DNA of 64,000 nt, taken from Escherichia phage vB_EcoM_EC001. The position numbers were made by a program, and so were the translations under genes. Each line of letters starts with the position of its first letter. The stretch's first letter is position 1. This document shows, one piece after another, positions 1 through 64,000 of this stretch. Below the pieces are notes generated by a model. That model was not told the DNA's origin. It worked only from the letters and a program-made list of their open reading frames with translations, and did not search any database. The DNA is taken from sequence record MN445185.1; one strand, written 5' to 3'.

Positions 1-92
1 TAGCATCGATTACACCGAACGAGGGTGACTTCTTTGTTGCGCCGATAGGCGACCATCGCCACGGTCTGTTTAACATCACTGCCGTTACCCGA

Positions 93-977
93 ATGTCGAA
101 CAACAAAATTGCAACGTACCAGATACGTTACACGATGTTGTACGAGATTACACCGCAGATTGCAGAGACGATTCGTCTGTGCACTGTGAGAACGCTCCAT
201 TACGTCCGTGAGCGCGCGTGGACCGGTGGTGATACCTTACTGACCCCCAACGAGTATCGTACGTTCCTGGAGCTGGGAGACCGCATTAAGGACATTGAGA
301 CGACGTTTGTTCGCCGTTTCTACGATACCAGTTTAGAAACCCTCGCCTATCCACGTGACTGGAAACTCGACGGGTTAAAGGCGGGGGGTTATTACGACGT
401 TTTCTTGGCGATGTTTGTGAAGGCTATTGGTCTTCGAACCGTTGGTAAAGATATCCGTATTTACCCGCACCCGCCGAAACCCGTGCAAGATATCGAAACG
501 CTGTTCACGGTGTTGTTAAATCAACAGCCAGAACTGCTACCTTACGTCGAGAAAGAATGCAGCGCAGTTAACCCGCGCACGTTCAGAACGATGCAGACCC
601 GCAACACTATTGCATGGTCACAGTTCAGTTCGACGCGTTACTTTACATCACAGATTCGTCAGTTGGCAACGTACGATGGGGAGTGGCCAGAGTTCGAAGC
701 ATTCGAACCGGTTATGTTCCCTGAGTATCATGGCAACGCAGGCGAGGATATGGTGGCTTTTCTGCCGTTGACGTATAAACCCTACCTGTTAAGCGAAACG
801 TTCTATAGCGGCTCGTACAGCTCGGTTCTGGAGCATTGTTTGTACCTGTATCTGAACAAACAACCAGTACCTAGTGAAGTGGCTGCGCGTTTAGCAGAAT
901 TGGTGCTGGCTTTACCGAAGGACAGTCAGTTCTATTACGTCCCGATGGTCTACGTGATTTTGAAATACGCGAGGTAG
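93..977 (+). CDS. hypothetical phage protein; reading frame is open back to the window start, so the gene may be 5'-truncated by the window
   Basis: 294-aa ORF; no stop in this frame between nt 3 and the ATG at 93; packed against following ORFs. Confidence 0.6.
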   Translation: MSNNKIATYQIRYTMLYEITPQIAETIRLCTVRTLHYVRERAWTGGDTLLTPNEYRTFLELGDRIKDIETTFVRRFYDTSLETLAYPRDWKLDGLKAGGYYDVFLAMFVKAIGLRTVGKDIRIYPHPPKPVQDIETLFTVLLNQQPELLPYVEKECSAVNPRTFRTMQTRNTIAWSQFSSTRYFTSQIRQLATYDGEWPEFEAFEPVMFPEYHGNAGEDMVAFLPLTYKPYLLSETFYSGSYSSVLEHCLYLYLNKQPVPSEVAARLAELVLALPKDSQFYYVPMVYVILKYAR

Positions 978-979
978 TA

Positions 980-1519
980 ATGTCGGAGAAGAAGCGCAGT
1001 GCAGCATTTATGCTGTTTAAAGCGTGGGTGTTCTTCCGGGTACCGGAATACGCAACCATCACAACCTACGCCAGTCAGGAACACGGATTGTTCTTGCCAG
1101 AAGACCCGAAGAAACGACAAGCGTTGTTACTGAACATGAAGCCTATCTATCTGCACCCCTCAGAAGCTGCCGAGTATTTAGCGACCGGTGGTGCGTTAGA
1201 TGTACACGACCCGCATGACGGGATTAAAGTGTACGGGTGGATTATGGAACACCTTGCGGACTGGCTGAACTATCTGGAGAACCCGACGCTGATTTACCGG
1301 GAAGTCCCTATCGAAGGGTTGCGTCAGTTCAATGTGCTGGCTTCGAAACTGTTTCCTGTGGCTAACCGCTACGGGTATTTCAAGAAACCCACTGCAACGA
1401 TGGCGGACTGTGTTCAGTCGTTATTTGGGCAGGTCCGCCTGGAGTCTAAACTCCACCGTTTTAATGATACGATTATGAAACGTATTGAGTACGCTTATAG
1501 AGCCCGAGGAGGTCGCTAA
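980..1519 (+). CDS. hypothetical phage protein
   Basis: 179-aa ORF starting 3 nt after upstream stop; operon-like packing. Confidence 0.6.
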   Translation: MSEKKRSAAFMLFKAWVFFRVPEYATITTYASQEHGLFLPEDPKKRQALLLNMKPIYLHPSEAAEYLATGGALDVHDPHDGIKVYGWIMEHLADWLNYLENPTLIYREVPIEGLRQFNVLASKLFPVANRYGYFKKPTATMADCVQSLFGQVRLESKLHRFNDTIMKRIEYAYRARGGR

Positions 1520-2832
1520 TGTCGTTTGGTCGGTTACAACAGATGGCGAACGGTCACATCGCTAATGCTCGGGGGTTACCGGCTATCGACTACGGGATAT
1601 TCCTCACGGTACACGGTGCCCCAGTGACGGTGTTGAAGATGCTGTCTATCATTCACACCGGTCACTTTACGCGTGATATCTGTTTATTGACACATCTCAC
1701 CTTGGCTATACCCTACAGCCACATGCGAATGATCACGTCGTCCGCAGAAGGGGATTTGAAGGTAAAGCTGTTATTGCGTCGTGGACAGAAAATCGCGGGG
1801 GTCTTTAACTACCGCGGCATCGTGATAAATAACCGCGACCACAACGCGGAAACACCGACGATGTTCTTGAGTCAGTCTGATGAGAAATCTATCGCTTTGG
1901 TAACATTGGAGCTGATGGATGAGTCGATGTGGTTCCTGCGTAATCGTCAAGTGGGCGGCATCTACCACGAAACAGATGGGTTAACAGTGGCACGCTCGAT
2001 ACTGGCGGATACGTTGCCGGAAGGGGTGGCTGCAGAGGGGCAGTTGAAAGGGATTGAATACGATGAAGAAGAACAGCAGGCATATCGGGACATCGTTATA
2101 CCAGACTCCGAAGACTTCTTAAGCGTGTTTGATTATCTGCAGAACCATTACGGTGTTTACAGCAAAGGTATTGGGGTCTTCCAATACCTACAACGTTGGT
2201 ATCTGTATCGACCTTGGGACTCGTTGAAGTTTAATAACACAACGAAGCCTAAACTGGTCATTTATAACTTGCCTCGTGAACAGGCTGCTCACATTGACCG
2301 CACCACCGATATCGCGGGTAATGTTATCTATCTGATTTGTGGCGGCGACACCAGTAGTTTGGAATACCGTGACCAGACCGCGCTTAACCAGGGTACGGGT
2401 TACCGGGTAGGGTCTGTACGTGTGTTGGATGGGCGTAGTAGTTCATTTACGCCTGGCGACATCAGTATGACCACACCTGATAAATTTGTGGCACAGGCCG
2501 ACCCTGCTGCGTATCCAGGTGGTGTGGTTAACGCACCAATCGATCCTGATAAGCACTTTAGCGATACCGATAAGCCGCAGCGGTCTAAACTGGAGATGGG
2601 TCTGGGTACGATTGTGCAAACAACCTGGAACCGTTCAACGCACGGCATCCTATATCCTGGTATGCCAGTAAAATACGTTTTTGCCAACGAGTATGGGGTC
2701 TATACCCGCTACGGCACGTTGGTGGGGGAGGTGTTCCAGTCTGCTATCGACGGTCAAACGATGGCGTCCGGGCGCTATAACACCCAATCTCAACTGAGCC
2801 TTTGGCTCAAAGATGAAAAATTTACAGCTTAG
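1519..2832 (+). CDS. hypothetical phage protein (possibly virion-associated)
   Basis: 437-aa ORF; start overlaps upstream stop (TAATG). Confidence 0.65.
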   Translation: MSFGRLQQMANGHIANARGLPAIDYGIFLTVHGAPVTVLKMLSIIHTGHFTRDICLLTHLTLAIPYSHMRMITSSAEGDLKVKLLLRRGQKIAGVFNYRGIVINNRDHNAETPTMFLSQSDEKSIALVTLELMDESMWFLRNRQVGGIYHETDGLTVARSILADTLPEGVAAEGQLKGIEYDEEEQQAYRDIVIPDSEDFLSVFDYLQNHYGVYSKGIGVFQYLQRWYLYRPWDSLKFNNTTKPKLVIYNLPREQAAHIDRTTDIAGNVIYLICGGDTSSLEYRDQTALNQGTGYRVGSVRVLDGRSSSFTPGDISMTTPDKFVAQADPAAYPGGVVNAPIDPDKHFSDTDKPQRSKLEMGLGTIVQTTWNRSTHGILYPGMPVKYVFANEYGVYTRYGTLVGEVFQSAIDGQTMASGRYNTQSQLSLWLKDEKFTA

Positions 2833-2875
2833 TCATCTAGTATGACCCGTAAGTAACCTTAAGGAAAATATTGCA

Positions 2876-3673
2876 ATGAAAGCGATTCACACCTTTCGCA
2901 TGACCGGCCAAACTGTTCTCGACATTGATGCGTATGAAGCCGCTAACTTCACCAAACCGACCAAGCTCTGGGATCGCTTGGTTAAGGTACTGCCGCAAAG
3001 CGGTGAGGTGCAGTTGGATTTTGTCATGGCATCGACGTTGGATAAAACAGTGGCAGTTATTTATACTGCTGACGGTGTGCAGAGTAAGAAGGACCTGGCA
3101 ATCGAAGATAAAGGCGGGCTGGGTTATCACTTGTTCCTGCACTGCGTAACCACTGCACCGATTTCAGCTGCGCTGGCGGGACAGTACGGTTTCGCGAATG
3201 CGTATTTCCTGGCACAGAAACTCGCCGTGAATGTTATTCCGGGTGACGTGACCACTTACCCTGAATACGTACAGCGTATCCTGCCAGAGCACTTCGCTGC
3301 AGACGACTACGATTTCAACGTGTTCCGTTTCGCATTGATCGGCGAATCGCGCGATCCAGAATACACCGTTGGCTTGCGTGCCTGTCTGCGTCACTCCGTT
3401 ATCTCTTCGGATGAAGGGATGTCGAATAACGTGAACGAAGTGTTCCCGATGATGCAAGTCGGTCCGTATATCACTTTCAACTCGTACATTCCGTTCCCGG
3501 CACAGATTCTGCCGCCGCAGAACGATAACAGTGTACTGCCAATCGCCGACAAGTATTCACTGCGTGCGAGCGAAGCAGTTGAAGTGATTAACGATCGTCG
3601 CTTTACATTGTCAGTGACCAGCGGCATCAGTGAACCGGAAGTTGCGGTCTCTCAGAGCCTGGATTTGATGTAA
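2876..3673 (+). CDS. hypothetical phage protein
   Basis: 265-aa ORF; AAGGAAAA ribosome-binding site upstream; followed directly by terminator. Confidence 0.65.
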   Translation: MKAIHTFRMTGQTVLDIDAYEAANFTKPTKLWDRLVKVLPQSGEVQLDFVMASTLDKTVAVIYTADGVQSKKDLAIEDKGGLGYHLFLHCVTTAPISAALAGQYGFANAYFLAQKLAVNVIPGDVTTYPEYVQRILPEHFAADDYDFNVFRFALIGESRDPEYTVGLRACLRHSVISSDEGMSNNVNEVFPMMQVGPYITFNSYIPFPAQILPPQNDNSVLPIADKYSLRASEAVEVINDRRFTLSVTSGISEPEVAVSQSLDLM

Positions 3674-3680
3674 AAGTGTG

Positions 3681-3715
3681 CCTGGTCTCCTTGTGAGACC
3701 AGGTCTCTTTATTTT
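3681..3715 (+). terminator. rho-independent terminator
   Basis: stem CCTGGTCTC/GAGACCAGG followed by TCTCTTTATTTT. Confidence 0.8.
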
Positions 3716-3717
3716 AG

Positions 3718-3820
3718 CCCTCTAAACGCACTCACAACCTTCTAAAGCCTCTCTAACGGTAGAACGACCCTCTAAAGTGATAAAAGCTCTCAAAACGCGT
3801 TTGAGAGCGTTATAGAGGGT
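3718..3820. repeat. iteron-like cluster: four direct copies of CYYTCTAAM plus a 9-bp inverted repeat GCTCTCAAA/TTTGAGAGC with 5-nt spacer
   Basis: copies at 3718, 3738, 3748, 3768; inverted repeat at 3786-3808; sits between terminator and promoter-like element. Confidence 0.55.
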
Positions 3821-3838
3821 ATACTCTGAATAAAAATA

Positions 3839-3867
3839 ATTTCAGATATATATTACCTAGGTGATAG
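3839..3867 (+). promoter_or_regulatory. conserved promoter-like element, variant A (ATTTCAGATATATATTACYTAGGTGA)
   Basis: one of three near-identical ~80-bp copies (also 32871, 52661) ending in a conserved ribosome-binding site and ATG. Confidence 0.55.
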
Positions 3868-3915
3868 AAGACAATCTATCAACTCAATCGACTATTAATC
3901 TAAAGGAGTATTGCC

Positions 3916-4059
3916 ATGTTAACTCGTAACCATAAACGTGCCATCTTCGCCATCGTTGCTGTTGTTGCTTTCGCGGTATTGTCTATCACTGTAACTCAAG
4001 ATTACAACAAATGCATCGATAACGGTAACTCTGTTGCCATGTGTACAGGTCGCGGCTAA
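3916..4059 (+). CDS. small hydrophobic protein (47 aa, one predicted transmembrane helix)
   Basis: AAAGGAG ribosome-binding site 7 nt upstream of ATG; hydrophobic stretch AIFAIVAVVAFAVLSI; below ORF-track size cutoff. Confidence 0.45.
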   Translation: MLTRNHKRAIFAIVAVVAFAVLSITVTQDYNKCIDNGNSVAMCTGRG

Positions 4060-4241
4060 TGGACTTTTCTGATACGCAGTTTGCCGAGTTCTTATCTCAC
4101 CCGCGTGTTAAACGTGAGTGGGATAATCTCACTAACGGTGTTCGTCATCAGGACGAAGAAGAAATTGTTCACGTTACCGCGCAAGTCTTACTCGTCTCAC
4201 CGACAGGTAATGTGTTTCCAATGCAGCAGGAGATTTACTAA
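4059..4241 (+). CDS. hypothetical small protein
   Basis: ATG overlaps upstream stop (TAATG); ORF track 4041 start is an upstream GTG. Confidence 0.4.
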   Translation: MDFSDTQFAEFLSHPRVKREWDNLTNGVRHQDEEEIVHVTAQVLLVSPTGNVFPMQQEIY

Positions 4242-4429
4242 TGGGCGTTTTAGTTAATTACGATGGTAAAAACGGAATCGTGCTTCGCGAAGTGGAAGAT
4301 AACGAAACAGTAGAGGTGAATCCGCAAACCTCAGAACGTACGTTTATCGTGGGGCCGAAAAGCGCATTACCGAAGCCGGACTGGAAAGAAGAGCTGGCGA
4401 AGTTCCGTGGGGAACTCGGGAAGAAGTAG
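4241..4429 (+). CDS. hypothetical small protein
   Basis: 62-aa ORF, ATG overlaps upstream stop; followed by terminator. Confidence 0.45.
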   Translation: MGVLVNYDGKNGIVLREVEDNETVEVNPQTSERTFIVGPKSALPKPDWKEELAKFRGELGKK

Positions 4430-4442
4430 TATAGATAATTTA

Positions 4443-4470
4443 ATACCACCTACGGGTGGTATTATTTTTT
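4443..4470 (+). terminator. rho-independent terminator
   Basis: stem ATACCACC/GGTGGTAT, loop TACG, then TATTTTTT. Confidence 0.7.
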
Positions 4471-4487
4471 GCCTAAGGAACATGAAA

Positions 4488-4904
4488 ATGATTAATGAGA
4501 AGCTCCAAAAGTATTTAAAGAACGACACTGACTGGATGGTTCTTGACCAGTACGGACGATTTGTTCCGCTATCCAAGGATTCCCCTATACCCCGTGACAA
4601 GGCGATTTATATTCCTGACGGTAAGGGTGGCTATCGTTTCTGGGAAGGCCAGGAAGTAAAAGAGGAAATGTTCTACATGGAGCCGAAGTTCCGTGCAGCG
4701 TTCCCATCGAAAAATATTAACGGATATGTTTACAACGCAATTCCGCCAATCACGCATCCTAACTTTGAGGTTGTGAACTACCCCGCAACTGTTCTGGATT
4801 GGCAACGTGCCATTAGTGAACACTACACGATTCCGCTTGAAGGTGTTTACTTCCCATTCCGTGATATTAGTTTAGATGACTTTATTAACTCTCTTAAGGA
4901 CTAA
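4488..4904 (+). CDS. hypothetical protein
   Basis: AAGGA 8 nt upstream of ATG at 4488; ORF-track start 4407 would overlap the terminator. Confidence 0.6.
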   Translation: MINEKLQKYLKNDTDWMVLDQYGRFVPLSKDSPIPRDKAIYIPDGKGGYRFWEGQEVKEEMFYMEPKFRAAFPSKNINGYVYNAIPPITHPNFEVVNYPATVLDWQRAISEHYTIPLEGVYFPFRDISLDDFINSLKD

Positions 4905-4908
4905 AAAA

Positions 4909-5769
4909 ATGTACAGCATTACTGATTTTATCAAAAGTTCAGATTTCCCCCTACCTCCAGACCACGAAGTATTGGCTAGCGATCCGTTAACCGATGCGGC
5001 CATTGTCCAGCTGGACCGTGACAAACGTCGTACTTACGTCGTGTTGGTCGAAGGAAAGAGCTACGGCCTGTCTTCTTACGACCTGGAGCAGCAAGAGCGC
5101 TTCCTCGATGAAAACCGCAAAACGTCAATGTATAGCGCTATCTCGCGCGCGTTGTGCAAGGTAATGGCGACGATCACGGACAGCAAAAAGCGCGTCGCCG
5201 TGCTACAGGGTATCAATGCGCTAACGACCAAAATCCAACAACTTGAAGGTTTCCATTGCCCACGATTGGAAGCCGCACAGAAGGATGCTAAGGGTGATGA
5301 GGCCATGGTGCTGTTTGGAGGCAATACTGTCTTTGCAACAGCTGAAGCTTGTTATCTCACCTATCCAACCTTTAACTATACGCCAATCAGCGACACCGTA
5401 GACGGGATTAAAGTAGAGAACGTCGTGCAATGGGGTCGCGCAAATCTCAAGTTTGTGATGTCCCATGAAGAAGAAAATCAAGACGGCCTTGGCCAGAAGA
5501 TTCAACGTTGGTTCACGGCACGTTTGGACGCCGACTGGGAAGCGCATGTTAACGCACAGCTTCGTAAATTTCACGCGGTGGTCGCATTGTTAAAAGAAAA
5601 TACTCCTGCCCCGAAACAATCGAAGGCACCGGTGGTTGGCTGGACGTGTTCCGGCTGTAACCGCAACCATGTCGCCACAGTACCGAGAACCCATCGCTAC
5701 ACTTCGCAGACGATGAACATTGCTTGTCCGGCTTGCGGCAAGATCAACGAAGTTGATTATAAACCGTAG
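4909..5769 (+). CDS. hypothetical protein with C-terminal zinc-ribbon (CSGC...CPAC)
   Basis: AAGGA 8 nt upstream of ATG; four Cys in CxxC...CxxC arrangement at C-terminus. Confidence 0.6.
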   Translation: MYSITDFIKSSDFPLPPDHEVLASDPLTDAAIVQLDRDKRRTYVVLVEGKSYGLSSYDLEQQERFLDENRKTSMYSAISRALCKVMATITDSKKRVAVLQGINALTTKIQQLEGFHCPRLEAAQKDAKGDEAMVLFGGNTVFATAEACYLTYPTFNYTPISDTVDGIKVENVVQWGRANLKFVMSHEEENQDGLGQKIQRWFTARLDADWEAHVNAQLRKFHAVVALLKENTPAPKQSKAPVVGWTCSGCNRNHVATVPRTHRYTSQTMNIACPACGKINEVDYKP

Positions 5770-5774
5770 TAGTA

Positions 5775-5815
5775 CCCCCTCTTACCTTCGGGTAAGAGGG
5801 TTTTATATTTATTTT
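5775..5815 (+). terminator. rho-independent terminator (UUCG loop)
   Basis: stem CCCCTCTTACC/GGTAAGAGGG then TTTTATATTTATTTT; same stem reused at 32790. Confidence 0.8.
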
Positions 5816-5820
5816 CCGAA

Positions 5821-5857
5821 AAGAAAATAAAAGGCGCTCTCTCCCGAAGGAGAGAGC
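5821..5857 (-). terminator. rho-independent terminator on minus strand
   Basis: minus-strand reading GCTCTCTCC-TTCG-GGAGAGAGC followed by GCCTTTTATTTTCTTTT; convergent with the plus-strand terminator. Confidence 0.6.
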
Positions 5858-6175
5858 TTATTCACATCCACTTAGAGGTTAACATGAATACCTTTATGCA
5901 ACAACTGCGTCAGCAACAGCTGAAACAAGTCGCTTTTCAACAACGTCTGCAAGAGGTTACCCGCCAACCGCAGACTTCCACCCGTACCATTAAAGGACTA
6001 GGAGGTGAGATAATACTCAACAAGAGATAACATGAATATTTGCATGGACTAACTGTACCCGAGTGTTCACAGCACTCGGGTTATTCCATGCATATAAATA
6101 GTTCGTCGTATTTTTTTTTGATCTTGGCAGGACGCATAAACTGCCCGTAGGGGAGCTTAGGCTCCCCAGTGTTCG

Positions 6176-7738
6176 TTAGAACAAATCATCACCCATTCCA
6201 CCGGTGAAGAAGTTGATAGACGACGCTGTTACGGTTTCTTCTTTATCACAATCCCAAGGCAGGATGCCAACATCCTGGAAAGGTATCACTGTGTAGTGAT
6301 AAGATTCTTTAGTATCGATAATGGTGCGGTGCTTACCGCGTTGAACTTCTAAGAAGCTATGGCCGTTGACCACACGCTTGTTAAAATACATTTCACCATC
6401 GGCCTCGTTATCAAGGCTCGAACAACTATCGTAAAGACCACGACCAGGTAAGTTCTTACAGAAACCTACCGGGTCTAACGCTTTTAAGCGCTTACCTTCT
6501 GGGGAAATCTGGTGTGGGGCAATTAAGAACCCACGGTTGCGTACCACTTGGATGTTACGAGCAATACGATAAATTTCTTTGATATCACTCCCGGCAATAC
6601 CGTTGCCGTGTCCTGCTTTGCTGATTGTGCCTAAGTAGTCTGCGCGAATGCCAACAACATGATAACCGCGACGACGTAAGTCGAGAATAAGGTCGTTGAT
6701 GTAGTGCACTTTAAAATCGGAGTTGGTGTGCTTTTGGAAAACGTAGTCCCAACCGTTTGCGCGAATCTTACCACAGAGGTAATCAGACATTGCTGTTGTG
6801 TGTGCTAACTTCTCTTCAGCGGTTGCATCCTGTGCAATGGTCATCTGTGGAACTTGTCCTTCAAAATGACCGTACAGTGCTTGATAGCCGTAAGCTAAGT
6901 TAACGTCGAGTTCGTTTTCTAAACTCAAGTCAAGAATAATTGGTTGCAGTGTGCCCTTCACATCCGCCATTACTTTCTCAGGCGTGTTGAAGATAGGAAT
7001 CGACAAGCTCAGTAAGAGACTGAACAAAGACTTACAGTTAAAAGGTAACGCCGGCATTAGCCACAGTTCTTCGGTAATCCCTTTGTTACAACCGAGCATT
7101 TGGTTAATGGCTTTCCAGCCCGTCTGCAAACCATTACCTGCTGCTTTCTTGTTAATCGAGTCGAACACTTTAACAAACGGAGCCCGATTATCTGTAACCA
7201 GCTCACCGACCAGCGATGGAATCTTATTATGAGAGCGTTCACCGAACGTAGATAGCGCCTCTTTGAGTTCGAGCACTGCGGTGTTCAGATCAACACGTGT
7301 CTCAGTTCCATTCAATGCTCCGAACGCGCGACCCATTTTTGTTTTGAGTTCGACGCTCTGTAAACATTGACGTAATTGGAAATAATATTGAGACAGTTGT
7401 CGATTAAGATGCTCGGTACGTTTGTCTTCTTCCTCGGGCAAATCGTCTTCGAGGAATTTGGTAATCGTATCGTATAGAGGACGTACTTGAGTGGTGGCCA
7501 GCTTCAAGCGCTTCATAACGCTCGCGTGGTCGTATTCCATGCCGCCGTCTATGATAGATGTGATAATGTCCTTGATCTCGATGAGTGCAAAGCGCTCTTC
7601 GCCATCTTCCGCATATTCCGGAAGCTTGATCTGCATCAGAACTTTTCTTATGACATCATGATCCTTGCTAGGGTCCGTCAGCATAGATTCTGTATACAGT
7701 GCGGCTAAGGCGGTTATCAACATCATTTTACTATTCAT
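6176..7738 (-). CDS. hypothetical protein (520 aa), function unknown
   Basis: long minus-strand ORF; no recognisable catalytic motif. Confidence 0.65.
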   Translation of the reverse strand: MNSKMMLITALAALYTESMLTDPSKDHDVIRKVLMQIKLPEYAEDGEERFALIEIKDIITSIIDGGMEYDHASVMKRLKLATTQVRPLYDTITKFLEDDLPEEEDKRTEHLNRQLSQYYFQLRQCLQSVELKTKMGRAFGALNGTETRVDLNTAVLELKEALSTFGERSHNKIPSLVGELVTDNRAPFVKVFDSINKKAAGNGLQTGWKAINQMLGCNKGITEELWLMPALPFNCKSLFSLLLSLSIPIFNTPEKVMADVKGTLQPIILDLSLENELDVNLAYGYQALYGHFEGQVPQMTIAQDATAEEKLAHTTAMSDYLCGKIRANGWDYVFQKHTNSDFKVHYINDLILDLRRRGYHVVGIRADYLGTISKAGHGNGIAGSDIKEIYRIARNIQVVRNRGFLIAPHQISPEGKRLKALDPVGFCKNLPGRGLYDSCSSLDNEADGEMYFNKRVVNGHSFLEVQRGKHRTIIDTKESYHYTVIPFQDVGILPWDCDKEETVTASSINFFTGGMGDDLF

Positions 7739-7752
7739 GGAGCATCCTTAAA

Positions 7753-8277
7753 ATGCAAATTCGTTTTAGTCCACCGTGGGAAGTTCAATCTAACATAGAT
7801 AAAGGGGCTGGCGTTAAAAAGTTGGAGGAACTCCAAGCAAGCTTCTTTAACTGGTTATATGACTGCTCGTCGGGCTTTAGTTCCATCATACTGCCAGTGA
7901 GTGACCCTATTTCGATTTATAAATCGATTATGGCACCACCTGCACTTCCGACTCTTTATTATGACCAGGTCTTAAACCTGGTTGAGAAAGGTACGAATGA
8001 AACCCTTGCTGATTTATATGGGGAATCATTCGACGGTCGTTTACGTTGGGTGTTCTCACAACGTGGCGATGTTGTTGTGGCGTCTTTTGCAGAAGCTAAA
8101 TCCGGACCGGGTTTTTCTTTAAGTGAAGACCACGCTGCGAAAAAGATGTTCTGCGCAGAACTTTTTAAATATATGCGTCCCAAGACTCGTGTCGTGGATG
8201 ATACGTTCAGTACGTCGACGCAGTTTGCTGCGCACGAAGTGCTGACGCAGTTGTACGCATGTCATTTATCTAAATAA
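7753..8277 (+). CDS. hypothetical protein immediately upstream of the abundant structural gene
   Basis: ATG at 7753 in frame with ORF-track 7699 ORF; only 14 bp from the divergent minus-strand start. Confidence 0.45.
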   Translation: MQIRFSPPWEVQSNIDKGAGVKKLEELQASFFNWLYDCSSGFSSIILPVSDPISIYKSIMAPPALPTLYYDQVLNLVEKGTNETLADLYGESFDGRLRWVFSQRGDVVVASFAEAKSGPGFSLSEDHAAKKMFCAELFKYMRPKTRVVDDTFSTSTQFAAHEVLTQLYACHLSK

Positions 8278-8289
8278 GGTAAACTTGAA

Positions 8290-10590
8290 ATGAAAGATAC
8301 CCGTATCGCTAGTCTGGACCAGCTGGTTCAGCAGGGCAATGCTCTGGTCGCTGCTGCCAAGGCAGGCTCTTCCGCTAATGACGTATGGCAAACCGTAGCC
8401 GTTGGCGAATCTGTACGTAAAAATGCTGCCGGCTTCACCAACCTGCGTGACACTGCTCAGCAGCACTACGAAGCTGTAAACCCTGGCAAAACCATGAGCC
8501 ACGCTGCTCAGGTTGCTTCTGCGATGATTCTGGCTGCTGCCGGTCACGAAGACGACTTCATGACCCGTGTTGCTGCCGAGAGCGCGAAGCCGGAATACGC
8601 CAGCTACATGCCGATCGCTATTTCTGGTGCAGCATCTCTGGCTGCTGACTACGGTAAAACTCCGCTGGTCGCAACTGAATACTACACCAACAAAGACCTG
8701 GACAAAAACCTGGGTCTGACCTGGACGCTGAACGTGCGTGCTCTGGAAACTCAATCCAAGTTTGCAGAAACCCTGTTCCCGACCATCACTGTGGACACCA
8801 ACGACGTCGGCATCACCGTTCGTACCAAAGTTACTACTGTATCTCGTGGTATCCTGAACGCCCTGCTGACCAAAGACGTGGTTGAAGACAACCGTCAGCC
8901 GCTGCATAACGCGCTGTCTAACCACAAAGTCCTGCAGGACGATGCTATCCGTATCGTACCTTACGTGATGGAAACCGGTGAGAACGCGAAGTTCTTCGTA
9001 TCCGAAGACATCATCGAAAACGAAAACGTTCAGCTGGGTCGTGTGCCGGCGTATCCGACCAACTACCTGAGCTTCTCTGAACGTCGTCTGAACCTGTTCC
9101 AGCTGTCTGCCCATCCGGGTATCGTGCAGGAAGGTTACGATGAAACCGACGAAATCGCACCGGGTGCAGCGCTGGGTAGCCTGCTGCTGTCTGTGCGTAA
9201 GCCGACTGAAGAAGCGAAAGATGGCGCGCTGATCAAACTGAACGTACGCGACATGCAGTTCGCTACCTTCCAGCGTCCTCCTGAAGGTGATGGCCGTGAG
9301 CTGGTCCTGCAGTTCCGTCGCACTGTGTTCTCCCTGAACGCCAAGTCTCTGGACTGGAAAGGTGCTGAAATCCCGGCACTGGCCGCTCTGGCACAGAACG
9401 ATTACACCATTCGTTATTCCATGAACATCAGCATGTCTCTGTTCACCAACGGTCAGTTCTCTGGTCGTGTTGACGTGACTGCACCGTCTCTGGAAATCGA
9501 AGGTCTGTACGACGCAACTGGTACTGCTGTTGATATCGAAAGCGGCACCGGTAAAGTTATCATCGACAACCTGAAACTGGAGCTGCTGGGCTGGCGCTTC
9601 GACGGTACTCGTACCAACGAGAACCGGAGAACCCAGGGCCTTCTGCTCGACCCGATTTGGGAACAAGAGAACTACAAACTGCAGTACGGTTCTCCGATCA
9701 TGACCAAATCTCCGGTTGGCGTTGAATACGACGACACCGAACGTCTGGACGACCTCGTTTCTGCGGTTAACATCCGTAACGAAATGCTGGCTATCACTCA
9801 GACTCTGTCTTACACCGAAGCGGTTAAGAACGCAGCTGCGTCCATGATCACTCCGTGGGACAAACCTGCTATCCGCGGCCTGGGCCGTCACTGGGTTGCT
9901 CCGTGGTACAGCGAAAGCGACTACGAAGTGGACAAAGTGATCCAGTCTCTGGATACCAAAGATGCGCTCATCAACGCCCGTCAGGGTCTGGTACAGCGTA
10001 TCGGCGACCAGGTAACTCGTGCTATCCAGGATTCTCGTTTCATGCCGGCTCTGCGCCTGCTGACTGCGGACCCGAACGCACTGCCGAAAGTTGTTATCGC
10101 AACTGACGAACCGACTGCTGCAATGCTGCTGCTGGTTCAGGGTGACCAGCGTCTGCTGGGCGATCGCTACGAGTACGAAGTTATCACCACCAACGATGAC
10201 CGCTGGCGTGTGAAGAACGAAGCTGACGGCAGCTGGACTCGCCGCCTGCAGTGGGTTCTGAAAGTTCCAACCGCTGATGACGGTTCTTACTGTGTTCTGA
10301 ACTGGGGTAACCACTTCTGGTCTCCGATCATGGTAACCAACATCAACATCCAGCGTAACGGCGCTACCAGCAAAGAGCTGGCAGTACAGCCTCGTAACGC
10401 GCACATCTGCCACTGCCCGATCACTGGTCTGATCTGGATTAAAGGTATCACCAAGTTCGTGGAAGAGAAACTGGCGTTCAACGTCACTACTACTTCCAAC
10501 GGTACTGGCGGTACTAATGGCGGTAATGCGGGTGATGTTGGCGGCGGCGCTACCCAGCCAGGTACTGGCGGTGAAGGCGCTGGCGGCTAA
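8290..10590 (+). CDS. abundant virion structural protein, 766 aa; major capsid protein candidate (tail sheath not excluded)
   Basis: extreme bias to enterobacterial optimal codons (CTG, CGT, GGT, ACC, AAA); size in range of jumbo-phage capsid proteins; Gly-rich C-terminal tail; strong terminator after. Confidence 0.5.
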   Translation: MKDTRIASLDQLVQQGNALVAAAKAGSSANDVWQTVAVGESVRKNAAGFTNLRDTAQQHYEAVNPGKTMSHAAQVASAMILAAAGHEDDFMTRVAAESAKPEYASYMPIAISGAASLAADYGKTPLVATEYYTNKDLDKNLGLTWTLNVRALETQSKFAETLFPTITVDTNDVGITVRTKVTTVSRGILNALLTKDVVEDNRQPLHNALSNHKVLQDDAIRIVPYVMETGENAKFFVSEDIIENENVQLGRVPAYPTNYLSFSERRLNLFQLSAHPGIVQEGYDETDEIAPGAALGSLLLSVRKPTEEAKDGALIKLNVRDMQFATFQRPPEGDGRELVLQFRRTVFSLNAKSLDWKGAEIPALAALAQNDYTIRYSMNISMSLFTNGQFSGRVDVTAPSLEIEGLYDATGTAVDIESGTGKVIIDNLKLELLGWRFDGTRTNENRRTQGLLLDPIWEQENYKLQYGSPIMTKSPVGVEYDDTERLDDLVSAVNIRNEMLAITQTLSYTEAVKNAAASMITPWDKPAIRGLGRHWVAPWYSESDYEVDKVIQSLDTKDALINARQGLVQRIGDQVTRAIQDSRFMPALRLLTADPNALPKVVIATDEPTAAMLLLVQGDQRLLGDRYEYEVITTNDDRWRVKNEADGSWTRRLQWVLKVPTADDGSYCVLNWGNHFWSPIMVTNINIQRNGATSKELAVQPRNAHICHCPITGLIWIKGITKFVEEKLAFNVTTTSNGTGGTNGGNAGDVGGGATQPGTGGEGAGG

Positions 10591-10620
10591 TAATCCGTAA
10601 GGATTACGTTGCCTAAGATT

Positions 10621-10659
10621 AGCTTACTCCCTTCGGGGAGTAAGCTTTTTCTTTTTTTC
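10621..10659 (+). terminator. rho-independent terminator (UUCG loop)
   Basis: AGCTTACTCCC-TTCG-GGGAGTAAGCT then T-run. Confidence 0.85.
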
Positions 10660-10666
10660 TAAAAAT

Positions 10667-10694
10667 TTATAGATAGATATTATCTTAGGGAGAG
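10667..10694 (+). promoter_or_regulatory. conserved promoter-like element, variant B (ATAGATAGATATTATCTTAGGGAGA)
   Basis: shares core with 31176 copy; directly follows terminator. Confidence 0.5.
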
Positions 10695-10725
10695 AGTCAT
10701 TCGGTTTTAACTTAAGGAGACAGTA

Positions 10726-10809
10726 ATGGAAGTCAATTTAGAGAGATCAAGACTAGTTGCACCGATGTTTGATGGGCGCGGTTTTATGGCGAACGGTCAC
10801 CACGTTTGA
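10726..10809 (+). CDS. possible 27-aa micro-protein
   Basis: AAGGAGA ribosome-binding site 7 nt upstream of ATG; lies between two promoter-like copies. Confidence 0.25.
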   Translation: MEVNLERSRLVAPMFDGRGFMANGHHV

Positions 10810-10865
10810 TACCCTAAAGTTTTTTACGTTAAGGGCACTGGGTATGAACCCGTGCCCAAAGTAAT

Positions 10866-10890
10866 CTGAGATAGATATTATCTACGTGAA
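10866..10890 (+). promoter_or_regulatory. conserved promoter-like element, variant B
   Basis: CTGAGATAGATATTATCTACGTGAA. Confidence 0.45.
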
Positions 10891-10922
10891 TAATTCTTTT
10901 GGTATTATTACTGGGATGTTCA

Positions 10923-11927
10923 ATGAACCGTTATGATTTAGACGTTCAGCCAACGCTAACCCAGCGGCCCATGCACCGTGGTGCCGTGTCGAAGACTATC
11001 ACGTACGAAAATAATACCGGGTTTCCCATATACGTCACTGAACTCAGTGGCGGGCATTTTGTTTTAGCCCCGTCGTCCACCACAGCGGCGGAATTTGGGA
11101 TTGTGATTTACGTGACCTATACGGTGTTTGCGAACGGTGCTAACCTATCTGGTTTGCGCGACGCACATTCGCCAAAGCAGTATGCGCAGATATGTAAGGA
11201 ATTAACTACGAACGGCGAAACAACGCTGATGTATGTAGTTGATGATATCGGAGCGTTAATGCGAGGCGACTTGGTGGTGTTGAAGAAGCTAGGAATGGCT
11301 TTCTCTACCCAACCAGTAAAACTCGATTCTGAGGTTATTGGTAAGCCAGGAGGGGATCGTAAAGAATTTGCCTTGGGCGTGGTAGTTGTACAGAAGTACG
11401 AAGACCCAGCACCTTTAAAGTGGCTGAGGTTCTATACAACGATGTTGGAAGTCGAACCGATTCGATCGAAGTATTACGACGAGGGTATATACATGGTAAT
11501 CGGTGGTGCGGAGTGCGTCGAAGGGGGTAAGATGATAATGTACTCTTTCGATGACCCGATGTCCCCGTTCCGGGCGTTTGCATCTGAAGATGAAGCGAGG
11601 CGTTATCGGTGGCTCGATAACATTCCAGAGTTGCGAGATGTTCGTGCGAAGCTGGAAGCCACGTATCAGGCCAAGTTGCAAGATCTCGATGAGAAAAAGA
11701 ATCGGCAAGACCTCGATTATCGTACACAACTTAATAATCTGGCGCTAGAGAAGGAGAGGATTAACACCCTTAACACAATCCAGACGAATGAGCTTAAGTT
11801 GCGTTCCGATGTTCGTAAAGACCAATACGAGTCCCGAGCTTATCAGCGAAAAGATAGCTCGGAGTTCTTGAAATCCATTCCCGCGTATTTGGCTGCAGGG
11901 GTAGCACTCGTTGGGATGATTCTCTGA
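10923..11927 (+). CDS. hypothetical protein with coiled-coil region and C-terminal hydrophobic anchor
   Basis: ORF-track ORF begins at TTG 10899; first ATG at 10923; C-terminus IPAYLAAGVALVGMIL. Confidence 0.55.
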   Translation: MNRYDLDVQPTLTQRPMHRGAVSKTITYENNTGFPIYVTELSGGHFVLAPSSTTAAEFGIVIYVTYTVFANGANLSGLRDAHSPKQYAQICKELTTNGETTLMYVVDDIGALMRGDLVVLKKLGMAFSTQPVKLDSEVIGKPGGDRKEFALGVVVVQKYEDPAPLKWLRFYTTMLEVEPIRSKYYDEGIYMVIGGAECVEGGKMIMYSFDDPMSPFRAFASEDEARRYRWLDNIPELRDVRAKLEATYQAKLQDLDEKKNRQDLDYRTQLNNLALEKERINTLNTIQTNELKLRSDVRKDQYESRAYQRKDSSEFLKSIPAYLAAGVALVGMIL

Positions 11928-11938
11928 GGGAGGCCGGT

Positions 11939-13717
11939 GTGTTTAAAGATGCGATTAGGAAGATTAAAGAGGCAGGCGAAATAGTGCCTTTTAATCGTGC
12001 AATTGCAGAAGGAGTTGGGTACACACAAGCTAAAGACGGGATACATGATCGTGTGGCAACCATTCTACGTCGTGAGTTGACGTATGATGAAATCGATAAC
12101 CCGAAATTACCAGAAGGGTTAACGGTATTAGGTTGTCGCCAAATGTCGCCGTTTGAAGCTTTTATCTTTAAGTTATCGAAGTCGGATAACAATTCACGAA
12201 ATAATCGTGGCCGGTCAATTATTAACATCTCATCCACTGATACGTATATGGTAATGGCCTCGTTCCGAGTTCCAGGCGATCCTCGCCCGGTGCAACGACC
12301 AATGAGCTTACCATTTATTCGTCGTGGCGGCTTAATGAACTACTACGGTACAACGTACCACGTAGCACCTGTAATCCACCAACCTGGTATTTGTCGTGAG
12401 CACGGTGGTATCTTTATTAACTTTGACTTCACCCGCAAGGTGTCTATCAAGTTCTGTAAGAAACCAACGAAGATTCTGGTGAATGGTCGCCCTGAGCAGC
12501 TGTTCTTGCCAGGTACATCGAATCTGTTTGTCTCAACCGGACAGATTGGACACGACACCGATGAGAAGCCGTTGATGTATTGGCTCTTCGGGCGCTACGG
12601 CTTTAAACAAGCTGTGAAGCGTTATGCGGGTGTTGATGTGGCGATTTGGCCAGCGATTAAAGTACGTGATGTGGACTTAACGAAGTATGTGGTGATTCAG
12701 TCCGGTGAGCCACAACTCGCGAAGACCATCCAGTACGTACTGTTGGTTAAACGTGAAGATATGCCTAACACCGATGCAGGGCGTTGGGATCAGAATGAAC
12801 ATCTGTTGCTGGTAGCGACTGCCGCATTCTTCAAAGCAGCGCACTACTACGCAGGTAAACAGAACAGTAAGAACGGTCGTGCACCAACACTGCCGGGGCT
12901 GTTTACACAGATTAACGAAATGGCAATGGACGAAGATATTGCGAACCTCAATTCTGCAGCCTCCTGGCGCGAAGTGTTGGGTCGTAGTATTCGCGGACTG
13001 AAGCCTTCGGATATCGAACTGAGTCGCAGTATGGACAGCCACTTCCAGGAATGTGAACGCTATGTCAACAGCACCTTCCGTGGTGAGCTGATGGCAAACG
13101 ATCCGTCCATCCCTGATGATTTGGATATGTTTGATTTCCTCTGGTACACCACGCAGCTGATGGTGCGTACTCGTCTTACCAAACAAGATGATATTCCGTC
13201 TATGTACGGAAAACGTCTCACGGTAACCGATTACTTACTGTTGGGCCAACGTGGCTTTACCACAACGATCTCGAAAATACGTTGGAAGCTGGGGCAGTTG
13301 GAACATCGGACTCCAGAGACAGCGGCGAAGTCTATTCGAGACGCACTGAACAAACAGATCGTGCTCAATCTGGTGATGCGCACCATTACGAGCAACGGCG
13401 GTATCAGTTTCTTCAATGCCTCTACAGAATCAATGGTATTGGCAGTGTCTACGCACGCCATCGGTCAAACCGAAACCGATGCTAAGCGTTCGAAGAAAGG
13501 AGGCAAGACCGTTAACTTGAACGACCGTACTAAGCACGCATCTGCGTCGCATCTGGAATGTGGTAACGTCTACTATATTCCTAAGTCGGCACCGTTTAAG
13601 GCAAACATCCTCAACCCGTACATGAAGACCAACCCAAGTTTGGTAATGATGCGGAACCCTAAACTGGACCCGTACATCAGACCGACCGAAGAAGACATTG
13701 CTAAAATCGGCCGCTAA
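11939..13717 (+). CDS. hypothetical protein (592 aa), likely virion or morphogenesis protein
   Basis: GTG start preceded by GGGAGG; lies between capsid-like and portal-like genes. Confidence 0.6.
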   Translation: MFKDAIRKIKEAGEIVPFNRAIAEGVGYTQAKDGIHDRVATILRRELTYDEIDNPKLPEGLTVLGCRQMSPFEAFIFKLSKSDNNSRNNRGRSIINISSTDTYMVMASFRVPGDPRPVQRPMSLPFIRRGGLMNYYGTTYHVAPVIHQPGICREHGGIFINFDFTRKVSIKFCKKPTKILVNGRPEQLFLPGTSNLFVSTGQIGHDTDEKPLMYWLFGRYGFKQAVKRYAGVDVAIWPAIKVRDVDLTKYVVIQSGEPQLAKTIQYVLLVKREDMPNTDAGRWDQNEHLLLVATAAFFKAAHYYAGKQNSKNGRAPTLPGLFTQINEMAMDEDIANLNSAASWREVLGRSIRGLKPSDIELSRSMDSHFQECERYVNSTFRGELMANDPSIPDDLDMFDFLWYTTQLMVRTRLTKQDDIPSMYGKRLTVTDYLLLGQRGFTTTISKIRWKLGQLEHRTPETAAKSIRDALNKQIVLNLVMRTITSNGGISFFNASTESMVLAVSTHAIGQTETDAKRSKKGGKTVNLNDRTKHASASHLECGNVYYIPKSAPFKANILNPYMKTNPSLVMMRNPKLDPYIRPTEEDIAKIGR

Positions 13718-13748
13718 TTATTACATCTCTTAAGGAGTATTATTTACA

Positions 13749-15419
13749 ATGAGCATTACTGTTGAACAAATCAAAAACGTCATCGTTAAACACCTCGATC
13801 AGGACGCGGTACTGTCGCAGCTGAATAATGTGATGCGCAGCCGTAGCATTCCGCCAGATCAGGCGTTAAAGATTGCGACGTATGTTGCGGCATGGGCAGC
13901 ATCCAAAGGGGGTAGTGAAGCACAGGTTATCGCATATGCGGTCGATGCGTATAAAGCAGCTGCCTATCAGCAGGTGCATAACGCAGGCGACGCGTATAAC
14001 GACGATCGTCACACCAAACTGGTTAATGCTTGGGAACAAGTCGGTAAGATTCTTGCCGAAATTCGTTCTCAGCAGTCTGGCGGTTTGGGTGGCAGTGGTG
14101 GTTTAGGTGGTGGTAGCAACGCAGGTGGGTTACTGGGCGGTAACAGTTCTGGCGGTGTTCGTGTTACTGATGGCCTGACCATGTCTTCTGCGCCATCTGG
14201 TGGTGTTAAGATTGGTAACACAGATGCGGCACTAACCGTGATTGCTGGCGGTGAAGGTCTTAACCTGGTCAATGATCCTATTCTGAACCCACAACCGGCG
14301 CAAGTAGCCCCAGCACAACAGCCCCGGCCTGAACCAGCACCGGTGCCTGTACAACCAATGCCGGTGTCTAATGCTACAGTTAATAACCCAGTGCTTTCCC
14401 CACTCGGCGCAACAGAAGAAACCGAGAAGGACACTATCAATGGCCCAATTAACAACATTCTGCAGGAGATTGATTTGATGGAAGACTACGCACTTCACGA
14501 GCTGAAAACCCCCGAGCTTAAAATGTCGATTCCAGCGAAGGAAGCTAACAGTCGCATTAAGCAATCTGTTTACGCGGAAACTCGTGATTGGGCTACACCG
14601 TTGCAAGATATCTTTAACGGTAATGAAGAGGTTGTTTTCTACGACGGGGCTGACCTGATTGTGCGTGCACGTGATAGCTATCGCGCGTATCTGGTCGGTG
14701 TTAACACTGACATGTGCGAACGCATGAAACAATTCGTTGCTAAGCACGATGCGCTGAAATCCGATCTCGACAACCTGGCACTGGTAGAAGATGTTGAAAC
14801 TATCATGGCTAAGGTGAAGCGTACGATCGATGAACTGCGTAAGAACACGAAAGAACTGCACGAATATGCGATTGCGAACAGCAGCGAAGCAGAAGTGGTT
14901 ATCAGTGAAATTTCTCGCTTTGCTAATGCGTACCTGGCGAATATCACTTTCCTGGTACACAACGCGCTGTCGCTGGGCACTAAGCGTGGTAAAGATGTGC
15001 CGAAGTTCAAAGCTATCGATTTCGAACGGAAAATCAGCGATATTGATTTCTTCGTAAAAGATCTGTTCACAGCAACCGCTGGCGACAACGGTGTAAGTGA
15101 ATATGAAGACTGGTTCCGTGACCTGTTCCTGATGGTAGCAAACTCTCTGCGCAAACTGACTATCAAGCTGAGCGATTCTGGCAAGGTGGTTAATCTGATT
15201 CAGAGCCAGTTCACCATCGTGATTCCAGGCATGTACCATTCTGTTGATAAACACGACGTAGTTACGGTAGCGTCTCTGGGCAATACCGCAGACCCAGTTG
15301 TGTCTATCTACGAAGCAGTACAGGAAAACGTGCCACATGCAATTGTGTTAATGCAGCTGCCGCAGCGCACCTACCTGCTTCTGAGCAATGGTGAGAAAAC
15401 TGCACCAGTGTTGTACTAA
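13749..15419 (+). CDS. hypothetical protein with Gly-rich and Pro/Ala/Gln-rich linker (scaffold or internal head protein candidate)
   Basis: AAGGAG ribosome-binding site; low-complexity GGLGGSGGLGGG and PQPAQVAPAQQPRPEPAPVPVQP segments. Confidence 0.6.
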   Translation: MSITVEQIKNVIVKHLDQDAVLSQLNNVMRSRSIPPDQALKIATYVAAWAASKGGSEAQVIAYAVDAYKAAAYQQVHNAGDAYNDDRHTKLVNAWEQVGKILAEIRSQQSGGLGGSGGLGGGSNAGGLLGGNSSGGVRVTDGLTMSSAPSGGVKIGNTDAALTVIAGGEGLNLVNDPILNPQPAQVAPAQQPRPEPAPVPVQPMPVSNATVNNPVLSPLGATEETEKDTINGPINNILQEIDLMEDYALHELKTPELKMSIPAKEANSRIKQSVYAETRDWATPLQDIFNGNEEVVFYDGADLIVRARDSYRAYLVGVNTDMCERMKQFVAKHDALKSDLDNLALVEDVETIMAKVKRTIDELRKNTKELHEYAIANSSEAEVVISEISRFANAYLANITFLVHNALSLGTKRGKDVPKFKAIDFERKISDIDFFVKDLFTATAGDNGVSEYEDWFRDLFLMVANSLRKLTIKLSDSGKVVNLIQSQFTIVIPGMYHSVDKHDVVTVASLGNTADPVVSIYEAVQENVPHAIVLMQLPQRTYLLLSNGEKTAPVLY

Positions 15420-15426
15420 GTAATAC

Positions 15427-15462
15427 GGAGACCTTCGGGTCTCCTATTATTATTTTTTATTC
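15427..15462 (+). terminator. rho-independent terminator (UUCG loop)
   Basis: GGAGACC-TTCG-GGTCTCC then TATTATTATTTTTTATT. Confidence 0.85.
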
Positions 15463-15484
15463 TATCATGAAAAGGAGTATTAAA

Positions 15485-15751
15485 ATGTCTAGTGTTGAAG
15501 CAGTAATCTATTTTGAAAACGATGGGGTCGCAGGGTGTGGCTTCCCGAAGACAACAGGGGTTAAATCTCTGTTGGCAAAGTATAAAGAAGAGCTTAAGAA
15601 AACGGCAGGGCAGAACCCTGGCGTGCCACTGCGTAGTGTTTTTCCTGAGATGGAGAAGGCCGCAAAAACTGATCCGGTGTTGGATATGTTCTGCGGGATG
15701 ATCAAAGAGCGATTCCCTGACATTGATAAGTACCACATTACGCTGGCGTAA
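15485..15751 (+). CDS. hypothetical small protein
   Basis: AAAAGGAG ribosome-binding site then ATG at 15485 (the ORF-track ATG 15467 is inside the ribosome-binding site). Confidence 0.55.
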   Translation: MSSVEAVIYFENDGVAGCGFPKTTGVKSLLAKYKEELKKTAGQNPGVPLRSVFPEMEKAAKTDPVLDMFCGMIKERFPDIDKYHITLA

Positions 15752-15785
15752 TTATTATAGAGTAGCTCTATAATGAGGTTCGAGC

Positions 15786-16088
15786 ATGGTAAAGTTCATT
15801 GTTGTCAACATGGATTTTGAGCGTAGTGTGCGTTTTCGCTTTGAGTTACCTGAAAACAAAGCGACTGAAGCTTTCTTAGCCGACTTCCACAAAGCCAAAA
15901 CAGCGATCAGTCATGGACGTCGCTGGCAAATCTTCTATAACGCCCGTAAAGGCCTCCTGAAGGCGTTAAAAGCAGCAAAGGATACAAAGGTATTGGAAAA
16001 GCTAGAACCTTTCCAGAACGACCCTCTGGCGATTGGTATCATGCTCGACGAACTGGTTAATAAACCCAAAGCTGCTACAGAAGATTAA
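15786..16088 (+). CDS. hypothetical small protein
   Basis: 100-aa ORF; preceded by palindrome TATAGAGTAGCTCTATA. Confidence 0.5.
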   Translation: MVKFIVVNMDFERSVRFRFELPENKATEAFLADFHKAKTAISHGRRWQIFYNARKGLLKALKAAKDTKVLEKLEPFQNDPLAIGIMLDELVNKPKAATED

Positions 16089-16101
16089 AAAAAGAAAAGG
16101 T

Positions 16102-16150
16102 ACCTCTCCCCGAAGGGAGAGGTAAACCTTATTTCTTTTTCTTTTTTTGT
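16102..16150. terminator. bidirectional terminator between convergent genes
   Basis: ACCTCTCCC-CGAA-GGGAGAGGT flanked by A-run upstream and T-run downstream. Confidence 0.8.
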
Positions 16151-18895
16151 TTAGAGGACGTTGTCTGGGTTGTCGTCGGTAGTTCCTTCACCACCTTCTG
16201 TGCCTTCCGTTCCCTCGGTAGTTGTTTCCGTGGTTTCGGTCGACTCAGTCGTTTCCCCTGTACTATCCCCGTCGGTTCCGTTATCCGTATCGAAATCGAG
16301 GTCTAAATCATCGTCACCCCCACCACCGAGATCTCCTTCGCCACCACCGGTGTCACCGCCCGCATCAAAACCACCGCTGAATCCGCCAGCAGATTCGTTA
16401 GGGTCAAGGTCAGCATTTTTCGCCAACGTTTCCAGACGACCTGTAAAACGTTTCGCCAACTGAATCAGCGTCTTCGAAGCAGCCATCGCTTCATCAGTCA
16501 TCATGGTGATGTTGTCTTGACGAGATTTATCGTCGTAAACCAGATCGAAGAAGTCAGTTTCAATGCCTTGTTTACGCAGCCAGTTGCGCGTATAGAAGGA
16601 TTTGATCATCGTCTTCAGATCGTTCGGGTCCATCGAGATGCCTTCTTGCTGGAGTTGCGCAGCAATGTCATCCGTTACAACCAGATCAGCCAGCTTCTCA
16701 AAGAACTCCGTACGTTTATCGAACAGCTCCATCTGCGAAGCTGCTGCAGAGGTGTCTGGCGGTGGTAAGGTTACTTTCATACCGTTGATAAACGCAGCCA
16801 GGTACTCAGAGACCTTTTTCGTAATCTGGTCAGTAGTCATCCCATTGCCGTTAGCATTGATATACTCTGCAATGATTTTAATCATCGCTGATTGCAACGA
16901 CGGGGAGGCCAACATCCCATTAACTACGTAACGTGTCAGTGGCTTAGAGAGAATCTCTTGCTTCTTAACAACTTGTTGCGTGACCAGCAACGATTTAGAG
17001 AAAATCTGTGAAGCGAATTCGATGTTCTCGGGGGTCATTACCAGGTCGGGGTCAACGCCAGCGATGTGACAAGTGCGACGTAACAGACCTTCGTCGAAAT
17101 CCTTATCCGGGTATTTATAATCCGGCGTAGTATCCGACACAGACACTTTGGTACTACCGTAGTAGTCGTTACCAATAACGTTAAACGCAATACCTGCGTT
17201 TGTCGTCATTGCCCAGGTGTCGTTCATGTCCCCCCACATCGGTTGACGACGGTTATAGGAGTTCATGATGTCTGTTTTCAGCTGGTCAATTGTTTTCTGA
17301 CCGTTCATGTCGTCTGGTGCCAACTCAATGTCGTACTGCATGTGACGTGCAGAGTTCAACACCGCAGAGTTCATGGTAGCGAACAACAGCGCCATACGGA
17401 CAGTAGAGATAACGAACGAGCGTTCGGTAATAGACACACCGATACCATCTTCATCAAAGTCCGTGGCAAAATAGCAAAGGTTTTCCGCAGGAATATAGAT
17501 AACCTGCGTGTGGCGTTTTGCCAGATGGCGCGCCAGCATGATACGGCTGAACGTTTCGGTTACCGTCATGCTAATCTCAGCACCACCCAACGCCTCACCC
17601 AACGCTTTTGTCAGCTGGTCTTCAGCAATCTCACCATAACGCGCTGTTAAGCGGTTAGCAATGTCTGGTGTGATTCGGGTTGTGTTGCCCATCCCCAGAT
17701 TCGCGCGGTTGATTGTCGAATCTACCATACCGTCGTTGTTCAGGTAGTTCATGAAGTTCGCATCCCCGTAAAGTGTGGAACGCGAGTTAATGAAGTTACC
17801 CATTTCGTCAACGATGGCCAGATAACCTATGGGGTTACGAACATCGTCACCGATAACGAGTGGGAGTGTGGACTCTGCTGGCAGTAATCGTTCCGTGTAT
17901 TCGATTTTGTTGGCATCGGAGAAACTCATCTTCGGTACTTCGCCGTAAAGCTTTTGCTCAGGCGTTTTCTGGTACGCTTCGTTGAGGTCGCCGATGTTGA
18001 TTAAACCGAGTTTTGCCTTCTCTTGTTCACTGTCTGTGAACTGGTCAGCGTTATACTCTGACGCACCTGTCGGCGTAGAAGGTTGTTCATATGCGTACTG
18101 CTCTAACTGACCGAACAGGCCGGTGCGAGCATTCTCCTGTGCTACACGGCGATAAGCCTCCGGTAGCAGGGTAATACGCGGGTTGTCGGTGATAACGATA
18201 TCCAGGGAAGCTAACATACCGTCTGCTTTAAACGGACTGTTAGGGGCTGCTGCAAAGTTAAGTTTAATGGTTTGTGGCTTGGTGGGCTTGTCAGCTCCAC
18301 GTGCACGACCCAGAATACTTTCTACACCAACCTTCGGTTTGTTCTCACCACCAATCTTGCCTAAAATACCCAACTGACGTTCAAAGAAGTCAGATTGGCT
18401 ACGGCGCAACGATTCGGTTGCAACAGACGGCTTTAAGCCGAAGAGTTCATCGAATCCGGTATCTGAAATCAGCAACACCGGGCTCGCGCCTTTGGATTTC
18501 AGTGCATCGTAAATCCACTGATACAGTTTGTTGGGTAACTGGCGCGTGTGGTCATGGAATTCACGCACAGGTTCCAACAACTGTTGACGCAGGTCGATCG
18601 GGATATCAGCCACGTTGTCGTAAATCAGCGTGGTGTTAATCAAATCTTTTGTGGACAGGAGTGAGGAGGTCGCGATGGTAACAATGACCTCTAACTCAGG
18701 GAGCGCATCAAAGATACGTTCGGCATTTTTAACGGTGCGAATGCGGCTACTCGCAATGCCCGTGAGTTCTGTACGGGTTGGTGTAACGCCACCATCTTCA
18801 CGCTTACCGCGTTGCTGCTGAGCCGACGGGCTCGTGGACTTACGCAGTATGGCAGCTACCGCGGGGTCGCCCGTTAATTTACTAATATCTTCCAT
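16151..18895 (-). CDS. large virion protein, 914 aa; portal protein candidate
   Basis: size typical of jumbo-phage portals; acidic Gly/Thr-rich C-terminal tail; no Walker A, so not terminase. Confidence 0.35.
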   Translation of the reverse strand: MEDISKLTGDPAVAAILRKSTSPSAQQQRGKREDGGVTPTRTELTGIASSRIRTVKNAERIFDALPELEVIVTIATSSLLSTKDLINTTLIYDNVADIPIDLRQQLLEPVREFHDHTRQLPNKLYQWIYDALKSKGASPVLLISDTGFDELFGLKPSVATESLRRSQSDFFERQLGILGKIGGENKPKVGVESILGRARGADKPTKPQTIKLNFAAAPNSPFKADGMLASLDIVITDNPRITLLPEAYRRVAQENARTGLFGQLEQYAYEQPSTPTGASEYNADQFTDSEQEKAKLGLINIGDLNEAYQKTPEQKLYGEVPKMSFSDANKIEYTERLLPAESTLPLVIGDDVRNPIGYLAIVDEMGNFINSRSTLYGDANFMNYLNNDGMVDSTINRANLGMGNTTRITPDIANRLTARYGEIAEDQLTKALGEALGGAEISMTVTETFSRIMLARHLAKRHTQVIYIPAENLCYFATDFDEDGIGVSITERSFVISTVRMALLFATMNSAVLNSARHMQYDIELAPDDMNGQKTIDQLKTDIMNSYNRRQPMWGDMNDTWAMTTNAGIAFNVIGNDYYGSTKVSVSDTTPDYKYPDKDFDEGLLRRTCHIAGVDPDLVMTPENIEFASQIFSKSLLVTQQVVKKQEILSKPLTRYVVNGMLASPSLQSAMIKIIAEYINANGNGMTTDQITKKVSEYLAAFINGMKVTLPPPDTSAAASQMELFDKRTEFFEKLADLVVTDDIAAQLQQEGISMDPNDLKTMIKSFYTRNWLRKQGIETDFFDLVYDDKSRQDNITMMTDEAMAASKTLIQLAKRFTGRLETLAKNADLDPNESAGGFSGGFDAGGDTGGGEGDLGGGGDDDLDLDFDTDNGTDGDSTGETTESTETTETTTEGTEGTEGGEGTTDDNPDNVL

Positions 18896-18906
18896 TGGGG
18901 TCTCCG

Positions 18907-21090
18907 ATGCAGAGATTTAACATTTTTCGTGACCAGGCTATCCAGTTAGCGAAATCCCTGATTGTCAAATCAGAGAGCATCGCACAACAGATGAACCTGG
19001 CAATAACCAAAAACGGCGGTTTCGTTTCCGAGAACCGTGAGACGTGGCGGTATTACCTACACTTAGCAGGTAAACGACATGCAATCGACAAGCCGATATA
19101 CATTACGTCACTCGACACGCAAGAGCAGATAGAGTTAACGACGCAGAACCTCTCCCGTCATAAAAAGACCTCAAACGTATATCGTTCTAACCCGGAGTAT
19201 ATCGACGACTTAATCGCCGAGTATCCGGACTACGCAGTATATATTCGAGGCACTTTCAATCCGATTGATATTGCATACGCGATACGTGTCGATGACTGCT
19301 CAATTTTGTATTACGATCCTGCTTTAGTTGAACCGCAGGAGACGTCGTTAATTACACATATTGAGAACTTTATTCGTGCGGCACATGTGCGGTTCATGGC
19401 CGATGGCTGGAAAGTTCACAACGACTGTTTCGTACTGGCCTTTTACATGCAACAGTACCCGGTGTGGCCGGGGCTTATCATGTACATCCGCAAACGGTTA
19501 CAGTTTACGACCGAAACGCACTCCTACTACGTGACCGAGTTCTTGGCTTCACACCAAGAACTGCACGAGTTCATGCCGTACCTGACCCTCAAGCAGAAAT
19601 TCACACTGTATCGCAATATCCGTTACTGGGAACGTAACTCTGGTAAGGAAGAAATCTTTACCTGGATGATTGACACCCTGCTGACGGGTTGGGGTATGCC
19701 TGCTGTTGGATATAAGGTCGCCCAGCAGATTCACGACCCGACGACGGGCAGTGATGATGACCTGACACCACTCCCGATCGGCTACCAGTCATCGCTTAAC
19801 TATACTGAACGTGACTCGGGTCGTGACCTGGACATTGTTAGCACAACTGACATCATCCGGAAAGAAATCAATCTGGCGTACAATAACCCAGTGCACGAAC
19901 CTGACTATCAGGAAGACCTCGATCGGCGTTTGAGCTTGACGCAGTATCCGAACCTGCCAACGAAGTTAGTTGAGGTAACGGCGATTGACCCAGAGGCCAT
20001 CGAACGTTGGGAATTTATGCATGGCTTGTTCAACGAGTGGATGCATATCGTGGCACGTGGACAGTACAACATTTACCACGAAATTCTTAACCCAACGAAC
20101 GGGGATACGCTAAAGCTCACTTCAAAAGAGCTGCTGGCACTGTTCTTGTATGCGAGCTTCAAAGGTTATTCTGGCGTAGCACTGGATAAGATCCCGGTGT
20201 GGAACGTGTTTGGTGTGTTAATCAAACGCTGGGTTGGTTTTGATGAGATGGAGCAGTATCTGCCAAGCTCATGGCCCGGTCGTTTTAATGCGTTGATTAA
20301 CTATTACACGGACACGCATCATGAAGTTATCGGTAATTTGACGTCTGCAGATGAGTTGTACGATGAAATCAGCGAAATCATGGTGCAGAAGCGTCGTCGT
20401 TACCGTTACTCGTATAATCGACACAAGCTAGCCGACCGTGCTGCCGGCACAATGTTGTTTACCTACCACTACCGTGACTATAAGTGCGATCTTGACCTAC
20501 CTTACCGCGATTACGACGAGTTCTTCAAAACGTTTGGTTTTGATTACAAGTTAGTCTCCGCGGAAACCTGGCAGGACATCGCCACCGACGCTTTAAACGT
20601 GGCCACTAATCTGGAAACACGTGCGTCTGTCTCACAAGCTGAAATACAACGCGCGATGGTGCGGTTAATGACGAAACTCTCGTCGTATACTGTCCATTTT
20701 GCCGCACGTATGGGTTCTGACACCTACGATGTCACCGACCCAGTCATCCCGATTCTGGATGATATTCTCGCAGAGGCTGCCGATACAACAAATATCATTT
20801 ACCCTCTGACAGACGTGCAGCGTGTGAGCCGTAGTTCATTCATGACGACGGATAAGCCCATCCCTGTCGCTCCCGTGATAAAGGAAATGGCAATCCCGCA
20901 ACGTATTAAGTTGCGGATGAATGTCTACCCTGGTATCCGCGTGAAGGTCGAGCAGGATGTTGTGGTCGATATGGTACAGCCGCCTATTGATATTATCCGT
21001 GTGCGGACGTCATTTGAGGAGTGGACGCTTGCCGAGCGCGTGGCCGACCGTGACATGGATGGCTTCCGGTTAGACCAATTACCAAAGTGA
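18907..21090 (+). CDS. large hypothetical protein (about 728 aa), probably structural
   Basis: first ATG at 18907 (ORF-track ORF starts at TTG 18895); divergent from portal candidate with about 11 bp spacing; no ATPase motifs. Confidence 0.55.
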   Translation: MQRFNIFRDQAIQLAKSLIVKSESIAQQMNLAITKNGGFVSENRETWRYYLHLAGKRHAIDKPIYITSLDTQEQIELTTQNLSRHKKTSNVYRSNPEYIDDLIAEYPDYAVYIRGTFNPIDIAYAIRVDDCSILYYDPALVEPQETSLITHIENFIRAAHVRFMADGWKVHNDCFVLAFYMQQYPVWPGLIMYIRKRLQFTTETHSYYVTEFLASHQELHEFMPYLTLKQKFTLYRNIRYWERNSGKEEIFTWMIDTLLTGWGMPAVGYKVAQQIHDPTTGSDDDLTPLPIGYQSSLNYTERDSGRDLDIVSTTDIIRKEINLAYNNPVHEPDYQEDLDRRLSLTQYPNLPTKLVEVTAIDPEAIERWEFMHGLFNEWMHIVARGQYNIYHEILNPTNGDTLKLTSKELLALFLYASFKGYSGVALDKIPVWNVFGVLIKRWVGFDEMEQYLPSSWPGRFNALINYYTDTHHEVIGNLTSADELYDEISEIMVQKRRRYRYSYNRHKLADRAAGTMLFTYHYRDYKCDLDLPYRDYDEFFKTFGFDYKLVSAETWQDIATDALNVATNLETRASVSQAEIQRAMVRLMTKLSSYTVHFAARMGSDTYDVTDPVIPILDDILAEAADTTNIIYPLTDVQRVSRSSFMTTDKPIPVAPVIKEMAIPQRIKLRMNVYPGIRVKVEQDVVVDMVQPPIDIIRVRTSFEEWTLAERVADRDMDGFRLDQLPK

Positions 21091-21097
21091 GAGACTT

Positions 21098-21625
21098 ATG
21101 GGATACCGTATAGATTTATCAAAAACCCCGAAACAGATTCTGGTTGAGAGAATCAATTACGTTTTTAAGTTATCGTATAGTGAAAATAACTACGAGTTTA
21201 ACCCACGTGGGGTGTGGCCGTTAACCCAAGCAGAGCGACGCGCTAAAGGTGTGGAGTCTAAAGTTGCGGCGCGCTTTGTAAATGGGGTACACGGCACTCA
21301 AGAGTTTTACCTGACTCGTGCGGACTTAAACAAGTTACTTAAAGACGTAACGGTTGAAGTCCCGAAGGGTGCGGCAGAATGGAGCCATGAATTAGTTCCG
21401 TATATTGTCGATGAGCTGGGTCTCCAGCTTGACACCTACGATATCATGGTTGAACCGATTACCCCGGAAATGGAATCGTATGAGGCGCGCTTAATCCCGC
21501 ACCATCTATCTTTCAAAGGCACGATTGCGATTACTTTTGTTGACCCAACTCCCCGTAAGCTGGCGCAGCTGGTAACTAAACGGGCACTCGACGGGTTTCG
21601 CCCAGGAGAATTTTTAAATGGCTAA
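21098..21625 (+). CDS. hypothetical protein
   Basis: 175-aa ORF tightly following upstream gene. Confidence 0.55.
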   Translation: MGYRIDLSKTPKQILVERINYVFKLSYSENNYEFNPRGVWPLTQAERRAKGVESKVAARFVNGVHGTQEFYLTRADLNKLLKDVTVEVPKGAAEWSHELVPYIVDELGLQLDTYDIMVEPITPEMESYEARLIPHHLSFKGTIAITFVDPTPRKLAQLVTKRALDGFRPGEFLNG

Positions 21626-22505
21626 CACCAAAGTTTACGACGGTAAACTGTCAACAGTGACTCTTAACGCGATGCGACTTACGACCGCGCTATTGACAGG
21701 TGCTGACGTGCAGTACCCACAGAAATCCACGATGAATGAGTTTTATAAACTCATGACCGCGAAGGTTCCCGATGGCGCTACACGTCCGCATTTAGGATAC
21801 ATGTGCGTGGGTAACCGTGGTCACATCGTTGATCAGTCTGATGTTGTGGCAGACGTTGTTCCCGTCGCGAAATCCCCGATTGCGTCAGGGATGTTCTCGC
21901 GCGTTCCATTGGTACTGCGTACGTTGGATAATGACTTGTCTGATGAGCAACGTAAACAGTACGCTTTCCGTACTCGTGAAACTATCGGCGCGCGGGATTA
22001 CTGGGCGTATTATCTGAAACGTATCGACATGCGCGCAGTGAAGACCACTGACCTGGATATCACTCGCGAAAACGGTGTTGAAACCGTCAAAGATTTCGTC
22101 TATACCGATGCGGAACTGAACCCGGTACCGAAAGAACTCCCAGACTACGATTACGACGATGACGGCACTGTAGAGATCCCCGACGGTCGTTATGTTGAAT
22201 CGGGCGCAGACCTGGTGATTCCATGGACTGAGTTTGATGTTCAGGAATACATGAACGTGACGGCGATTCTACGTGGTACGCCACGCAGTTCGATTATCTC
22301 TGAAATTGCGCTGTGCTCTGGCGTTGATACCCCTGAAACGGGTGAGTCGGCTACCGGTTCACAGTTCAGCTACGACGAAGCTATCGGTGTGCAGGCGTTG
22401 TACTACATCTCCCTGTTCACTAACCTGGCACAGACCAACGATCGTCTGTCACTGACCATCCGTATCGGCCAGCCGGCACCGTGGTTCTTAGGGACAGCTA
22501 ACTGA
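21618..22505 (+). CDS. hypothetical protein
   Basis: 295-aa ORF; GGAG ribosome-binding site; overlaps upstream stop. Confidence 0.55.
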   Translation: MANTKVYDGKLSTVTLNAMRLTTALLTGADVQYPQKSTMNEFYKLMTAKVPDGATRPHLGYMCVGNRGHIVDQSDVVADVVPVAKSPIASGMFSRVPLVLRTLDNDLSDEQRKQYAFRTRETIGARDYWAYYLKRIDMRAVKTTDLDITRENGVETVKDFVYTDAELNPVPKELPDYDYDDDGTVEIPDGRYVESGADLVIPWTEFDVQEYMNVTAILRGTPRSSIISEIALCSGVDTPETGESATGSQFSYDEAIGVQALYYISLFTNLAQTNDRLSLTIRIGQPAPWFLGTAN

Positions 22506-23155
22506 TGCTGATTCCTGAGCCGAGGTTACCCGACAGTATGGTGAGGATTGCGGCTGTTGACCCCGGTACTGCCCATCTTGGGATGGCGGTTATCGACTGG
22601 GAATTTGGCCAACCTCAAGGTGAAGTTGTCTGGGCGGGCACGGCTCATGTTGCGGACCCTACGCACAATGGCTCTTTTGGTGAGTGCGTAGGGAAACGCG
22701 ATGCGCGTTTGGTAGAATTAGAAGAACGCTTTCGTGAGTTTTTAAAACTGGCAAGGCCGACTTTTGTCGCTACCGAAACTCCGTTCATGCGAAGAGCTAA
22801 GCTCTCAGCGTACGAGTCTGGGGTGGAGTTGCAACTGATGTTGCGGCGAACGCTTTGGGACGTGTTTCCCGAAAAATATCTCCATGGGTTTAATCCTATT
22901 ATTGTGAAGTCGTACGTTGGTGTGGAAGCAAAGGGTACAGATAAATCGCATATGCAGCAAGCGGTTACCAAGCTCTACGCTAACCATACCCGGTGCGACT
23001 TATCGGTATTGGATGAACACAGTATCGATGCCGTGGCGGTGGGTAATATCTTCGTCAGGGTCAACTTATTAAACCTAAATAGTCTCCTTCCGCCCAAGGT
23101 TAAAGTTCCTAAAGCTAAGGCTGGTAAGCGGAAAGGAAGACGCCGGAGGAAATAG
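22505..23155 (+). CDS. RuvC-family Holliday junction resolvase homologue with polybasic C-terminal tail
   Basis: manual alignment to E. coli RuvC: IAAVDPGTAHLGMAV vs ILGIDPGSRVTGYGV, ATETPFM vs AIEQVFM, KSHMQQAV vs KSQVQHMV, DEHSIDAVAVG vs ADAADALAIA; tail KAKAGKRKGRRRRK. Confidence 0.7.
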   Translation: MLIPEPRLPDSMVRIAAVDPGTAHLGMAVIDWEFGQPQGEVVWAGTAHVADPTHNGSFGECVGKRDARLVELEERFREFLKLARPTFVATETPFMRRAKLSAYESGVELQLMLRRTLWDVFPEKYLHGFNPIIVKSYVGVEAKGTDKSHMQQAVTKLYANHTRCDLSVLDEHSIDAVAVGNIFVRVNLLNLNSLLPPKVKVPKAKAGKRKGRRRRK

Positions 23156-23157
23156 CG

Positions 23158-23730
23158 ATGTCGCAGTCTTTGCAAGAAGCCTCGACGGATGTGTTGGATG
23201 TTCTTATCCAGGCGGGCACCAATAAATTAAGCCTGGAAGAGAGTAAACGACTAAAAACAGCCGCCCAGACCGCCTTGGGAAGTGATGTTGAAATTGATGT
23301 CACTAAACCTGCTAACGTGATTCTTACTTCTTTACGCCCCCTCATCCTTGAGCAGGTGGGGAACATGGCGAAAACGTTTGAATCGCAAGCAAAAGCCGCC
23401 GTAGAAAGCATGGATGAAAAGCTCGCCAAAGAAACGTTATTGACCCTGTGGCCAAATTTGAAAGGTCCGCAGAAAGTCCTTATCGTTTTGTTGGTGCTGA
23501 CCACTGTGGTGATTACTGGCGTGATGGCCTGGGACACACACCTGCATTATCCACAAGAGTTAACGGATGTGCTGGTTGTGGCGCTCTTACCTTTGTTTGC
23601 TCAGGCCGTGTTCTTTACATGGCCGATTAAGACGCTTGCTTATAACTCGATGGCCATTGGTGCCAAAGTTGTTGAATACAAGCTGAATAAGAGCAACGCG
23701 AAGCAACAGACTACCGCACCTAAAGTGTAA
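23158..23730 (+). CDS. membrane protein (two or more predicted transmembrane helices)
   Basis: hydrophobic segments VLIVLLVLTTVVITGVMAW and VLVVALLPLFAQAVFF. Confidence 0.55.
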   Translation: MSQSLQEASTDVLDVLIQAGTNKLSLEESKRLKTAAQTALGSDVEIDVTKPANVILTSLRPLILEQVGNMAKTFESQAKAAVESMDEKLAKETLLTLWPNLKGPQKVLIVLLVLTTVVITGVMAWDTHLHYPQELTDVLVVALLPLFAQAVFFTWPIKTLAYNSMAIGAKVVEYKLNKSNAKQQTTAPKV

Positions 23731-23732
23731 TT

Positions 23733-23772
23733 AAGCCCTCTTCTCCTCCGGGGGAAGAGGCTTCTTATTTTT
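23733..23772 (+). terminator. rho-independent terminator
   Basis: CCTCTTC...GAAGAGG stem then CTTCTTATTTTTTTTATT. Confidence 0.75.
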
Positions 23773-23827
23773 TTTATTACGTCTACGTAAATTACTGTGT
23801 AAGCACGACCCAAAAGGAATATAAAAA

Positions 23828-24466
23828 ATGCAATTACAATTTCGTCAACGGTCTGTACTACTACCGTTTAGCGCTATATTAGGTTCGTTTACCAAAATGC
23901 TGTCTGTGGATTTTACTGCAGCTGAGAAAGAAGCGCTGTTATTGGCGGCAGTCGAAGAAGTATTGTGGGAGGCATTTTACGTAGTGCCGTTTCGTAGCTG
24001 CTTAAACGCCCCGTATGTTGAAGGGCAGTTTGTCAGCGCGCTTTCCGCCGCGATTACCAAACGTAAACTAAATGCCATGGCGCATGTCAAAGAGATCACC
24101 GCGCAACGAGGACGGATATTCGCTGCCGTCAGAAATGTGTTAATTAAAGAAGGGTTTCTTGCAGATGCGTTAGGTCCCGAAGTTCCTTGGGAACCAGGCC
24201 ATCCGCCGCGTCAGTTTGACCACGGGTACAAGTTAAATATAATTATGCCACGCGGTAAGCGTGACGTCTCATTGGGGAAATGGTTACAGATAAGTTGGGT
24301 TCGTCCTACTATCGATTGGCAAGAAATGTCGGTCAATCGCTATCTGGAACACCTGGCAAAAACACCGGCACAGTTTCACCGTTCAACAATCCTGCCGCTA
24401 CACATGCTGTTAAAACCGTCCCTGTCATTGGCAGAAGCCAGATACCTGCTTAGTGGAGAGAAGTGA
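23828..24466 (+). CDS. hypothetical protein
   Basis: 212-aa ORF; start may be a downstream in-frame ATG. Confidence 0.5.
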   Translation: MQLQFRQRSVLLPFSAILGSFTKMLSVDFTAAEKEALLLAAVEEVLWEAFYVVPFRSCLNAPYVEGQFVSALSAAITKRKLNAMAHVKEITAQRGRIFAAVRNVLIKEGFLADALGPEVPWEPGHPPRQFDHGYKLNIIMPRGKRDVSLGKWLQISWVRPTIDWQEMSVNRYLEHLAKTPAQFHRSTILPLHMLLKPSLSLAEARYLLSGEK

Positions 24467-24948
24467 TGCTTGTTATTAATGTGGTCGAGGATAAGATTCC
24501 CGCGAATGTTTATCCTGAACTGGTTGAATGGGTGCGCGACTTAAACAGTATCCGCGAGGAGCCTATTAAACTCACGATGTTTGTTGAGGATGATATCGTG
24601 CGTGGAATCATGGCATGGGAACCTGGCCATTTGGTCTATATGGTAGTGCCCGAAGAATCGCGGCGGGGCGGTGTCGGCAGATTTATGCTTAAGTATCTTC
24701 AGCAGAACTCCGATCGTAAACACATCAGCTGTCGTGTTCACCCGACCAACATTCCCGCGCTAGGATTCTTTCACCAACAAGGCTTCCAGATTGACCGATG
24801 GTATATTGCTGCTGACGGCCAACGGTATTTTCGTATGACGAACTACAATGTTATTTCGTCACACACGCCACCGGAGGAAAAGCTTTTAACTCATTACGCT
24901 GAAAGCGTTCCCATTTTTCTCTCGATGGCAGAAGGTCATTTCGTCTAA
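24463..24948 (+). CDS. GNAT-family N-acetyltransferase
   Basis: motif A VPEESRRGGVGRFML and motif B NIPALGFFHQQGF. Confidence 0.65.
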   Translation: MMLVINVVEDKIPANVYPELVEWVRDLNSIREEPIKLTMFVEDDIVRGIMAWEPGHLVYMVVPEESRRGGVGRFMLKYLQQNSDRKHISCRVHPTNIPALGFFHQQGFQIDRWYIAADGQRYFRMTNYNVISSHTPPEEKLLTHYAESVPIFLSMAEGHFV

Positions 24949-24965
24949 ACGAGCGAGAGTGTATA

Positions 24966-25442
24966 ATGATACGTGTTGCTTACGAAACACGAGATACGGA
25001 TGGAACCCGTATAAACGTCATCCGCCGTGTGGAGCTTGTTCCTCAGCATGAACTGAATATTGCAGACAGTTCGCTTAGGGGCACTCCTGTTAAGATTCTG
25101 AATCTTACGAGACGTTCTTTTCATCACAGTAAGACTTCACCAGCAATACGGTCCAGTAAAAGAAAAAGTTATGCCGATTTAAAACATCGGTTGTCCCGGC
25201 ATTTTCGTCGGAGTGCCTGGAAGGCTTTAGTTGAGATTTTGGTTGACGAACACCTTATCCAGAAGTTGGAATGGGAAGAGGTTCTCAAGGAAGCGGGCTA
25301 TCCAACTAAACCTTTCTCTTATCACTGGCATCACTTCAAAAAACAGTTCCATGATACTTTACAGGTATCGCCAAACACTCGCAACATGATTCACCGTTTG
25401 GAGAAAATGGACTGGCTTCTACCCTATCTGGAAGAGGACTAG
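24966..25442 (+). CDS. hypothetical basic protein
   Basis: 158-aa ORF. Confidence 0.5.
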   Translation: MIRVAYETRDTDGTRINVIRRVELVPQHELNIADSSLRGTPVKILNLTRRSFHHSKTSPAIRSSKRKSYADLKHRLSRHFRRSAWKALVEILVDEHLIQKLEWEEVLKEAGYPTKPFSYHWHHFKKQFHDTLQVSPNTRNMIHRLEKMDWLLPYLEED

Positions 25443-25444
25443 AT

Positions 25445-25834
25445 ATGATGCGTGCTGTATTAGCTGTGTTTATAATTTGCGTTACTACGTCAGTATACGC
25501 GTTTACTGTTCAGGACTTCCCGCAATACAAACCAATGTGGGAAACTGACGCACCTGTGAAATTCAGCGACAAAGATGAACCAGTCGTGTCGGTGGAGAAG
25601 GGTGAGTTTGCCGTGGTCAACTACGGACGTTCTGAACTGTGTCCAGGCGGTGGCTTTTATCTCATTAACACAAAGCGTAAGACGTACCAGCCGATAGATG
25701 CCGGTACGTGTTCGCCGAAAGTTAAAGCGACAATTGTCCCGTCAGTACGAACACATCGCAGCGTTAATACCCACCAGTTAACTTTTTGGGTAGGTAAAGA
25801 AATTTCCGCGCGGTATCCTTTGTACGATTACTAA
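25445..25834 (+). CDS. secreted or periplasmic protein with N-terminal signal peptide
   Basis: N-terminus MMRAVLAVFIICVTTSVYA then polar mature region. Confidence 0.55.
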   Translation: MMRAVLAVFIICVTTSVYAFTVQDFPQYKPMWETDAPVKFSDKDEPVVSVEKGEFAVVNYGRSELCPGGGFYLINTKRKTYQPIDAGTCSPKVKATIVPSVRTHRSVNTHQLTFWVGKEISARYPLYDY

Positions 25835-25852
25835 ACACAGCGTATAGGGGCT

Positions 25853-25880
25853 TCGGCCCCTATACTGTTTATTATTTTCC
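25853..25880 (+). terminator. rho-independent terminator (UUCG loop)
   Basis: TATAGGGGC-TTCG-GCCCCTATA then T-rich tract. Confidence 0.8.
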
Positions 25881-25924
25881 TGTGAAGTATTATGACCCCC
25901 TTAATCAAATACCAGGAGCGAGGC

Positions 25925-26542
25925 ATGTCTTTTGTTATTGACTTTAACCACCATCATAGTCAAACCTTGCTCGATTTAGTCAATGCTTTTAATGCTGAAA
26001 CCGTTTATACGCCCCTGACCACAGAACGTATCCGAGTGGAGAGTTATGGTCCACCGGAACCGGACGGTCGTGTAAGTGCTTTGCTGACTAATAAGAGTAA
26101 GCCAGATGACTATGTGGTTGTGCGTTACCGCAAATTGAGCTTAAATGATATAATCACGTTGAAGCCTGAACATCTCACATGGTTTGATTTGTCGAAAGGT
26201 AAACCGGCCGATTTGCGCGTATGGTCTGAACCTGCAATGGCCAGTTTTGAATCGGCGTGTGCAGAACGTGGCATCGTTGTAAGTAAGGCGTGGGAAAACC
26301 CCGCGCAATGCCACGTAGAGTACGACATCCCGACTGATCGATACGTCCTCGTCTATGAATGTGAATCATTTGTTTACGAATCGCGCACACGCATTACGCT
26401 ACCGTACCATATCGGCCAAGACTTAACCAAGACAACGTTGCCTGGTCTGGAATACGACTTGGCTGGTTTCTGGGGGCATAAGCTGTTAGAAGAAGTGACT
26501 ATCACGAAGCTTAACGGTTTTCGTTATCGTGAGTTTGTTTAA
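25925..26542 (+). CDS. hypothetical protein
   Basis: AGGAG 6 nt upstream of ATG 25925; ORF-track start 25892 lacks a ribosome-binding site. Confidence 0.55.
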   Translation: MSFVIDFNHHHSQTLLDLVNAFNAETVYTPLTTERIRVESYGPPEPDGRVSALLTNKSKPDDYVVVRYRKLSLNDIITLKPEHLTWFDLSKGKPADLRVWSEPAMASFESACAERGIVVSKAWENPAQCHVEYDIPTDRYVLVYECESFVYESRTRITLPYHIGQDLTKTTLPGLEYDLAGFWGHKLLEEVTITKLNGFRYREFV

Positions 26543-26549
26543 GACACTA

Positions 26550-26590
26550 CCCTCGCCCGTTTAGCGAGGGTAGGTATTTATTTTTTTCTT
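26550..26590 (+). terminator. rho-independent terminator
   Basis: CCCTCGC...GCGAGGG stem then TATTTATTTTTTT. Confidence 0.8.
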
Positions 26591-26623
26591 ACGAATCGTC
26601 CACTCCGTATAGGAGGTAAGTCC

Positions 26624-27223
26624 ATGAAAAAGATTTATAAAATTGCGGTAATCGGTTCTCGGAAGACCGATGAAGATACCATGTCTGAAATGTACATGCG
26701 ATTGTTACGTGGGTTTAATGCGCTGCACGCCAAAGATTACACGATTCGTTTTTCTTCTGGCGGCTGCTGGTGTGGTCCAGACCAATTGCAATTCCGATTT
26801 GCCCGACAGTGGGCGAATACAATAGACCAAGATACCGGCAAGAAAGTGGCGTGGGATGATGAGTTCATTTGTTACCTACCCGATGAGAAAAAGCTCTGGC
26901 TCAGGAAACAGAATCCCAACGTAGAGTTCCGTGTAATCCCTCAGGATGACCGCTATCGTGAGATAGTAGGTAAGCTTCATCCCGCGCCAGAAAAGCTCCA
27001 GGAGTTCGCCTGGGCGCTTCACGGGCGTAATCTGAATATAATTATGGGCGATGATTTAGCAACGCCTGTAGACGCAGTCTATTACTCTGCGCCTTTAGAT
27101 AAACAAGGTAATCCGACCGGCGGTACTGCAATGGGCGTAAAATACGCTAAGCAGTGTGGTATTCCTTGTTACCACCATGCGCTTGAAGGACATCTGTGGC
27201 TTGAGAGCTTGTGCTTATTATGA
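26624..27223 (+). CDS. SLOG/DprA-like Rossmann-fold protein (tentative)
   Basis: N-terminal AVIGSR and downstream SSGGCWCGPD resemble the GSR ... SGG.G.D pattern of the SLOG superfamily. Confidence 0.35.
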   Translation: MKKIYKIAVIGSRKTDEDTMSEMYMRLLRGFNALHAKDYTIRFSSGGCWCGPDQLQFRFARQWANTIDQDTGKKVAWDDEFICYLPDEKKLWLRKQNPNVEFRVIPQDDRYREIVGKLHPAPEKLQEFAWALHGRNLNIIMGDDLATPVDAVYYSAPLDKQGNPTGGTAMGVKYAKQCGIPCYHHALEGHLWLESLCLL

Positions 27224-27253
27224 CCACGTTGCCTTTAATCAGAGGTCGCTATT

Positions 27254-27526
27254 ATGCAAACAACCGGTTTAGCTCGTCGTTTGTGGGAAGCCTTCTTCCC
27301 CACGCCATCAAAACCCATTAAGAAGGTGACTAGCCTTCGCTTGTTCCCAGGCACCGAGGATGAGTTCTTCGATTACCTGGAACGGCATGGTTTTGATTCG
27401 AAAGTTGCACCGCAGGAAAATGACCCAATTCAGACGGTCTACACTACACCGGATACGGGTGAAATATTTGCTTTGTGTGTTCGCTGGCCACATCGTAATT
27501 ATTACTACACTTTGACGCAGATATAA
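27254..27526 (+). CDS. hypothetical small protein
   Basis: 90-aa ORF. Confidence 0.5.
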   Translation: MQTTGLARRLWEAFFPTPSKPIKKVTSLRLFPGTEDEFFDYLERHGFDSKVAPQENDPIQTVYTTPDTGEIFALCVRWPHRNYYYTLTQI

Positions 27527-27536
27527 GGAGCAGGGG

Positions 27537-28670
27537 ATGTCGACGCTCGATTTAGATTTAGAAGTCCTGACTGACGACTACGATCGCCTGGTCGCACTCG
27601 AAGGTCTGGGAGTTAAGCCCGACTTCCCTGCGGTTTGCGCGATTCGTCAGCGTTGGTGCTTAACCGACGACGGTGAAGATATGTTGGTTGCTCGTGAATC
27701 GCGTGAAGCGATGGAGCGTGCTCAGTTTATGACTGATACCGACCCGCGAGCTGGTATCCATCGCGCAGCAGGGCGCATTACTGCGAAGGCTGTTAAAGGC
27801 GCTGGAAAGTTAGTGGGTGCTGGACTAGGTGCAACCGCAAAGGGTGCGGGTAAACTTTCGAAAAAGCTCGCATTACGCTTTTACGATTTCGCGGAAGCGC
27901 TAGCGAAAGAACAAGCCGACCGTTTGAAAGAAATAACTTCGAAAGCTGCTTTCATGGAACGTAAGCTCAATAAGCTTAAAACGCGAATGTCGCTGCTAGA
28001 TGAGCACAAAACACTCGCTGCAGTTGACGTTCACACTAGCAGCTGGACGTCTAAAATTTGTTTTGAAGATCGACCCGATTTTGAAGCGTGTGTTCGGTTT
28101 TCTAAACAAACAAATGCGTACGAAGGCGTCGTGCAAAAGTACACGGTTTACACACGCACTGCTCTGAAGAAAAGCAAAGCATTCGAAGGGCCGGGCTTAA
28201 AACAAATCAGCAAGTCCACAAACTGGGCAGTTAAGCGTGCCGCTGGATTGCTTGGCATCATCGATCCCTTTAAAAAGGTGGAAGCTTTTCCTGTTCCTGG
28301 AAATATCGTTGTGGTTGAGCACCATAGTGGTAAGATCAGTTGGGCAATTGCGCGTGACGGCGATTATGGTGAAACCATTAAATCGCTGGATATGCATCAG
28401 TGTGGGAAAGCAATAGAGGCTGTGGAAGCACTTATCAAATCTATTGCTGCGCGCGGAACAAAGAACCGTGTTGTAGGCTACACTGGTATCTACGAAGAAG
28501 TGGAAGCGATGAAGTCCGAGCTTAAGAACCTGGAAGGGGATGAGCTGAAAGAAGCCACTTTGCGCTACCGCAATGCAATGGCGATGGAAGACGCTTTTAC
28601 CACGGCATTGGTACGTGTGGCGGAGGGTCTAATGGAATGGACGAAGCAATCGCTGGCCGAGGTGAACTGA
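27537..28670 (+). CDS. hypothetical protein with Gly/Ala/Lys-rich repeat
   Basis: GGGGATG start context; internal KGAGKL repeats. Confidence 0.55.
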   Translation: MSTLDLDLEVLTDDYDRLVALEGLGVKPDFPAVCAIRQRWCLTDDGEDMLVARESREAMERAQFMTDTDPRAGIHRAAGRITAKAVKGAGKLVGAGLGATAKGAGKLSKKLALRFYDFAEALAKEQADRLKEITSKAAFMERKLNKLKTRMSLLDEHKTLAAVDVHTSSWTSKICFEDRPDFEACVRFSKQTNAYEGVVQKYTVYTRTALKKSKAFEGPGLKQISKSTNWAVKRAAGLLGIIDPFKKVEAFPVPGNIVVVEHHSGKISWAIARDGDYGETIKSLDMHQCGKAIEAVEALIKSIAARGTKNRVVGYTGIYEEVEAMKSELKNLEGDELKEATLRYRNAMAMEDAFTTALVRVAEGLMEWTKQSLAEVN

Positions 28671-29131
28671 TGAAGATTATTACCATAGTGGGGCCAGACA
28701 CGGCTAACGGCAGGAAATATTCCACAGATATCCTCGCGCTTTATAACGAGCTGGACAAAAGCGAAATAGAAAGCTATCGAAAAGAGACGGGTATTAATGT
28801 CCGTTTTACGCCGGCTAAATCGTTAGCCGAGCGCTTCCGGGGTCGTTTACTGGCGGTCGTGGACGACGGTGTCTTGTATGGCTTTGCGCAATACCGCACG
28901 ATGACTGAAGAGGGTGTGACGATGATGTCGGTATCCTCACTGGTCGTTAGCAGCAGCGCACGTGGTAAAGGTTACGGCACCGCGTTGATGGATGCGGTAA
29001 AGAAATCCGCAACGGAAAAAGGGTGTACAGTTGTTCACCTGTCCGTGAACGCCGGTAACGCTGCCGCGAAGTCGCTCTACGACAAAGCTGGCTTTAAGGT
29101 AGGTGCTTACCAGATGTATTGGAGGGTGTGA
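28670..29131 (+). CDS. GNAT-family N-acetyltransferase (tandem paralogue 1)
   Basis: motif A SSARGKGYGTALMDAV, motif B NAGNAAAKSLYDKAGF; N-terminus MKIITIVGPDTANGRKY parallels the next gene. Confidence 0.7.
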   Translation: MKIITIVGPDTANGRKYSTDILALYNELDKSEIESYRKETGINVRFTPAKSLAERFRGRLLAVVDDGVLYGFAQYRTMTEEGVTMMSVSSLVVSSSARGKGYGTALMDAVKKSATEKGCTVVHLSVNAGNAAAKSLYDKAGFKVGAYQMYWRV

Positions 29132-29595
29132 TGAAAATTGTTTTTGTCACCAAGCCCAACTCTCCGTATGGAAAGAAATACTACGCGGACTTGTTAGGAC
29201 TACACAACAAGTTATACGACGATCAGAAAATAAAACTTGCCGACTTAAACGGTCGTGAAGGGTTTAATCAAATCTCAAAACTGGAGGAGGTTTGGGGTGA
29301 AGGTACGCTGTGCGCTTGCGCCGTTGATGACCGTGGTGTGGCTGTTGGTTTCATCACCTTTGGCTACACCAAAAAGGGACAACGTTTCCTCTGGGTATAT
29401 AACTTTTTTGTAGATGAATCGGTTCGTTCACAAGGCGTTGGCCATGAACTGATCGAAGCCGTAGAGAACTATGGCAAATCAAAAGGCTGCGCATGGATGC
29501 AGCTTAACGTGCTCGGTAATAACGACCGTGCTATTGCGTTTTATGAACGTTTCGGATTCCGAACTGAATACCAGGATATGGTAAAGGAGCTTTAA
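29131..29595 (+). CDS. GNAT-family N-acetyltransferase (tandem paralogue 2)
   Basis: GGAGGG ribosome-binding site; motif A VRSQGVGHELIEAV, motif B NDRAIAFYERFGF; N-terminus MKIVFVTKPNSPYGKKY. Confidence 0.7.
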   Translation: MKIVFVTKPNSPYGKKYYADLLGLHNKLYDDQKIKLADLNGREGFNQISKLEEVWGEGTLCACAVDDRGVAVGFITFGYTKKGQRFLWVYNFFVDESVRSQGVGHELIEAVENYGKSKGCAWMQLNVLGNNDRAIAFYERFGFRTEYQDMVKEL

Positions 29596-29596
29596 C

Positions 29597-30205
29597 ATGG
29601 TGGCTGTCCGCAGCGTGCCACATCAGACTGGCTCGCGATATACTTTTTGTGTAAAGCGTTTCGGGGCAAGAAATCGCCCTGGTTGGAAGGTGGTACGTGC
29701 GATGGGACAGTTCTGGCAATTACCACCTGGCACGTTAAAATATTTTTCAGTAGACAGAATAACCCGGTTCTTAAACGCGGCTGACCCAAGTCAACGCTCC
29801 AGTTTTATGGCAGGGATCGTTTGTCGTCCCGATGGGAAAACACGCGATGCAACCACTCGTGGAATCTACTGGACAGGACAGAACGCGTTTCAGGTTGGCT
29901 TACCTTGCCTGAAGTGTGAAGTGACACCGTTTAATGGTCCCTACGCCGATGCGCACTTCACCGGTATCTTTGTGTCGTTCCCAGACGACCCGTCTTTAAA
30001 CTACTTTTTATCAGTGGACAAAGACGTCAGTATTGATACCTTTTACAAATACTTGTTGTTTTACAGCCGGTATATCCGCGTGACTCCTGTGCATGAAGAT
30101 TGGTATTATAAAAATCCCTTGAACTATGGGAGGGACAGGAGACTAGAAGGATGTTCTATCGAGAGCTTCAACTCTGTACCGCAGCGCTCCATGGCGCTAA
30201 TGTGA
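29597..30205 (+). CDS. hypothetical protein
   Basis: AAGGAG ribosome-binding site; 202 aa. Confidence 0.55.
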   Translation: MVAVRSVPHQTGSRYTFCVKRFGARNRPGWKVVRAMGQFWQLPPGTLKYFSVDRITRFLNAADPSQRSSFMAGIVCRPDGKTRDATTRGIYWTGQNAFQVGLPCLKCEVTPFNGPYADAHFTGIFVSFPDDPSLNYFLSVDKDVSIDTFYKYLLFYSRYIRVTPVHEDWYYKNPLNYGRDRRLEGCSIESFNSVPQRSMALM

Positions 30206-30522
30206 GCAAGAACGGGGACCTGGAAGACGTCGCGCAAGCCTTACGGGCTGTGTCGGAGGTTGACCAGGTCGACATCGACGCTAAGTATTTAGGCGGCGGT
30301 GTAAAGCGTATTCAGTTGACCGTGCGAGCCAAACATGGCAGCTGCTCGTTACATTTTCGAGTCAGTGCGGATTATTTCCTGGTACTGCGCTCCACATTCA
30401 GTCACGATGGTCGGACTCACCGGGTTCGGTGGATGCACGACATTACTAAATTTGGCTACCCGCTTGCAGAACAACGTAAAGTCGTACATGACTTTATGGC
30501 TGCAGTCGTTGCGGGGTTTTAA
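30151..30522 (+). CDS. hypothetical protein
   Basis: 123-aa ORF overlapping upstream gene by about 55 nt. Confidence 0.4.
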   Translation: MFYRELQLCTAALHGANVSKNGDLEDVAQALRAVSEVDQVDIDAKYLGGGVKRIQLTVRAKHGSCSLHFRVSADYFLVLRSTFSHDGRTHRVRWMHDITKFGYPLAEQRKVVHDFMAAVVAGF

Positions 30523-30534
30523 GGGGAGACTGTG

Positions 30535-31131
30535 ATGTCTGAGATGATTCTCGATTCGCTGTTTTTGATTACGGTTGCAAACATCAATAAAAACGGCAAT
30601 CTTCCAGAATACGTAGACATAAGTCGTCATGGCTTTAAGCGTCGTTATCAAATCGGTAAGGTACTAGAGATTGCCTGCTTAGTAACGAACATGCGTAGAC
30701 CGGTGGAAGGCTGTAGCGTTAAACATGCACAGATGATACTCGGGCGTGCTATTTCAGAAGTACGTCGTAAGCGTCGTCGTGCACCGTATCGCTTTTATCC
30801 TAACTCCACCAAACAGGTGGTCGGTGAGGGGGAAGGTGTGGTTGATTTGCGTGAGGCCAGTTGTAATGTAGGCGGTATTGCACGTGACTGGTTAATGAGC
30901 ATTATCAGTAAGCATCCACGTACACCTACGCCGCAAGAAGGACAGGCGGTACTCGCACTTATGCGTAAGACCCATTTGGTGATTACTGATACACCAAACC
31001 AGGCAGCACGAATGCAGCACTATTTGGCATGTCGTGGCTTCACCACACTTGCAGTACCTTCTGAATACACAGCTGATATTAAACTTCCGCCAGTCCCAGA
31101 TTGGTCTGAACCGACAGTTGATCATCAGTGA
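30535..31131 (+). CDS. hypothetical protein
   Basis: AAGGGGA ribosome-binding site; ATG at 30535. Confidence 0.55.
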   Translation: MSEMILDSLFLITVANINKNGNLPEYVDISRHGFKRRYQIGKVLEIACLVTNMRRPVEGCSVKHAQMILGRAISEVRRKRRRAPYRFYPNSTKQVVGEGEGVVDLREASCNVGGIARDWLMSIISKHPRTPTPQEGQAVLALMRKTHLVITDTPNQAARMQHYLACRGFTTLAVPSEYTADIKLPPVPDWSEPTVDHQ

Positions 31132-31136
31132 GTTAT

Positions 31137-31175
31137 ACCCACTCCTTCGGGAGTGGGTCGACTCTATTTTTTTTG
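31137..31175 (+). terminator. rho-independent terminator (UUCG loop)
   Basis: ACCCACTCC-TTCG-GGAGTGGGT then T-run. Confidence 0.85.
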
Positions 31176-31200
31176 GATAGATGTTATCTTAGGGAGACGT
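31176..31200 (+). promoter_or_regulatory. conserved promoter-like element, variant B
   Basis: GGATAGATGTTATCTTAGGGAGACG immediately after terminator. Confidence 0.5.
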
Positions 31201-31291
31201 GCAAAAATTACGTTTCATCCTTAGCATATGCTAGAAGCCGTTGTGAGTCGGTTAAAACTCACCAACTTAAACTTAAAAGCGAGTAAACAAA

Positions 31292-32056
31292 ATGTCAAAA
31301 CTCAATAAAGCAGCAACCAAAGAATGGCTTTCCGTACCTACCGCAGATGGTCAGTATCGCTACGTATTCACGTATGACGAAAATGACCTGACGGCAAAAG
31401 GTATTCCGCACATGTTAAGTCACAAACTGATTAACAGCGTGACCGGTGCCACCTTAGTAGGTTCCGGCGGAAGGACAATCTTTTGTGCCCCCAGTTGGGA
31501 TCAAACTGAACTGACCAAGAAAATGCTCGGTGAACTCCGGGCGGTTTCCGCACGTCTGTTCTTTAAGCTGATTGCCAGAAAACCGGCGCTATGGGATGCA
31601 TGGTCTCAACACAATCTCGAGGCATTGCGTGGGGAGTGTCTGAATTACGTATTGGTCGAAGAAGTGATTGATAACTTCTTCGCTAACGTGATGAAAACCG
31701 AACGACTGCGTAAGCCGAACACCGACGGTTATTCGTTTGTCTCCGTTAAGAGCAGCGAACTGATTCGGGGTGAGTTTGCAGGGCATGTCCTTTCGGTAAC
31801 TCGGAACCTGAGTTTCTTTGGCCAGCCTTTCAGTGAGCCAGTTGTTCAGGTAACTTATGATTTCCGTTTACCGTTTACTGTTCGGAATGAGTTTGACCCA
31901 GGTCAAGTTTCGTTGAAGTTTTTATATCCTCTCCAGTCATGGCCGTTATTGAAGAGGTTCTTAGCTGAGCCCCGTGTAGCTGCGGTGCTGCAAGCGTGGA
32001 TTGATTCATGGCCAGAAGGCATTGAGGAAAAATCGAAAACGCGAGTTGACTTCTAA
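31292..32056 (+). CDS. hypothetical protein
   Basis: 254-aa ORF. Confidence 0.55.
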   Translation: MSKLNKAATKEWLSVPTADGQYRYVFTYDENDLTAKGIPHMLSHKLINSVTGATLVGSGGRTIFCAPSWDQTELTKKMLGELRAVSARLFFKLIARKPALWDAWSQHNLEALRGECLNYVLVEEVIDNFFANVMKTERLRKPNTDGYSFVSVKSSELIRGEFAGHVLSVTRNLSFFGQPFSEPVVQVTYDFRLPFTVRNEFDPGQVSLKFLYPLQSWPLLKRFLAEPRVAAVLQAWIDSWPEGIEEKSKTRVDF

Positions 32057-32063
32057 GTAAGCT

Positions 32064-32098
32064 AGGCACTCTTCGGAGTGCCTATTATTTTTTTTCTT
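32064..32098 (+). terminator. rho-independent terminator (UUCG loop)
   Basis: AGGCACTC-TTCG-GAGTGCCT then TATTATTTTTTTT. Confidence 0.85.
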
Positions 32099-32159
32099 TA
32101 CGTATGCTCGCTATATTGTGACACCACTACAATTAATTAAACTTTTGGGGAAGAATAAA

Positions 32160-32783
32160 ATGTTAAACTCAGTGGCGCTGGATGGTCCAGATTTTTCTGG
32201 CAAATCAACACTCGCGAAAATGATTCAAGCGATGTTGCGCTCCGCTGGCGTTAATGTCATCATCGTCAATCACCCGACGAATACCACTGAAGCCGGTATT
32301 AGTGCACGTTCTCTGGTTATCCAGCACGCTTCTAACGAACGCATTGCTAAAGCGATGTGTCTGGATTTCCAATACACGATGGATTTCGTTGTACCAGAGC
32401 ACGATGTCGTTATTTTTGACCGTTTTTGTCAATCGACTATTGTCTACCAGGGCGTCGATGGTAAAGGGGAAGTTTTCCGTTCGCGGGTATTAGACCACAT
32501 TAACGCACCAAAGCTTTACGTGGCAACCGATGTATCTTACGAAACCGCCACAGAACGCTTTAAGAAGCGCGTAGAGGCACAAGGTAAGAACTGGGATGAT
32601 GAGGTACTGACAGCGAAGTATCTGCGCTCACAGACCGATTGGGACGCCTTACGCGACCATTACCGTTTTGCTTTCCACATCACCACAGATGGCGGCGATA
32701 AGTTCCCGCTGATGCGTGTTACGGCTGACGACGATATAGCGTTACAAGCCGCGCGTATCGTTGAACGTATTCTGGCAGGTTAG
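32160..32783 (+). CDS. tmk: thymidylate (dTMP) kinase-like nucleotide kinase
   Basis: P-loop LDGPDFSGKST; IFDRFCQSTIVYQG matches Tmk motif IGDRHDLSTQAYQG; start taken at ATG 32160 rather than upstream GTG. Confidence 0.65.
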   Translation: MLNSVALDGPDFSGKSTLAKMIQAMLRSAGVNVIIVNHPTNTTEAGISARSLVIQHASNERIAKAMCLDFQYTMDFVVPEHDVVIFDRFCQSTIVYQGVDGKGEVFRSRVLDHINAPKLYVATDVSYETATERFKKRVEAQGKNWDDEVLTAKYLRSQTDWDALRDHYRFAFHITTDGGDKFPLMRVTADDDIALQAARIVERILAG

Positions 32784-32789
32784 TTGTAC

Positions 32790-32828
32790 CCCTCTTACCT
32801 TCGGGTAAGAGGGTATTGTCTTTTTTTA
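32790..32828 (+). terminator. rho-independent terminator (UUCG loop)
   Basis: CCCCTCTTACC-TTCG-GGTAAGAGGG then T-run; same stem as 5775. Confidence 0.85.
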
Positions 32829-32870
32829 CAGATCAGAACAGTCTTATGCTTTTTGCTTCCACTCCACTAA

Positions 32871-32899
32871 ATTTCAGATATATATTACTTAGGTGAGAG
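32871..32899 (+). promoter_or_regulatory. conserved promoter-like element, variant A
   Basis: ATTTCAGATATATATTACTTAGGTGAGAG; conserved downstream AATCGACTATTAATCTAAAAGGAGTATT. Confidence 0.55.
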
Positions 32900-32947
32900 T
32901 TACTACTAAACTCTCTAATCGACTATTAATCTAAAAGGAGTATTCTA

Positions 32948-33313
32948 ATGCGTTTTAAACATCAAACCGTTGTGTTGGCAAAGAAAGCGTTTTTGGTTCG
33001 TCTTTCTTACATTATTACTCGTGTCACTGCGAAGGACGTTACGCAGAAAGACATTGCGTTATTAGTAGGCTGCTCACCGTCACAAATATCTGCGATTAAA
33101 AATGAACGTGAGAAGGCCGTGACTATCGAAACATTGATGCGGGTTGCTGATACACTGCGCCTGAATTACGAAATCGTCTACCGTTCCATCAACGGCAAAT
33201 GCCGCCATAGCTTTAAAATTGAATCATGCATCGATTACATGAACAACTGTCCTATCCGGGTACGAGAAACAGGACTTAAAGTCATGGCACGTAAACCTTC
33301 TGCAGTAATGTAG
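32948..33313 (+). CDS. helix-turn-helix (XRE/Cro-like) transcriptional regulator
   Basis: QKDIALLVGCSPSQISAIKNE ... TIETLMRVADTL matches helix-turn-helix pattern; first gene after promoter-like element. Confidence 0.5.
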   Translation: MRFKHQTVVLAKKAFLVRLSYIITRVTAKDVTQKDIALLVGCSPSQISAIKNEREKAVTIETLMRVADTLRLNYEIVYRSINGKCRHSFKIESCIDYMNNCPIRVRETGLKVMARKPSAVM

Positions 33314-33324
33314 GGAGCAAACGT

Positions 33325-33711
33325 ATGAATTGGTTTGTAAATGGTATCACCCGTCGCGTGATGACGGAAGAGGATGATCGATGTAAACATCTTAAAGTGG
33401 GCTCTATAGCCCCGCGCTATACGGCAGAGTGCGACCCATGGGGCCGCGAAACGTATTACATGTGCGAAGACTGCTGGGAAAAACTGCAGGCTGCAATTGC
33501 GGCGGAAGAAGTGGTCTGCGACGACTGCAAAGGTACCTTCCCGAAACGGGATACCGTTGAGTGGAAATGGTACGACTTTGACCCCAGTCAAGGGGATAAA
33601 GAACTCTGTATCTGTAATAACTGTGTGTCGTTACCGGTACATTTAAACCGTGTAGAGAATGACCGTCGGGCATTTGAACACGACTTTCCAGAAGCAACTT
33701 TCTGGGATTAA
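33325..33711 (+). CDS. Cys-rich zinc-finger protein
   Basis: multiple CxxC pairs (CEDCW, CDDCK, CICNNC). Confidence 0.55.
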   Translation: MNWFVNGITRRVMTEEDDRCKHLKVGSIAPRYTAECDPWGRETYYMCEDCWEKLQAAIAAEEVVCDDCKGTFPKRDTVEWKWYDFDPSQGDKELCICNNCVSLPVHLNRVENDRRAFEHDFPEATFWD

Positions 33712-34243
33712 CTAGTGTAAACCTTAAGGAGTATATCATGGCGAAGGCCCCTAAAACTGTAGCAAAAGATTCAACGGCAAGCACCGCGACTAAATCTGCA
33801 AAAACGTCTACTACAGAATTTCCACGTTCACCTACCATTCCTAAACCGGATGTAATTGTACCAATCAGTGAACGTCTGAAAACGATTCACATCGAACGTG
33901 AATTTCCGATTGACCTTGGTCAGGAAATCGTTGCGGTTAATCTTGGTAGTGATGTCCGCTTTACTATCTACAAGGGATTAACTAGTGTAAACCTTAAGGA
34001 GTATATCATGGCGAAGGCCCCTAAAACTGTAGCAAAAGATTCAACGGCAAGCACCGCGACTAAATCTGCAAAAACGTCTACTACAGAATTTCCACGTTCA
34101 CCTACCATTCCTAAACCGGATGTAATTGTACCAATCAGTGAACGTCTGAAAACGATTCACATCGAACGTGAATTTCCGATTGACCTTGGTCAGGAAATCG
34201 TTGCGGTTAATCTTGGTAGTGATGTCCGCTTTACTATCTACAA
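33704..34243 (+). repeat. perfect tandem direct duplication, 2 x 270 bp (33704-33973 and 33974-34243)
   Basis: both copies read base-by-base as identical; unit includes ribosome-binding site AAGGAG, ATG and first 79 codons. Confidence 0.9.
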
Positions 34244-34664
34244 AGGCGCGCATCTGAACAACATGGTGCTAACCCGCGGTGATGAAGTTATCGGTCTGTC
34301 TCGTTACGACACGCAAATCGAAAACATCTATCCGGTGTTTGCAGTAGCGATGTTGCGTTTGTTCATGCAGGATAAAGCCGACCTTTGTGGTCAGCTTGCG
34401 GGTATGGCGGATCGTGTTGGTCATATTCTGCCGACGCTGGTGAAACTGTACCCAGTTACGATTGACGTGGCGTTTACTACTGTAGACAACAACCACGGTT
34501 ATATCGTGCTGACCAAAGACGGTAAAGTTATCGCTGGCAATCTGACTGATAACGAAGTGCAGAAACATATGGACAAATTTGCGTTCATGGTGAATCGCTT
34601 AGCGCACGTCAGTGTCAAACATTCCGAAACTTGGACGGCGCTTGCCTCCAAACCGGAACTGTAA
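33738..34664 (+). CDS. hypothetical protein carrying in-frame duplicated N-terminal region (alternative start at second ATG, 34008, gives the unduplicated protein)
   Basis: 308-aa ORF; residues 1-79 repeated at 91-169, joined by translated former leader LTSVNLKEYI. Confidence 0.6.
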   Translation: MAKAPKTVAKDSTASTATKSAKTSTTEFPRSPTIPKPDVIVPISERLKTIHIEREFPIDLGQEIVAVNLGSDVRFTIYKGLTSVNLKEYIMAKAPKTVAKDSTASTATKSAKTSTTEFPRSPTIPKPDVIVPISERLKTIHIEREFPIDLGQEIVAVNLGSDVRFTIYKGAHLNNMVLTRGDEVIGLSRYDTQIENIYPVFAVAMLRLFMQDKADLCGQLAGMADRVGHILPTLVKLYPVTIDVAFTTVDNNHGYIVLTKDGKVIAGNLTDNEVQKHMDKFAFMVNRLAHVSVKHSETWTALASKPEL

Positions 34665-34667
34665 TCA

Positions 34668-34705
34668 TTAAGGGGTCTTCGGACCCCTTAATTTTTTGTC
34701 TTTTT
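34668..34705 (+). terminator. rho-independent terminator (UUCG loop)
   Basis: TTAAGGGGTC-TTCG-GACCCCTTAA then T-run. Confidence 0.85.
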
Positions 34706-34753
34706 ACGCATTATCCTCATGTTGTGACAGCAATACCTTTTGAGGGCATTACA

Positions 34754-35752
34754 ATGAAAACTGTGGCTAAATTGTTTCGCACCAGCATCCGCACTGCCGA
34801 GTTCCGAAATAACGTCGGTACCGATACTGTACGAGCACGCCGCCTAAAAGAGTTTCTAAAGGACGAGACTTATTCTGTTTACGTGGTGAAGAATAAAGAA
34901 ACCTGGGAGGGTTATTTAGTGGCCACCTATCGACACGGTGACCCTACACTAACCTGTCACTATTTTGAGGAGTTTGTACCTGGGGCGTTCGATAAAGTTG
35001 GTTTGGCCCTTGTGCTCGACCATACCGGATTCGAATATATGTCGTGCCCAGCACCTACTGACGATGTTGAACAAAAACTGGTCGAAAAAGGGTTTGTTCT
35101 TTCAGATATCGTTTGGGCATGTCATTCCAAACTGTTTGACAAAGTAATAACCGCACCGGAAATCAAGATTATTTCTGGTGATGCATACGCAGAACTTACC
35201 AAGGATGATAAAGACGTTATCCTGAATTTGATTAGCGGTGCAATTTGCGAAGAGCTAGAATACGATATGCGTGGCTACTATACGCACATTGGTCCGTTAG
35301 CAGAAACAGTAATAGCAAGAATTCAGCACGCTAATGTGGAGACTGCAATTTGGCGAGACGGTCATGATATCGTCGGTATTGCCCAGATGCGCTTGGTTAC
35401 ACCAGGCGTCGTTGAACTTTCTGGTTTAACCGTTGCACCCACGCACCGTAAACGTGGCATTGGTCGCCGGCTAATGGGCGCGCTATTCGATTTCGCACAA
35501 CGTCATTCCGACCAAGTCTATATTGAAACAGCTGCTGATAATAATCCAGCAAATCACCTGTATGGCAACATCTTACGTTGCAAGCAGGTACTGCGTACAC
35601 TAACGTTGAAACGCGATCCTGAACTTATTAGCTGGAAACGGGTGAATGGAAACCGCGCCGATCGTGTGCTGAAAGAAGAACCTAGCTTTCCGGTGGAGAC
35701 TACAACCAGGCTGACTATTAGTGATATGTTTCAATCTGGCATGAGAGGATGA
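34754..35752 (+). CDS. two-domain protein: N-terminal unknown domain fused to C-terminal GNAT acetyltransferase
   Basis: ATG 34754 with GAGGG upstream; C-terminal motif A VAPTHRKRGIGRRLMGALFDFA and motif B NNPANHLYGNI. Confidence 0.6.
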   Translation: MKTVAKLFRTSIRTAEFRNNVGTDTVRARRLKEFLKDETYSVYVVKNKETWEGYLVATYRHGDPTLTCHYFEEFVPGAFDKVGLALVLDHTGFEYMSCPAPTDDVEQKLVEKGFVLSDIVWACHSKLFDKVITAPEIKIISGDAYAELTKDDKDVILNLISGAICEELEYDMRGYYTHIGPLAETVIARIQHANVETAIWRDGHDIVGIAQMRLVTPGVVELSGLTVAPTHRKRGIGRRLMGALFDFAQRHSDQVYIETAADNNPANHLYGNILRCKQVLRTLTLKRDPELISWKRVNGNRADRVLKEEPSFPVETTTRLTISDMFQSGMRG

Positions 35753-35758
35753 TAACGG

Positions 35759-36577
35759 GTGATAAGACCAATTTTAAAATGGATGGGTGGTAAGAGTCGT
35801 GTACTGCCCGAGCTGCTACAGGTGTTTCCGGATGCTGAGTATTTCGTTGAACCTTTTGTGGGCGCAGGGTCAGTGTTTTTAAACACTAAATACCCGAACT
35901 ATATTCTCGGCGACACGAACCCGGACTTAATCGAGTTACTGACCATGGCGCGCGATCGTCCGGAAGCGCTGATTCTGGAAGCAAAGGCGCTCTTTGCAAA
36001 TGGGACGGACCGCGGTCTGTACATGAAACGGCGTGAGGAATTTAACAGCGAGACAACCACGGGGAAACCTAATCTCCAGCGCGCCGCGATGTTCCTGTAT
36101 CTTACACGTCATGGTTACAATGGTTTGTGCAGATACAATCAGTCGGGTGGGTTTAACGTGCCCTATGGTCAACACCCGAACGGTGTCTATTTCCCTGAAG
36201 AGGAAATTCTGGCGTGGGCAAAACGTTGTTCGGAAACCAACGTCGAGCTGCTCTGCGCGGACTTCCGCGATATCCTAAATAAATGCCCATCTAACGCTGT
36301 GATATACGCTGACCCGCCCTATATCCCTCTTTCGGATACGGCTAAACACGCGCAGTATCACAGCAAAGAATTTTCACAAGCTGACCACCGCGAGTTAGCG
36401 AAACTTTTAAAACAACAAGCTGCCGATGGCAATAAGGTCGTTCTGTCAAACGCAGATACGTTACTCACACGCGATATTTATTACGGCTTTACTTGGCGCG
36501 AAGTTCAGGTAGGTCGATATATGTCTGCGGATGCGAATAAGCGTAAAGCGGTGACGGAGCTAATCGGCACCTTATAA
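35759..36577 (+). CDS. dam: DNA adenine methyltransferase (Dam family, expected GATC specificity)
   Basis: ILKWMGGK vs E. coli Dam FLKWAGGK; FVEPFVGAGSVFLN identical block; catalytic DPPY; LYLTRHGYNGLCRYN vs LFLYLNRYGYNGLCRYN. Confidence 0.85.
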   Translation: MIRPILKWMGGKSRVLPELLQVFPDAEYFVEPFVGAGSVFLNTKYPNYILGDTNPDLIELLTMARDRPEALILEAKALFANGTDRGLYMKRREEFNSETTTGKPNLQRAAMFLYLTRHGYNGLCRYNQSGGFNVPYGQHPNGVYFPEEEILAWAKRCSETNVELLCADFRDILNKCPSNAVIYADPPYIPLSDTAKHAQYHSKEFSQADHRELAKLLKQQAADGNKVVLSNADTLLTRDIYYGFTWREVQVGRYMSADANKRKAVTELIGTL

Positions 36578-36586
36578 GGTACCAAC

Positions 36587-37390
36587 ATGCAACTATTTAA
36601 TCTATACGGTATGGACAAAAATGACCTGACCGTAGAGTTTAGTGGTCGATTGACCACCTTGGGGCAACTCCGTGAACGGATTCAAGATTTGCGACCCGTC
36701 GCAGACCAAGAAGACGATCATTGGTTAGTGTTGAGCAATAGCGGTCGTGCGCAAATGTATTTTCGTGGATGTCGTTCAGGTATTGTTTACTACATCTACG
36801 AGTTGCACGTGCTTTCCGAGCCCCTGTTCCACGAGTGGAAGCGTTTAACGCGACTCCTGGAAGTGCAGATGCTCGATATTACCTGCTTTCCGCATGACAC
36901 TGAGCACGCAGCACTATACCAGCGCCTGGGGTTCGAAGCTGTAACGAAGCGTGTGGAGATTACTGTCAGTCCGAAATACGGCTTTACGTCAGACCCATCA
37001 GTTGTCCCGTTGGAGACATTGTCATTAGAACAAACCCAGGATGTTTGCTATCTGATGCGACCTACGCTAAAAGACGCAGGAACGCGTGAGATGTTGGGTG
37101 AATTAGCAAATGGTTTTGTCTCTGCGTTCGTGGGGTTGCACGGCCAGAAACCGTTTTCATTAATGCTTTATAAGGAATTCCCGAAGTGCATCATTACTGA
37201 GCAATTCTGCTGCCAAACTTTTGACCCGGTTGCTTACTCGGTAGAGTTTCTAAAACACTACCACGCTATTTTGCATTTGGCGGGACAGAAAGGTAAGAAG
37301 GTCAACATGGGTGTTGCGATAGAGCACGAGTTTCCTTCTATCGAAGGGTTAGAGTATCGTGTAATCACGCACCACTACACCCTTGCGTAA
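36587..37390 (+). CDS. hypothetical protein (weak GNAT-like motif)
   Basis: 267-aa ORF; HAALYQRLGFEAV resembles GNAT motif B only. Confidence 0.5.
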   Translation: MQLFNLYGMDKNDLTVEFSGRLTTLGQLRERIQDLRPVADQEDDHWLVLSNSGRAQMYFRGCRSGIVYYIYELHVLSEPLFHEWKRLTRLLEVQMLDITCFPHDTEHAALYQRLGFEAVTKRVEITVSPKYGFTSDPSVVPLETLSLEQTQDVCYLMRPTLKDAGTREMLGELANGFVSAFVGLHGQKPFSLMLYKEFPKCIITEQFCCQTFDPVAYSVEFLKHYHAILHLAGQKGKKVNMGVAIEHEFPSIEGLEYRVITHHYTLA

Positions 37391-37399
37391 GGAGAGAAT

Positions 37400-38212
37400 A
37401 TGCTGAGAGTTATCGAACGCACGGAGAGGATTCTGGACCGAACGTGGTTGGAAGACCGTAAGGCGTTATCGTTGTTAAATGATATCGATCCTTCCACGTT
37501 ACAAGATGAACGTCGTCTTTACTACCGAATCTTTGAAGTGTTCAGTCGGGACACGGTTGAGCCTGACGCGATCGTGCTCTGTCTGGACCACGGATACATG
37601 TTAGAAGTTATCAATATGGTTCGTGCTTTAGACGCCCAGTTAACCTCGCTTGCGGATTCCTTACTTCGTGCAGCTGGGCGTAACTACGCGATGCATTTTA
37701 CTCGTTCTGAAGGGGACGAATATGCACGCATGGGCTTTTGTTGCGAAACGATAAACTACCGCAAAATTAATACATTGGTGCCTAGCCACGATGAGGATTT
37801 CTGTGGGGATGTCAGTTCGTTGTTCGATAGTAAGAAAGCGTTCTTGGATTGGGTTAGAATGCTTTACGGTAAAAGCTCTATCTACTCAACGCTCGTTACG
37901 GGCGGGAGGCTGATGTCGTGGCGAAACGCTGATAGCTACAAGTTGACAGTGCTTTCGCACCGTGGGCATCGCTGGGTTATCGGTGGATGGTTTACCGCAG
38001 AAGGGGTGGTTACTCTAAGCCGAGAGGAGTTCGGGCTGTTGATGCACTGTATCCAGTCTGAATTACCAGTGGGGGATGAACTGATTTACACCTACCACCA
38101 ATATACTGGGGGGCCTGCCGCAATGTGGTTATTAGAAAACGGTTGGCTACCCGAAAGTTATGTCTACGGACGTGCCCTGAAAACTACTAATGGAGAAAAT
38201 AATGCAAATTAA
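37400..38212 (+). CDS. hypothetical protein
   Basis: GGAGAG ribosome-binding site; 270 aa. Confidence 0.55.
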   Translation: MLRVIERTERILDRTWLEDRKALSLLNDIDPSTLQDERRLYYRIFEVFSRDTVEPDAIVLCLDHGYMLEVINMVRALDAQLTSLADSLLRAAGRNYAMHFTRSEGDEYARMGFCCETINYRKINTLVPSHDEDFCGDVSSLFDSKKAFLDWVRMLYGKSSIYSTLVTGGRLMSWRNADSYKLTVLSHRGHRWVIGGWFTAEGVVTLSREEFGLLMHCIQSELPVGDELIYTYHQYTGGPAAMWLLENGWLPESYVYGRALKTTNGENNAN

Positions 38213-38480
38213 TCGTACAGTGTCGAAGTCTAAAGAAGTCGTTTACAACGTTGAAGACGGTGATGTAATGCAGTTCCGTGCCGTTATTGACGAACAGCAC
38301 GTACTCCAAGTTGTTTATTCGAAAGAAGAGATGACTCGTGCACATAGTCGCGTGTTGGAAAAACTCGTCGCGAAAGCCAAACAGCGCGACGGTATTAAAT
38401 CCTACAACGTCATGTACGGTTATCAGTTACGTGAGGTGGAAGGGGAGCTGTTAATCACCCCTGTTCCGGTAACGGCATAA
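38202..38480 (+). CDS. hypothetical small protein
   Basis: GGAG 6 nt upstream of ATG 38202. Confidence 0.5.
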   Translation: MQINRTVSKSKEVVYNVEDGDVMQFRAVIDEQHVLQVVYSKEEMTRAHSRVLEKLVAKAKQRDGIKSYNVMYGYQLREVEGELLITPVPVTA

Positions 38481-38520
38481 TTCGCCATTGTATGACCCTT
38501 AAATACCGTTGAGGTTAACT

Positions 38521-39003
38521 ATGGATATGATCGAATTAGGTCAGCTCCCTCAGCACGATTTTGATTTAGGCGTGCGTCATGAGGAAGGGGCCGACGCGAA
38601 CACACTAATGGCCCGCTACTACGAGCTACTGACCGGTCAACCGTTGGACGATGAACACATCAACCGTTTTGAAAAACTGTTGGCACAACTCATCACCTCT
38701 AACGCAGAACGCATTGGCATGTTAAACGAAATGAACTTTGCTGATGTGGAGCCGTCTGACGCTCAGAAGATTCTTATCGATGGTCCTGTACCAAGCGATG
38801 AGGTACAAGACCTTCTGGCAGGTATCCGTGCAGGCTTCGATGAAGCTGCTGAGAAATACGCGGAAGAGCTGGCAGATGTCGATTTGGCTGCGCCGGTTGA
38901 CCCGAATCCGTCTGCAGAGGAGACTGCAGCTGCGAAATTGAAACTCGCACGCTTTATCTGTGCTGCTGTCCTGACAGACGACCGCGAAGAAAACCAACTG
39001 TAA
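38521..39003 (+). CDS. highly acidic protein (160 aa)
   Basis: GAGGT ribosome-binding site; Asp/Glu-rich throughout. Confidence 0.55.
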   Translation: MDMIELGQLPQHDFDLGVRHEEGADANTLMARYYELLTGQPLDDEHINRFEKLLAQLITSNAERIGMLNEMNFADVEPSDAQKILIDGPVPSDEVQDLLAGIRAGFDEAAEKYAEELADVDLAAPVDPNPSAEETAAAKLKLARFICAAVLTDDREENQL

Positions 39004-39008
39004 GGTCT

Positions 39009-39046
39009 ACCTCCTTGCCCATGGGTAAGGAGGTCCCTTTTTATTT
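39009..39046 (+). terminator. rho-independent terminator
   Basis: ACCTCCTT...AAGGAGGT stem then CCCTTTTTATTT. Confidence 0.75.
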
Positions 39047-39099
39047 ACATCAGTCCACTAACTTATGTGAAACAACCCACGTAATGAGGAATTAAGAGA

Positions 39100-39417
39100 A
39101 TGTGGTTAAGTGCTATTCATCGTGACCTGCCAAAACGTGAAGTGACTCTTTCTGTCGATGCGGAACCGATTACCGTTGGTGTCGCAAACTTCGACCGTAT
39201 GGAAGAAGGACAGTATGTCGTGGTGGACAACGATGAAAACGAATTCATGTTATTCCATCCCGAAGTTGATGCGTCTGAAATCCGCGAGGGTTCTATCTTG
39301 TTTTCTTGGCAAGACAAAGAAACTAAACAGTGGATGTGGTGCGTTGCTAACACAACCAATGAAAAAGGTACCGCGTATGCCCCAGGACAGCTTCATGTCG
39401 AACCTAAACCCCATTGA
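39100..39417 (+). CDS. hypothetical small protein
   Basis: 105-aa ORF. Confidence 0.5.
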   Translation: MWLSAIHRDLPKREVTLSVDAEPITVGVANFDRMEEGQYVVVDNDENEFMLFHPEVDASEIREGSILFSWQDKETKQWMWCVANTTNEKGTAYAPGQLHVEPKPH

Positions 39418-39709
39418 GCCCACGCTGACGCACCAGGAACTGCACGTCCGTTTTATTCGGGCGTTCACACCCCCGTTAGGTGGTGAGGTACACGATCGTT
39501 CCGTGGTTGCAGAAGTTAAAGGTATCGGCGAAGAACTAATGACACTGTCTAATATTGTGACGGGTGTTGAGTTCACGTTACCGTTAAACGTATTTCGGTT
39601 TATTCCGCGCGTAAACGAAACGCTGCTCATCGACCGTGTACATCATCGGATTATGGCGCAGGTACATCCTAGCCGTAAAGAGTATGTGCGCTTAGAGATG
39701 ATGGTCTAA
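39377..39709 (+). CDS. hypothetical small protein (start uncertain; 39395 also possible)
   Basis: 3' part of ORF-track ORF 39158-39709 that does not overlap the 39100-39417 gene. Confidence 0.35.
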   Translation: MPQDSFMSNLNPIEPTLTHQELHVRFIRAFTPPLGGEVHDRSVVAEVKGIGEELMTLSNIVTGVEFTLPLNVFRFIPRVNETLLIDRVHHRIMAQVHPSRKEYVRLEMMV

Positions 39710-39716
39710 CGCACGA

Positions 39717-39745
39717 CTTTTCAGATAGATGTTATTTTACTGAAC
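39717..39745 (+). promoter_or_regulatory. conserved promoter-like element, variant B
   Basis: TTTTCAGATAGATGTTATTTTACTGAACC; near-identical to 48116 copy. Confidence 0.5.
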
Positions 39746-39771
39746 CTAACTGTAAAGAAAGGAAAAAGTAG

Positions 39772-40077
39772 ATGGCTAAACAATACATAATTGTTAAACG
39801 CGCAGGTACGACTCTGCTGTACGTGGAGAAAGGTTGTGAGAACACTGCAACCGCCAAGAAACTGAATCTGCAAGGGTTTCTGTATCAAGGTCTCCGCGCG
39901 GGTTTGACCATCACTTTTAAAGGCTTACCACAGGCGAAGAATCTGCGCGTCGTACGTGCAGACGGTGTAGAGCGTGCCTTGGTAGCCGACACCCCGGTTG
40001 ATACTATCCCTGCCAGTAAGAAGGCAGCGAAAGCAACCAAGAAAGTCGACGATAAACGCAAACGCGTTGTCGCTTAA
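39772..40077 (+). CDS. small basic protein with Lys-rich C-terminal tail
   Basis: C-terminus SKKAAKATKKVDDKRKRVVA. Confidence 0.5.
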   Translation: MAKQYIIVKRAGTTLLYVEKGCENTATAKKLNLQGFLYQGLRAGLTITFKGLPQAKNLRVVRADGVERALVADTPVDTIPASKKAAKATKKVDDKRKRVVA

Positions 40078-40083
40078 GTAGTC

Positions 40084-40123
40084 CCCTACCTAACTTCGGT
40101 TAGGTAGGGTTCTTTTTATTTTT
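40084..40123 (+). terminator. rho-independent terminator (UUCG loop)
   Basis: CCCTACCTAAC-TTCG-GTTAGGTAGGG then T-run. Confidence 0.85.
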
Positions 40124-40143
40124 AACCCTCTGAGGGATATACC

Positions 40144-40596
40144 GTGTTTCAATGTTCAGTCGTCAATGATGCGGAATTGGCCGTGTACAAGCAGCGCACA
40201 ATCCGGGCGCTGGATGCTGAAAAACCAGTCGATGTTAAAACGCGTGCAATCATTAGGGCATTTAGCGAATGGCCGAACATCGCAACCGTTTGGGCATTCA
40301 CGGGAGAAGTTCGCAAAGACGGAGACAAGCTTCGTACACGTAGACACCACAGCTTAACATTTGTGGCAACCGAGGCGGGTCTTAAAGACATTAACCATTT
40401 ATTAGAAGGATGGCAGCCGCACGAGTACGGGAAACGTTTTCAGTTAAACTTTACTTGGCTGCGTCAAGAAGGCAATGCGAATCTCTGTTATCCAAGCTGG
40501 ACGTTTAGACTCAACTATCGACCCGACCCAGATGTGGTGGAAAGTGTGATGGAGCACTGGCTCGCACTCGCAATTTTTACAGAACACAACCATTAA
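40144..40596 (+). CDS. hypothetical protein (possible paralogue of next gene)
   Basis: GTG start after GAGGGA; SEWPNIATVWAFTG resembles SYPGATTMWSCHG of the 40625 product. Confidence 0.45.
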   Translation: MFQCSVVNDAELAVYKQRTIRALDAEKPVDVKTRAIIRAFSEWPNIATVWAFTGEVRKDGDKLRTRRHHSLTFVATEAGLKDINHLLEGWQPHEYGKRFQLNFTWLRQEGNANLCYPSWTFRLNYRPDPDVVESVMEHWLALAIFTEHNH

Positions 40597-40624
40597 ATGA
40601 AGACACCCTTAAGGAGAATTAAAG

Positions 40625-41095
40625 ATGCCAGTTTTATACGGCGGCGTGGACCTGGATGTTCTGGGTCGGTTTAAACTACGAACGTCTAAGGCGCTCGTAA
40701 ACGGTTGGGTTGAGAAAGGCGTACGGGATGCGTGTGAGGTCATTTGTAGTTATCCTGGTGCCACGACAATGTGGTCGTGTCATGGACACGGACCATATTC
40801 TAAAAAGAACACACCGGGGGAATTTCATGTGGTGTTCGTTCTTGGCATCGGCTTTGAACACAAAGCACATGAGCTTGTCGCTGAGTTAATGAAAGCGGAT
40901 ATTCCGCCACTGTGGGATTTGTGCATGGCGAGACTCTTGTACCCTGATGAGGATTTCGTCTACGACCTCAGCGAGATCACCCTGAAGAACACGTATAACG
41001 CATGGAAAATAACGTATCGGCATCTGCATACCGAACAAACTCTTCGCGAAATTCGTAAAGTATTCCACACTGTCTGTAAAAAGGTTTTTAACTAA
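40625..41095 (+). CDS. hypothetical protein
   Basis: AAGGAG ribosome-binding site; 156 aa. Confidence 0.55.
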   Translation: MPVLYGGVDLDVLGRFKLRTSKALVNGWVEKGVRDACEVICSYPGATTMWSCHGHGPYSKKNTPGEFHVVFVLGIGFEHKAHELVAELMKADIPPLWDLCMARLLYPDEDFVYDLSEITLKNTYNAWKITYRHLHTEQTLREIRKVFHTVCKKVFN

Positions 41096-41793
41096 TGGCT
41101 AAGCAAAAGAAACCCCGTAACAAAAAGTATAACCCAAAAGCTGCTACAGAGCGTACAGCGCACACCATCGCTGAAAACGCGCTGAACCGCATCACCTTTA
41201 TTGGCAGCTCCATTCGTCGCCTCGGACCGTACGCGGGCCGTGGTTTTCACTTTACGGCAAGTCCTCGTATTCGTGCTATCGCCACAGATATGTTAGTCGG
41301 TGGGCTGTTCGACCAACCGCGACCATGGCATCTTTGGGTGATGCACCTCACTGAACTCGACACCGGTGAAATTGTAACAGAAACCGCAGTTGCCACACTT
41401 GACGATTATACTTTGGCGGACTTCTGTGAACACGCTGAGAAGTTAGTTAAATCGCTACGTCCTGAACAGGAAGAAGGGAAATATTTCGGTTATGCGTTTG
41501 TGGCCGCCCCGAACGAGCGGTACGACTTCAAAGCGGAAGAAGACCAACTCATTGAAAACTTCATGCATTCTGGACTACTTGATACGTCGTTACATCTGTC
41601 GGAAGAACAACAGTTCGTTAGTCGTGCAGAAATGGCCAACCTGCTCGTTGGTTATACTCGGAAGTTTGACGTGACCGTTGAACACGTCAAAGAAGTACCA
41701 GAGATTGTGAGCAAGAAAGACGAGGTGGTGCTTCCGGTTGACGAGGTTGTCAGTAAAGTAGCGACTGCGATAGGGGCAACGGGGGATTACTGA
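41095..41793 (+). CDS. hypothetical protein
   Basis: 232-aa ORF, start overlaps upstream stop. Confidence 0.55.
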   Translation: MAKQKKPRNKKYNPKAATERTAHTIAENALNRITFIGSSIRRLGPYAGRGFHFTASPRIRAIATDMLVGGLFDQPRPWHLWVMHLTELDTGEIVTETAVATLDDYTLADFCEHAEKLVKSLRPEQEEGKYFGYAFVAAPNERYDFKAEEDQLIENFMHSGLLDTSLHLSEEQQFVSRAEMANLLVGYTRKFDVTVEHVKEVPEIVSKKDEVVLPVDEVVSKVATAIGATGDY

Positions 41794-42002
41794 TGAATCT
41801 ACGTTGGCCGATCGCGGCTGCTGTGTTGTTTTGTATTTATATCGCCATCAGCACCAGTACCCGCACTGCAGAACGTCGCGAGACCGCAACCAGTACGTTT
41901 AGGATGTGCATTGACCGCGTAGACCCGAACAGTACCACTTATCCTGACGCGGTGAACGCGTGTCGCAAAGCGGTTGCTGAGATATTGAAAGAGGAAAAAT
42001 AA
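41793..42002 (+). CDS. small membrane protein
   Basis: hydrophobic N-terminus WPIAAAVLFCIYIAIST. Confidence 0.45.
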   Translation: MNLRWPIAAAVLFCIYIAISTSTRTAERRETATSTFRMCIDRVDPNSTTYPDAVNACRKAVAEILKEEK

Positions 42003-42229
42003 TGGAAAACCTTACGCCGATTGAGATAGTGGCGCTATTCGACCGTTACGTATACGGACAAACGCAGGCAAAGAAAATGCTGGCGATTGCGCTACGTAAT
42101 CGATATCGTGCCAATAAACTCAACGTAGTGGACCGTATGTCGGTCCACAAACAGAACCTTTTAATAGAAGGTCCAACAGGCACGGGTAAAACGGCGTTGA
42201 TGCGTGAAGAAAAACAGAAACAAAAGTGA
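42002..42229 (+). CDS. truncated HslU (ClpY)-like AAA+ ATPase N-terminal fragment, 75 aa, ending just after Walker A
   Basis: gap-free manual alignment to E. coli HslU residues 1-70 gives about 33/70 identities, including GQ..AK, AIALRNR and GPTG.GKT; no Walker B or later motifs follow; own AGAGGA ribosome-binding site. Confidence 0.7.
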   Translation: MENLTPIEIVALFDRYVYGQTQAKKMLAIALRNRYRANKLNVVDRMSVHKQNLLIEGPTGTGKTALMREEKQKQK

Positions 42230-42237
42230 GGTAAAGG

Positions 42238-43245
42238 ATGGCGAAGCTCGTTTCGTTTTCAGCAGGGTTGGATTCCACCTGGATAATGTATCAGCTGCTA
42301 TGCAAAGCACCGGCCAATGAAGCACGACATGTCCGTCCTGCGTATTTCTCCATGTGGAATGGAGGTAACGCGAACTTCATGGAAATTCTTTGTAGCGTGG
42401 CCATTGTTGAACGGTTGATGGATAGACACCATGCACAAACCGAACATGTTACATGGGCGGTGCTCGGGGAAGAGAACTTCCAGCCTGTCGTTACCGCTGG
42501 ATATGCTAACGGCTGGTCGCCTCTGGTTCAGCAGGGCAATGTTGTTAACGGTCTCGCTAAACTGATGTGTGGTATTACGCGCAAACAGCACCACGCCTAT
42601 GCAGTTGTTGGTTGGAATAAGCTAGATGCGTTGGAGAATAGTCTAGAGCTGGGAGATTGGACATTAGACGAGTACGCTCGCTTAAAGAACCTCTATAGCG
42701 AATTGATGTATTTCCAAGATCATGCCGGTCGCGTTCCACCGCTTCTAACACCTGCGTGGGATAAAGAGAAACTGGAAATGTGGCAGGAGTTGCCGGAAGA
42801 TATTCGTAGGTTGGTACAGGTCAGTAACAACAACAACTACGAATTCGCGATAGACCGTGAGAATAACGTGCTCATCGTTTATGCCCATCCGTCGGCAAAG
42901 TCGCAGAATTATCGTAGTCTTGGTATTACACCGTCAGTGGGATGGGAGATTAAAATCAACGATGCTTACAGACGGGTATGGTGTTCTGCTCTCGGTAGTG
43001 CTATTTCTGCTATGGGTTTGGGCGTACCGGCTTTTGCTAACTTTAAGGACCCGGAAAGAAACCACACGACCTTTACGGTAAGTGAAGATACTAACCGGTT
43101 ATGTATCACATCGTTTACCGCGGAAGAGTGGTGCGCGTATGCGCCACATTTTAAAGCGCTTCAGGAGAAAGAAAAAGAGATAGCGAAAAATGCCAAAGCA
43201 AGTAAAGCTGTGGACGCTCCAACTGGCGAAGTGGCGGATAGCTGA
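42238..43245 (+). CDS. PP-loop ATP pyrophosphatase-like protein (tentative)
   Basis: N-terminal SFSAGLDST resembles SGGxDS PP-loop; AAGG ribosome-binding site. Confidence 0.35.
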   Translation: MAKLVSFSAGLDSTWIMYQLLCKAPANEARHVRPAYFSMWNGGNANFMEILCSVAIVERLMDRHHAQTEHVTWAVLGEENFQPVVTAGYANGWSPLVQQGNVVNGLAKLMCGITRKQHHAYAVVGWNKLDALENSLELGDWTLDEYARLKNLYSELMYFQDHAGRVPPLLTPAWDKEKLEMWQELPEDIRRLVQVSNNNNYEFAIDRENNVLIVYAHPSAKSQNYRSLGITPSVGWEIKINDAYRRVWCSALGSAISAMGLGVPAFANFKDPERNHTTFTVSEDTNRLCITSFTAEEWCAYAPHFKALQEKEKEIAKNAKASKAVDAPTGEVADS

Positions 43246-43573
43246 AAAACGGAATTTGCCAAAGCTGGATATAACGGTTAAGTCGGGGCTGAAATATTTG
43301 GCACCCGACTGGGACTTTCTGATGGACTACAAGAAGTCTGACAAAGGCCCCGACGCAGAAGCTGCGTATACCAAACGCTACCTGCAGAAACTTAGTCGGT
43401 TGTTTGATGAAGACACTGATAAGTTGATAGAGATTCTCCGCCAGGGCGAGGTCGTACTAATGTGCTATTGCCCACCGGGGAAATTCTGTCATCGCCACTT
43501 GCTAGTTTCTTACCTTATTGAAATCGGTGAGTGGTTCGGTTATGAAGTAATTTACATGGGCGAGTTATCGTAA
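43190..43573 (+). CDS. small protein with CxC...CHRH motif
   Basis: VLMCYCPPGKFCHRHLL; I weakly recall a similar Cys/His pattern in the DUF488 family; start uncertain because of 56-nt overlap. Confidence 0.35.
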   Translation: MPKQVKLWTLQLAKWRIAEKRNLPKLDITVKSGLKYLAPDWDFLMDYKKSDKGPDAEAAYTKRYLQKLSRLFDEDTDKLIEILRQGEVVLMCYCPPGKFCHRHLLVSYLIEIGEWFGYEVIYMGELS

Positions 43574-43584
43574 GGAGAGTCCTC

Positions 43585-43980
43585 GTGAAATTGATTATGC
43601 CTAAAACCGTTCCTAATCAGGATATGGTTACGACTACACTGTTTTCTGAATCATTACGCAACTCTGTACGTCAGACCGCTTCACGTCTAGACGTGGCAGT
43701 TGAAGAACTCGACCCAGAAGTCTTCATGAAGTATGCGTTTATTGCAGAAGGTTACGCGATCGCCCTGAGTTATGCGCGGTATGTCGATGACGTGACAGAA
43801 GCTAAACGTTATTTAGAAGGCTGTTGTCAAGTTTTCCGTGAAGAAATCACCGAGATGGAGATGGTTGACCGTGGCTTACCTGAATTTGTAAAGGTGGGTT
43901 ACGATAAGCTGTTGCAATCCATCGCGGATGAGATCAAACGTCGCGGGTTAACTGTTGTGCACAGTGCTACACTGCACTAA
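43585..43980 (+). CDS. hypothetical protein
   Basis: AGGAG then GTG; 131 aa. Confidence 0.5.
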   Translation: MKLIMPKTVPNQDMVTTTLFSESLRNSVRQTASRLDVAVEELDPEVFMKYAFIAEGYAIALSYARYVDDVTEAKRYLEGCCQVFREEITEMEMVDRGLPEFVKVGYDKLLQSIADEIKRRGLTVVHSATLH

Positions 43981-43994
43981 CAGCGTACGAGTAG

Positions 43995-44033
43995 GCTACC
44001 ACACGATCATATGTGTGGTAGCTTATTTTTTTG
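43995..44033 (+). terminator. rho-independent terminator
   Basis: GCTACCACAC...GTGTGGTAGC stem then TTATTTTTTTG. Confidence 0.8.
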
Positions 44034-44048
44034 TTTCTGGAGGCGTTA

Positions 44049-44588
44049 ATGGCAGACCGCTATCAGCCCGACCTAACACTGAGTTCAAAAGCGCTAGTCT
44101 TAGCGCTTATCAATCATGACAATAATCTGTCACTTACTGATAAAGAGATTGTGATTAGGGATATTGATGCGAACGCTTCACCAGACATCATCCCGAAGAA
44201 CACACAGGCAAGCGTGGCCAAAGCACGTAAGCCAAATGGGAAAACCGTGACAGTCTATTATGACCGGTTAAGTGCGTCTACCGTGCTAGACAGTTTTCAG
44301 CCGCTATTGGTGTCCTTAGACGGAACCGAAACGGACATTCAGCAAATTGCCAGTGTGATTAACGGTTACTGCGGTACAAACTTGTCAGCAGCAGACTTAC
44401 AGTCTGCGCCAATCGTGGTCAGCGACGATTTTACCCTGGTGAATATCACTGGCGATTCCCCAGCATGGCTTGGGACATTTATCGCAACCCTGTTTACCAA
44501 AAATGAGTACGTTCTTTCAACTGACACTGACACGGTGCTGTGTCTGGATGAGAACACTGTGCTCGTACTGACTGACGAGGAAGAGTAA
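44049..44588 (+). CDS. outlying member of the N-module-A paralogue family (see 53644-64000)
   Basis: LVLALINHDNN ... TVTVYYDRLSASTVL matches the family N-module pattern. Confidence 0.55.
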   Translation: MADRYQPDLTLSSKALVLALINHDNNLSLTDKEIVIRDIDANASPDIIPKNTQASVAKARKPNGKTVTVYYDRLSASTVLDSFQPLLVSLDGTETDIQQIASVINGYCGTNLSAADLQSAPIVVSDDFTLVNITGDSPAWLGTFIATLFTKNEYVLSTDTDTVLCLDENTVLVLTDEEE

Positions 44589-45073
44589 TGGCCAGCCCAG
44601 TTAAAAAGCAAACATTTGAGAGCTTACCATTTTATACCGATATCACCAACGTGAAAGATGGGATGTTCTTGTTTATCAAAGATGGGAAAGCGTATCAGTA
44701 CCCGCTCGAGATGTTGGGTGTCCAGAAGGTTGCTCAGGGTGTCGTTATTCGTGATGCGGCGTATGAGTTGGAAGCGGCAGCAGCCACTGATTGGTACCTA
44801 GGACTGTCGCAACCGGAAACCGATCTCACTATTAAACCTGATGGAGTATTGGGGGCATTTCGGTACACGCTCAACCTGACTATTCTTCAGGGAACGGGAG
44901 CCAACAAAATTAACTGGCCTTCCAACGTGAAGTTCCCCCATGATGCATACCCGGTGCTGTCGTACCAGAAAGGGAAATCGGACATGATTACCCTGACTAC
45001 AATCGACGGCGGTTACACCTGGAAAGGTGGCGTTAGTGGAACAGGATATACAGAATGGGTAGAAACTCCTTAA
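44588..45073 (+). CDS. hypothetical protein, likely tail or fibre-associated
   Basis: 161-aa ORF between a family member and the 1005-aa protein. Confidence 0.5.
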   Translation: MASPVKKQTFESLPFYTDITNVKDGMFLFIKDGKAYQYPLEMLGVQKVAQGVVIRDAAYELEAAAATDWYLGLSQPETDLTIKPDGVLGAFRYTLNLTILQGTGANKINWPSNVKFPHDAYPVLSYQKGKSDMITLTTIDGGYTWKGGVSGTGYTEWVETP

Positions 45074-48072
45074 TCGCAGTACGGACAGGGATTAACAATG
45101 CCCTGTCGATGGCCTACGGTCATCAGGACTTCGTTCGTCGAAATACCGGCTTAACTAACGACGCCCACAATGACCATTATCTGATTAACCCAGAAGGGGT
45201 GCTATCTAATAACCGGCATTTCATTGCTGACTCCATGGCAGTGTATCAACCTAATGGTGACGCCACCACAGAAGGTCAATCGTTGCTGATTATTGGGTAT
45301 TGCCACATGTACATCGCTACCAAAAACCAGATGTGGTTAGATGCGGCGATTCGTGCATGGGAAGCGTACGCTACCTACTATTACGCAGGTCAGGCCATTC
45401 CTGAGTCACCGCAACGTTGGATTTGTAACTGGCTAGTTAACGGTAAAGAACCGGTGCTGTCAGACTATCCAGTGCATCCGTCCGAGCCAACCCACGGTGG
45501 TTACAAGTGTGTACCGGTGACGTTTACGAACGGGCGTTGCCAGATACCCCAAGGCGCACCATTCTTTGGTGAATATCTGAACAATTTCTTTTCTGCGCAT
45601 CGTGGCCATCCTACTTGGGGTGCGGTTAATGCCGACGTACAGAAAATTAAGGAATCGGAAGACGGGTTAATTGACTGGTCTAAAGTCCCTGATTACTTAA
45701 TCGTCAATCCAGAGAAACCTTACGATGTAAAAGCGTGGGTGGACTGGAACACGATGCTAAACGACCCAACCGGATATACACCAATGTGGGGCGGTTCTAC
45801 CTCGAAAGGTCCGTTGTACGAGCCTGACTGGTTTGTTGTGTGGACAGGTGAGAAGGTTCAGGATGGCGAGGTCATTGAATCTGGGTTGCCTGATGCCCAG
45901 AAAGGAACCGTACAATTAAAGGACACCAGTATCAACGGTGTGTATTTGATTAACTACGCTTCCCAGGTGCCAGTAGAGCACGGCGGGTATTTGTTTGGCC
46001 GTAATGAGCCATGGCACAACCGTCCTGTGCACACACCGTTAAAAGGCTCTGTCAACCAAATGGGTAACGCGGCAGATGCGGAAGTGTGGTTTATTGATGC
46101 CTGTTATCTGCTCTGGCGTATCACAGGTGAACCGCGCTATAAAGCCGCACTAGACTCTGTGTTCTATACAGCGCATGAATACACGTATATCGATGCGAAG
46201 GACAAGTTTTTCCGACGTTCTAAGCTAGCCGAAACACCATTTACAGATGGTATCTCGTACGACTATAAATACCCCAGCACTGTTGAGGTCGCTTACAGTC
46301 GTGATGAAAATGGTGATATTGTGTTCCGTTCTGAGAAAGCTGTGCAGAACTTTATGGAACAGCAAGCCGTGCGTTTCAGGATAAACAGTCAATCGAAGTT
46401 ACGTGTGACGTATGGCGGTGTTTGCGACAACGGTGATGCGCTTGCGTGTAAAGTGATGGTGGATATCAACCCCGTTAAAGCGGATACTGAAGAAGTAAAC
46501 TGGTACGGCTGTACGCTTCCAGGATCAACATCGATGGAAGTAAAACAGCATGACATCGGTTTAGGGCATCTGGCCAGAATGACTAATCCGGCCAACGGCG
46601 AAGATTACATCATTGCCGATGCGCGAGCATGTTCAGATTACGGTGGGTGTACGTGGCAGGAGAAGTTTGAGAGCAACATCTACGATGGTCGTTCAGGCAC
46701 AATCGTAGAAGCGTTATTCCCGAACGACGATGCGGGTTTCATTATCGGTTTCTGGTTAACCGATGCCGGTGTTGCACCCCCACAGTCAATTGTCTATCGT
46801 GCCGATGGTGATTTCAACTTCCGTTTCGAAGATACCGACAAGTGGCGTTGGTGGTGGATGTTGCCCGCGACTAACGGGGAATGGAAACAGGTTATTATTC
46901 GCCCTGAAGACGCAACACTCTCGGGCTATCAACCCGACCACGATACCGACGTCGAACCAAAACCGGCTGCGCCAAACTATACAACTATCGATCGGGTAAC
47001 CATACTGCCCGATTCGGCTGTGGAGAATGCGCACTTTAGCTGGTATTGCGTAAACGATGTTCCGCCACTGTTTAATGGAGACGATGGTTGGACGTTAACG
47101 TTCCGTATTGTAATTCGGGGAGGTTCTGCATTTACGGGTAAAGTGGGCGATTGTACGATAAAAGATTACCGTCTTGACTCGCTCGCGTATTGTCCAGGAA
47201 CGATACCGTTCTCGAACATTTATTCGGAAGGAACGTATCAGCTAGGTGCATGGCACGGGATGCCGTATCCTGGCTATCAGTATCCGTTTATGTACACCAT
47301 ACACACCGATGATCGCTACAAAGTCTGGCTCTTAAATCAGATTCGGTTTATGCACGATTCACAAACCAACTACCAGGCGCAGCTAGGTGAGTTAGGTCCA
47401 GGTTGTGCGGCGTATATTTGGAACCGTTGGGATAACTACTCTTACGGCCCGGCAGATACGTGGACAACGTTCCATTGGGGAGATGGACATCCGTGGGCAG
47501 GTTATCAGCCGCGCGCGTATAACGCCGCTGCGCGTTGTTGGTACGAATTAGTTGTGCGTGGTAAAGAGGTTCCACCTGAGCTAGTAGTGTACGTTGAAAA
47601 TTGGGCTAAGTGGCTCGTAGGGTTCTTAGACCGCTTTGACAACCACACTCCGAATGAATTCCCTACAGCACCAAATAAACCGGTATGGGTAGAGAACGAT
47701 TTCACAGCACATATGTGTGCGCTCTGGATAGCAGGCAGCGCTTATGCGGCAATGGCTGGCTGTACAGTGGAAGGGTTGAGCCGTATTATGGATATGGGGA
47801 TGAAAGAGATGGGTGACAACTTCACCGTCACAGACATTCCAGGAAAAGCCATTAACGGTGCCTGGTCTCCGTGGGCAAACCCTACCACGGATAACGGTCA
47901 GGCTTTTGGGTTTTATACTGGAGAAGCGATGCGTGCAATCGGGTTGTATCTCCTCTATAAAGAACACGGCCCAGGACATGATATTTATCGTGACTTGGCA
48001 ATACCCGACCACACAACAGCTTCACTCGATATAACGTTTACTATCCCAGACGATCCGCTCGAAACTAATTAA
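45055..48072 (+). CDS. large Trp/Tyr-rich protein (1005 aa); tailspike or carbohydrate-active enzyme candidate
   Basis: long ORF rich in aromatic residues; no nucleotide-binding motifs. Confidence 0.5.
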   Translation: MGRNSLIAVRTGINNALSMAYGHQDFVRRNTGLTNDAHNDHYLINPEGVLSNNRHFIADSMAVYQPNGDATTEGQSLLIIGYCHMYIATKNQMWLDAAIRAWEAYATYYYAGQAIPESPQRWICNWLVNGKEPVLSDYPVHPSEPTHGGYKCVPVTFTNGRCQIPQGAPFFGEYLNNFFSAHRGHPTWGAVNADVQKIKESEDGLIDWSKVPDYLIVNPEKPYDVKAWVDWNTMLNDPTGYTPMWGGSTSKGPLYEPDWFVVWTGEKVQDGEVIESGLPDAQKGTVQLKDTSINGVYLINYASQVPVEHGGYLFGRNEPWHNRPVHTPLKGSVNQMGNAADAEVWFIDACYLLWRITGEPRYKAALDSVFYTAHEYTYIDAKDKFFRRSKLAETPFTDGISYDYKYPSTVEVAYSRDENGDIVFRSEKAVQNFMEQQAVRFRINSQSKLRVTYGGVCDNGDALACKVMVDINPVKADTEEVNWYGCTLPGSTSMEVKQHDIGLGHLARMTNPANGEDYIIADARACSDYGGCTWQEKFESNIYDGRSGTIVEALFPNDDAGFIIGFWLTDAGVAPPQSIVYRADGDFNFRFEDTDKWRWWWMLPATNGEWKQVIIRPEDATLSGYQPDHDTDVEPKPAAPNYTTIDRVTILPDSAVENAHFSWYCVNDVPPLFNGDDGWTLTFRIVIRGGSAFTGKVGDCTIKDYRLDSLAYCPGTIPFSNIYSEGTYQLGAWHGMPYPGYQYPFMYTIHTDDRYKVWLLNQIRFMHDSQTNYQAQLGELGPGCAAYIWNRWDNYSYGPADTWTTFHWGDGHPWAGYQPRAYNAAARCWYELVVRGKEVPPELVVYVENWAKWLVGFLDRFDNHTPNEFPTAPNKPVWVENDFTAHMCALWIAGSAYAAMAGCTVEGLSRIMDMGMKEMGDNFTVTDIPGKAINGAWSPWANPTTDNGQAFGFYTGEAMRAIGLYLLYKEHGPGHDIYRDLAIPDHTTASLDITFTIPDDPLETN

Positions 48073-48077
48073 GTGTA

Positions 48078-48118
48078 TACCAGCTATCCTTCGGGGTGGC
48101 TGGTACGCTTTATTTTAT
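48078..48118 (+). terminator. rho-independent terminator (UUCG loop)
   Basis: TACCAGC...GCTGGTA stem with inner TTCG then CGCTTTATTTTATTT. Confidence 0.75.
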
Positions 48119-48146
48119 TTCAGATAGATGTTATCTCAGTGAACCT
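48119..48146 (+). promoter_or_regulatory. conserved promoter-like element, variant B
   Basis: TTCAGATAGATGTTATCTCAGTGAACC. Confidence 0.5.
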
Positions 48147-48199
48147 CTGAAATTTACGTTTCAATCAGAGCTTATGTCATGTATTAAGGAGCACTTAAA

Positions 48200-48532
48200 A
48201 TGTCTAAAGTCTATCACATTGCGGTATTGCGTCAGGCAACTGACCTTGAAAGCGACCGTGAACTTCGAATGCAGGAAGCCATTCTGAGCACTGTTAAAGA
48301 ACTTAACCAAGCAAACAATTTCGATGCACGCTTCGAAGCGTTACCAGTAAGCCGCAGTGCTTTCTACGGCAGTCAAATACTGGCAACCCAGTATGCGATG
48401 GCTTTAAGTGACTTGCGCAATAACCCTAGCCCAGAGACCGCGGCGAAGATGAACAAACTGTCGCTATGGATGAATAACCTGGATGTCCCCGCAGCATCCA
48501 CTGTAAGCGGTTTGGGGGTGGTCAATGGGTAG
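48200..48532 (+). CDS. hypothetical protein
   Basis: AAGGAG ribosome-binding site; 110 aa. Confidence 0.55.
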   Translation: MSKVYHIAVLRQATDLESDRELRMQEAILSTVKELNQANNFDARFEALPVSRSAFYGSQILATQYAMALSDLRNNPSPETAAKMNKLSLWMNNLDVPAASTVSGLGVVNG

Positions 48533-48860
48533 AGTAATCCGTGTTGCCAGACCAATGCGTCTCAATAGGACACCAATGATAAATCGTGATATCGGTGAAG
48601 CTGTAAAACAGTTGTCGAATATCGACGGTTACACCTTTAAAGTGATAACACTGTACGACTACCCAGAAGGCAAAGTTCCGCAAGAGGCGCTGGATAAATT
48701 CGTTAATGTATTAGACGATTGCCTTAAGAGCCCAACGGACGTAAATCTTATCAAACTAAACACCATGTCCCTTGAACTGTACCGGCTGCGTAAAATGGGC
48801 ATTCATGCTCGCATCGGTAAAGGTGACCAAACGTTGGCCGAATACTGGGCTAAACAATAA
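48525..48860 (+). CDS. hypothetical protein
   Basis: 111-aa ORF overlapping upstream stop. Confidence 0.5.
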   Translation: MGRVIRVARPMRLNRTPMINRDIGEAVKQLSNIDGYTFKVITLYDYPEGKVPQEALDKFVNVLDDCLKSPTDVNLIKLNTMSLELYRLRKMGIHARIGKGDQTLAEYWAKQ

Positions 48861-48887
48861 GCTATTTTAAATCCTAAGGAGCATTAA

Positions 48888-49406
48888 GTGAATATTATCA
48901 TGAACCTGTATACCAAACGGGAACGTAACGTTTTAGAATCTGGCGTTGCCCCGGAAGTATTGGCTGCGGGGGATATTAGTATCGACCCATTGAAAGTGAA
49001 AGTCGCAGAACTGTTCCCTCGCGACGAATGGGACATCTGGTATTTCCGTTGTTCGTCGGTATTGAATGCAATCAAACAACTGTCTGATTATCAACCTGGT
49101 CCGTATATCGGTACTTGGCACTGGTACGTTCCACGCACACCAAACTTCCTTTACCTGCACGACGATGATAAACGTACTCATATTCGCACTGTAGCGACGC
49201 CTGCGCGTTTGGAGCGTTATCTGGAGCTAATCCACGACCGGCCTCGTAACGAGCTGCAAAGCATCGTAGAGGTGCTCAGACAGGTACCTTTAGACGGTAT
49301 CCTGGAACTGGACATGAAAATCGCCGATCGTCCGAGACATTACTGGGAATTTTCCTGGGTAGACGCGAAGTACGAAAACCATAACGTTATCTATCTGAAG
49401 CGTTAA
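48888..49406 (+). CDS. hypothetical protein
   Basis: AAGGAG 6 nt upstream of GTG 48888. Confidence 0.5.
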   Translation: MNIIMNLYTKRERNVLESGVAPEVLAAGDISIDPLKVKVAELFPRDEWDIWYFRCSSVLNAIKQLSDYQPGPYIGTWHWYVPRTPNFLYLHDDDKRTHIRTVATPARLERYLELIHDRPRNELQSIVEVLRQVPLDGILELDMKIADRPRHYWEFSWVDAKYENHNVIYLKR

Positions 49407-49416
49407 GGGGGACAGG

Positions 49417-49737
49417 ATGTTGAACCGGTTACTTGCGCTGATTAACAAGCGACAAAAACAACTGTACGAAGAAAATCGAGAATTAGCTGCCGCTATCCGT
49501 CGTGTACAGGCCGATAACTTGCAGTTAAGACACGACCTCGCGAAACTAGGTGTTAACGCGAGTAGGCTTTGCACGCACATTAGCCGCTGCCACGATATCA
49601 TCGAACGTATTGGACACTACCATCTTACGTCTCCTGCGCGTCGCGTCTATGACGCGGCCGTCCAGGGATTAAAAGATACCAGGAATGCGTACGACGAGAT
49701 GTTAGAAGAGTTTAGCAAACGTGAGGATAAATACTAA
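49417..49737 (+). CDS. hypothetical protein
   Basis: GGGGGA ribosome-binding site; 106 aa. Confidence 0.5.
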   Translation: MLNRLLALINKRQKQLYEENRELAAAIRRVQADNLQLRHDLAKLGVNASRLCTHISRCHDIIERIGHYHLTSPARRVYDAAVQGLKDTRNAYDEMLEEFSKREDKY

Positions 49738-50120
49738 TGGAAATGCCAACGAACACCGACTTAGCACTGGCAATCGAACACATGAAAAACCATCAGCTGA
49801 CGTTACTGAATGCAGGCACAGAAGGGCAACGTCAAGGGTATGCGCTCGTTGCAAAAGCAGCGTTAGAACTTAACAAGATTCTACTCGCTAAACTTTACGG
49901 GCTGGAAAACAGCGTGCTCCATGCGTCGCACCTGGGCGAAGCCAGCGAGTTAGTTACGAATGTGCGGCTGTATGCAAGTCGTGAAATGGAACGTTTAACC
50001 AACGAATGGAATGTCCAGTGTAACGGCGAGCGTGCTGATAAAGATCCGCGTAAAGTCGCACTGACGCCGGGCGTGTACATCAAAGACGGCACCATTGACG
50101 AATACAGCGGATTTAACTGA
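49737..50120 (+). CDS. hypothetical protein
   Basis: 127-aa ORF, overlaps upstream stop. Confidence 0.5.
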   Translation: MEMPTNTDLALAIEHMKNHQLTLLNAGTEGQRQGYALVAKAALELNKILLAKLYGLENSVLHASHLGEASELVTNVRLYASREMERLTNEWNVQCNGERADKDPRKVALTPGVYIKDGTIDEYSGFN

Positions 50121-50143
50121 TCGGCGGATAAGGGTGATTGTGA

Positions 50144-50569
50144 ATGGTAACCATAGACGTAGCTATCTCTATCGAGCTTCAACGCATCGGTGTAGGTACA
50201 CTAAAACTTCGTTATCGTGATTTACCGCATTACAACAAGATGTTTGATGTTGGGGTGATAAAGTTTTATAACCGGTACGGGCCAAGAGAACTATGTCTAT
50301 GGTTTGTCGAGTTAGCGATAACTTATGGCGAGTTTTATCATCCTAATGTACCGCATGTCGAACATGTGTCAAGAGGGCACCTGGAAACTTCCAGAGAGTT
50401 CTATCAGCGATTGTATGGCGCGATGGAGGAGTCCGCACCCATCGACTACGACGTACCACCTGAACTGTTATTAATCGACCATGAAGGAGAAGCCGGTGTC
50501 TATTTCATTACGGGGACTGACTATTCACGAGATTCAGAAATATTTACTCGAGGGCGGGAAACTGACTGA
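50144..50569 (+). CDS. hypothetical protein
   Basis: 141-aa ORF. Confidence 0.5.
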   Translation: MVTIDVAISIELQRIGVGTLKLRYRDLPHYNKMFDVGVIKFYNRYGPRELCLWFVELAITYGEFYHPNVPHVEHVSRGHLETSREFYQRLYGAMEESAPIDYDVPPELLLIDHEGEAGVYFITGTDYSRDSEIFTRGRETD

Positions 50570-50801
50570 CGACTATCAAACCGCAGATATGTTGCTACAG
50601 TCATTTGTACCGTTACGTGCTGAGTATTACGAAATCGCGTTCCTGGGCGATGAATATTGTGTCCGCACGCAAGGGCGTGAATACGAAGCAGTACGCGTTC
50701 CACGCACACTCGGTGGGGTGATGATGCTCATCGCTAATATCGAAGCACTCAATGCGAAATGTGCGTTATACATCGCACAGGGAGGCCGCAATGGATTTTA
50801 A
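50496..50801 (+). CDS. hypothetical protein (start uncertain)
   Basis: AAGGAG 6 nt upstream of in-frame GTG 50496; overlaps upstream gene by about 74 nt. Confidence 0.4.
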   Translation: MSISLRGLTIHEIQKYLLEGGKLTDDYQTADMLLQSFVPLRAEYYEIAFLGDEYCVRTQGREYEAVRVPRTLGGVMMLIANIEALNAKCALYIAQGGRNGF

Positions 50802-50866
50802 GTGGGAAGTGTTATCGTTAGCAGAAGTTCGTAACAGAATCGATAGAGCTATTGCAAGGAGAAAAC

Positions 50867-51268
50867 ATGTTCGGCCTGTTTCAGGAGAAAAAACAGTTGC
50901 GTCGCCAATTAGAAATACTGGAATTGGAACTCAGCCTATCAAAGACTGAGTTGGAAATTTCGAAAGAAGCGTGGAAAAGAAATCTTGATGAATCTTTCGA
51001 AGAACGCCGTAAGCTTACACGACTACTTTCTGAGGAACAGTCTAAGAACCGGAAACTCGAAGATGAGCTACGAGATGCCCGACGAGATGCGGATCTGCGT
51101 GACAAGATGTTAGGACGGAACCTGGGTGCCCTAATCTATTTCATAGAGCAACGTTGGGAACCAAAAACACTCCTTGAGTTGCTCTATGAAAAACTCTCCT
51201 GTGTAGGTAAACGTTCTGCGGCCATCGAGTATTTCCGTAGTCACGGTTTCGAGGTAAAAGATGAGTAA
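50867..51268 (+). CDS. coiled-coil protein
   Basis: AGGAGAAAAC then ATG; heptad-like charged sequence ELELSLSKTELEISKEAWKRNLDES. Confidence 0.5.
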   Translation: MFGLFQEKKQLRRQLEILELELSLSKTELEISKEAWKRNLDESFEERRKLTRLLSEEQSKNRKLEDELRDARRDADLRDKMLGRNLGALIYFIEQRWEPKTLLELLYEKLSCVGKRSAAIEYFRSHGFEVKDE

Positions 51269-51346
51269 ATTAGAGGTTGGCAGGCTGTTCGTTAATCCTT
51301 AAAAAACAACAGTTTCAAATTAGTTACGACCATAAGGAGTATTAAA

Positions 51347-52150
51347 ATGTTAAAGCCACGCAAACAGAAAAGATTACAGTTTGTCAAAATAGTACATCCA
51401 CAGTCCCGTCGTGTTACAGGTGGACGTCTCTACGTGGGTAAACACCGTAGTCGTCTTATCACCTGGTCGGCAATGGCCAACGTAGCCACCCAACTCCAGG
51501 CAATGGTTGAAGACCGTTGCCAGTTAAAAGGGGATTTCTTTCAAGAGAAGAAACCCTATCGTGATATCTTCCGTACACTAAAAGCGTGCTGGGTACTCAG
51601 CTGGGTGCCTGGCCGCGAACAACTTTATTTTCTGCGTAAGTTCCCACGCCCTATGCCGAAGGAAAACATTAGCGTTTTCTTAGACAAACTAAAACGCTTT
51701 AATGACATCGGCATAAACGCTAATAAAGAGCAGGTTTCTGCTACAGTAGCAGCCCGAAAACACTTACGCGATTATGTGGCCGATCGAGATGTTGAGTTCG
51801 CTTATATGACGCCGACTGTACCGCTGCTAAACGGTGATGCATCGAAAGCGAAGATGGAAGAGATCGCGTTGAAGTTTCCTAACATCAGACACATCGCACC
51901 AGACGCGGTACTACAGCTGAACACTGAAGGCTGCACGCGTTTACCGACAGTCTCTGACACGGTGTTAGTATCAACACCTGATGTTCCTGATGGAAAGTCG
52001 TTCCTTGAAATGATAAAGAAACGTACAGAGGGTGGATATCAACCGATCTTTCTGGATTCCCTTTCACAACATCCTGAAGTAGAACAAGAATTTAACATGA
52101 ACACTAACAGCCCTTACGACTCCCTATACAAGGACGATAATGATGCTTAA
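51347..52150 (+). CDS. hypothetical protein
   Basis: AAGGAG ribosome-binding site; 267 aa. Confidence 0.55.
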   Translation: MLKPRKQKRLQFVKIVHPQSRRVTGGRLYVGKHRSRLITWSAMANVATQLQAMVEDRCQLKGDFFQEKKPYRDIFRTLKACWVLSWVPGREQLYFLRKFPRPMPKENISVFLDKLKRFNDIGINANKEQVSATVAARKHLRDYVADRDVEFAYMTPTVPLLNGDASKAKMEEIALKFPNIRHIAPDAVLQLNTEGCTRLPTVSDTVLVSTPDVPDGKSFLEMIKKRTEGGYQPIFLDSLSQHPEVEQEFNMNTNSPYDSLYKDDNDA

Positions 52151-52532
52151 GCCTAAGAAACGTAAAGATGGTGCGGTCATTTTCTCTCCGAGAATCGCTG
52201 TAGCAGTTGGTAAGAAATTACTGGTCCAGGACGGTAAGTGGGTCAGTGACGGATTCAGTCAGTACACCTCGCTATGCATCTCTTCCGAGATGAATCAGAT
52301 GCACGGGAAGAAAGTACGTGACCGACGATCTCAGATGCCAAAAGTTATCCGTGTTGTGGCCGGCTGGTATAAGCGATACATGAAAAAGAACTTCCCACAC
52401 GCAGCGCCGCCGTTTGAAGAAGGGTCTTTTGTTCGTACAGAACCCACCGAAGCGGGTGGCGAATTACCGGTGCGTACCGGCACGGCGTATTCGACGCTGA
52501 CTTCCTTGTGTCGTCAGTCGTACGAAAAGTAG
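52140..52532 (+). CDS. hypothetical basic protein
   Basis: 130-aa ORF. Confidence 0.5.
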   Translation: MMLKPKKRKDGAVIFSPRIAVAVGKKLLVQDGKWVSDGFSQYTSLCISSEMNQMHGKKVRDRRSQMPKVIRVVAGWYKRYMKKNFPHAAPPFEEGSFVRTEPTEAGGELPVRTGTAYSTLTSLCRQSYEK

Positions 52533-52604
52533 AAGGCGTTGAAGGACACTCTACTCCACATCAACTAGGATGACGCTTATCCCAAGGGTAGCGAATAAAG
52601 CAGT

Positions 52605-52641
52605 ACCCTACTCCTTCGGGAGTAGGGTTTCTTCTTTTTTG
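52605..52641 (+). terminator. rho-independent terminator (UUCG loop)
   Basis: ACCCTACTCC-TTCG-GGAGTAGGGT then T-run. Confidence 0.85.
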
Positions 52642-52660
52642 CCTAGTCCGATTACAATTA

Positions 52661-52690
52661 TTTTCAGATATATATTACTTAGGTGAGAGT
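52661..52690 (+). promoter_or_regulatory. conserved promoter-like element, variant A
   Basis: TTTTCAGATATATATTACTTAGGTGAGAG with conserved leader AATCGACCATTATCTTAAGGAG. Confidence 0.55.
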
Positions 52691-52738
52691 TAACAATTAA
52701 CTCTTATCTAATCGACCATTATCTTAAGGAGTTTTAAC

Positions 52739-53185
52739 ATGTACATTCTGAATAACGAACTTACTAAATACGCTAGCAAAAACCCGATTATGGTTTCTTT
52801 CCTAATCGTGATGGCGGCCAACAAACAAGACCCTAGCGAATTCACTACTGAGGACTTCGAAGAGATTATCGCCAACGCCAAAGAAGCCACGTTCCAGACT
52901 ACGGAACCCACACGTGACGAGTTCCCTCTAGGTGAAGCCGGTGACGTAATGTTTAACGACATGGTTGCTTCGTATTACATCAGTAGACGTGGTATGGAAA
53001 TCGAATACGACGAACTTCCTACTAGCAGCTTTGCTGAAATGATTCGTGATTATCGTCGTCAAGTTGTCTCTGACGATGTTGTAAAGAAATACATGGCACA
53101 AATCAGTCCATTCAGTCTTGAATTCGAAAACCGCGCGGTTGCCTTAGCGACGCATCGCCTGCGTTTAGAAAAAGAAGTACACTAA
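52739..53185 (+). CDS. hypothetical acidic protein
   Basis: first gene after promoter-like element; 148 aa. Confidence 0.55.
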   Translation: MYILNNELTKYASKNPIMVSFLIVMAANKQDPSEFTTEDFEEIIANAKEATFQTTEPTRDEFPLGEAGDVMFNDMVASYYISRRGMEIEYDELPTSSFAEMIRDYRRQVVSDDVVKKYMAQISPFSLEFENRAVALATHRLRLEKEVH

Positions 53186-53246
53186 TAATAACCCGGCGGG
53201 CAAAGTCCCGCCAATTCACCCGCAATCTACAAAAAAGGAATATCCC

Positions 53247-53465
53247 ATGCGCAACCTGTTCTCCAAATCTGAAATCAAACCTGTTGTTGAAACCGCAGCC
53301 AAACGTAAGCCCGACATGATTGACCTGCTGCTGAAAATGTCTGCAGCAGAAGCCAAAGCTTTCATGAATACAATGAAAGACGACGAAAAAAAGATTGACA
53401 ATGTTGAAGTAACCTATGGTGTTAAAGACCGCCCAAAGAATAACGACCTTGTGTGGGTCTGTTAA
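53247..53465 (+). CDS. small (72 aa) protein with codon usage of a very highly expressed gene
   Basis: AAAGGAA ribosome-binding site; near-exclusive optimal codons; followed by strong terminator. Confidence 0.55.
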   Translation: MRNLFSKSEIKPVVETAAKRKPDMIDLLLKMSAAEAKAFMNTMKDDEKKIDNVEVTYGVKDRPKNNDLVWVC

Positions 53466-53497
53466 TCGACGATTGAGGATATAGTCGTGAAGAAAAG

Positions 53498-53524
53498 GGA
53501 GCTTCGGCTCCCCTTCTTTTTTTG
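53498..53524 (+). terminator. rho-independent terminator (UUCG loop)
   Basis: GGGAGC-TTCG-GCTCCC then CTTCTTTTTTTG. Confidence 0.85.
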
Positions 53525-53643
53525 TTTCCTTTTCTTTTTTGTTTGCTCTTGTTCAGATTCTGGTACGCGCTACGCTTTTAATATGCTGGCAGGAGGTCTA
53601 AAAATCTTACGACCTCAATAATCCCTTAACTCGAGTTAACGCG

Positions 53644-54441
53644 ATGTCTTTTACTTCAAAACAGAATCTGCTAAAACTCATCAACGAAGAGAATAAGATA
53701 AGCCCACCGCTTACCTTTGACGATGTTGATATCGGACTGCCGGAGGTTGTGTCAGTAGACGGTCGTGATTCGGAGGTGGTACTAACCTCGAAAATGCGCG
53801 GTGATGAAGGTACGCAAGTGATTGTGGACTACCATCGTCGTCCATTAGAGGACTACCTTACAGGCGATGTTGCCTTTGGCGATGAAGATGTGCATACCAC
53901 GCACGACTTACTCGCGGCGATTAACGAGCGTTTTAATCTGTCTATCTTACCTGAGGATATCGAAGATAACCCCATTGAAGGACAGACGCACACAGTCGTT
54001 GCTGTTGAAACTTCCCACGAGTGGAGAAGTCAAGCGGTCATCGAGCTGAAACCTGCTACACCTCTGGCAGAAGTAATAACCAATACAGAGTTGAGCGGTC
54101 TTCTGTACCCGGATCACCAGGACATCCAGTTGGGTCAGGCGTATATCTATTCGCGCGACATCGATTGTAGCCACATCTCTCGTTTCCTGAGCCTCTTAGC
54201 GGTCGGTATCGAAGTAGATGACACGGCGTTAGCAATCGAACTCAACAAATGTGTTCCTGAGATTTGGGTGGCTGAAGATACCCCATCCCCGTATAACTTG
54301 CGTGGTGCTACTGTCGTATTCGACGGCGTACCTGCAGACTTACCGGGAGCAAATACGGCGTTCGCGAAAGTCGTGTCAGTGCAACTGACCGATAAATGTA
54401 CGAACTTCCAGGGCAGCCTCAACTTACACTTTAACAACTAG
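53644..54441 (+). CDS. paralogue-family protein P1 (N-module A + LHYN-type C-module)
   Basis: shares N-terminal pattern and C-terminal CTNFQGSLNLHFNN with neighbours. Confidence 0.6.
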   Translation: MSFTSKQNLLKLINEENKISPPLTFDDVDIGLPEVVSVDGRDSEVVLTSKMRGDEGTQVIVDYHRRPLEDYLTGDVAFGDEDVHTTHDLLAAINERFNLSILPEDIEDNPIEGQTHTVVAVETSHEWRSQAVIELKPATPLAEVITNTELSGLLYPDHQDIQLGQAYIYSRDIDCSHISRFLSLLAVGIEVDDTALAIELNKCVPEIWVAEDTPSPYNLRGATVVFDGVPADLPGANTAFAKVVSVQLTDKCTNFQGSLNLHFNN

Positions 54442-54451
54442 GAGGGTATAG

Positions 54452-55294
54452 GTGTCTATTTACGATAAGCCCTCGAAAGAGATGTTGTTAGATGCTATTA
54501 ACCGACAGAACGGATTAACGGCCAATCCACTCACATGGGAGCAGGTTGCAACTGGCTTCCCTGAGTCTGTCCAAACGCCTGGCGCTGACCGGAATACACG
54601 TGTACTCTTATACGGGTTGAACGGCAAGGGCTACAAAGGCAACGTTACGCTCGAATACGACCGTATCGAAATGGAAATTCTGTTCAGGAACGTAATACCG
54701 GTAGTCGTTGCCGACCCGGTAAATAAACTCTCTGAGTTGTTGCCGTTTCTGAATGCGAAATACGGCTTGTCTTTAGTTGCCGATGATATCGTTGACCAGT
54801 CAGTAAAAGATTTGGGAGAAAGCTGGTTAATCGATGTGACTATTAAGCCCGGTTGCTTGGCCTGGCAAGGTGGTTTCCGTTTACGCTTTGCGAAGTTCTT
54901 CCCGAACCTGGCGGATGTGGTGACGGATGTTGACCTCAGCGCAATTATCGCACCGTTCGTGGTTGCTAGTAAACCGCAGGCTGAATATGTGGCGTATGGT
55001 TACGATTGGACTGAACTGCAAAAACAGTTCACTACCGATTGGGCTTACAACCGTGCAATCACTGCAGCGGATGTTGAGTTGTTGAATGAAGTGGTGCCAT
55101 TAAAGTTTGCATATGTGACGGGGGCGAATGCGCAACCTGAACAAATTGCACTCCAAGGTGCACGATTTATGGGGATAACTTCAGTCACACCGAACGATAG
55201 TTACAACCCCGATTATCAGCGTGTGGCGATTATCAAGCTAGCTGCGGACAGCAACTACGCCGGTAATCTCATCCTTCATTATCTCCCGATATAA
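54452..55294 (+). CDS. paralogue-family protein P2
   Basis: AGGAGGG ribosome-binding site, GTG start; NRQNGL ... LNAKYGLSL ... NLILHY. Confidence 0.6.
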   Translation: MSIYDKPSKEMLLDAINRQNGLTANPLTWEQVATGFPESVQTPGADRNTRVLLYGLNGKGYKGNVTLEYDRIEMEILFRNVIPVVVADPVNKLSELLPFLNAKYGLSLVADDIVDQSVKDLGESWLIDVTIKPGCLAWQGGFRLRFAKFFPNLADVVTDVDLSAIIAPFVVASKPQAEYVAYGYDWTELQKQFTTDWAYNRAITAADVELLNEVVPLKFAYVTGANAQPEQIALQGARFMGITSVTPNDSYNPDYQRVAIIKLAADSNYAGNLILHYLPI

Positions 55295-55304
55295 GGATTT
55301 TGAC

Positions 55305-56150
55305 ATGCCACTTTTAGCCACAGCTGAAAAGATTATTATCGCGGAGGTTAACGTCGAAAACAATCTCGACTTAAAAGTCGAGGATGTTGTTTTTGGTGTC
55401 CCTGCGATTCCAACGTCTGACGAAGACTTGGCAAAAGCTAACGGTCACAACGCGATGGTGCGTATTCAGGCATTGGCCACGGCTAATGCTATCGGTGCCA
55501 CTACCGTGTACTACGATCGTGTTGACTTCGCAGACATGTTTACCGATCCGGACGGGATTCAACCTTTACGTGTTCCTGCACGTCTCGATGCTGTTTACCA
55601 GATGCATGACGTGGTCGGGTTAATTAACCAGTATTACGGTCTCAGCCTTAAACCTGCAGATGTGGTGAATACCGAAATCGACAGGAAGACATGGCGTGTG
55701 GATCTGATTGCCACGCCCTCTTCTTTAGGTTGGATAGGGCAACAACAGGTACAGCTGTTACCAGGCGATGCGTTGCTTCCTGCAAACTTCGAACCCTTAA
55801 CAGTGATGCCTTACGAGTATCCGTATTTCAACATCAAGGTCGGTCAAGGTGCAGTTTATTCGTATCCCTGGCGCTTTGATAATTTCGCGGAGGAATTTCA
55901 ACGACTAGGTGCTGCGATAACCACAGAACGTCTGGCACAGATTCTCAAAACGGTCACCGGTGATAACTGGACAACATACCGTAACCCTATCGACTTTAAC
56001 CTTCGTGAAGCCGTCGTCGTCTATAACGGGCGTAACAAAGCGGAATTACCAACCAACCCAGCAGTCGACAACGTGCTGATTGTGGAGCTGTCGTTGTACT
56101 GTCTGAATTTTGGCGGGCGTTTGTATTTGCATTACAACGACCCTGATTAA
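55305..56150 (+). CDS. paralogue-family protein P3
   Basis: TTVYYDRVDFADMF, LINQYYGLSL, LYCLNFGGRLYLHYN. Confidence 0.6.
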   Translation: MPLLATAEKIIIAEVNVENNLDLKVEDVVFGVPAIPTSDEDLAKANGHNAMVRIQALATANAIGATTVYYDRVDFADMFTDPDGIQPLRVPARLDAVYQMHDVVGLINQYYGLSLKPADVVNTEIDRKTWRVDLIATPSSLGWIGQQQVQLLPGDALLPANFEPLTVMPYEYPYFNIKVGQGAVYSYPWRFDNFAEEFQRLGAAITTERLAQILKTVTGDNWTTYRNPIDFNLREAVVVYNGRNKAELPTNPAVDNVLIVELSLYCLNFGGRLYLHYNDPD

Positions 56151-56171
56151 TCCTGAGTAAAGGAAGTAAGA

Positions 56172-57083
56172 ATGAAACCTTTAAACAAAACGTCCGATAA
56201 GCTGGTTCTGGATTTTATTAATGAGAAAAACCCAGACGCAGAACTGGAACTTTCTAAAATAACGCTCGGCACACCGACCCCTATTACCGATGAAGGTGCT
56301 GATCGCAATACCAGCATGACCCTGACTGCGAAAAAGAACTCCGGGTACATCGGTACTCAGGACGTGACTTATAATCGCCTGGAAGGCGGTGCGCTGTTCC
56401 GTAATGTAACCGCATACCTCGACGTTAAACTGCCGAAAACCACCACCGACCTGCTGACGACCCTGAACACCCAATACGGATTGAAGCTGACCGAAGACGA
56501 TATCGTTCCGGCGGCTATTCCGGAAAATACCAACCCGCCGCTGACTAACCCGAACGATCCGGACCCAGCACCGGTTGACCACGTCATTACCTTCAAAGAA
56601 GACTGCTACGCTTATCTGGGCAGCATCCCGGTTAAAATCGGTGCTAAGCCTCAGGTTGGTGAACGTCTGAGTCTGGTGGTAACACAAACCAAGCTCGACG
56701 GCTTGGTTTACCCAGATGGTCCAAGCGAAGCGAAGGGTCAGGGCTACATCTACTCTTACGGTGTAGACTGCACAGCAATCGCAGCATTCCTGAAAGTACA
56801 GGCGAAAGGTGTTATCGCTGGCGACTCTGCATTCCCGGTTGAGCTGAATAAAGTTGTGCCGGAACTGTGGGTTGCATCTGATGAGCCTGCGGATTATAAC
56901 CTGAAAGGCGCTAACGTGTTGTACGTTGGTTCTACTACTGACGATGGCACTGCTTCAGGCGACGAACCTAAGAAACCGGTTGAAGGTGCAAACACTGCTT
57001 ACAACCAGGTTCTGCTGCTGCAGCTGGATGACACTCTGTGCACCAACTTCCAGGGTATCATGTACCTGCACTTTAATGCCTAA
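56172..57083 (+). CDS. paralogue-family protein P4, the strongly codon-optimised (likely most abundant) member
   Basis: AAAGGAAG ribosome-binding site; heavy optimal-codon bias; CTNFQGIMYLHFNA; own terminator downstream. Confidence 0.65.
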   Translation: MKPLNKTSDKLVLDFINEKNPDAELELSKITLGTPTPITDEGADRNTSMTLTAKKNSGYIGTQDVTYNRLEGGALFRNVTAYLDVKLPKTTTDLLTTLNTQYGLKLTEDDIVPAAIPENTNPPLTNPNDPDPAPVDHVITFKEDCYAYLGSIPVKIGAKPQVGERLSLVVTQTKLDGLVYPDGPSEAKGQGYIYSYGVDCTAIAAFLKVQAKGVIAGDSAFPVELNKVVPELWVASDEPADYNLKGANVLYVGSTTDDGTASGDEPKKPVEGANTAYNQVLLLQLDDTLCTNFQGIMYLHFNA

Positions 57084-57096
57084 TTAGGCCTCGCTG

Positions 57097-57137
57097 GGAG
57101 GAGGAAATCCTCCTCCTGGCTACTCCTTTCTTTTTTG
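57097..57137 (+). terminator. rho-independent terminator
   Basis: GAGGAGG-AAAT-CCTCCTC then CTGGCTACTCCTTTCTTTTTTGG. Confidence 0.7.
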
Positions 57138-57152
57138 GCCGAGGAGGCTATT

Positions 57153-57992
57153 ATGGCTTTATATAGTCTGTCTCAGCGACAATATCTGTACGATGCGATT
57201 AATGCCGAAAACCCGGATGCTGTGCTACCGATGGGTTTAGACAATGCTATCATCGGCACGCCGAAAGCAATCACACCGACAGCAAGCGGTGCCAATACTG
57301 AGATTATCATTCGTGGTCGTCAAGGTCGTGGCTATATCGGTCCTCAGACGTTCCGTTATAAGCGCTTGTCGCTGAACGACTTATTTAAGAACATGACACC
57401 TCAGGTAACTGCACCGAATGCCTACGGTTGGTTGAACGTGGAGTCGAAACGTACTGCGTTTGCGCAGAACCTGAACGGTCGTTATGGATTAAACCTGGTT
57501 GCAGATGATATCCCAGAACAATACGTTTATCTGAACGTAAACAACACGATGCGTATTAACGCTAGCTGTATCCAATACACTGGCAGCATCACCTTTATGT
57601 CTATCCGGGGTAAGAATAGCCTCGAAGACCTCGTGGTAAACGACATCTTGTTGGCTTTGAACCACCCTGCAGCAGCAAGCACTGGTAAGAAATACATGGG
57701 CTTCTTGACGTACGGGGAAGACTTTACTGACGAAGTGCAGGTTATGGCCTCGTTTAAGAACGGGCGAATGGACGTAGGAAGTAACTTTGATTTGGGTTAC
57801 ACGTCCAATCTGATGGCCACATTGGTCGCACGTGGGGTACCGTCGTTTGATCCGACGAACTGCACAATTACCCGCTACAAAACGAGTGAGTTGGCGACCG
57901 CCAATAAAGCGTACGATAACGTATTGCTGATTACCGGCATTCAGAACGACCCGAAAGTAATCGGCGAGTGTATGTTGCACTACAACAACTAG
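57153..57992 (+). CDS. paralogue-family protein P5
   Basis: GAGGAGG ribosome-binding site, ATG 57153; LNGRYGLNLVADDI; ECMLHYNN. Confidence 0.6.
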   Translation: MALYSLSQRQYLYDAINAENPDAVLPMGLDNAIIGTPKAITPTASGANTEIIIRGRQGRGYIGPQTFRYKRLSLNDLFKNMTPQVTAPNAYGWLNVESKRTAFAQNLNGRYGLNLVADDIPEQYVYLNVNNTMRINASCIQYTGSITFMSIRGKNSLEDLVVNDILLALNHPAAASTGKKYMGFLTYGEDFTDEVQVMASFKNGRMDVGSNFDLGYTSNLMATLVARGVPSFDPTNCTITRYKTSELATANKAYDNVLLITGIQNDPKVIGECMLHYNN

Positions 57993-58002
57993 GAATTAGC
58001 GA

Positions 58003-58890
58003 ATGGCTATTTATCAACCTTCTAAAGACGTCCTGTTGGCAGCAGTGAACGCACAGAACTCGCTTGCTGTTAAGATGACTGACATCATCTGGTCCTCGCC
58101 AAAGGACATCCGTGGTACGGAGAAGGAAACGCTGACTAACCGTAACACGCAAATTAAAATTACGGCAGATGGGGTAACGGGCTCTACCTGGTCGGGTAAG
58201 AAAAATGTCTTCTACAACCGCATGAAAGTCGAAGACTTGTTAGTGCTGATCGGTGACACGTTGGCGATCGGCCCATCCAACGAAACCTTGTATGCGGCCA
58301 TTCCTGGACTGAACCAACGTTACGGTTTTGTTCTGGAAGAAGCTGACCTGCAGGACGCAGATATCGAATGGAACGGTGATAAGACCGAAGGAACTGTGCG
58401 CGTTGTTGCACATCCGGAGTCTATCGGTTGGGTTGGACAGGCGACATTTAAAGTCGTGAAAGGTGATGAGTCGTTAGTCTCTGCAGTCACCACTAACGTC
58501 CTGACCGGTCTGAAATACCCGAACGGTCAGATGGGTTCCGAAAATGTTACTGCGGTCATTGCAGAGGTTTATTCCTACCCGTACAACTTCACCAAATACC
58601 GTGATACTCTGCTGGCATACACGCCAGGTATTCTGTCCGGACAGCCGTTGACGGATATGGTTAACATGCTGAAATATATTACGGGTACGGCATGGGTAGC
58701 GACCACCTCCGCTTCCTACGGTTTGGCGGGTGCGGAGGTTATCAGCGTTGGTCTGAATGACCCTGTTGCAATGCCGACAAACGCGAAGTACAAGTATGCG
58801 CTGGTGTTGAAACTGCCTGTTACCTGTACCACCATCGTCGGAACGTTGTATCTCCAGTTCAACGATCTGGACGATCCAAGCGAGGTATAA
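58003..58890 (+). CDS. paralogue-family protein P6
   Basis: LNQRYGFVL; CTTIVGTLYLQFND. Confidence 0.6.
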   Translation: MAIYQPSKDVLLAAVNAQNSLAVKMTDIIWSSPKDIRGTEKETLTNRNTQIKITADGVTGSTWSGKKNVFYNRMKVEDLLVLIGDTLAIGPSNETLYAAIPGLNQRYGFVLEEADLQDADIEWNGDKTEGTVRVVAHPESIGWVGQATFKVVKGDESLVSAVTTNVLTGLKYPNGQMGSENVTAVIAEVYSYPYNFTKYRDTLLAYTPGILSGQPLTDMVNMLKYITGTAWVATTSASYGLAGAEVISVGLNDPVAMPTNAKYKYALVLKLPVTCTTIVGTLYLQFNDLDDPSEV

Positions 58891-58893
58891 TTG

Positions 58894-59721
58894 ATGATCA
58901 ACTATGCTAAGCCGTCAAACGAGTTGGTCTTTGACCTCATTAACCGGGATAACCCAAACCTACCTATTAAAGCGTCGCCGGCAAACTGCTACGTGGAGAA
59001 AGTGACGCAGGTTCCCGTTAATGCAGCTTCCAACAACCGCAATACGTCGGCACGCTTGCGCGGTATTCAGGGTTCCGGATTTCGAGACGCAATCACCGTT
59101 TACTACGACCGTGTGAACTTAGCGCGGTTATTGCCGTGGGGTCCTTCTGTTCAGGCGCAGTTCGTCACGTTTGACGCGCCCAACCTCCACTCAGCCTTTT
59201 CGGTGCTCTTGGATACTTACGGAGTAAACTTCTCTGCAATCGATATCTATAACCTCCCACTGGCGGGTCCCAATACCCCAAATTACACCAATACACAGAA
59301 CATCGTAGCGCTATCGACATCTCCGGCTTATATCGGTTCTGCGACGTTGCGTTATAACCGTGGTTTACCGGTACTAGATACTTCGGTGAAAACGGATGTC
59401 TTGAATGCGATTCAAGAGCCTATTTCACCGTCTCTCGGTAAGAAGTGTATTGATTTGTTGACGTACGGTATTGACTTTACCGCGTATAAAAACCTACTGA
59501 CAGTAGATGCTTCTGGCCTACCGCAGTGGGCTGGTTTGCGTAAGGTGTTGGATGACCTGGGTATTCCGAACTACGCGGGGCCACTGAACAGTAACACCGT
59601 TCAGGATGTGCCGACATCCACCGCTCAGTTCGCTAACAAATCGTACGACCGCGTGGTTGTCCAAACGGGTATCGATGAGGAAGGCGTGAAAGGCGTGGCG
59701 TACTACCACTATAACAGCTAA
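58894..59721 (+). CDS. paralogue-family protein P7
   Basis: ITVYYDRVNLARLL; GVAYYHYNS. Confidence 0.6.
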   Translation: MINYAKPSNELVFDLINRDNPNLPIKASPANCYVEKVTQVPVNAASNNRNTSARLRGIQGSGFRDAITVYYDRVNLARLLPWGPSVQAQFVTFDAPNLHSAFSVLLDTYGVNFSAIDIYNLPLAGPNTPNYTNTQNIVALSTSPAYIGSATLRYNRGLPVLDTSVKTDVLNAIQEPISPSLGKKCIDLLTYGIDFTAYKNLLTVDASGLPQWAGLRKVLDDLGIPNYAGPLNSNTVQDVPTSTAQFANKSYDRVVVQTGIDEEGVKGVAYYHYNS

Positions 59722-59726
59722 GTGTA

Positions 59727-59752
59727 GGGGCTCTTCGGAGCCCCCTCTTTTG
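59727..59752 (+). terminator. rho-independent terminator (UUCG loop)
   Basis: GGGGCTC-TTCG-GAGCCCC then CTCTTTTGG. Confidence 0.7.
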
Positions 59753-59768
59753 GCGATGCGGAGTCCCT

Positions 59769-61181
59769 ATGCTATTTTACTCGAAGGAGTCGGCACTGCT
59801 TGTATACGACCAAGTCAATCGGGATAACCCTGATTTAGTTGTTAAGCTGACGCCGGCTATCGCTGCTTTAACCAGTGGCCCAACTTCAGTTACGTTAAAC
59901 CAACGTAACACCAAAGCTGTTTTCACCGGGTATCCAGGGACAGGTGTACAAGGTAATGTTACCGTGTACTACGACCGGATTAACCTGGCCTCTTTATTTA
60001 ATTTTGTGCCGACTGTGGCTATCAAAGATACAGTCTTAACGGTACGAGACGCGCTACCTGCAATAAACAACGCTTTGGGGCTTACATTAGTTGCTTCTGA
60101 TTTGCAGTCACCTGACGCAAGTTTACCTAAACCGAGCGCTTCGCCGCAGACGTTGAAATTAAATATCTCAGGTAATTGCCCTGCGTTTACAGGCAGCTTA
60201 ACGATACGTTATACCGTCCCGAGCGGTGCAATTTACCCCGATTCTGGACCTGGCCCTAAAACGTTGCTGCAAGGTAACACTATCGCGGGTTATTTCGGAA
60301 CAACCACAATTGCAGAGTTGTTTACACACTCTCAACTTCTTAATGCCACTATATCGGCCGGTGCGTTACCACCGGTACATTCTGGTGCCGAAGGTTGGTA
60401 CAAGTTCTTTTACCAGGGTAGGGTTATTTACCTTCCGATCAGTCCTGTCGCTAGCTCCATCTCCTGGAATACGTTATATACAAACGGACTCGTTTACGGA
60501 ACAGATGATAATGGTAAATACCCTGCGGCGACGCCCGTTAACCAGGGACGCATCATTAGCTTTACAGGCGCAGACAACAAAAGGTTTTACTTCCGTGTTC
60601 GTCTACCTAGTGCCGGGAAAGACCCATACGTCAGCGGCACCCCAACTGCCGCTGAGTTAGCAGGTAGTGAGTTTGAGATGTTCAACTTTCTGTATAATGG
60701 AACGTGGGACAAACCGATTAACAGTTACTGGACGCTGTTCTGTTTATTGAAAGATACACTGAAGACCAACGTCGCCAATCATCGCATGGCGACGTTGTCT
60801 GGAGCAAGTTGGACAAACTTAGAAAAATCATCGAGTGCGGGCAACTACTACTGGTTCCCGGTGCTGGAGTTGGTGGATAAGTCCACAGTTACCTTGGGTT
60901 TAGAAGATATCCATGGTGCGGTAGATTACAGTCTCCAACCGTGCAGCGTGTCCGCAGAAAACACATTTAGTCTCAAGCCGTTAGTGCTCGGTAATCCGGA
61001 TACTACCGATTTCGAACCGGTAGTTGTTACTTCAGAAAACAGTTTCGCACTGCATCCGCCTGCTTTAATGCTGCCGAAGACAGTCGACTTCCAACCTATT
61101 GCGGCTACCGCTGAAATGTATACGCCCCCTGACAAGACAACGTTAACGTCTCTTAACGGTGAACTGGACGGCTTTAAGTAG
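59769..61181 (+). CDS. paralogue-family protein P8: N-module A + GPGP/GYFG C-module B + C-terminal short repeats; fibre or receptor-binding candidate
   Basis: VTVYYDRINLASLF; YPDSGPGPKTLLQGNTIAGYFG; YYWFPVLELV; repeated xENxFxLxP...DFxP units. Confidence 0.6.
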   Translation: MLFYSKESALLVYDQVNRDNPDLVVKLTPAIAALTSGPTSVTLNQRNTKAVFTGYPGTGVQGNVTVYYDRINLASLFNFVPTVAIKDTVLTVRDALPAINNALGLTLVASDLQSPDASLPKPSASPQTLKLNISGNCPAFTGSLTIRYTVPSGAIYPDSGPGPKTLLQGNTIAGYFGTTTIAELFTHSQLLNATISAGALPPVHSGAEGWYKFFYQGRVIYLPISPVASSISWNTLYTNGLVYGTDDNGKYPAATPVNQGRIISFTGADNKRFYFRVRLPSAGKDPYVSGTPTAAELAGSEFEMFNFLYNGTWDKPINSYWTLFCLLKDTLKTNVANHRMATLSGASWTNLEKSSSAGNYYWFPVLELVDKSTVTLGLEDIHGAVDYSLQPCSVSAENTFSLKPLVLGNPDTTDFEPVVVTSENSFALHPPALMLPKTVDFQPIAATAEMYTPPDKTTLTSLNGELDGFK

Positions 61182-61192
61182 AGGTATCATCT

Positions 61193-62191
61193 ATGTCTTT
61201 TACTTTGCGTTGGAAAAATCCAAACGTAATCCCTACGGTAGTAAAAATCTACCGTGACGTTAAAGATATCACACCAAGCGCTTTGCCTGAACCGATTGCA
61301 ACGCTCTCAAATGGCGAGACAGAATGGCGTGATGCCACCGCCAAACCAGGCGCAATCTATTATTACCTTCTAACGGTAACCGCCAACGGTAAAACAGTAG
61401 CGTCGTCTAGCCAGAAATATACTGTTGAGGTAAAACGCGGGATAGGCCCAATGACTATTCTAAACGGTAACGACCGTTTAGGGTTTATGGGTGAGGTTCC
61501 TTACGACGAACAATGGCTTCCGTCGCAAATGCCACCTGCATTTTTGGCGATGTTCCCTAATCTATTAACCGATCGCGTGGCGTTGTATAAATTTACCCGA
61601 AACGGGAAGATCTATTACATGCTATCTAACACGTCGCAGTTCCCGAATACGCCTGTGGACTGGGCTTCCCTCTATCAAGCTGGTTTAGTCTATGGTACGG
61701 GCGATGCTGGCCCAGAGAACGGCCATGGAACGCTACCGGCCACTCCACAAGACGCTAAGATAGTCCACAAAGGGGATACGTACATCATGCGTCTTCCTCG
61801 CGGCCTGACGATGTCTAGCGAGCCTCCTGCGTATCCTTTCGTAGCTGACTATAATGGGAAAACCCATGATGAAATCGCTTCTCTAACCAACCCGTGTGAG
61901 TATAACGATTTACTTTACACGATGGTTAACGAGGTGCCGTGGAAACAGCGTTGGGCTAACTGGGCAACGAACAGTTATACTTTTCTGGGGCAGGGTACTT
62001 TGGGAACCTCGGCAACGTATTTCGGCGGTGGTGTTCTCTGTATGGAACACGACACCACGGAAGACCGTGTGCTCCATCGTGGTATTTTTAACAATGCCGG
62101 CGGAACACCCGTATCCGCGATTCAGCGTATAAACTATTTATCACCCACCACGAAAGGGCGTTACTACCCTATCTTTGAACTGGTCGAGTAA
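61193..62191 (+). CDS. fibronectin-III-like N-domain + C-module B protein P9
   Basis: AIYYYLLTVTANGKT; LNGNDRLGFMGEVPY; GLVYGTGDAGP; YYPIFELVE. Confidence 0.55.
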   Translation: MSFTLRWKNPNVIPTVVKIYRDVKDITPSALPEPIATLSNGETEWRDATAKPGAIYYYLLTVTANGKTVASSSQKYTVEVKRGIGPMTILNGNDRLGFMGEVPYDEQWLPSQMPPAFLAMFPNLLTDRVALYKFTRNGKIYYMLSNTSQFPNTPVDWASLYQAGLVYGTGDAGPENGHGTLPATPQDAKIVHKGDTYIMRLPRGLTMSSEPPAYPFVADYNGKTHDEIASLTNPCEYNDLLYTMVNEVPWKQRWANWATNSYTFLGQGTLGTSATYFGGGVLCMEHDTTEDRVLHRGIFNNAGGTPVSAIQRINYLSPTTKGRYYPIFELVE

Positions 62192-62200
62192 GGGGCAGTC

Positions 62201-63124
62201 ATGACTATACGGTTAAGCTGGCCGTCCCAAGCCAGCAAAGGTCTTACCGCGATTGAAATCTACCGCAAGGAAGGTTGGAACGCAACAATCGACGTTTACA
62301 ATCCAGGCGCACCCCACGCAACTTTATCGGGCAACGCGGTAGAGTTCGTAGATAATATCGATACCCTGACGAAGAACACAACCTATCGTTATTGGGTAGC
62401 TGCTGTGAAGGACAGTGAACGACTTATCGGCAATCCGATTACGCAAGGATTCTATCCGGACACCGGGCCGGGTCCGCAAACTATTTTGCGTGGTGACTGG
62501 GCTTCAGGTTATTTCGGTACAGTACCGAATACAGAGTTCTTTAATACTGCCGAGTTAAAACTCATGTTAACTGCGCAGCAGGGAAACATGTTTGTCTACG
62601 ACCCTCAGGAATGGCACAAGTTTATTTTCCGTGGGAGAATTGTCTTCTTCCCAGCGACGATGCATTCGAAAACCAACTCGGTACAAATGGCGTATCAGTA
62701 CGGTATGATGTACGGGACCGATGATGTCGGAAGTATTGTTCCGCAGGGAGCCACAGCGACTAAACAAGATTGTAAGGTCACGAAGGATGGTCGTACGTAC
62801 CGTATCCGATTACCTTACGCAGTCCCGTACGACGCTGTTCTCTCAGGACAGGATTACAACAACGGTGAATGGCGAAACACAATGGGCCGTTTGTATCCTG
62901 TCGCTGCACAGTTCGCAGCCCTCGGTCTTGGTGCGATTGACTCACTTGCAAGACAAGGCGCGACTGCGCAGCCGAATGAGTCAGGTGCCGCTGTATTAGC
63001 TCCTTTGTGGAGCAACAATATATTCGCTTATGCGTATGGCACCGTGCCTATGGGGATTAGTAACACCGCAGGTGTCGGGAACTCGGCCACGATATTCTTT
63101 GCTTTTGAATTAGTCTTACCGTAA
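62201..63124 (+). CDS. fibronectin-III-like N-domain + C-module B protein P10
   Basis: TTYRYWVAAV; YPDTGPGPQTILRGDWASGYFG; MMYGTDDVG; FFAFELVLP. Confidence 0.55.
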   Translation: MTIRLSWPSQASKGLTAIEIYRKEGWNATIDVYNPGAPHATLSGNAVEFVDNIDTLTKNTTYRYWVAAVKDSERLIGNPITQGFYPDTGPGPQTILRGDWASGYFGTVPNTEFFNTAELKLMLTAQQGNMFVYDPQEWHKFIFRGRIVFFPATMHSKTNSVQMAYQYGMMYGTDDVGSIVPQGATATKQDCKVTKDGRTYRIRLPYAVPYDAVLSGQDYNNGEWRNTMGRLYPVAAQFAALGLGAIDSLARQGATAQPNESGAAVLAPLWSNNIFAYAYGTVPMGISNTAGVGNSATIFFAFELVLP

Positions 63125-63137
63125 CGGAGTAAAAGCC

Positions 63138-64000
63138 ATGGGGTTGTATACAGAACCTTCAATGGAACTGCTCTGCCAACAAATTGTGCGTGACAATCCC
63201 GGTTTAGCAGGAAAAATCACCGCTGACTCCATTGGGGTCAGGGGTGTTCCTGTTGCGAGAAACGTTAACGGACGAAACACACAGATTACGTTGGTAGGAA
63301 AACCCGGTAAAGGATTTGCTGGGGAAATAACGGTATATTACGACCGGTTGAATCTGGCCAGTCTGTTCAAGTCTGGCCCGAATATGGTGAGTATTCCACG
63401 TAGCGCACAAACCCATGCGGAAGCGTTACCGGCGTTCAATGAATTGAACGGGTTGAACTTAACCGCGAGTGATATCACCAGTCCAAACGTTGCATTAATG
63501 AAATACGCTACGCCGGAAACTGTAACTCTGACGGCGCACGCTAACTCCTTGTGCTATACCGGGTCATGCAAGATGACCTATGTTTACGAACCGATTGCGA
63601 TGTATCCGAAGTCGGGTCCTGGGCCAAAAGGATTAATGGCTGGTAATGAGTTATACGGATTCTTTGGGCTGGTAAGCGCGGAAGAGTTATTCACATCTGA
63701 TGAAATGGTGTATGCACTCTATAACGGCACCAACTGGCCTAACCGCTACGCTATCAAGTGGCTCAAATTCTTTCTGAATGGGGCGGTAGTGTTTGTTCCG
63801 ACCCGTGCGATTTGCAACGTTACCTGGGCAGACCTGTACAACAATGGTGCAATATTTGATTCCGGAGACGCAGGACCTCGCCCGAAGTCGACTTACACAC
63901 CTGTCGATGTTGAACAGTTGAAATACATGGTAAAACGGGATGATGAAGGAACGCATTATTTCAGAATGTCTATCCCGTATTACACCGAGAACGCCGCCGC
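63138..64000 (+). CDS. paralogue-family protein P11 (N-module A + C-module B), 3'-truncated by window end
   Basis: ITVYYDRLNLASLF; YPKSGPGPKGLMAGNELYGFFG; no stop before window end. Confidence 0.55.
   Translation, partial: MGLYTEPSMELLCQQIVRDNPGLAGKITADSIGVRGVPVARNVNGRNTQITLVGKPGKGFAGEITVYYDRLNLASLFKSGPNMVSIPRSAQTHAEALPAFNELNGLNLTASDITSPNVALMKYATPETVTLTAHANSLCYTGSCKMTYVYEPIAMYPKSGPGPKGLMAGNELYGFFGLVSAEELFTSDEMVYALYNGTNWPNRYAIKWLKFFLNGAVVFVPTRAICNVTWADLYNNGAIFDSGDAGPRPKSTYTPVDVEQLKYMVKRDDEGTHYFRMSIPYYTENAA

What the first reader, a model, noticed from the sequence alone, without database searches (positions are those of the whole stretch)
35759..36577. Phage Dam methyltransferase as a candidate anti-restriction and regulatory function
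The gene carries all Dam hallmarks (KWMGGK, FVEPFVGAGSVFLN, DPPY, GYNGLCRYN). Phage Dam enzymes methylate GATC to evade restriction or to time packaging and gene expression. It lies inside the acetyltransferase-rich block, consistent with a counter-defence island.
Basis: established knowledge. Interest (0 to 1): 0.4.

Follow-up and report, generated by a model that had tools for sequence, protein, structure and literature searches.

The report
Phage Dam methylase in GATC-poor genome
This is the already-annotated GATC-type DNA adenine methylase of SPN3US-like giant Salmonella phages, so it is ordinary as a gene; but the phage has removed GATC almost everywhere except one conserved AT-rich control element outside this window, which hints that the enzyme marks a packaging or replication signal rather than simply hiding DNA from restriction enzymes.

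Summary
Window 35759-36577 (+) is an intact 272-aa Dam-family N6-adenine methyltransferase. All four quoted motifs are present, and the EcoDam residues that read GATC are conserved. The window is a SPN3US-like nucleus-forming jumbo phage. The gene is SPN3US_0105, annotated as a DNA adenine methylase in more than 30 public records, and the anti-restriction idea is already published.

The acetyltransferase-rich neighbourhood is real: at least 5 GNAT-fold proteins in 14 kb, including the downstream neighbour, shown here to have a tandem GNAT fold. But the Dam block is syntenic across genera, so it does not look like a variable counter-defence island. No nuclease partner was found, so Dam is an orphan.

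New here: GATC is the most depleted of all 256 tetramers (window O/E 0.39, SPN3US genome 0.40, Dam-carrying Erwinia relatives 0.22). Depletion is weaker in Dam-less Goslar (0.69). Leftover coding GATCs are neither clustered nor conserved.

The one significant GATC cluster in SPN3US (8 sites in 223 bp) flanks a unique 116-bp AT-rich core. It is conserved in all five Dam-carrying lineages examined and resembles P1 pac or oriC. This favours a signalling role, which is inferred, not shown. The gene is already known; interest is modest.

The parts
35759..36577 (+). dam: orphan Dam-family (alpha-class, D12) N6-adenine DNA methyltransferase, 272 aa, GTG start; orthologue of SPN3US_0105
   Evidence: ORF; PF02086 3.6e-54, TIGR00571 258.5 bits; EcoDam structures E about 4e-58; 98% aa identity to SPN3US gp105; best PADLOC model is 'orphan methyltransferase', 1.3e-85
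35743..35749 (+). Shine-Dalgarno-like GAGAGGA, 9 nt upstream of the GTG start
   Evidence: read directly from the sequence; identical in SPN3US
35777..35794 (+). KWMGGK N-terminal motif; K7 is equivalent to EcoDam K9 (first-base-pair contact)
   Evidence: residue role from PMC4417163
35843..35884 (+). FVEPFVGAGSVFLN: AdoMet-binding motif I (FxGxG; F33, G35, G37)
36113..36163 (+). Target-recognition hairpin GYNGLCRYNQSGGFNVP. Y120, N121, L123, R125 and P135 correspond to EcoDam Y119, N120, L122, R124 and P134. The next residues, Q138 and H139, replace R137 and Y138.
   Evidence: residue mapping; roles from PMC4417163
36311..36322 (+). DPPY catalytic motif IV (D185-Y188)
34754..35752 (+). Upstream gene (SPN3US_0104 orthologue): 332-aa protein with a C-terminal GNAT acetyltransferase domain; its stop lies 6 nt before the dam start
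   Evidence: PF00583 2.1e-14; PHROG 8663; present in Kwan (gp131) but absent upstream of dam in Asesino
36587..37390 (+). Downstream gene (SPN3US_0106 orthologue): 267-aa protein with a predicted tandem GNAT fold; starts 9 nt after the dam stop; adjacent to dam in three genera
37400..38212 (+). Second downstream gene (SPN3US_0107 orthologue), 270 aa, function unknown; adjacent to the previous gene in three genera
   Evidence: No Pfam hit. The AlphaFold2 model is unusable (pLDDT 42.7), although its secondary-structure order resembles that of 0106. hhalign against 0106 and 0104 is not significant.
38190..39003 (+). Two small genes of unknown function (orthologues of SPN3US_0108 and 0109) that complete the tightly packed unit
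   Evidence: ORFs; PHROG 7896 for the first; no Pfam hit
34667..34692 (+). Strong terminator-like hairpin (11-bp stem, UUCG loop, T-run) marking the upstream end of the GNAT-dam-0106-0107-0108-0109 unit
39009..39034 (+). Strong terminator-like hairpin (11-bp stem, T-run) marking the downstream end of the unit
24463..29595 (+). Upstream part of the acetyltransferase-rich block: three small GNAT genes (24463-24948, 28637-29131, 29119-29595)
   Evidence: Pfam GNAT hits. The two adjacent genes are 34% identical paralogues. The first of that pair is absent from SPN3US, SEGD1 and SPFM4 and present in Lh1B, JN03 and phage 1252.

Best explanation
Shown by homology: the ORF encodes an intact orphan DNA adenine methyltransferase of the EcoDam type. 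It uses S-adenosylmethionine, flips out the adenine of GATC and methylates N6. It has been inherited vertically, under purifying selection, in the SPN3US / Erwinia clade of nucleus-forming jumbo phages. It sits in a tightly packed, terminator-bounded unit with GNAT-fold proteins.

Inferred role, about 40% likely: its main job is not blanket camouflage but marking a signal. These phages have purged GATC throughout the genome, and the leftover coding sites turn over freely. A dense, conserved set of GATC sites is kept on both sides of a unique AT-rich core, inside a roughly 1.7-kb non-coding region (SPN3US nt 33-255, outside this window). I propose that phage Dam is imported into the phage nucleus, where host Dam is presumably absent. 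There it sets the methylation state of this element and gates either the first terminase cut, as Dam methylation does at the P1 pac site, or origin firing, as at oriC. Protecting the few remaining GATC sites from GATC-directed host nucleases (MutH, MboI/DpnII-type enzymes) would be a secondary benefit.
For: Identity: PF02086, TIGR00571 and EcoDam structures; conserved GATC-reading and catalytic residues (with PMC4417163); 14 synonymous against 4 non-synonymous codon differences from SPN3US; full-length orthologues at 54-99% identity at the same map position in at least four genera.

Orphan status: no nuclease domain in the flanking genes. The only annotated 'endodeoxyribonuclease' in SPN3US is a DEDD-type exonuclease.

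GATC purge: window 114 observed / 292 expected, z -14.4, rank 1 of 256. After a synonymous-codon shuffle, 108 observed against 247 +/- 11. SPN3US genome 489 / 1207, z -28.9, with every 10-kb window at 0.25-0.60. Asesino and Kwan 0.22. Dam-less Goslar 0.69 genome-wide. phiKZ 0.85 in a 50-kb sample.

Leftover coding GATCs carry no signal: they are not clustered, and only 6 of 33 are conserved against Asesino (18%, compared with 27% for all tetramers).

The element: 8 GATC in 223 bp, a count reached in 0 of 2000 random placements. The 116-bp run of at least 90% A+T is essentially unique in 240 kb. The same architecture has 5-8 GATCs in SPAsTU, Asesino, Huxley and Kwan, where about 0.2 would be expected. 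Three GATCs are invariant inside the two most conserved blocks, and further GATCs lie at non-homologous flank positions. The boundary motifs occur once per genome and are absent from Goslar, which has no GATC cluster beyond chance.

Precedents: P1 pac has 7 GATC hexamers in two arms around a central IHF/cleavage region, and cleavage depends on methylation (PMC10028697; PMC12707154). Chimalliviruses are known to import a DNA-protecting enzyme into the nucleus (PMC13309987).
Against: Nothing here shows that the enzyme is active, what it methylates, when it is expressed or where it localises. The element is outside the given window and was read in relatives (SPN3US is 96.6% identical to the window). 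Dam and the element co-occur in a single clade, so this counts as one evolutionary event, not five independent ones. The invariant GATCs sit inside longer invariant blocks, which could be protein-binding sites that contain GATC for reasons unrelated to methylation. GATC is also the most avoided tetramer in Dam-less Goslar, so the purge does not depend on the phage Dam. The GATC contexts are not a repeated hexamer as in P1. The element lies about 4 kb from the large terminase gene rather than inside a pacase gene. GC skew does not identify an origin.
Confidence: 0.45

Rival explanations
1. Protective self-methylation. Phage Dam methylates progeny DNA so that the next host's GATC-directed nucleases cannot cut it. 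These include MboI/DpnII/Sau3AI-type restriction enzymes, and MutH acting on unmethylated DNA. Avoiding GATC and methylating it would then be two layers of the same defence.
For: Orphan phage methyltransferases commonly act this way (PMC12707154), and the idea has been suggested for SPFM/SPN3US-like phages (PMC6614189). Strong GATC avoidance shows that GATC is a liability in enteric hosts. The literature attributes such avoidance to Dam/MutH (PMC5014478). Host Dam is probably excluded from the phage nucleus, so a phage copy would be needed. The nucleus is not a complete shield (PMC13309987).
Against: If the enzyme protected GATC sites efficiently, selection against them should relax. Instead the Dam-carrying lineages are the most depleted (0.22-0.40, against 0.69 in Dam-less Goslar). 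The usual hosts are dam-positive. The phage nucleus and early-infection vesicle already exclude restriction enzymes (PMC12908238). DNA modification is reported to be uncommon in this family for that reason (PMC7824862; PMC13282480). This model does not explain the conserved GATC cluster.
Confidence: 0.3
2. Host-directed Dam. The enzyme stays in the cytoplasm, cannot reach phage DNA inside the nucleus, and over-methylates the host chromosome. That would disturb SeqA sequestration, mismatch repair or Dam-regulated host genes to the phage's benefit.
For: Phage DNA is physically separated from cytoplasmic proteins in this family. Dam overproduction is known to perturb E. coli mismatch repair (PMC5014478). 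A cytoplasmic Dam would leave phage GATCs unprotected, which fits their strong avoidance.
Against: There is no positive evidence. The host is already Dam-methylated, so any gain would be small. This model does not explain why a GATC cluster is conserved in phage DNA in exactly the lineages that carry Dam.
Confidence: 0.08
3. Dam works as part of a module with the co-transcribed GNAT-fold proteins (0104, 0106, perhaps 0107). For example, the unit might modify a shared target or regulate Dam by acetylation, so that the unit as a whole is an anti-defence or takeover module.
For: Gaps of 6-9 nt between genes and bounding terminators suggest co-transcription. The order dam-0106-0107 is conserved in three genera. 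0106 has a tandem GNAT fold.
Against: Much of this genome is syntenic across these phages, so gene order is weak evidence. The upstream GNAT is missing in Asesino. There are no hits to defence-related models. No known system couples Dam with GNATs. By eye, 0106 lacks the usual acetyl-CoA-binding Q/RxxGxG/A signature (not tested).
Confidence: 0.1
4. The enzyme is not GATC-specific, or it is an inactive relic.
For: Two residues implicated in first-base-pair and phosphate contacts differ (R137 to Q, Y138 to H). [quoted passage not shown] The score is below the cutoff of the chromosomal-Dam equivalog model (246.6 against 441).
Against: All catalytic, cofactor and base-pair 2-4 contact residues are intact. 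The protein is 42% identical to EcoDam over its full length. All three solved homologues it matches (EcoDam, DpnM, T4 Dam) are GATC enzymes by established knowledge. It shows purifying selection and is retained across genera.
Confidence: 0.04

Closest known systems
E. coli Dam (EcoDam; PDB 2G1P, 4RTJ)
   Same: Same fold and the same motif order (AdoMet-binding FxGxG, then the recognition hairpin, then DPPY). It is 42% identical over 261 aligned residues. K9, Y119, N120, L122, R124, P134, D54 and DPPY are all conserved.
   Different: It is phage-encoded and forms its own clade, with the nearest bacterial or prophage Dams 43-50% identical. It falls below the chromosomal-Dam equivalog cutoff. R137 and Y138 are replaced by Q and H. 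Its biological partners (SeqA, MutH, oriC) are presumably absent from the phage nucleus.
Phage P1 Dmt (Dam) with the P1 pac site
   Same: A phage-encoded GATC methylase, paired with a short cis element that has GATC sites in two arms around a central region. In P1, methylation licenses the packaging cut (PMC10028697; PMC12707154). The SPN3US-clade element has 2-4 GATCs on each side of an AT-rich core.
   Different: The GATC contexts here are not a repeated TGATCA/G hexamer. The element is intergenic and about 4 kb from the large terminase gene, not inside a pacase gene. The core is a 55-116-bp run of nearly pure A+T, flanked by alternating CGCG tracts. No cleavage or methylation data exist. 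Sequence relatedness to P1 Dmt was not tested.
oriC-type origins controlled by Dam (gammaproteobacteria)
   Same: An AT-rich, easily unwound core with an unusually dense cluster of GATC sites. The left boundary GATCTTTTAAAA loosely resembles the GATCTnTTnTTTT 13-mer of E. coli oriC (recalled from memory, not tested).
   Different: Initiator-binding repeats were not looked for, and GC skew is uninformative. SeqA and DnaA are host proteins with no known access to the phage nucleus.
Phage T4 Dam (PDB 1YFJ)
   Same: An orphan GATC methylase of a large virulent phage whose role in vivo is still unclear (PMC12707154).
   Different: It is only distantly related (E about 5e-11), and T4 DNA is hypermodified.
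SPN3US_0105 and its orthologues in public phage records
   Same: This is the same gene: 96-99% amino-acid identity in 23 Seoulvirus-like records, 85% in SPAsTU, 69-81% in Erskinevirus and pEa_SNUABM_29, and 53-55% in Wellingtonvirus, Machinavirus and related Erwinia phages. Most are annotated as DNA adenine methylase.
   Different: The GenBank starts of SPN3US_0105 and ASESINO_121 are truncated at the N-terminus.

Membership tests
Dam family / D12-class (alpha-group) N6-adenine DNA methyltransferases | Scores above the curated cutoffs of PF02086 and TIGR00571 | tested here: met
   PF02086 184.6 bits (cutoff 22); TIGR00571 258.5 bits (cutoff 114.85)
Dam family / D12-class (alpha-group) N6-adenine DNA methyltransferases | AdoMet-binding motif I (FxGxG) N-terminal, recognition hairpin in the middle, catalytic motif IV (DPPY) C-terminal | tested here: met
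   F33-G35-G37, hairpin residues 119-139, D185-P-P-Y188
Dam family / D12-class (alpha-group) N6-adenine DNA methyltransferases | GATC-reading residues of EcoDam (K9, Y119, N120, L122, R124, P134) | tested here: met
   All six are identical. R137 and Y138 are not conserved (Q138, H139) (roles from PMC4417163)
Dam family / D12-class (alpha-group) N6-adenine DNA methyltransferases | N6-methylation of the adenine in GATC, shown experimentally | not testable with these tools
   Needs DpnI/MboI digests or long-read 6mA calling
Housekeeping chromosomal Dam (NCBIfam equivalog NF008152) | Score above the equivalog cutoff (441 bits) | tested here: not met
   246.6 bits. It is a Dam-family enzyme but not the chromosomal orthologue.
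Type II restriction-modification system | A cognate restriction endonuclease gene next to the methyltransferase | tested here: not met
   The neighbours are GNAT-fold or unknown proteins with no nuclease domain. The best PADLOC model is 'orphan methyltransferase'. SPN3US_0206 is a DEDD exonuclease.
P1-type methylation-gated pac site with a phage Dam | Phage-encoded Dam plus GATC sites clustered in two arms around a central region | tested here: met
   SPN3US nt 33-255 has 8 GATCs around a 116-bp AT core, a count reached in 0 of 2000 random placements. The element is conserved in SPAsTU, Asesino, Huxley and Kwan. It lies outside the window.
P1-type methylation-gated pac site with a phage Dam | Repeated TGATCA/G hexamers, located inside the pacase gene | tested here: not met
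   The contexts vary (GGATCT, TGATCC, AGATCG and others). The element is intergenic, about 4 kb past the large terminase gene.
P1-type methylation-gated pac site with a phage Dam | Packaging starts at the site, and cleavage depends on methylation | not testable with these tools
   The only hint is that at least 7 Seoulvirus records begin inside the AT core. That could equally reflect assembly breaks or records aligned to one another.
Dam-controlled replication origin (oriC-like) | AT-rich unwinding element with a dense GATC cluster | tested here: met
Dam-controlled replication origin (oriC-like) | GC-skew switch or initiator-binding repeats at the site | tested here: inconclusive
   Cumulative skew rises because most genes are on one strand, so it is uninformative. 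The only repeats seen are the alternating CGCGTGCG tracts and a central dyad. Initiator-binding repeats were not searched for specifically.
Counter-defence (anti-defence) island | A variable accessory region enriched in known anti-defence genes | tested here: not met
   dam-0106-0107 is syntenic across three genera, and dam is present in every good-quality Seoulvirus record. No neighbour has a recognisable defence-related domain. Only one small GNAT, 7 kb upstream, varies between strains. No dedicated anti-defence library was available.

The most novel reading that the evidence does not exclude
In the SPN3US / Erwinia clade of nucleus-forming jumbo phages, a nucleus-imported phage Dam and a single conserved GATC-flanked AT-rich element form a methylation switch. 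The switch licenses the start of headful packaging (like P1 pac) or origin firing. The genome-wide purge of GATC keeps the signal unique as well as avoiding host GATC-directed nucleases. This would be the first epigenetic cis-regulatory switch described inside a phage nucleus, and the first candidate pac or ori site for this family.
Probability: 0.3. Interest if true: 0.6.

Novelty: already known. Interest (0 to 1): 0.3.

Why it matters
As a gene this adds nothing. It is annotated in dozens of near-identical phages, and the anti-restriction idea is already in print. What may matter is the pattern around it. A nucleus-forming phage, which should hardly need DNA camouflage, keeps a Dam enzyme over long evolutionary distances. 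At the same time it purges the enzyme's target from its genome, except at one conserved non-coding element. If that element is the packaging start or the replication origin, it would give chimallivirus biology its first defined cis-acting site and a simple genetic handle: three invariant GATCs and one non-essential-looking gene. It would also caution against automatically labelling phage orphan methylases as anti-restriction.

Tried and rejected
1. Functional GATC sites inside the window. GATC spacing matches a Poisson expectation (28 gaps of 150 bp or less, against 26.5 expected). Only 18% of the sites are shared with Asesino, below the 27% for all tetramers. So this window holds no pac-like or regulatory cluster.

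2. Codon usage as the cause of GATC depletion. Rejected: the depletion survives a synonymous-codon shuffle (z -12.4).

3. Local depletion only. Rejected: every 8-10-kb window is depleted.

4. A hidden restriction partner. None was found next to dam, and the single annotated endonuclease in SPN3US is an exonuclease.

5. Paralogy among 0104, 0106 and 0107. hhalign was not significant (E 0.11-0.32). The fold of 0106 settled its GNAT nature. The 0107 model was too poor to use (pLDDT 43).

6. GC skew to locate an origin: uninformative.

7. Rfam scan of the conserved 900-nt non-coding stretch beside the element: only the downstream tRNAs were found.

8. A GATC-free counterpart of the element in Goslar. 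Goslar's only AT-rich intergenic run is unrelated.

9. Literature on Dam function or localisation in chimalliviruses, and on SPN3US termini: nothing found. gp104-gp107 are not mentioned in the main text of the SPN3US essential-gene/virion paper that was searched. That is only weak evidence that Dam is not a virion protein.

10. Dam absence was verified genome-wide only for Goslar. For phiKZ and PCH45 only 50-kb samples were examined.
Full report
**1. The observation**

Window 35759-36577 (+) is one uninterrupted ORF of 272 codons with a GTG start and a TGA stop. The opposite strand is full of stops. The protein matches Pfam PF02086 (D12-class N6-adenine methyltransferase, E 3.6e-54) and NCBIfam TIGR00571 'dam' (258.5 bits, cutoff 114.85). 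It also matches the solved E. coli Dam structures over its whole length (E about 4e-58), then DpnM (4e-40) and T4 Dam (about 5e-11).

- A GAGAGGA ribosome-binding site lies 9 nt upstream.
- Homology to EcoDam begins at residue 3.
- The Asesino and Kwan orthologues start with ATG at exactly the equivalent codon.

The GenBank annotations of SPN3US_0105 (start 24 nt downstream) and ASESINO_121 are therefore N-terminally truncated. The SPN3US one removes the lysine equivalent to EcoDam K9.

**2. Where the window comes from**

The region is 97.3% identical to Salmonella phage JN03 and 96.6% identical to SPN3US (Seoulvirus), a 240-kb jumbo phage. SPN3US is reported to form a phage nucleus (PMC13282480). 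The gene is SPN3US_0105, 'putative DNA adenine methylase'. Full-length orthologues sit at a similar map position in many records:

| Phage group | Amino-acid identity |
|---|---|
| 23 Seoulvirus-like records | 96-99% |
| SPAsTU / STsAS | 85% |
| pEa_SNUABM_29 | 81% |
| Asesino, phiEaH2, Stratton | 69-70% |
| Kwan, Wellington, ChrisDB, Caitlin, Huxley, Machina and others | 53-55% |

The nearest non-jumbo relatives are Enterobacterales Dam-family proteins, possibly prophage-borne judging by their lengths and contig sizes (47-50%), and chromosomal Dams (43-45%). Against SPN3US there are 14 synonymous and 4 non-synonymous codon differences. So this is an old, vertically inherited gene under purifying selection. 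[quoted passage not shown]

**3. Specificity**

I mapped the protein onto EcoDam (42% identity). The residues that read GATC are all identical: Y119 and N120 (intercalation and pairing), L122 and P134 (third base pair), R124 (fourth base pair) and K9 (first base pair). So are FxGxG, D54 and DPPY. R137 and Y138 are Q and H here (residue roles from PMC4417163). GATC specificity is therefore a strong inference but not a demonstration. The first base pair is the least certain position, and the same paper notes that this contact varies within the family.

**4. Neighbourhood**

The 'acetyltransferase-rich block' is real.
- Pfam finds GNAT domains at 24463-24948, 28637-29131, 29119-29595 and 34754-35752.
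- The next gene (37400-38212) could not be modelled (pLDDT 43).

Gaps between genes are 6-9 nt. Strong hairpin-plus-T-run terminators at 34667-34692 and 39009-39034 bracket the unit GNAT-dam-0106-0107-0108-0109. The order dam-0106-0107 is kept in Asesino and Kwan. The upstream GNAT is present in Kwan but missing in Asesino.

No neighbour carries a nuclease domain or matches a defence-system model, and the best PADLOC model for the protein itself is 'orphan methyltransferase'. The single 'endodeoxyribonuclease' annotated in SPN3US is a DEDD exonuclease. So Dam is an orphan, and the block looks like conserved backbone rather than a variable counter-defence island. Whether the GNAT proteins work with Dam is unknown.

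**5.

In the window there are 114 GATC sites. The expectation is 249 from base composition and 292 from a maximal-order Markov model. That gives O/E 0.39 and z -14.4, the lowest of all 256 tetramers. After shuffling synonymous codons within 79 ORFs the expectation is 247 +/- 11 against 108 observed (z -12.4), so codon usage does not explain the depletion. Every 8-kb stretch is depleted (0.27-0.63).

| Genome or sample | GATC O/E | Rank of GATC among 256 tetramers |
|---|---|---|
| This window (64 kb) | 0.39 | 1 |
| SPN3US, whole genome (489 observed / 1207 expected, z -28.9) | 0.40 | 1 |
| Asesino, 41 kb (Dam-carrying) | 0.22 | 1 |
| Kwan, 41 kb (Dam-carrying) | 0.22 | 1 |
| Goslar, whole genome (no Dam homologue) | 0.69 | 1 |
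| PCH45, 50-kb sample (Serratia) | 0.76 | 2 |
| phiKZ, 50-kb sample (Pseudomonas) | 0.85 | 19 |

For Goslar I assembled the whole genome from the record. Neither tblastn nor a Dam HMM finds a homologue, and the positive control on the window worked.

GATC avoidance in enterobacterial phages is classical and is attributed to Dam/MutH (McClelland 1984 and Deschavanne & Radman 1991, as cited in PMC5014478). What stands out is that carrying a Dam does not relax the avoidance; if anything the opposite. Because the Dam-carrying genera form one clade, this comparison counts as a single evolutionary event.

**6. Are the remaining GATCs functional?**

Inside the window, no. Their spacing is Poisson-like: 28 gaps of 150 bp or less against 26.5 expected. 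Only 6 of 33 alignable sites are shared with Asesino (18%, against 27% for all tetramers; rank 218 of 256).

Genome-wide in SPN3US there is one exception. Eight GATCs lie within 223 bp at nt 33-255 of the record, and 0 of 2000 random placements reach 8 sites in 225 bp. They flank a 116-bp run of at least 90% A+T. This run is essentially unique in the genome; the only other one is a 42-bp run about 600 bp away across the record junction. The element lies in the middle of a roughly 1.7-kb non-coding region, between SPN3US_0264 and SPN3US_0001.

The layout is symmetric:
- three GATCs
- an alternating CGCGTGCGCGTGCGCACAC tract
- GGATCT
- the AT core, with a central short dyad
- AGATCT
- an alternating ACGCGTGCGGGCGCGCGCGTG tract
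- three GATCs

**7. Conservation of the element**

The non-coding region is detectable by blastn in 62 phage records. The rows shown all belong to lineages in which Dam was found. I fetched the orthologous regions:

| Phage | GATC sites | Span (bp) | Expected from background |
|---|---|---|---|
| SPN3US | 8 | 223 | 0.45 |
| SPAsTU | 8 | 199 | not estimated |
| Asesino | 6 | 204 | 0.22 |
| Huxley | 5 | 220 | not estimated |
| Kwan | 6 | 181 | 0.18 |

All show the same alternating CG tracts and AT core. In a four-genome alignment the two best-conserved blocks are TCCTnCAGGATCTTTTAAA at the left edge of the core and CGCGTGATCCTTATTAnGAGATC at the right edge. They contain three invariant GATCs. 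The remaining GATCs lie at non-homologous flank positions, which suggests selection for GATC density and not only for fixed sites. The central dyad changes with compensating substitutions: TACCTTTAGGTA, TATCTTTAGATA and TCCCGTAGGGA. The boundary motifs occur once in SPN3US and are absent from Goslar. Goslar also has no GATC cluster beyond chance (P 0.88-1.0).

**8. Interpretation**

The pattern has three parts: a target purged everywhere, retained and conserved at one unique non-coding AT-rich element, and co-occurring with a phage Dam. This is what one expects if methylation is read as a signal.

The closest precedent is P1. Its 161-bp pac site has seven GATC hexamers in two arms (HEX4 and HEX3) around an IHF-binding and cleavage region. 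Cleavage requires methylation, and the phage's own Dam is essential in dam-negative hosts (PMC10028697; PMC12707154). An oriC-like origin, with an AT-rich unwinding element and dense GATCs, is the other obvious model.

Some weak circumstantial points bear on packaging. The large terminase gene is about 4 kb upstream of the element across the record junction. At least seven independent Seoulvirus records begin inside the AT core, but that could equally reflect assembly breaks in extreme-AT sequence or records that were aligned to one another.

In a nucleus-forming phage, host Dam is probably excluded from the replication compartment. That would explain why the phage carries its own copy. The precedent of a nucleus-imported DNA-protecting enzyme (PMC13309987) makes import plausible. 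All of this is inference. Activity, timing, localisation and the function of the element are untested, and the element lies outside the window I was given.

**9. Rivals**

- Protective methylation against MboI/DpnII-type enzymes or MutH remains reasonable (about 0.3) and could coexist with the signalling role. It predicts relaxed GATC avoidance, which is not seen, and it does not explain the element.
- A cytoplasmic, host-directed Dam (about 0.08).
- A joint module with the GNAT proteins (about 0.1).
- An inactive or non-GATC enzyme (about 0.04).

**10. Verdict**

Interest in the gene itself is low. The GATC purge together with the single conserved GATC-studded element is a modest but testable lead.

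Noticed in passing
L012 (SPN3US JN641803) 1-330; orthologues at L019 1430-1730 (SPAsTU), L017 1460-1760 (Asesino), L018 1440-1740 (Huxley), L020 1300-1510 (Kwan): A conserved non-coding element outside the window. A 55-116-bp core of nearly pure A+T with a central dyad is flanked by alternating CGCGTGCG tracts and 5-8 GATC sites, three of them invariant across genera. It is the only significant GATC cluster in a genome that otherwise purges GATC, and a candidate pac site or replication origin.
   Followed up: yes
L012 260-1185 (SPN3US), continuing leftward across the record junction to L016 39883-40413: About 1.7 kb of non-coding DNA surrounds the element. The GC-rich 900 nt to its right is about 79% identical to the Erwinia phages Asesino, phiEaH2 and Stratton, which is high for non-coding DNA at this divergence. 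No Rfam family matches it. It could be an unrecognised RNA or more cis-acting sequence.
   Followed up: partly
window 33704-34243: A perfect 270-bp tandem duplication (2.0 copies, 100% match). It duplicates the ribosome-binding site and the first 90 codons of the SPN3US_0103 orthologue, producing a 308-aa ORF (33738-34664) whose residues 91-308 match the whole 218-residue family profile. SPN3US itself has the 218-aa form. It may be a real recent duplication or an assembly artefact.
   Followed up: partly
window 28637-29131 and 29119-29595: Two adjacent small GNAT genes that are 34% identical paralogues. A segment corresponding to the first is present in Lh1B, JN03 and phage 1252 but missing from SPN3US, SEGD1 and SPFM4. 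It is the only strain-variable member of the acetyltransferase block noted here.
   Followed up: partly
window, whole length; also SPN3US, Kwan and Goslar: TATG and its complement CATA are the next most depleted tetramers after GATC. The depletion is strand-asymmetric (window O/E 0.62 for TATG and 0.42 for CATA) and recurs in Goslar and Kwan. AATT is also depleted (0.55 after a synonymous shuffle). From memory, TATG resembles the late-promoter motif of phiKZ-like non-virion RNA polymerases, so this could be avoidance of spurious promoters. Not tested.
   Followed up: no
window, all 114 GATC sites: The flanks of the remaining GATCs are skewed. CGATCG is the commonest context (24 of 114), and GGATCC (the BamHI site) is absent from all 64 kb. 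Within codons the sites fall almost only in phases 0 and 2 (65 and 40, against 3 in phase 1).
   Followed up: no
L001 10784 (SPN3US_0105) and L002 20088 (ASESINO_121): The public annotations start the dam gene too far downstream, by 24 nt in SPN3US and 87 nt in Asesino. This cuts off conserved N-terminal residues, including the KW(M)GGK lysine.
   Followed up: yes
window 32790-32813, 34667-34692, 39009-39034, 40084-40109: Four strong + strand terminator hairpins (10-11-bp stems) sit precisely in intergenic gaps. Three have TTCG loops and one has an ATGG loop. They look like a recurring terminator type that divides this region into short transcription units.
   Followed up: partly
public records LR535901, LR535903-LR535908, LR535911-LR535913, LR535917 (SPFM1, 5-10, 12, 14, 15, 20): These SPFM phage records match the window and the SPN3US non-coding region only as 9-40 short fragments of about 96-99% identity, and their dam and 0106 genes are called as garbled 'hypothetical proteins'. 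They look like error-rich assemblies rather than real gene loss.
   Followed up: no
window 36587-37390: By eye, neither half of the tandem-GNAT protein next to dam shows the usual acetyl-CoA pyrophosphate-binding signature (Q/RxxGxG/A), whereas the upstream GNAT has it (RKRGIGRRL). It may be a non-catalytic or atypical GNAT.
   Followed up: no

What the first reader, a model, noticed from the sequence alone, without database searches (positions are those of the whole stretch)
40144..41095. Possible paralogous gene pair with a conserved Trp/His-containing core
The products of 40144-40596 and 40625-41095 share a colinear pattern (SEWPNIATVWAFTG ... HHSLTFVATEAG versus SYPGATTMWSCHG ... FHVVFVLGIGF), suggesting a local duplication of a domain with unknown function. 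Similarity is weak and judged by eye.
Basis: seen in the sequence. Interest (0 to 1): 0.2.

Follow-up and report, generated by a model that had tools for sequence, protein, structure and literature searches.

The report
Two diverged TYW3-like jumbo-phage genes
The two adjacent small genes are real but very old relatives of each other, both built on the fold of the archaeal/eukaryotic tRNA methyltransferase TYW3; one keeps that enzyme's signature cysteine motif, the other has lost it, and what either does in a Salmonella jumbo phage is untested.

Summary
The window is an SPN3US-like Salmonella jumbo phage (Seoulvirus). The two ORFs are SPN3US_0113 (A, 40144-40596) and SPN3US_0114 (B, 40625-41095), both annotated hypothetical.

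- **Paralogy.** The eye-judged similarity is real. Pairwise scores are marginal (BLASTP E 5.5; Smith-Waterman z 2.2). Profile-profile comparison is clear: hhalign 94%, E 1e-7, 134 colinear columns, score 49 against 12.6±2.5 for 200 column shuffles. Both fall in PHROG 7413.
- **Family.** Exhaustive HMMER finds a family of about 59 clusters. Its profile aligns to Taw3 at E 1e-7, over the N-terminal helices, the SAM-contacting Asp and the (S/T)xSSCxGR motif, which here reads TxWSCxGH.
This is that motif. B keeps it (TMWSCHGH). A has lost Ser, Cys and His (TVWAFTGE), yet is under purifying selection (dN/dS 0.13).
- **Not a recent duplication.** A and B belong to two old subfamilies.
- **Function.** Inferred only. 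B is probably a SAM-using, Cys-dependent enzyme with a non-wyosine substrate, and A a non-catalytic partner.

It is a new variant of a known fold class, of moderate interest.

The parts
40084..40119 (+). Intrinsic-terminator-like hairpin (11-bp stem, 6 GC pairs, then TTCTTTTTAT) that ends the upstream unit. Gene A is the first gene after it.
   Evidence: sequence.
40144..40596 (+). Gene A (SPN3US_0113 / ACQ60_gp153 orthologue), 150 aa. TYW3-like fold with a degenerate signature motif.
40231..40233 (+). A Asp30. This is the column of the SAM-contacting Asp of TYW3 (SsTaw3 D25), and A retains it.
   Evidence: Column counts D 39 of 48 and E 8 of 48. Aligned to VDEDI/VDFDI of Taw3. Role of the Asp from PMC5311493.
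40285..40308 (+). A residues 48-55, T-V-W-A-F-T-G-E. This is the degenerate counterpart of the family motif TxWSCxGH. Ser, Cys and His are lost. A is the only one of 48 members with Phe at the Cys column and the only one with Glu at the His column.
40625..41095 (+). Gene B (SPN3US_0114 / ACQ60_gp152 orthologue), 156 aa. TYW3-like fold with the signature motif intact.
40766..40789 (+). B residues 48-55, T-M-W-S-C-H-G-H. This is the family signature TxWSCxGH, aligned column for column with (S/T)xSSCxGR of TYW3/Taw3.
41095..41793 (+). gp115-like gene (PHROG 6965, function unknown). Its ATG shares one base with B's stop codon. It directly follows the TYW3-like gene(s) in four phage genera, which makes it a candidate functional partner.
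   Evidence: Synteny E 6e-91, 8e-54 and 9e-54 in Asesino, Wellington and ChrisDB.
43989..44038 (+). Next strong terminator-like hairpin (17-bp stem plus a T run). It is the probable end of the transcription unit that starts with A.

Best explanation
A and B are two anciently diverged paralogues of a jumbo-phage family of shortened TYW3/Taw3-like proteins.

**Architecture.** Each has the N-terminal two-helix extension and first strand of TYW3, which in TYW3 form the SAM cleft and carry the catalytic motif. A single four-stranded alpha/beta unit follows, where TYW3 has the RAGNYA and SHS2 domains together.

**Signature.** The family signature is D...N..PG..T-x-W-S-C-x-G-H, homologous to D...(S/T)xSSCxGR of TYW3.

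**The two copies.** B carries the full signature (E30, T48, W50, S51, C52, G54, H55). It is most likely the active protein: a SAM-binding, cysteine-dependent transferase, most simply a methyltransferase. Its substrate would be a nucleic acid or nucleotide other than a wyosine precursor. A keeps the Asp and the fold but has Ala-Phe for Ser-Cys and Glu for His, and it is still under purifying selection. It is most likely a non-catalytic copy: a partner or regulatory subunit, or a pure binder.

**Expression.** The two genes head an operon with the conserved unknown gene gp115.

**Shown:** paralogy, fold, motif homology, motif state, selection, synteny. **Inferred:** SAM use, catalysis by B, partnership of A and B, and the substrate class.
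For: **Paralogy**
- hhalign E 1.2e-7 over 134 columns, score 49.1 against shuffles 12.6±2.5.
- Reciprocal HMM cross-hits.
- Same PHROG.

**Fold**
- Two separately built AF2 models (pLDDT 81 and 92).

**Sequence link to TYW3**
- 30 of 48 family members hit Pfam TYW3 PF02676 (best E 5.5e-7). No other Pfam family is hit by more than one member.
- The family profile against PDB sequences puts 2drv and 2qg3 first (E 0.004 and 0.009).
- hhalign of the family against 15 archaeal Taw3 sequences gives 94.2%, E 1.1e-7. It aligns iD..I...lN..PgiaTvWSCsGH with VDedIIPLLdlINS...T.SSCSGR.

**Motif conservation** (of 48 members): D/E30 47, T48 37, W50 43, S51 38, C52 44, G54 45, H55 45, Y124 44.

**Roles of the TYW3 residues** (PMC5311493): Asp contacts the SAM sulfonium, and Asp, Cys and Arg are essential.

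**Selection:** dN/dS is 0.13 for A and 0.07 for B.

**Copy number:** these are the only two copies in the SPN3US genome.

**Operon and synteny:**
Against: - No experiment or ligand test exists, and the function is extrapolated from a distant relative.
- The essential Arg of TYW3 is His throughout the family, and the first Ser is Trp.
- B has Glu rather than Asp at the SAM-contact column.
- Sequence homology to TYW3 covers only about 46 N-terminal columns. The C-terminal two-thirds gives no sequence signal, and one TYW3 subdomain is missing.
- Neither A nor B on its own hits Pfam TYW3. Family members are mostly below the gathering score of 27 bits.
- Bacteria have no wyosine, and the phage has no TYW1-like enzyme, so the substrate is unknown.
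- Gene neighbours are all of unknown function and differ between phage groups.
- Nothing shows that A and B interact.
Confidence: 0.55

Rival explanations
1. The family uses the TYW3 scaffold for a different chemistry. The Arg-to-His change creates a Cys-x-x-His site which, together with the Asp/Glu and a nearby His/Tyr, could bind a metal or act as a thiol-imidazole catalytic pair. The proteins would then be hydrolases, transferases or redox enzymes acting on nucleotides or nucleic acids, not SAM methyltransferases.
For: - C52 and H55 are the two most conserved residues (44 and 45 of 48). D/E30 is present in 47 of 48. The column of B H68 is Tyr in 27 and His in 14 of 48.
- The Arg essential for TYW3 activity is absent.
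- A conserved acidic run follows the motif (GHTxEE).
Against: - What is conserved at sequence level with TYW3 is precisely the part that forms the docked SAM cleft plus the Asp.
- C-x-x-H three residues apart is not a usual catalytic-dyad geometry (general knowledge).
- No coordinates were available to test whether these residues cluster.
Confidence: 0.2
2. Both proteins are non-enzymatic nucleic-acid or protein binders that merely retain the TYW3/RAGNYA-type scaffold, for example regulators or chaperones of infection. The conserved motif would be structural.
For: - RAGNYA-fold proteins are often plain RNA or DNA binders (PMC2034487).
- A survives under purifying selection without the Cys and His.
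- No pathway partners are recognisable.
Against: - Near-invariance of a polar Ser-Cys-x-Gly-His cluster plus an Asp across about 59 clusters at 15-20% identity is typical of an active or ligand site, not of packing residues.
- A is the exception rather than the rule.
Confidence: 0.15
3. The A-B resemblance, or the TYW3 resemblance, is chance or convergence: short alpha/beta proteins with similar secondary-structure order.
For: - Pairwise statistics are weak.
- Sequence signal to TYW3 is limited to 46 columns.
Against: - The shuffle control puts the A-B profile score about 15 sd above random.
- The alignments put Asp on Asp and SC-G on SC-G in register.
- Intermediates exist. A-type orthologues in ChrisDB and Wellington still carry WSCEG and LCCGGH.
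Confidence: 0.04

Closest known systems
TYW3 / Taw3 (Pfam PF02676, UPF0130; PDB 1TLJ, 2DRV, 2QG3, 2DVK), the SAM-dependent N4-methyltransferase of wyosine/wybutosine biosynthesis in tRNA-Phe of Archaea and Eukarya
   Same: - The N-terminal two-helix extension plus first strand is homologous at sequence level (hhalign E 1.1e-7).
- The SAM-contacting Asp column is conserved.
- The motif is in register: Thr, second Ser, Cys and Gly are shared.
   Different: - 150-170 aa instead of 190-210. Only one alpha/beta unit follows the motif, where TYW3 has RAGNYA plus the SHS2 insert.
- The essential Arg is His, and the first Ser is Trp.
- The invariant His73 cannot be mapped.
- The host is a bacterium, which lacks wyosine, and the phage has no TYW1/TYW2-like partners.
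- Scores fall below the Pfam gathering score.
- A lacks the Cys altogether.
PHROG 7413 (phage protein family, unknown function)
   Same: Both A and B match the whole 156-position profile (E 4e-58 and 2e-53). A public resource therefore already groups the two genes.
   Different: PHROG gives no function, no link to TYW3 and no distinction between motif-intact and motif-degenerate members.
Catalytic/non-catalytic paralogue pairs of nucleic-acid methyltransferases: Trm61-Trm6, METTL3-METTL14, DNMT3A-DNMT3L (from general knowledge, not tested here)
   Same: One paralogue has an intact active site and one a degenerate site. Both are kept under selection, and here they are adjacent in one operon.
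   Different: - Those pairs are Rossmann-fold enzymes with demonstrated heterodimers.
- Here no interaction has been shown.
- The A type also occurs alone (ChrisDB), where it keeps Ser-Cys.
AMMECR1 and other RAGNYA-fold proteins with a conserved Cys (PMC2034487)
   Same: Related fold class with a conserved cysteine, predicted to modify nucleic acid.
   Different: These are not among the top structural hits. There is no sequence signal, and the motif and N-terminal extension are specifically TYW3-like.

Membership tests
TYW3/Taw3 (PF02676) | Invariant N-terminal Asp (SsTaw3 D25) that contacts the SAM sulfonium and is essential (PMC5311493) | tested here: met
   The column aligned to the Taw3 Asp is D in 39 of 48 family members and E in 8 of 48. 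A has D30. B has E30, a conservative replacement shared by the B clade.
TYW3/Taw3 (PF02676) | Signature motif (S/T)xSSCxGR, with Cys and Arg essential | tested here: not met
   The family motif is T-x-W-S-C-x-G-H: Arg is replaced by His in 45 of 48 and the first Ser by Trp in 43 of 48. B reads TMWSCHGH, with Thr, Ser, Cys and Gly kept. A reads TVWAFTGE, with only Thr and Gly kept.
TYW3/Taw3 (PF02676) | Invariant His at the end of RAGNYA strand 3 (SsTaw3 H73), involved in SAM binding | tested here: inconclusive
   [not shown]
TYW3/Taw3 (PF02676) | Three-part architecture: N-terminal extension, RAGNYA domain and inserted SHS2 domain (about 190-210 aa) | tested here: not met
   [not shown]
TYW3/Taw3 (PF02676) | Score at or above the Pfam gathering threshold (27 bits) | tested here: not met
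   A and B give no hit at E <= 1. In the nine canonical relatives and one A-type relative (P0025) rescanned, six hit TYW3 at 12.1-25.5 bits over profile positions 6-49 (6-80 in one) of 211. 30 of 48 members hit at E <= 1.
TYW3/Taw3 (PF02676) | SAM binding and N-methylation of a wyosine precursor on tRNA-Phe | not testable with these tools
   This needs biochemistry. From established knowledge, Bacteria lack wyosine derivatives, so the canonical substrate is absent in Salmonella.
TYW3/Taw3 (PF02676) | Occurrence with the other wyosine-pathway enzymes (TYW1 radical-SAM, TYW2/Taw2) | tested here: not met
   The only radical-SAM genes of SPN3US are SPASM/HxsB-HxsC-like peptide-maturase types, not TYW1. 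Neighbours of A and B have no such domains.
PHROG 7413 | Full-length match to the family profile | tested here: met
   A covers residues 1-150 on profile positions 1-156 of 156, E 4.3e-58. B covers residues 4-156 on positions 3-154 of 156, E 2.3e-53.
Jumbo-phage 'TxWSCxGH' mini-TYW3 family (defined here) | About 150-180 aa, with D...N..PG..TxWSCxGH...Y..W and the same secondary-structure order | tested here: met
   B meets all of these. A meets length, fold, D30, P44, T48, W50, G54, Y116 and W119, but lacks S, C and H. The family HMM gives E 1e-36 for both.

The most novel reading that the evidence does not exclude
Jumbo phages carry a previously undescribed enzyme class derived from TYW3: a one-lobe 'mini-TYW3' with a Cys-x-Gly-His centre. 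It occurs in nucleus-forming phiKZ-like phages and also in RaK2 and phage G.

In Seoulvirus it would work as a catalytic (B) plus non-catalytic (A) pair, possibly together with gp115. It would use SAM to install a new modification on host or phage RNA or DNA, or it would consume or sequester SAM to blunt SAM-dependent host defences.
Probability: 0.2. Interest if true: 0.7.

Novelty: new variant of a known kind. Interest (0 to 1): 0.4.

Why it matters
TYW3/Taw3 is regarded as its own class of SAM-dependent methyltransferase. It is known only from wyosine biosynthesis in Archaea and Eukarya (PMC5311493).

A shortened, motif-altered branch of that fold is spread through jumbo phages of bacteria, which have no wyosine. 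This implies a new substrate, and possibly a new chemistry, for the fold.

It also gives a concrete, testable annotation for a set of "hypothetical" genes found in:
- SPN3US-like phages
- Erwinia, Klebsiella and Pseudomonas jumbo phages
- RaK2 and phage G

The intact/degenerate pair offers a natural experiment on pseudoenzyme evolution in a phage.

If the proteins turn out to be plain binders, the result is ordinary. No paper held by the library's full-text search links TYW3 to these phage genes.

Tried and rejected
- **A wyosine-like pathway in the phage: rejected.** SPN3US's two radical-SAM proteins are SPASM/HxsB/HxsC-like, not TYW1.
- **More paralogues: none.** None were found in the window or in the whole SPN3US genome in six frames.
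- **Recent tandem duplication: not supported.** The A and B clades are never sisters in 100 NJ bootstraps. The method is crude, however, and the branches are long.
- **Functional clues from neighbours: none.** All neighbours are unknown PHROGs or lack a Pfam hit, apart from a DUF488-N3a and a distant Dam-like methyltransferase. The contexts of distant homologues in Miami and two metagenomic contigs are unrelated strings of small unknown genes.
- **Other family libraries: no hits for A or B.** PADLOC and NCBIfam gave nothing.
- **gp115: nothing solid.** There is no PDB sequence relative and only a sub-threshold PADLOC hit (E 0.0016).
- **Tool failures.** The search for homologous proteins with a 47-aa Taw3 fragment found nothing. 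The afdb50 fold library was unavailable.
- **Literature.** No mention of gp113, gp114 or gp115 in the SPN3US papers searched.

Full report
**Where we are.** The region 39700-41800 is 97% identical to Salmonella jumbo phages SPLA3, the SPFM series and Escherichia phage Lh1B, and about 94.6% identical to SPN3US (Seoulvirus). The two ORFs correspond to SPN3US_0113 and SPN3US_0114, which RefSeq tags as ACQ60_gp153 and gp152. Both are annotated "hypothetical protein".
- Gene A: 40144-40596, GTG start, 150 aa.
- Gene B: 40625-41095, ATG start, 156 aa.

Both have good Shine-Dalgarno sequences. The N-terminus MF(Q/K)(C/Y)SVV is conserved in A orthologues, which supports the GTG start.

**Is the resemblance real?** The two sequences alone do not settle it.
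- BLASTP finds nothing (E 5.5).
It scores 38, against 27.9±4.5 for shuffles (z 2.25; 68 of 2000 shuffles reach it).
- Neither word-index search with A or B retrieved the other protein.

Orthologue profiles do settle it.
- hhalign of the A alignment (7 sequences) against the B alignment (5 sequences) gives probability 94.1%, E 1.2e-7 and 134 colinear columns spanning nearly the full length of both.
- My control with 200 column-shuffled B alignments gave 12.6±2.5 (maximum 20.0), and the reversed profile gave 12.7, against the observed 49.1.
- The B HMM finds the A ORF as the only non-self hit among 757 six-frame ORFs of the window (E 7.5e-4). The A HMM finds B only weakly.
- On orthologues in other phages, the cross-family HMM hits are 7.5e-6 to 1.7e-4.
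- PHROGs already places both in phrog_7413.

**What the domain is.**
- *Family.* An exhaustive HMMER search with the combined alignment found 59 cluster representatives at E <= 1e-3. Most are 150-180 aa. Their consensus is ...ID..I......N..PG..TVWSCSGH...E...(Y/H).F.....Y..W. The nearly invariant residues are C52, G54, H55 and Y124 in B numbering.
- *Sequence, Pfam and PDB.* 30 of 48 family members hit Pfam TYW3 at E <= 1 (best 5.5e-7), and no other Pfam family is hit by more than one member. The family profile searched against all PDB sequences ranks 2drv and 2qg3 first (E 0.004 and 0.009).
- *Sequence, archaeal Taw3.* I fetched 15 archaeal Taw3 genes. hhalign of the family against them gives probability 94.2% and E 1.1e-7 over 46 columns.
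- *Aligned segment.* It covers the two N-terminal helices, the Asp, and the motif: iD..I...lN..PgiaTvWSCsGH against VDedIIPLLdlINS...T.SSCSGR.
- *Meaning.* According to Currie et al. 2017 (PMC5311493), this is the part of TYW3 that forms the docked SAM cleft. [quoted passage not shown]

**How it differs from TYW3.**
- The family has Trp for the first Ser and His for the essential Arg.
- It is about 40-50 residues shorter.
- After the motif the models show only beta-alpha-beta-beta-alpha, plus an extra hairpin in A. This is one lobe where TYW3 has RAGNYA plus an inserted SHS2 domain.
- I could not decide which lobe is kept, nor map His73. The C-terminal parts give no sequence signal, and no residue-level superposition was available.
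- A and B themselves do not hit Pfam TYW3, and relatives fall below the gathering score.
- The phage has no TYW1-like enzyme. Its radical-SAM genes are SPASM/HxsB-like. Bacteria lack wyosine (general knowledge).

These proteins work on the TYW3 scaffold, but they are not members of the TYW3 family proper.

**The two copies are not equivalent.**

| Position (B numbering) | B | A |
|---|---|---|
| Asp column | E30 (D in most members, E in the B clade) | D30 |
| Motif, residues 48-55 | T48-M-W50-S51-C52-H-G54-H55 | T48-V-W50-A51-F52-T-G54-E55 |
| Second block | H68 | H68, H69 |
| C-terminal Tyr | Y124 | Y116 |

- A is the only one of 48 members with Phe at the Cys column, and the only one with Glu at the His column.
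- More distant A-type orthologues are intermediates: ChrisDB has WSCEGL, Wellington gp142 has LCCGGH and Asesino has WCNEGQ.
- A is not decaying. The ORF is intact in all relatives, 67 of 150 columns are invariant across 57-99% identical orthologues, and dN/dS against SPN3US is 0.13. B has dN/dS 0.07.

**Evolution and context.**
- *Copy number.* Only these two copies exist in the SPN3US genome.
- *Tree.* In an NJ tree of 60 family members the A clade has bootstrap 100 and the B clade 98. They are never sisters.
- *Synteny.* The A-to-B order is shared by Seoulvirus, Erskinevirus (Asesino) and relatives. Machinavirus (ChrisDB) has only an A type. Wellingtonvirus has a third-subfamily copy upstream of its A type. 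The pair is therefore old, and "local duplication" is at best ancient.
- *gp115.* In all four genera the TYW3-like gene(s) are followed directly by a gp115 homologue (PHROG 6965). Here its ATG shares one base with B's stop codon.
- *Operon.* Terminator-like hairpins at 40084-40109 and 43989-44028 bracket a unit that starts with A.
- *Spread.* Fold relatives in BFVD are all uncharacterised jumbo-phage proteins: Erwinia Stratton, Kwan and Simmy50; PhiPA3; 201phi2-1 (two); RaK2; PDCC-1; VP4B; and phage G. tblastn finds family members in Klebsiella Miami-like, Stenotrophomonas, Salmonella SA002 and many Erwinia jumbo phages.
- *Literature.* No paper in the library's full-text search links TYW3 to these phage genes.

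**Mechanism (inference).** The part conserved with TYW3 is the SAM cleft together with the Asp and the Ser-Cys-x-Gly centre. The most economical reading is that motif-intact members such as B bind SAM and carry out Cys-dependent transfer onto a non-wyosine substrate. The altered Arg and the missing lobe would account for the new specificity.

A retains the fold and the Asp but not the catalytic residues, under purifying selection and in the same operon. It is best read as a non-catalytic partner or binder. This is analogous to Trm6, METTL14 and DNMT3L, an analogy from general knowledge that was not tested here.

My confidence in each step is:
- paralogy, about 0.95
- TYW3-derived fold, about 0.85
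- B active and A inactive at this site, about 0.6
- SAM-dependent methyltransfer specifically, about 0.35

The rivals are a metal or thiol-imidazole chemistry created by the C-x-x-H change, and purely non-enzymatic binding.

**Verdict.** It is a pair of anciently diverged, TYW3-derived jumbo-phage proteins, one with an intact signature and one with a degenerate one. It is a new variant of a known fold class, its function is untested, and its interest is moderate.

Noticed in passing
window 40600-41200: Gene B sits in a patch about 600 nt long that is only 86-90% identical to SPN3US, while flanking gene A and gp115 are 95-99% identical. dS is 0.65 for B, 0.088 for A and 0.20 for gp115. B here is 99.4% identical to phages Lh1B and SPLA3 but 91.7% identical to SPN3US. 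Two B alleles therefore circulate in Seoulvirus, and the recombination boundaries fall at the gene's edges.
   Followed up: partly
window 42002-42229 (and 42045-42195): A 75-aa ORF matches only positions 2-70 of a 552-position HslU-like AAA+ PHROG (phrog_4339), so it is a gene remnant. The window has 151 nt where SPN3US has about 830 nt carrying gp117 and gp118. gp117 is HslV-like and annotated 'head maturation protease'. ChrisDB and Wellington still have a full HslU-like gene nearby.
   Followed up: partly
window 42238-43245 and 43190-43573: A 335-aa protein (PHROG 8825) has the N-terminus MAKLVSFSAGLDST, which resembles a PP-loop SGGxDS motif, but it has no Pfam, NCBIfam or PDB hit. Its end overlaps a DUF488-N3a ('active subclade') gene. 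The pair is conserved in Asesino and Wellington. This could be an unrecognised nucleotide-modifying pair in the same operon as A and B.
   Followed up: partly
window 41095-41793: gp115 (PHROG 6965, 232 aa) is unknown, but it is syntenic with the TYW3-like genes in four genera. It has a weak sub-threshold hit to the PADLOC candidate family PDC-S32 (E 0.0016) and no PDB sequence relative.
   Followed up: partly
window 35759-36577: A D12-class (Dam-like) N6-adenine DNA methyltransferase (Pfam E 3.6e-54) lies about 3.6 kb upstream. It is followed by two conserved genes of about 270 aa with unknown function. The same order is seen in Asesino, ChrisDB and Wellington.
   Followed up: no
window 53644-63124: A run of consecutive + strand ORFs of 265-332 aa (one of 470 aa) corresponds to the block RefSeq annotates as virion structural proteins in SPN3US. 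It is presumably part of the large 17-member head paralogue family mentioned by Thomas et al. 2016.
   Followed up: no
window 39009-39034 and 39772-40077: There is another strong terminator-like hairpin at 39009-39034. The gene just upstream of A (101 aa, PHROG 12339) has a highly basic Lys-rich C-terminal tail (KKAAKATKKVDDKRKRVVA) and the highest dN/dS of the four genes compared (0.5).
   Followed up: no
SPN3US record NC_027402 140024-142139 (outside the window): Two adjacent radical-SAM genes resemble SPASM/HxsB-HxsC-type peptide maturases (TIGR04115 3e-36, PapB 1e-32, HxsB 5e-21, HxsC 4.5e-07). This suggests a RiPP-like or protein-modifying system in this jumbo phage.
   Followed up: partly
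LR5359xx SPFM phage records: Several SPFM genome records give fragmented matches for A and B, with 4-7 tblastn pieces and odd protein lengths of 88-142 aa. This looks like frameshift-rich assemblies rather than biology.
   Followed up: no

Follow-up and report, generated by a model that had tools for sequence, protein, structure and literature searches.

Small phage inhibitors of host ATP-dependent proteases are exemplified by PinA of T4, directed against Lon, and CIII of lambda, directed against FtsH, both of which are conserved dedicated genes and not fragments of the family that they target. Proteins of the HslU type are found in bacteria (TIGR00390; PDB 1G4A) and also in phages, where gp116 of Erwinia phage RAY was described as an accessory, non-core protein of the HslUV family in nucleus-forming jumbo phages, localising inside the phage nucleus (Prichard et al., 2023, PMC10299810). 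The ORF studied here, of 75 codons, lies at 42002-42229 of a stretch of 64,000 nucleotides from Escherichia phage vB_EcoM_EC001 (MN445185.1; hereafter the window), which is DNA of a SPN3US-like (Seoulvirus) jumbo phage. Residues 1-69 of its product, including Walker A, are like those of bacterial HslU, and only 15% of the bacterial protein is present in it. With the intact phage ATPase of family phrog_4339 it shares the genomic slot, the start, the ribosome-binding site and residues 1-68, whereas it lacks residues 69-586 of that ATPase and carries seven foreign residues at its C-terminus. RAY gp116 is a distant homologue of this intact parent (31.8% identity over the AAA+ parts), and it is full length and nucleus-localised, while no comparable trait is known for the remnant. 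The ORF is similar to PinA and CIII in its small size and in the function hypothesised for it in a preliminary description of the DNA, but it differs from them in being absent from sister phages and in gathering disruptive changes. The results presented here indicate that the ORF is very probably the scar of a deletion and has no function, being a pseudogene remnant of chimeric make-up in which the start of a phage hslU-like gene is joined to the end of another gene, g148. The parts of the locus in the window are the following:

41793-42002, plus strand: upstream gene of 210 bp (69 aa), phrog_28359, function unknown
41990-41995, plus strand: Shine-Dalgarno-like AGAGGA, 6 nt 5' of the remnant ATG
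42002-42229, plus strand: remnant ORF, from ATG to TGA, 75 aa
42002-42195, plus strand: hslU-derived segment, codons 1-64 and 2 nt of codon 65, delimited by sequence comparison
42170-42193, plus strand: Walker A motif GPTGTGKT, codons 57-64 of the remnant ORF
42196-42204, plus strand: deletion junction, the 9-nt microhomology GTTGATGCG, seen as the overlap of two BLAST segments
42205-42229, plus strand: g148-derived tail, comprising the third base of Arg68, the seven codons of EEKQKQK and TGA, delimited by comparison with g148
42230-42237, plus strand: native spacer between g148 and g1008, GGTAAAGG, which holds the ribosome-binding site of the next gene
42238-43245, plus strand: downstream gene of 1008 bp (g1008; 335 aa), phrog_8825, function unknown

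The product of the ORF, MENLTPIEIVALFDRYVYGQTQAKKMLAIALRNRYRANKLNVVDRMSVHKQNLLIEGPTGTGKTALMREEKQKQK, was placed by means of NCBIfam, PHROGs and PDB sequence searches. When it was compared with all PDB chains by phmmer, the top match was E. coli HslU (1g4a_E, E=4.9e-14), and ClpX came second. Residues 1-69 of the remnant aligned with residues 1-69 of E. coli HslU with zero gaps and 33/69 identities (48%), which agrees with the gap-free alignment and the manual count of about 33 of 70 given in the preliminary description. The best NCBIfam family was TIGR00390 (hslU), matched at model positions 1-65 of 441 with E=1.9e-16 and with 60 bits, below the family cutoff of 362 bits; the Pfam matches were to generic P-loop families, all of them sub-threshold. 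The phrog_4339 profile was matched at positions 2-70 of 552 with E=1.9e-31. The likeness of the ORF to HslU is far above chance, and the ORF is a fragment of a phrog_4339 member, not a protein of member length.

What the remnant keeps of the AAA+ large subdomain is roughly a third, with two N-terminal helices, strand beta1 and the P-loop. The N-terminal helices and the Walker A P-loop (GPxGxGKT) of HslU are present in the ORF, which is without the pore-1 loop GYVG, Walker B, sensor-1, the arginine finger, sensor-2, the I domain and the C-terminal HslV-docking tail, so that beyond its N-terminal segment it fails everything by which a functional HslU is recognised. In the intact parent the pore-1 loop, Walker B, the sensors and the arginine finger sit at residues ~90-95 and 402-568, and the remnant ends at residue 75. 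The absence of Walker B, sensor and HslV-docking C-terminus had been pointed out from the sequence before and stands; the stop after Walker A is also real, although it comes 11 codons past the Walker A threonine and not 8, a trivial difference. A peptide of this composition cannot act as an ATPase and, as far as the alignment to HslU allows it to be judged, is unlikely to fold.

As previously proposed, the next gene, at 42238-43245, is without relation to HslU. It is intact in the window, is present in every allele examined and bounds the variable locus as a conserved flank on the right. Its 335-aa product starts with MAKLVSFSAGLDS, in which SFSAGLDS resembles the PP-loop motif SGGxDS, and zero Pfam matches were obtained for it. 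The 3' end of this gene is overlapped by 56 nt by a gene of the DUF488-N3a family (43190-43573, plus strand, E=7e-12), and the region 43585-43980 is also variable among the relatives, with three additional small genes in MET_P1_082_240 and SPAsTU.

A 5-kb query around the ORF matched 36 phage records, nearly all of them Seoulvirus (Salmonella and E. coli jumbo phages), the best match being Escherichia phage vB_EcoM_Lh1B (97.6%). In MET_P1_082_240, SPLA3 and 1252 the identical slot is occupied by an intact hslU-like gene of 1761 bp (2502-4262 in L003, 2303-4063 in L004 and 2303-4063 in L005), the products of which are WFG41614.1 (586 aa), WNT47929.1 and XAN61431.1, respectively. The hslU-derived segment of the window is 92-96% identical at the nucleotide level to the 5' ends of the hslU-like gene in L003 and L004, where it is intact, and residues 1-68 of the remnant are 97-100% identical to the full-length phage protein, A11V being the sole difference from the 586-aa protein compared. 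Past these shared 68 residues the 586-aa protein goes on with ...LMRVLKTKFGLPVLELDMTAFTESGYVGREV.... The ORF had been taken for a fragment of the host unfoldase; its source is instead this divergent phage-lineage gene of phrog_4339.

The start of the remnant is also that of the intact gene. The TAA of the upstream gene (42000-42002) shares one base with the remnant ATG (42002-42004), as TAATG, and the same one-base overlap precedes the intact hslU-like gene in MET_P1_082_240, SPLA3 and 1252. The equivalent Shine-Dalgarno sequence before the full-length gene start in L003 is AAAGAGGAAAA, and the SPN3US-type allele L002 has one at this position as well; on this comparison, the Shine-Dalgarno-like sequence of the remnant is inherited from the ancestral full-length gene.

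The intact protein belongs to phrog_4339 (E=1e-147, profile positions 2-527 of 552) and aligns to residues 1-109 and 242-414 of E. coli HslU with E=2e-48, scoring 207 bits against the TIGR00390 cutoff of 362. The motif GPTGTGKT was unchanged in 4/4 intact alleles aligned or translated. Unlike the remnant, the intact ATPase has the GYVG pore loop, an I-domain-like insert of ~290 aa, the Walker B motif VVFLDEFDK, a sensor/arginine-finger region and a C domain. It departs from bacterial HslU in its much larger I-domain region, where the ~290 residues (~110-401) stand in place of an I domain of ~134 residues in E. coli HslU, and in its C-terminus: the alignment ends at residue 414/443 of E. coli HslU, leaving the last ~29 residues, with the HslV-docking tail, unmatched. 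Since the docking region is unmatched, the intact phage ATPase may not work with HslV.

Full-length homologues with 43-73% identity were found in the Erwinia jumbo phages Machina, Huxley, ChrisDB, Caitlin, Wellington, Kwan and others, and in the Salmonella phages SPAsTU, STsAS and pSal-SNUABM-04. Phages of the CR5 type, from Cronobacter, matched over about half of the HslU-like protein, and phages of the RAY type gave a more distant match. In SPAsTU, a more distant Seoulvirus, the gene is syntenic, lying 5' of the homologues of g148 and g1008. The occupation of the same slot in relatives, the synteny in SPAsTU and the full-length homologues in other genera indicate, therefore, that the full-length hslU-like gene is the ancestral state.

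The intact gene is followed by g149 (486 bp, 161 aa) and then by g148 (333 bp, 110 aa). The label 'head maturation protease' of g149 (L003 4342-4827; gp149 in SPN3US) comes solely from phrog_7478, and its homologue in SPAsTU is named 'virion structural protein', so the label is doubtful. The possibility that g149 encodes an HslV-like partner was also considered and discarded, as it gave zero Pfam/NCBIfam matches and is lost independently of the hslU-like gene.

Comparison with the intact alleles allowed both breakpoints to be mapped. In the window, positions 1-412 of the SPLA3 reference are followed directly by positions 2832-3881, the two segments overlapping by 9 nt. The left side in the intact allele reads ...AAAACGGCGTTGATGCGGGTACTG... 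(hslU codons 63-70), the right side ...GCTAAGTTGATGCGTGAAGAAAAACAGAAACAAAAGTGAGGTAAAGGATG... (the 3' end of g148 and the start of g1008), and the junction in the window ...AAAACGGCGTTGATGCGTGAAGAAAAACAGAAACAAAAGTGAGGTAAAGGATG.... The intact alleles carry one copy of GTTGATGCG at hslU codons 65-68, encoding (A)LMR, and a second near the 3' end of g148, encoding (K)LMR; the window retains a single copy. About 2,428 bp are absent from the window, namely hslU codons 69-586, the whole of g149 and codons 1-100 of g148. The ORF of the window is consequently a chimera of HslU(1-68) and the EEKQKQK of g148, joined in frame, with its start and ribosome-binding site from hslU and its stop, the spacer and the downstream ribosome-binding site from g148. 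The C-terminal end of g148 is ...AKLMREEKQKQK, followed by the stop, and the tail at 42205-42229 is identical to the g148 3' end in L002, L003 and L004.

No remainder of the gene was found in the window or, for remnant carriers, in the phage collection. In a tblastn search with the intact protein, no part of the hslU-like gene other than the N-terminal piece was detected in the 64-kb window, and of g149 and g148 the same kind of search of the window recovered a 10-residue g148 tail. When residues 75-586 (512 aa) were searched by tblastn against the phage collection, matches of at least 95% were obtained solely in the three intact Seoulvirus alleles. The same 228-bp ORF was present in Lh1B, JN03 and SPLA1a, and a scan of IMG/VR with the junction sequence returned two loci, one of which was the native g148 end of SPN3US.

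The remnant very probably arose in a single step. In the ancestor, a cassette of the hslU-like gene, g149 and g148 stood between the 210-bp and 1008-bp genes, and one illegitimate recombination, or replication slippage, between the copies of GTTGATGCG removed ~2,428 bp. Five 9-mers common to hslU and the downstream segment were observed, against ~6 expected by chance, and the deletion used one of several available microhomologies; since shared 9-mers occur at chance frequency, the junction needs no special explanation. As (L)MR is encoded in frame by each copy of the 9-mer, an open ORF of 75 codons was left, and with the stop of g148 retained the ribosome-binding site of the next gene remained untouched. 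The frame is open because an in-frame LMR of hslU met an in-frame LMR seven codons before the g148 stop. The preliminary description was right that the ORF keeps a ribosome-binding site and an intact frame, but neither is evidence of selection, the one being inherited from hslU and the other resulting from a chance in-frame join.

The state of the three genes in the related phages was as follows:

MET_P1_082_240 and SPLA3: hslU-like gene intact (1761 bp), g149 present, g148 present
1252: hslU-like gene intact, g149 absent, g148 present
SPN3US and SPFM19: hslU-like gene absent, g149 present, g148 present
Proteus phage 7: hslU-like gene absent, g149 absent, g148 present
SPLA5c, SEGD1 and SaP7: hslU-like gene absent, g149 present, g148 absent

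At least four deletion classes are present at the locus, the junction of the window and three others, D1, D2 and D3, which combine differently among the phages. In D1 (SPN3US, SPFM19, Proteus phage 7, SPLA5c, SEGD1 and SaP7) hslU was lost after codon 12 via GCGCTATT, leaving an unannotated ORF of 28 codons, MENLTPIEIVALLTLGYMDLILTPLIIE, ended by a stop. In D2 (1252 and Proteus phage 7) g149 was lost via an AACCC-type microhomology, and in D3 (SPLA5c, SEGD1 and SaP7) g148 was lost exactly at ATGA. The genes g149 and hslU were lost independently of each other. The D1 remnant of the SPN3US type is, like that of the window, the leftover of a microhomology-mediated deletion in the same hslU-like gene, but it has an independent breakpoint, 12 hslU codons, and both g149 and g148 kept. 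Nucleotides 36-204 of the remnant are wholly missing in the SPN3US-type phages and are therefore dispensable. Repeated loss of the hslU-like gene in Seoulvirus fits with the accessory status of RAY gp116. Moreover, synonymous SNPs in the first 204 nt are common to remnant and intact alleles, with all four combinations observed, which points to recombination among the phages or to recurrent deletion.

Eleven fragmentary SPFM matches were considered as a further allele and rejected, as they come from scrambled database records. In these 11 GenBank records (e.g., LR535908.1, SPFM10) the sequence consists of blocks of ~60-70 nt, each in the forward orientation and with the block order reversed; the records look as if they had been deposited with reversed line order, in which case the gene calls on them would be meaningless.

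Three features by which a deletion-derived pseudogene is recognised are found at this locus: an intact syntenic orthologue, two mapped breakpoints and independent loss in sister lineages. The first of the two possibilities raised in the preliminary description, a decaying remnant, is supported by the intact gene in the same slot, the mapped deletion junction and the continuing erosion of the remnant described below. The second, a mini-protein with an acquired function, which would for instance hinder HslU or ClpX of the host or some other AAA+ machine, is unlikely. It could find support in the good Shine-Dalgarno-like sequence and in the start overlapping the upstream stop, but the start, the ribosome-binding site and the stop are all explained by inheritance from the two parental genes. 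A separate mini-ORF does not exist in phages that carry the intact gene, and sister phages with the D1 allele retain just 12 codons, so that conservation across related phages, as displayed by inhibitors of host AAA+ proteases, is not found. Judging from the HslU alignment, the AAA+ core is short of four of its five strands, which makes a native-like fold or entry into a hexamer implausible.

The variation within the remnant also bears on this point. Variants were drawn from public assemblies (NCBI, ENA, Logan) by exact-protein look-ups, and 17 distinct protein variants were obtained on >100 contigs. The ORF was open in most of these carrier contigs, which speaks for a functional mini-protein and against a scar, although an ORF of 75 codons would often stay open by chance at such divergence. 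The first helix was changed by A11S/T and L12P/S, with L12P in the commonest variant; the most widespread variant was A11S/L12P/T59R, in which a proline enters the first helix and T59R falls in the P-loop. The Walker A threonine was lost in the variants T64A and T64M, and further substitutions were R68C, D44Y, Q22P, L4H and M46H/S47T. Two different +1 slips in the A-runs of the tail, giving ...TETKVR and ...QKQKVR, were tolerated as well. At codons 45-47 (42134-42142) of L015, L022, L023 and L026 a cluster of five changes, CGT ATG TCG to CGA CAT ACG, points to a multi-nucleotide mutation or to conversion from an allele outside the sample. In L025 (1660-1740; Logan ERR7015395), a secondary deletion via GCACG, equivalent to window positions 42185-42311, takes away the remnant at its 3' end together with ~47 codons at the start of the 1008-bp gene; seen on a single 8.4-kb contig, this deletion may be an assembly artefact.

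The ratio piN/piS was 0.23 for the 68 codons of the remnant in the carriers and 0.07 for the same 68 codons in the intact alleles, both estimates being of low power owing to shared synonymous diversity and polymorphism; the values were 0.04 for the upstream 699-bp gene, 0.10 for the upstream 210-bp gene and 0.27 for the downstream 1008-bp gene. The remnant value, being below 1, could be read in favour of a mini-protein, albeit in a low-power test. Remnant-specific changes had an N:S of ~7:5 and those of the intact gene 32:72, an excess short of significance (Fisher p=0.10, with small counts and low power). Both comparisons lean in the direction of relaxed constraint, and the disruptive variants point to decay, in small numbers. 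The power of these tests is low because much synonymous diversity is common to remnant and intact alleles, through recombination or old polymorphism. Taken over the related phages, the several deletion classes together with the substitutions, frameshifts and one secondary deletion amount to random decay at the locus, the very observation that the preliminary description had named as speaking against an expressed mini-protein.

It is also improbable that the peptide has no role and that putative translation of the ORF is kept to deliver ribosomes to the downstream 1008-bp gene, in which case in-frame termination 8 nt before the ATG of that gene would be a selected feature. The native stop, spacer and ribosome-binding site of g148 did survive the deletion, both frameshift variants end at a TAA that lies 3 nt from the ATG of the following gene, and in D3 alleles g149 takes the position with its stop overlapping the ATG of the 1008-bp gene. 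Nevertheless, ~80 nt separate hslU and g149 in the intact alleles, so tight coupling is not general in the cassette; the downstream gene has its own Shine-Dalgarno-like sequence, and the L025 variant breaks the arrangement.

Two further proposals are highly improbable: that the HslU(1-68)::g148(C-terminal 7) fusion is translated and co-opted for a host or phage AAA+ machine, or that the cassette was lost as an adaptive module. If co-option were true, the widespread A11S/L12P/T59R changes would represent adaptation to the new role and not decay; if adaptive loss were true, the absence of hslU-g149-g148 could serve, for example, host range or defence evasion. Finally, an assembly or sequencing artefact (frameshift or misjoin) and a recent capture of host hslU can both be dismissed, given the identical junction in dozens of independent assemblies besides the independent GenBank genomes Lh1B, JN03 and SPLA1a, and an identity of 48% to E. 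coli HslU against 94-100% to the full-length gene of the phage lineage.

The chimeric pseudogene remnant is, then, the reading retained. Any peptide made from it would probably be an unstable fragment without a role, and the ORF is a gene remnant of an ordinary kind; that it is a new regulator is improbable. Gene remnants left by microhomology-mediated deletions are a well-known kind of feature, and this ORF is already public under misleading names. For Escherichia phage vB_EcoM_EC001 the exact 75-aa protein is recorded under the name 'putative heat shock protein', and it also occurs on ~240-kb contigs in Salmonella assemblies; the names given to the ORF in GenBank/UniRef are 'putative heat shock protein', 'ATP-binding protein' and 'HslVU ATPase subunit'. 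In many assemblies of Salmonella and E. coli isolates, near-complete genomes of such phages, of ~240 kb, were seen as contigs, which suggests frequent carriage of these phages with bacterial isolates, or contamination of the isolates by them.

These results bear mainly on annotation, in which the ORF should be marked as truncated, a remnant that does not belong among phage chaperones or proteases. The locus also provides a small and clean example of accessory-gene loss in nucleus-forming jumbo phages: four classes of deletion, all mediated by microhomology and reshuffled among Seoulvirus phages that circulate together, mark the HslU-like ATPase, g149 and g148 as individually dispensable. The near-isogenic phages with and without the hslU-like gene that exist in nature could be used as a means for probing the function of the intact HslU-like ATPase.
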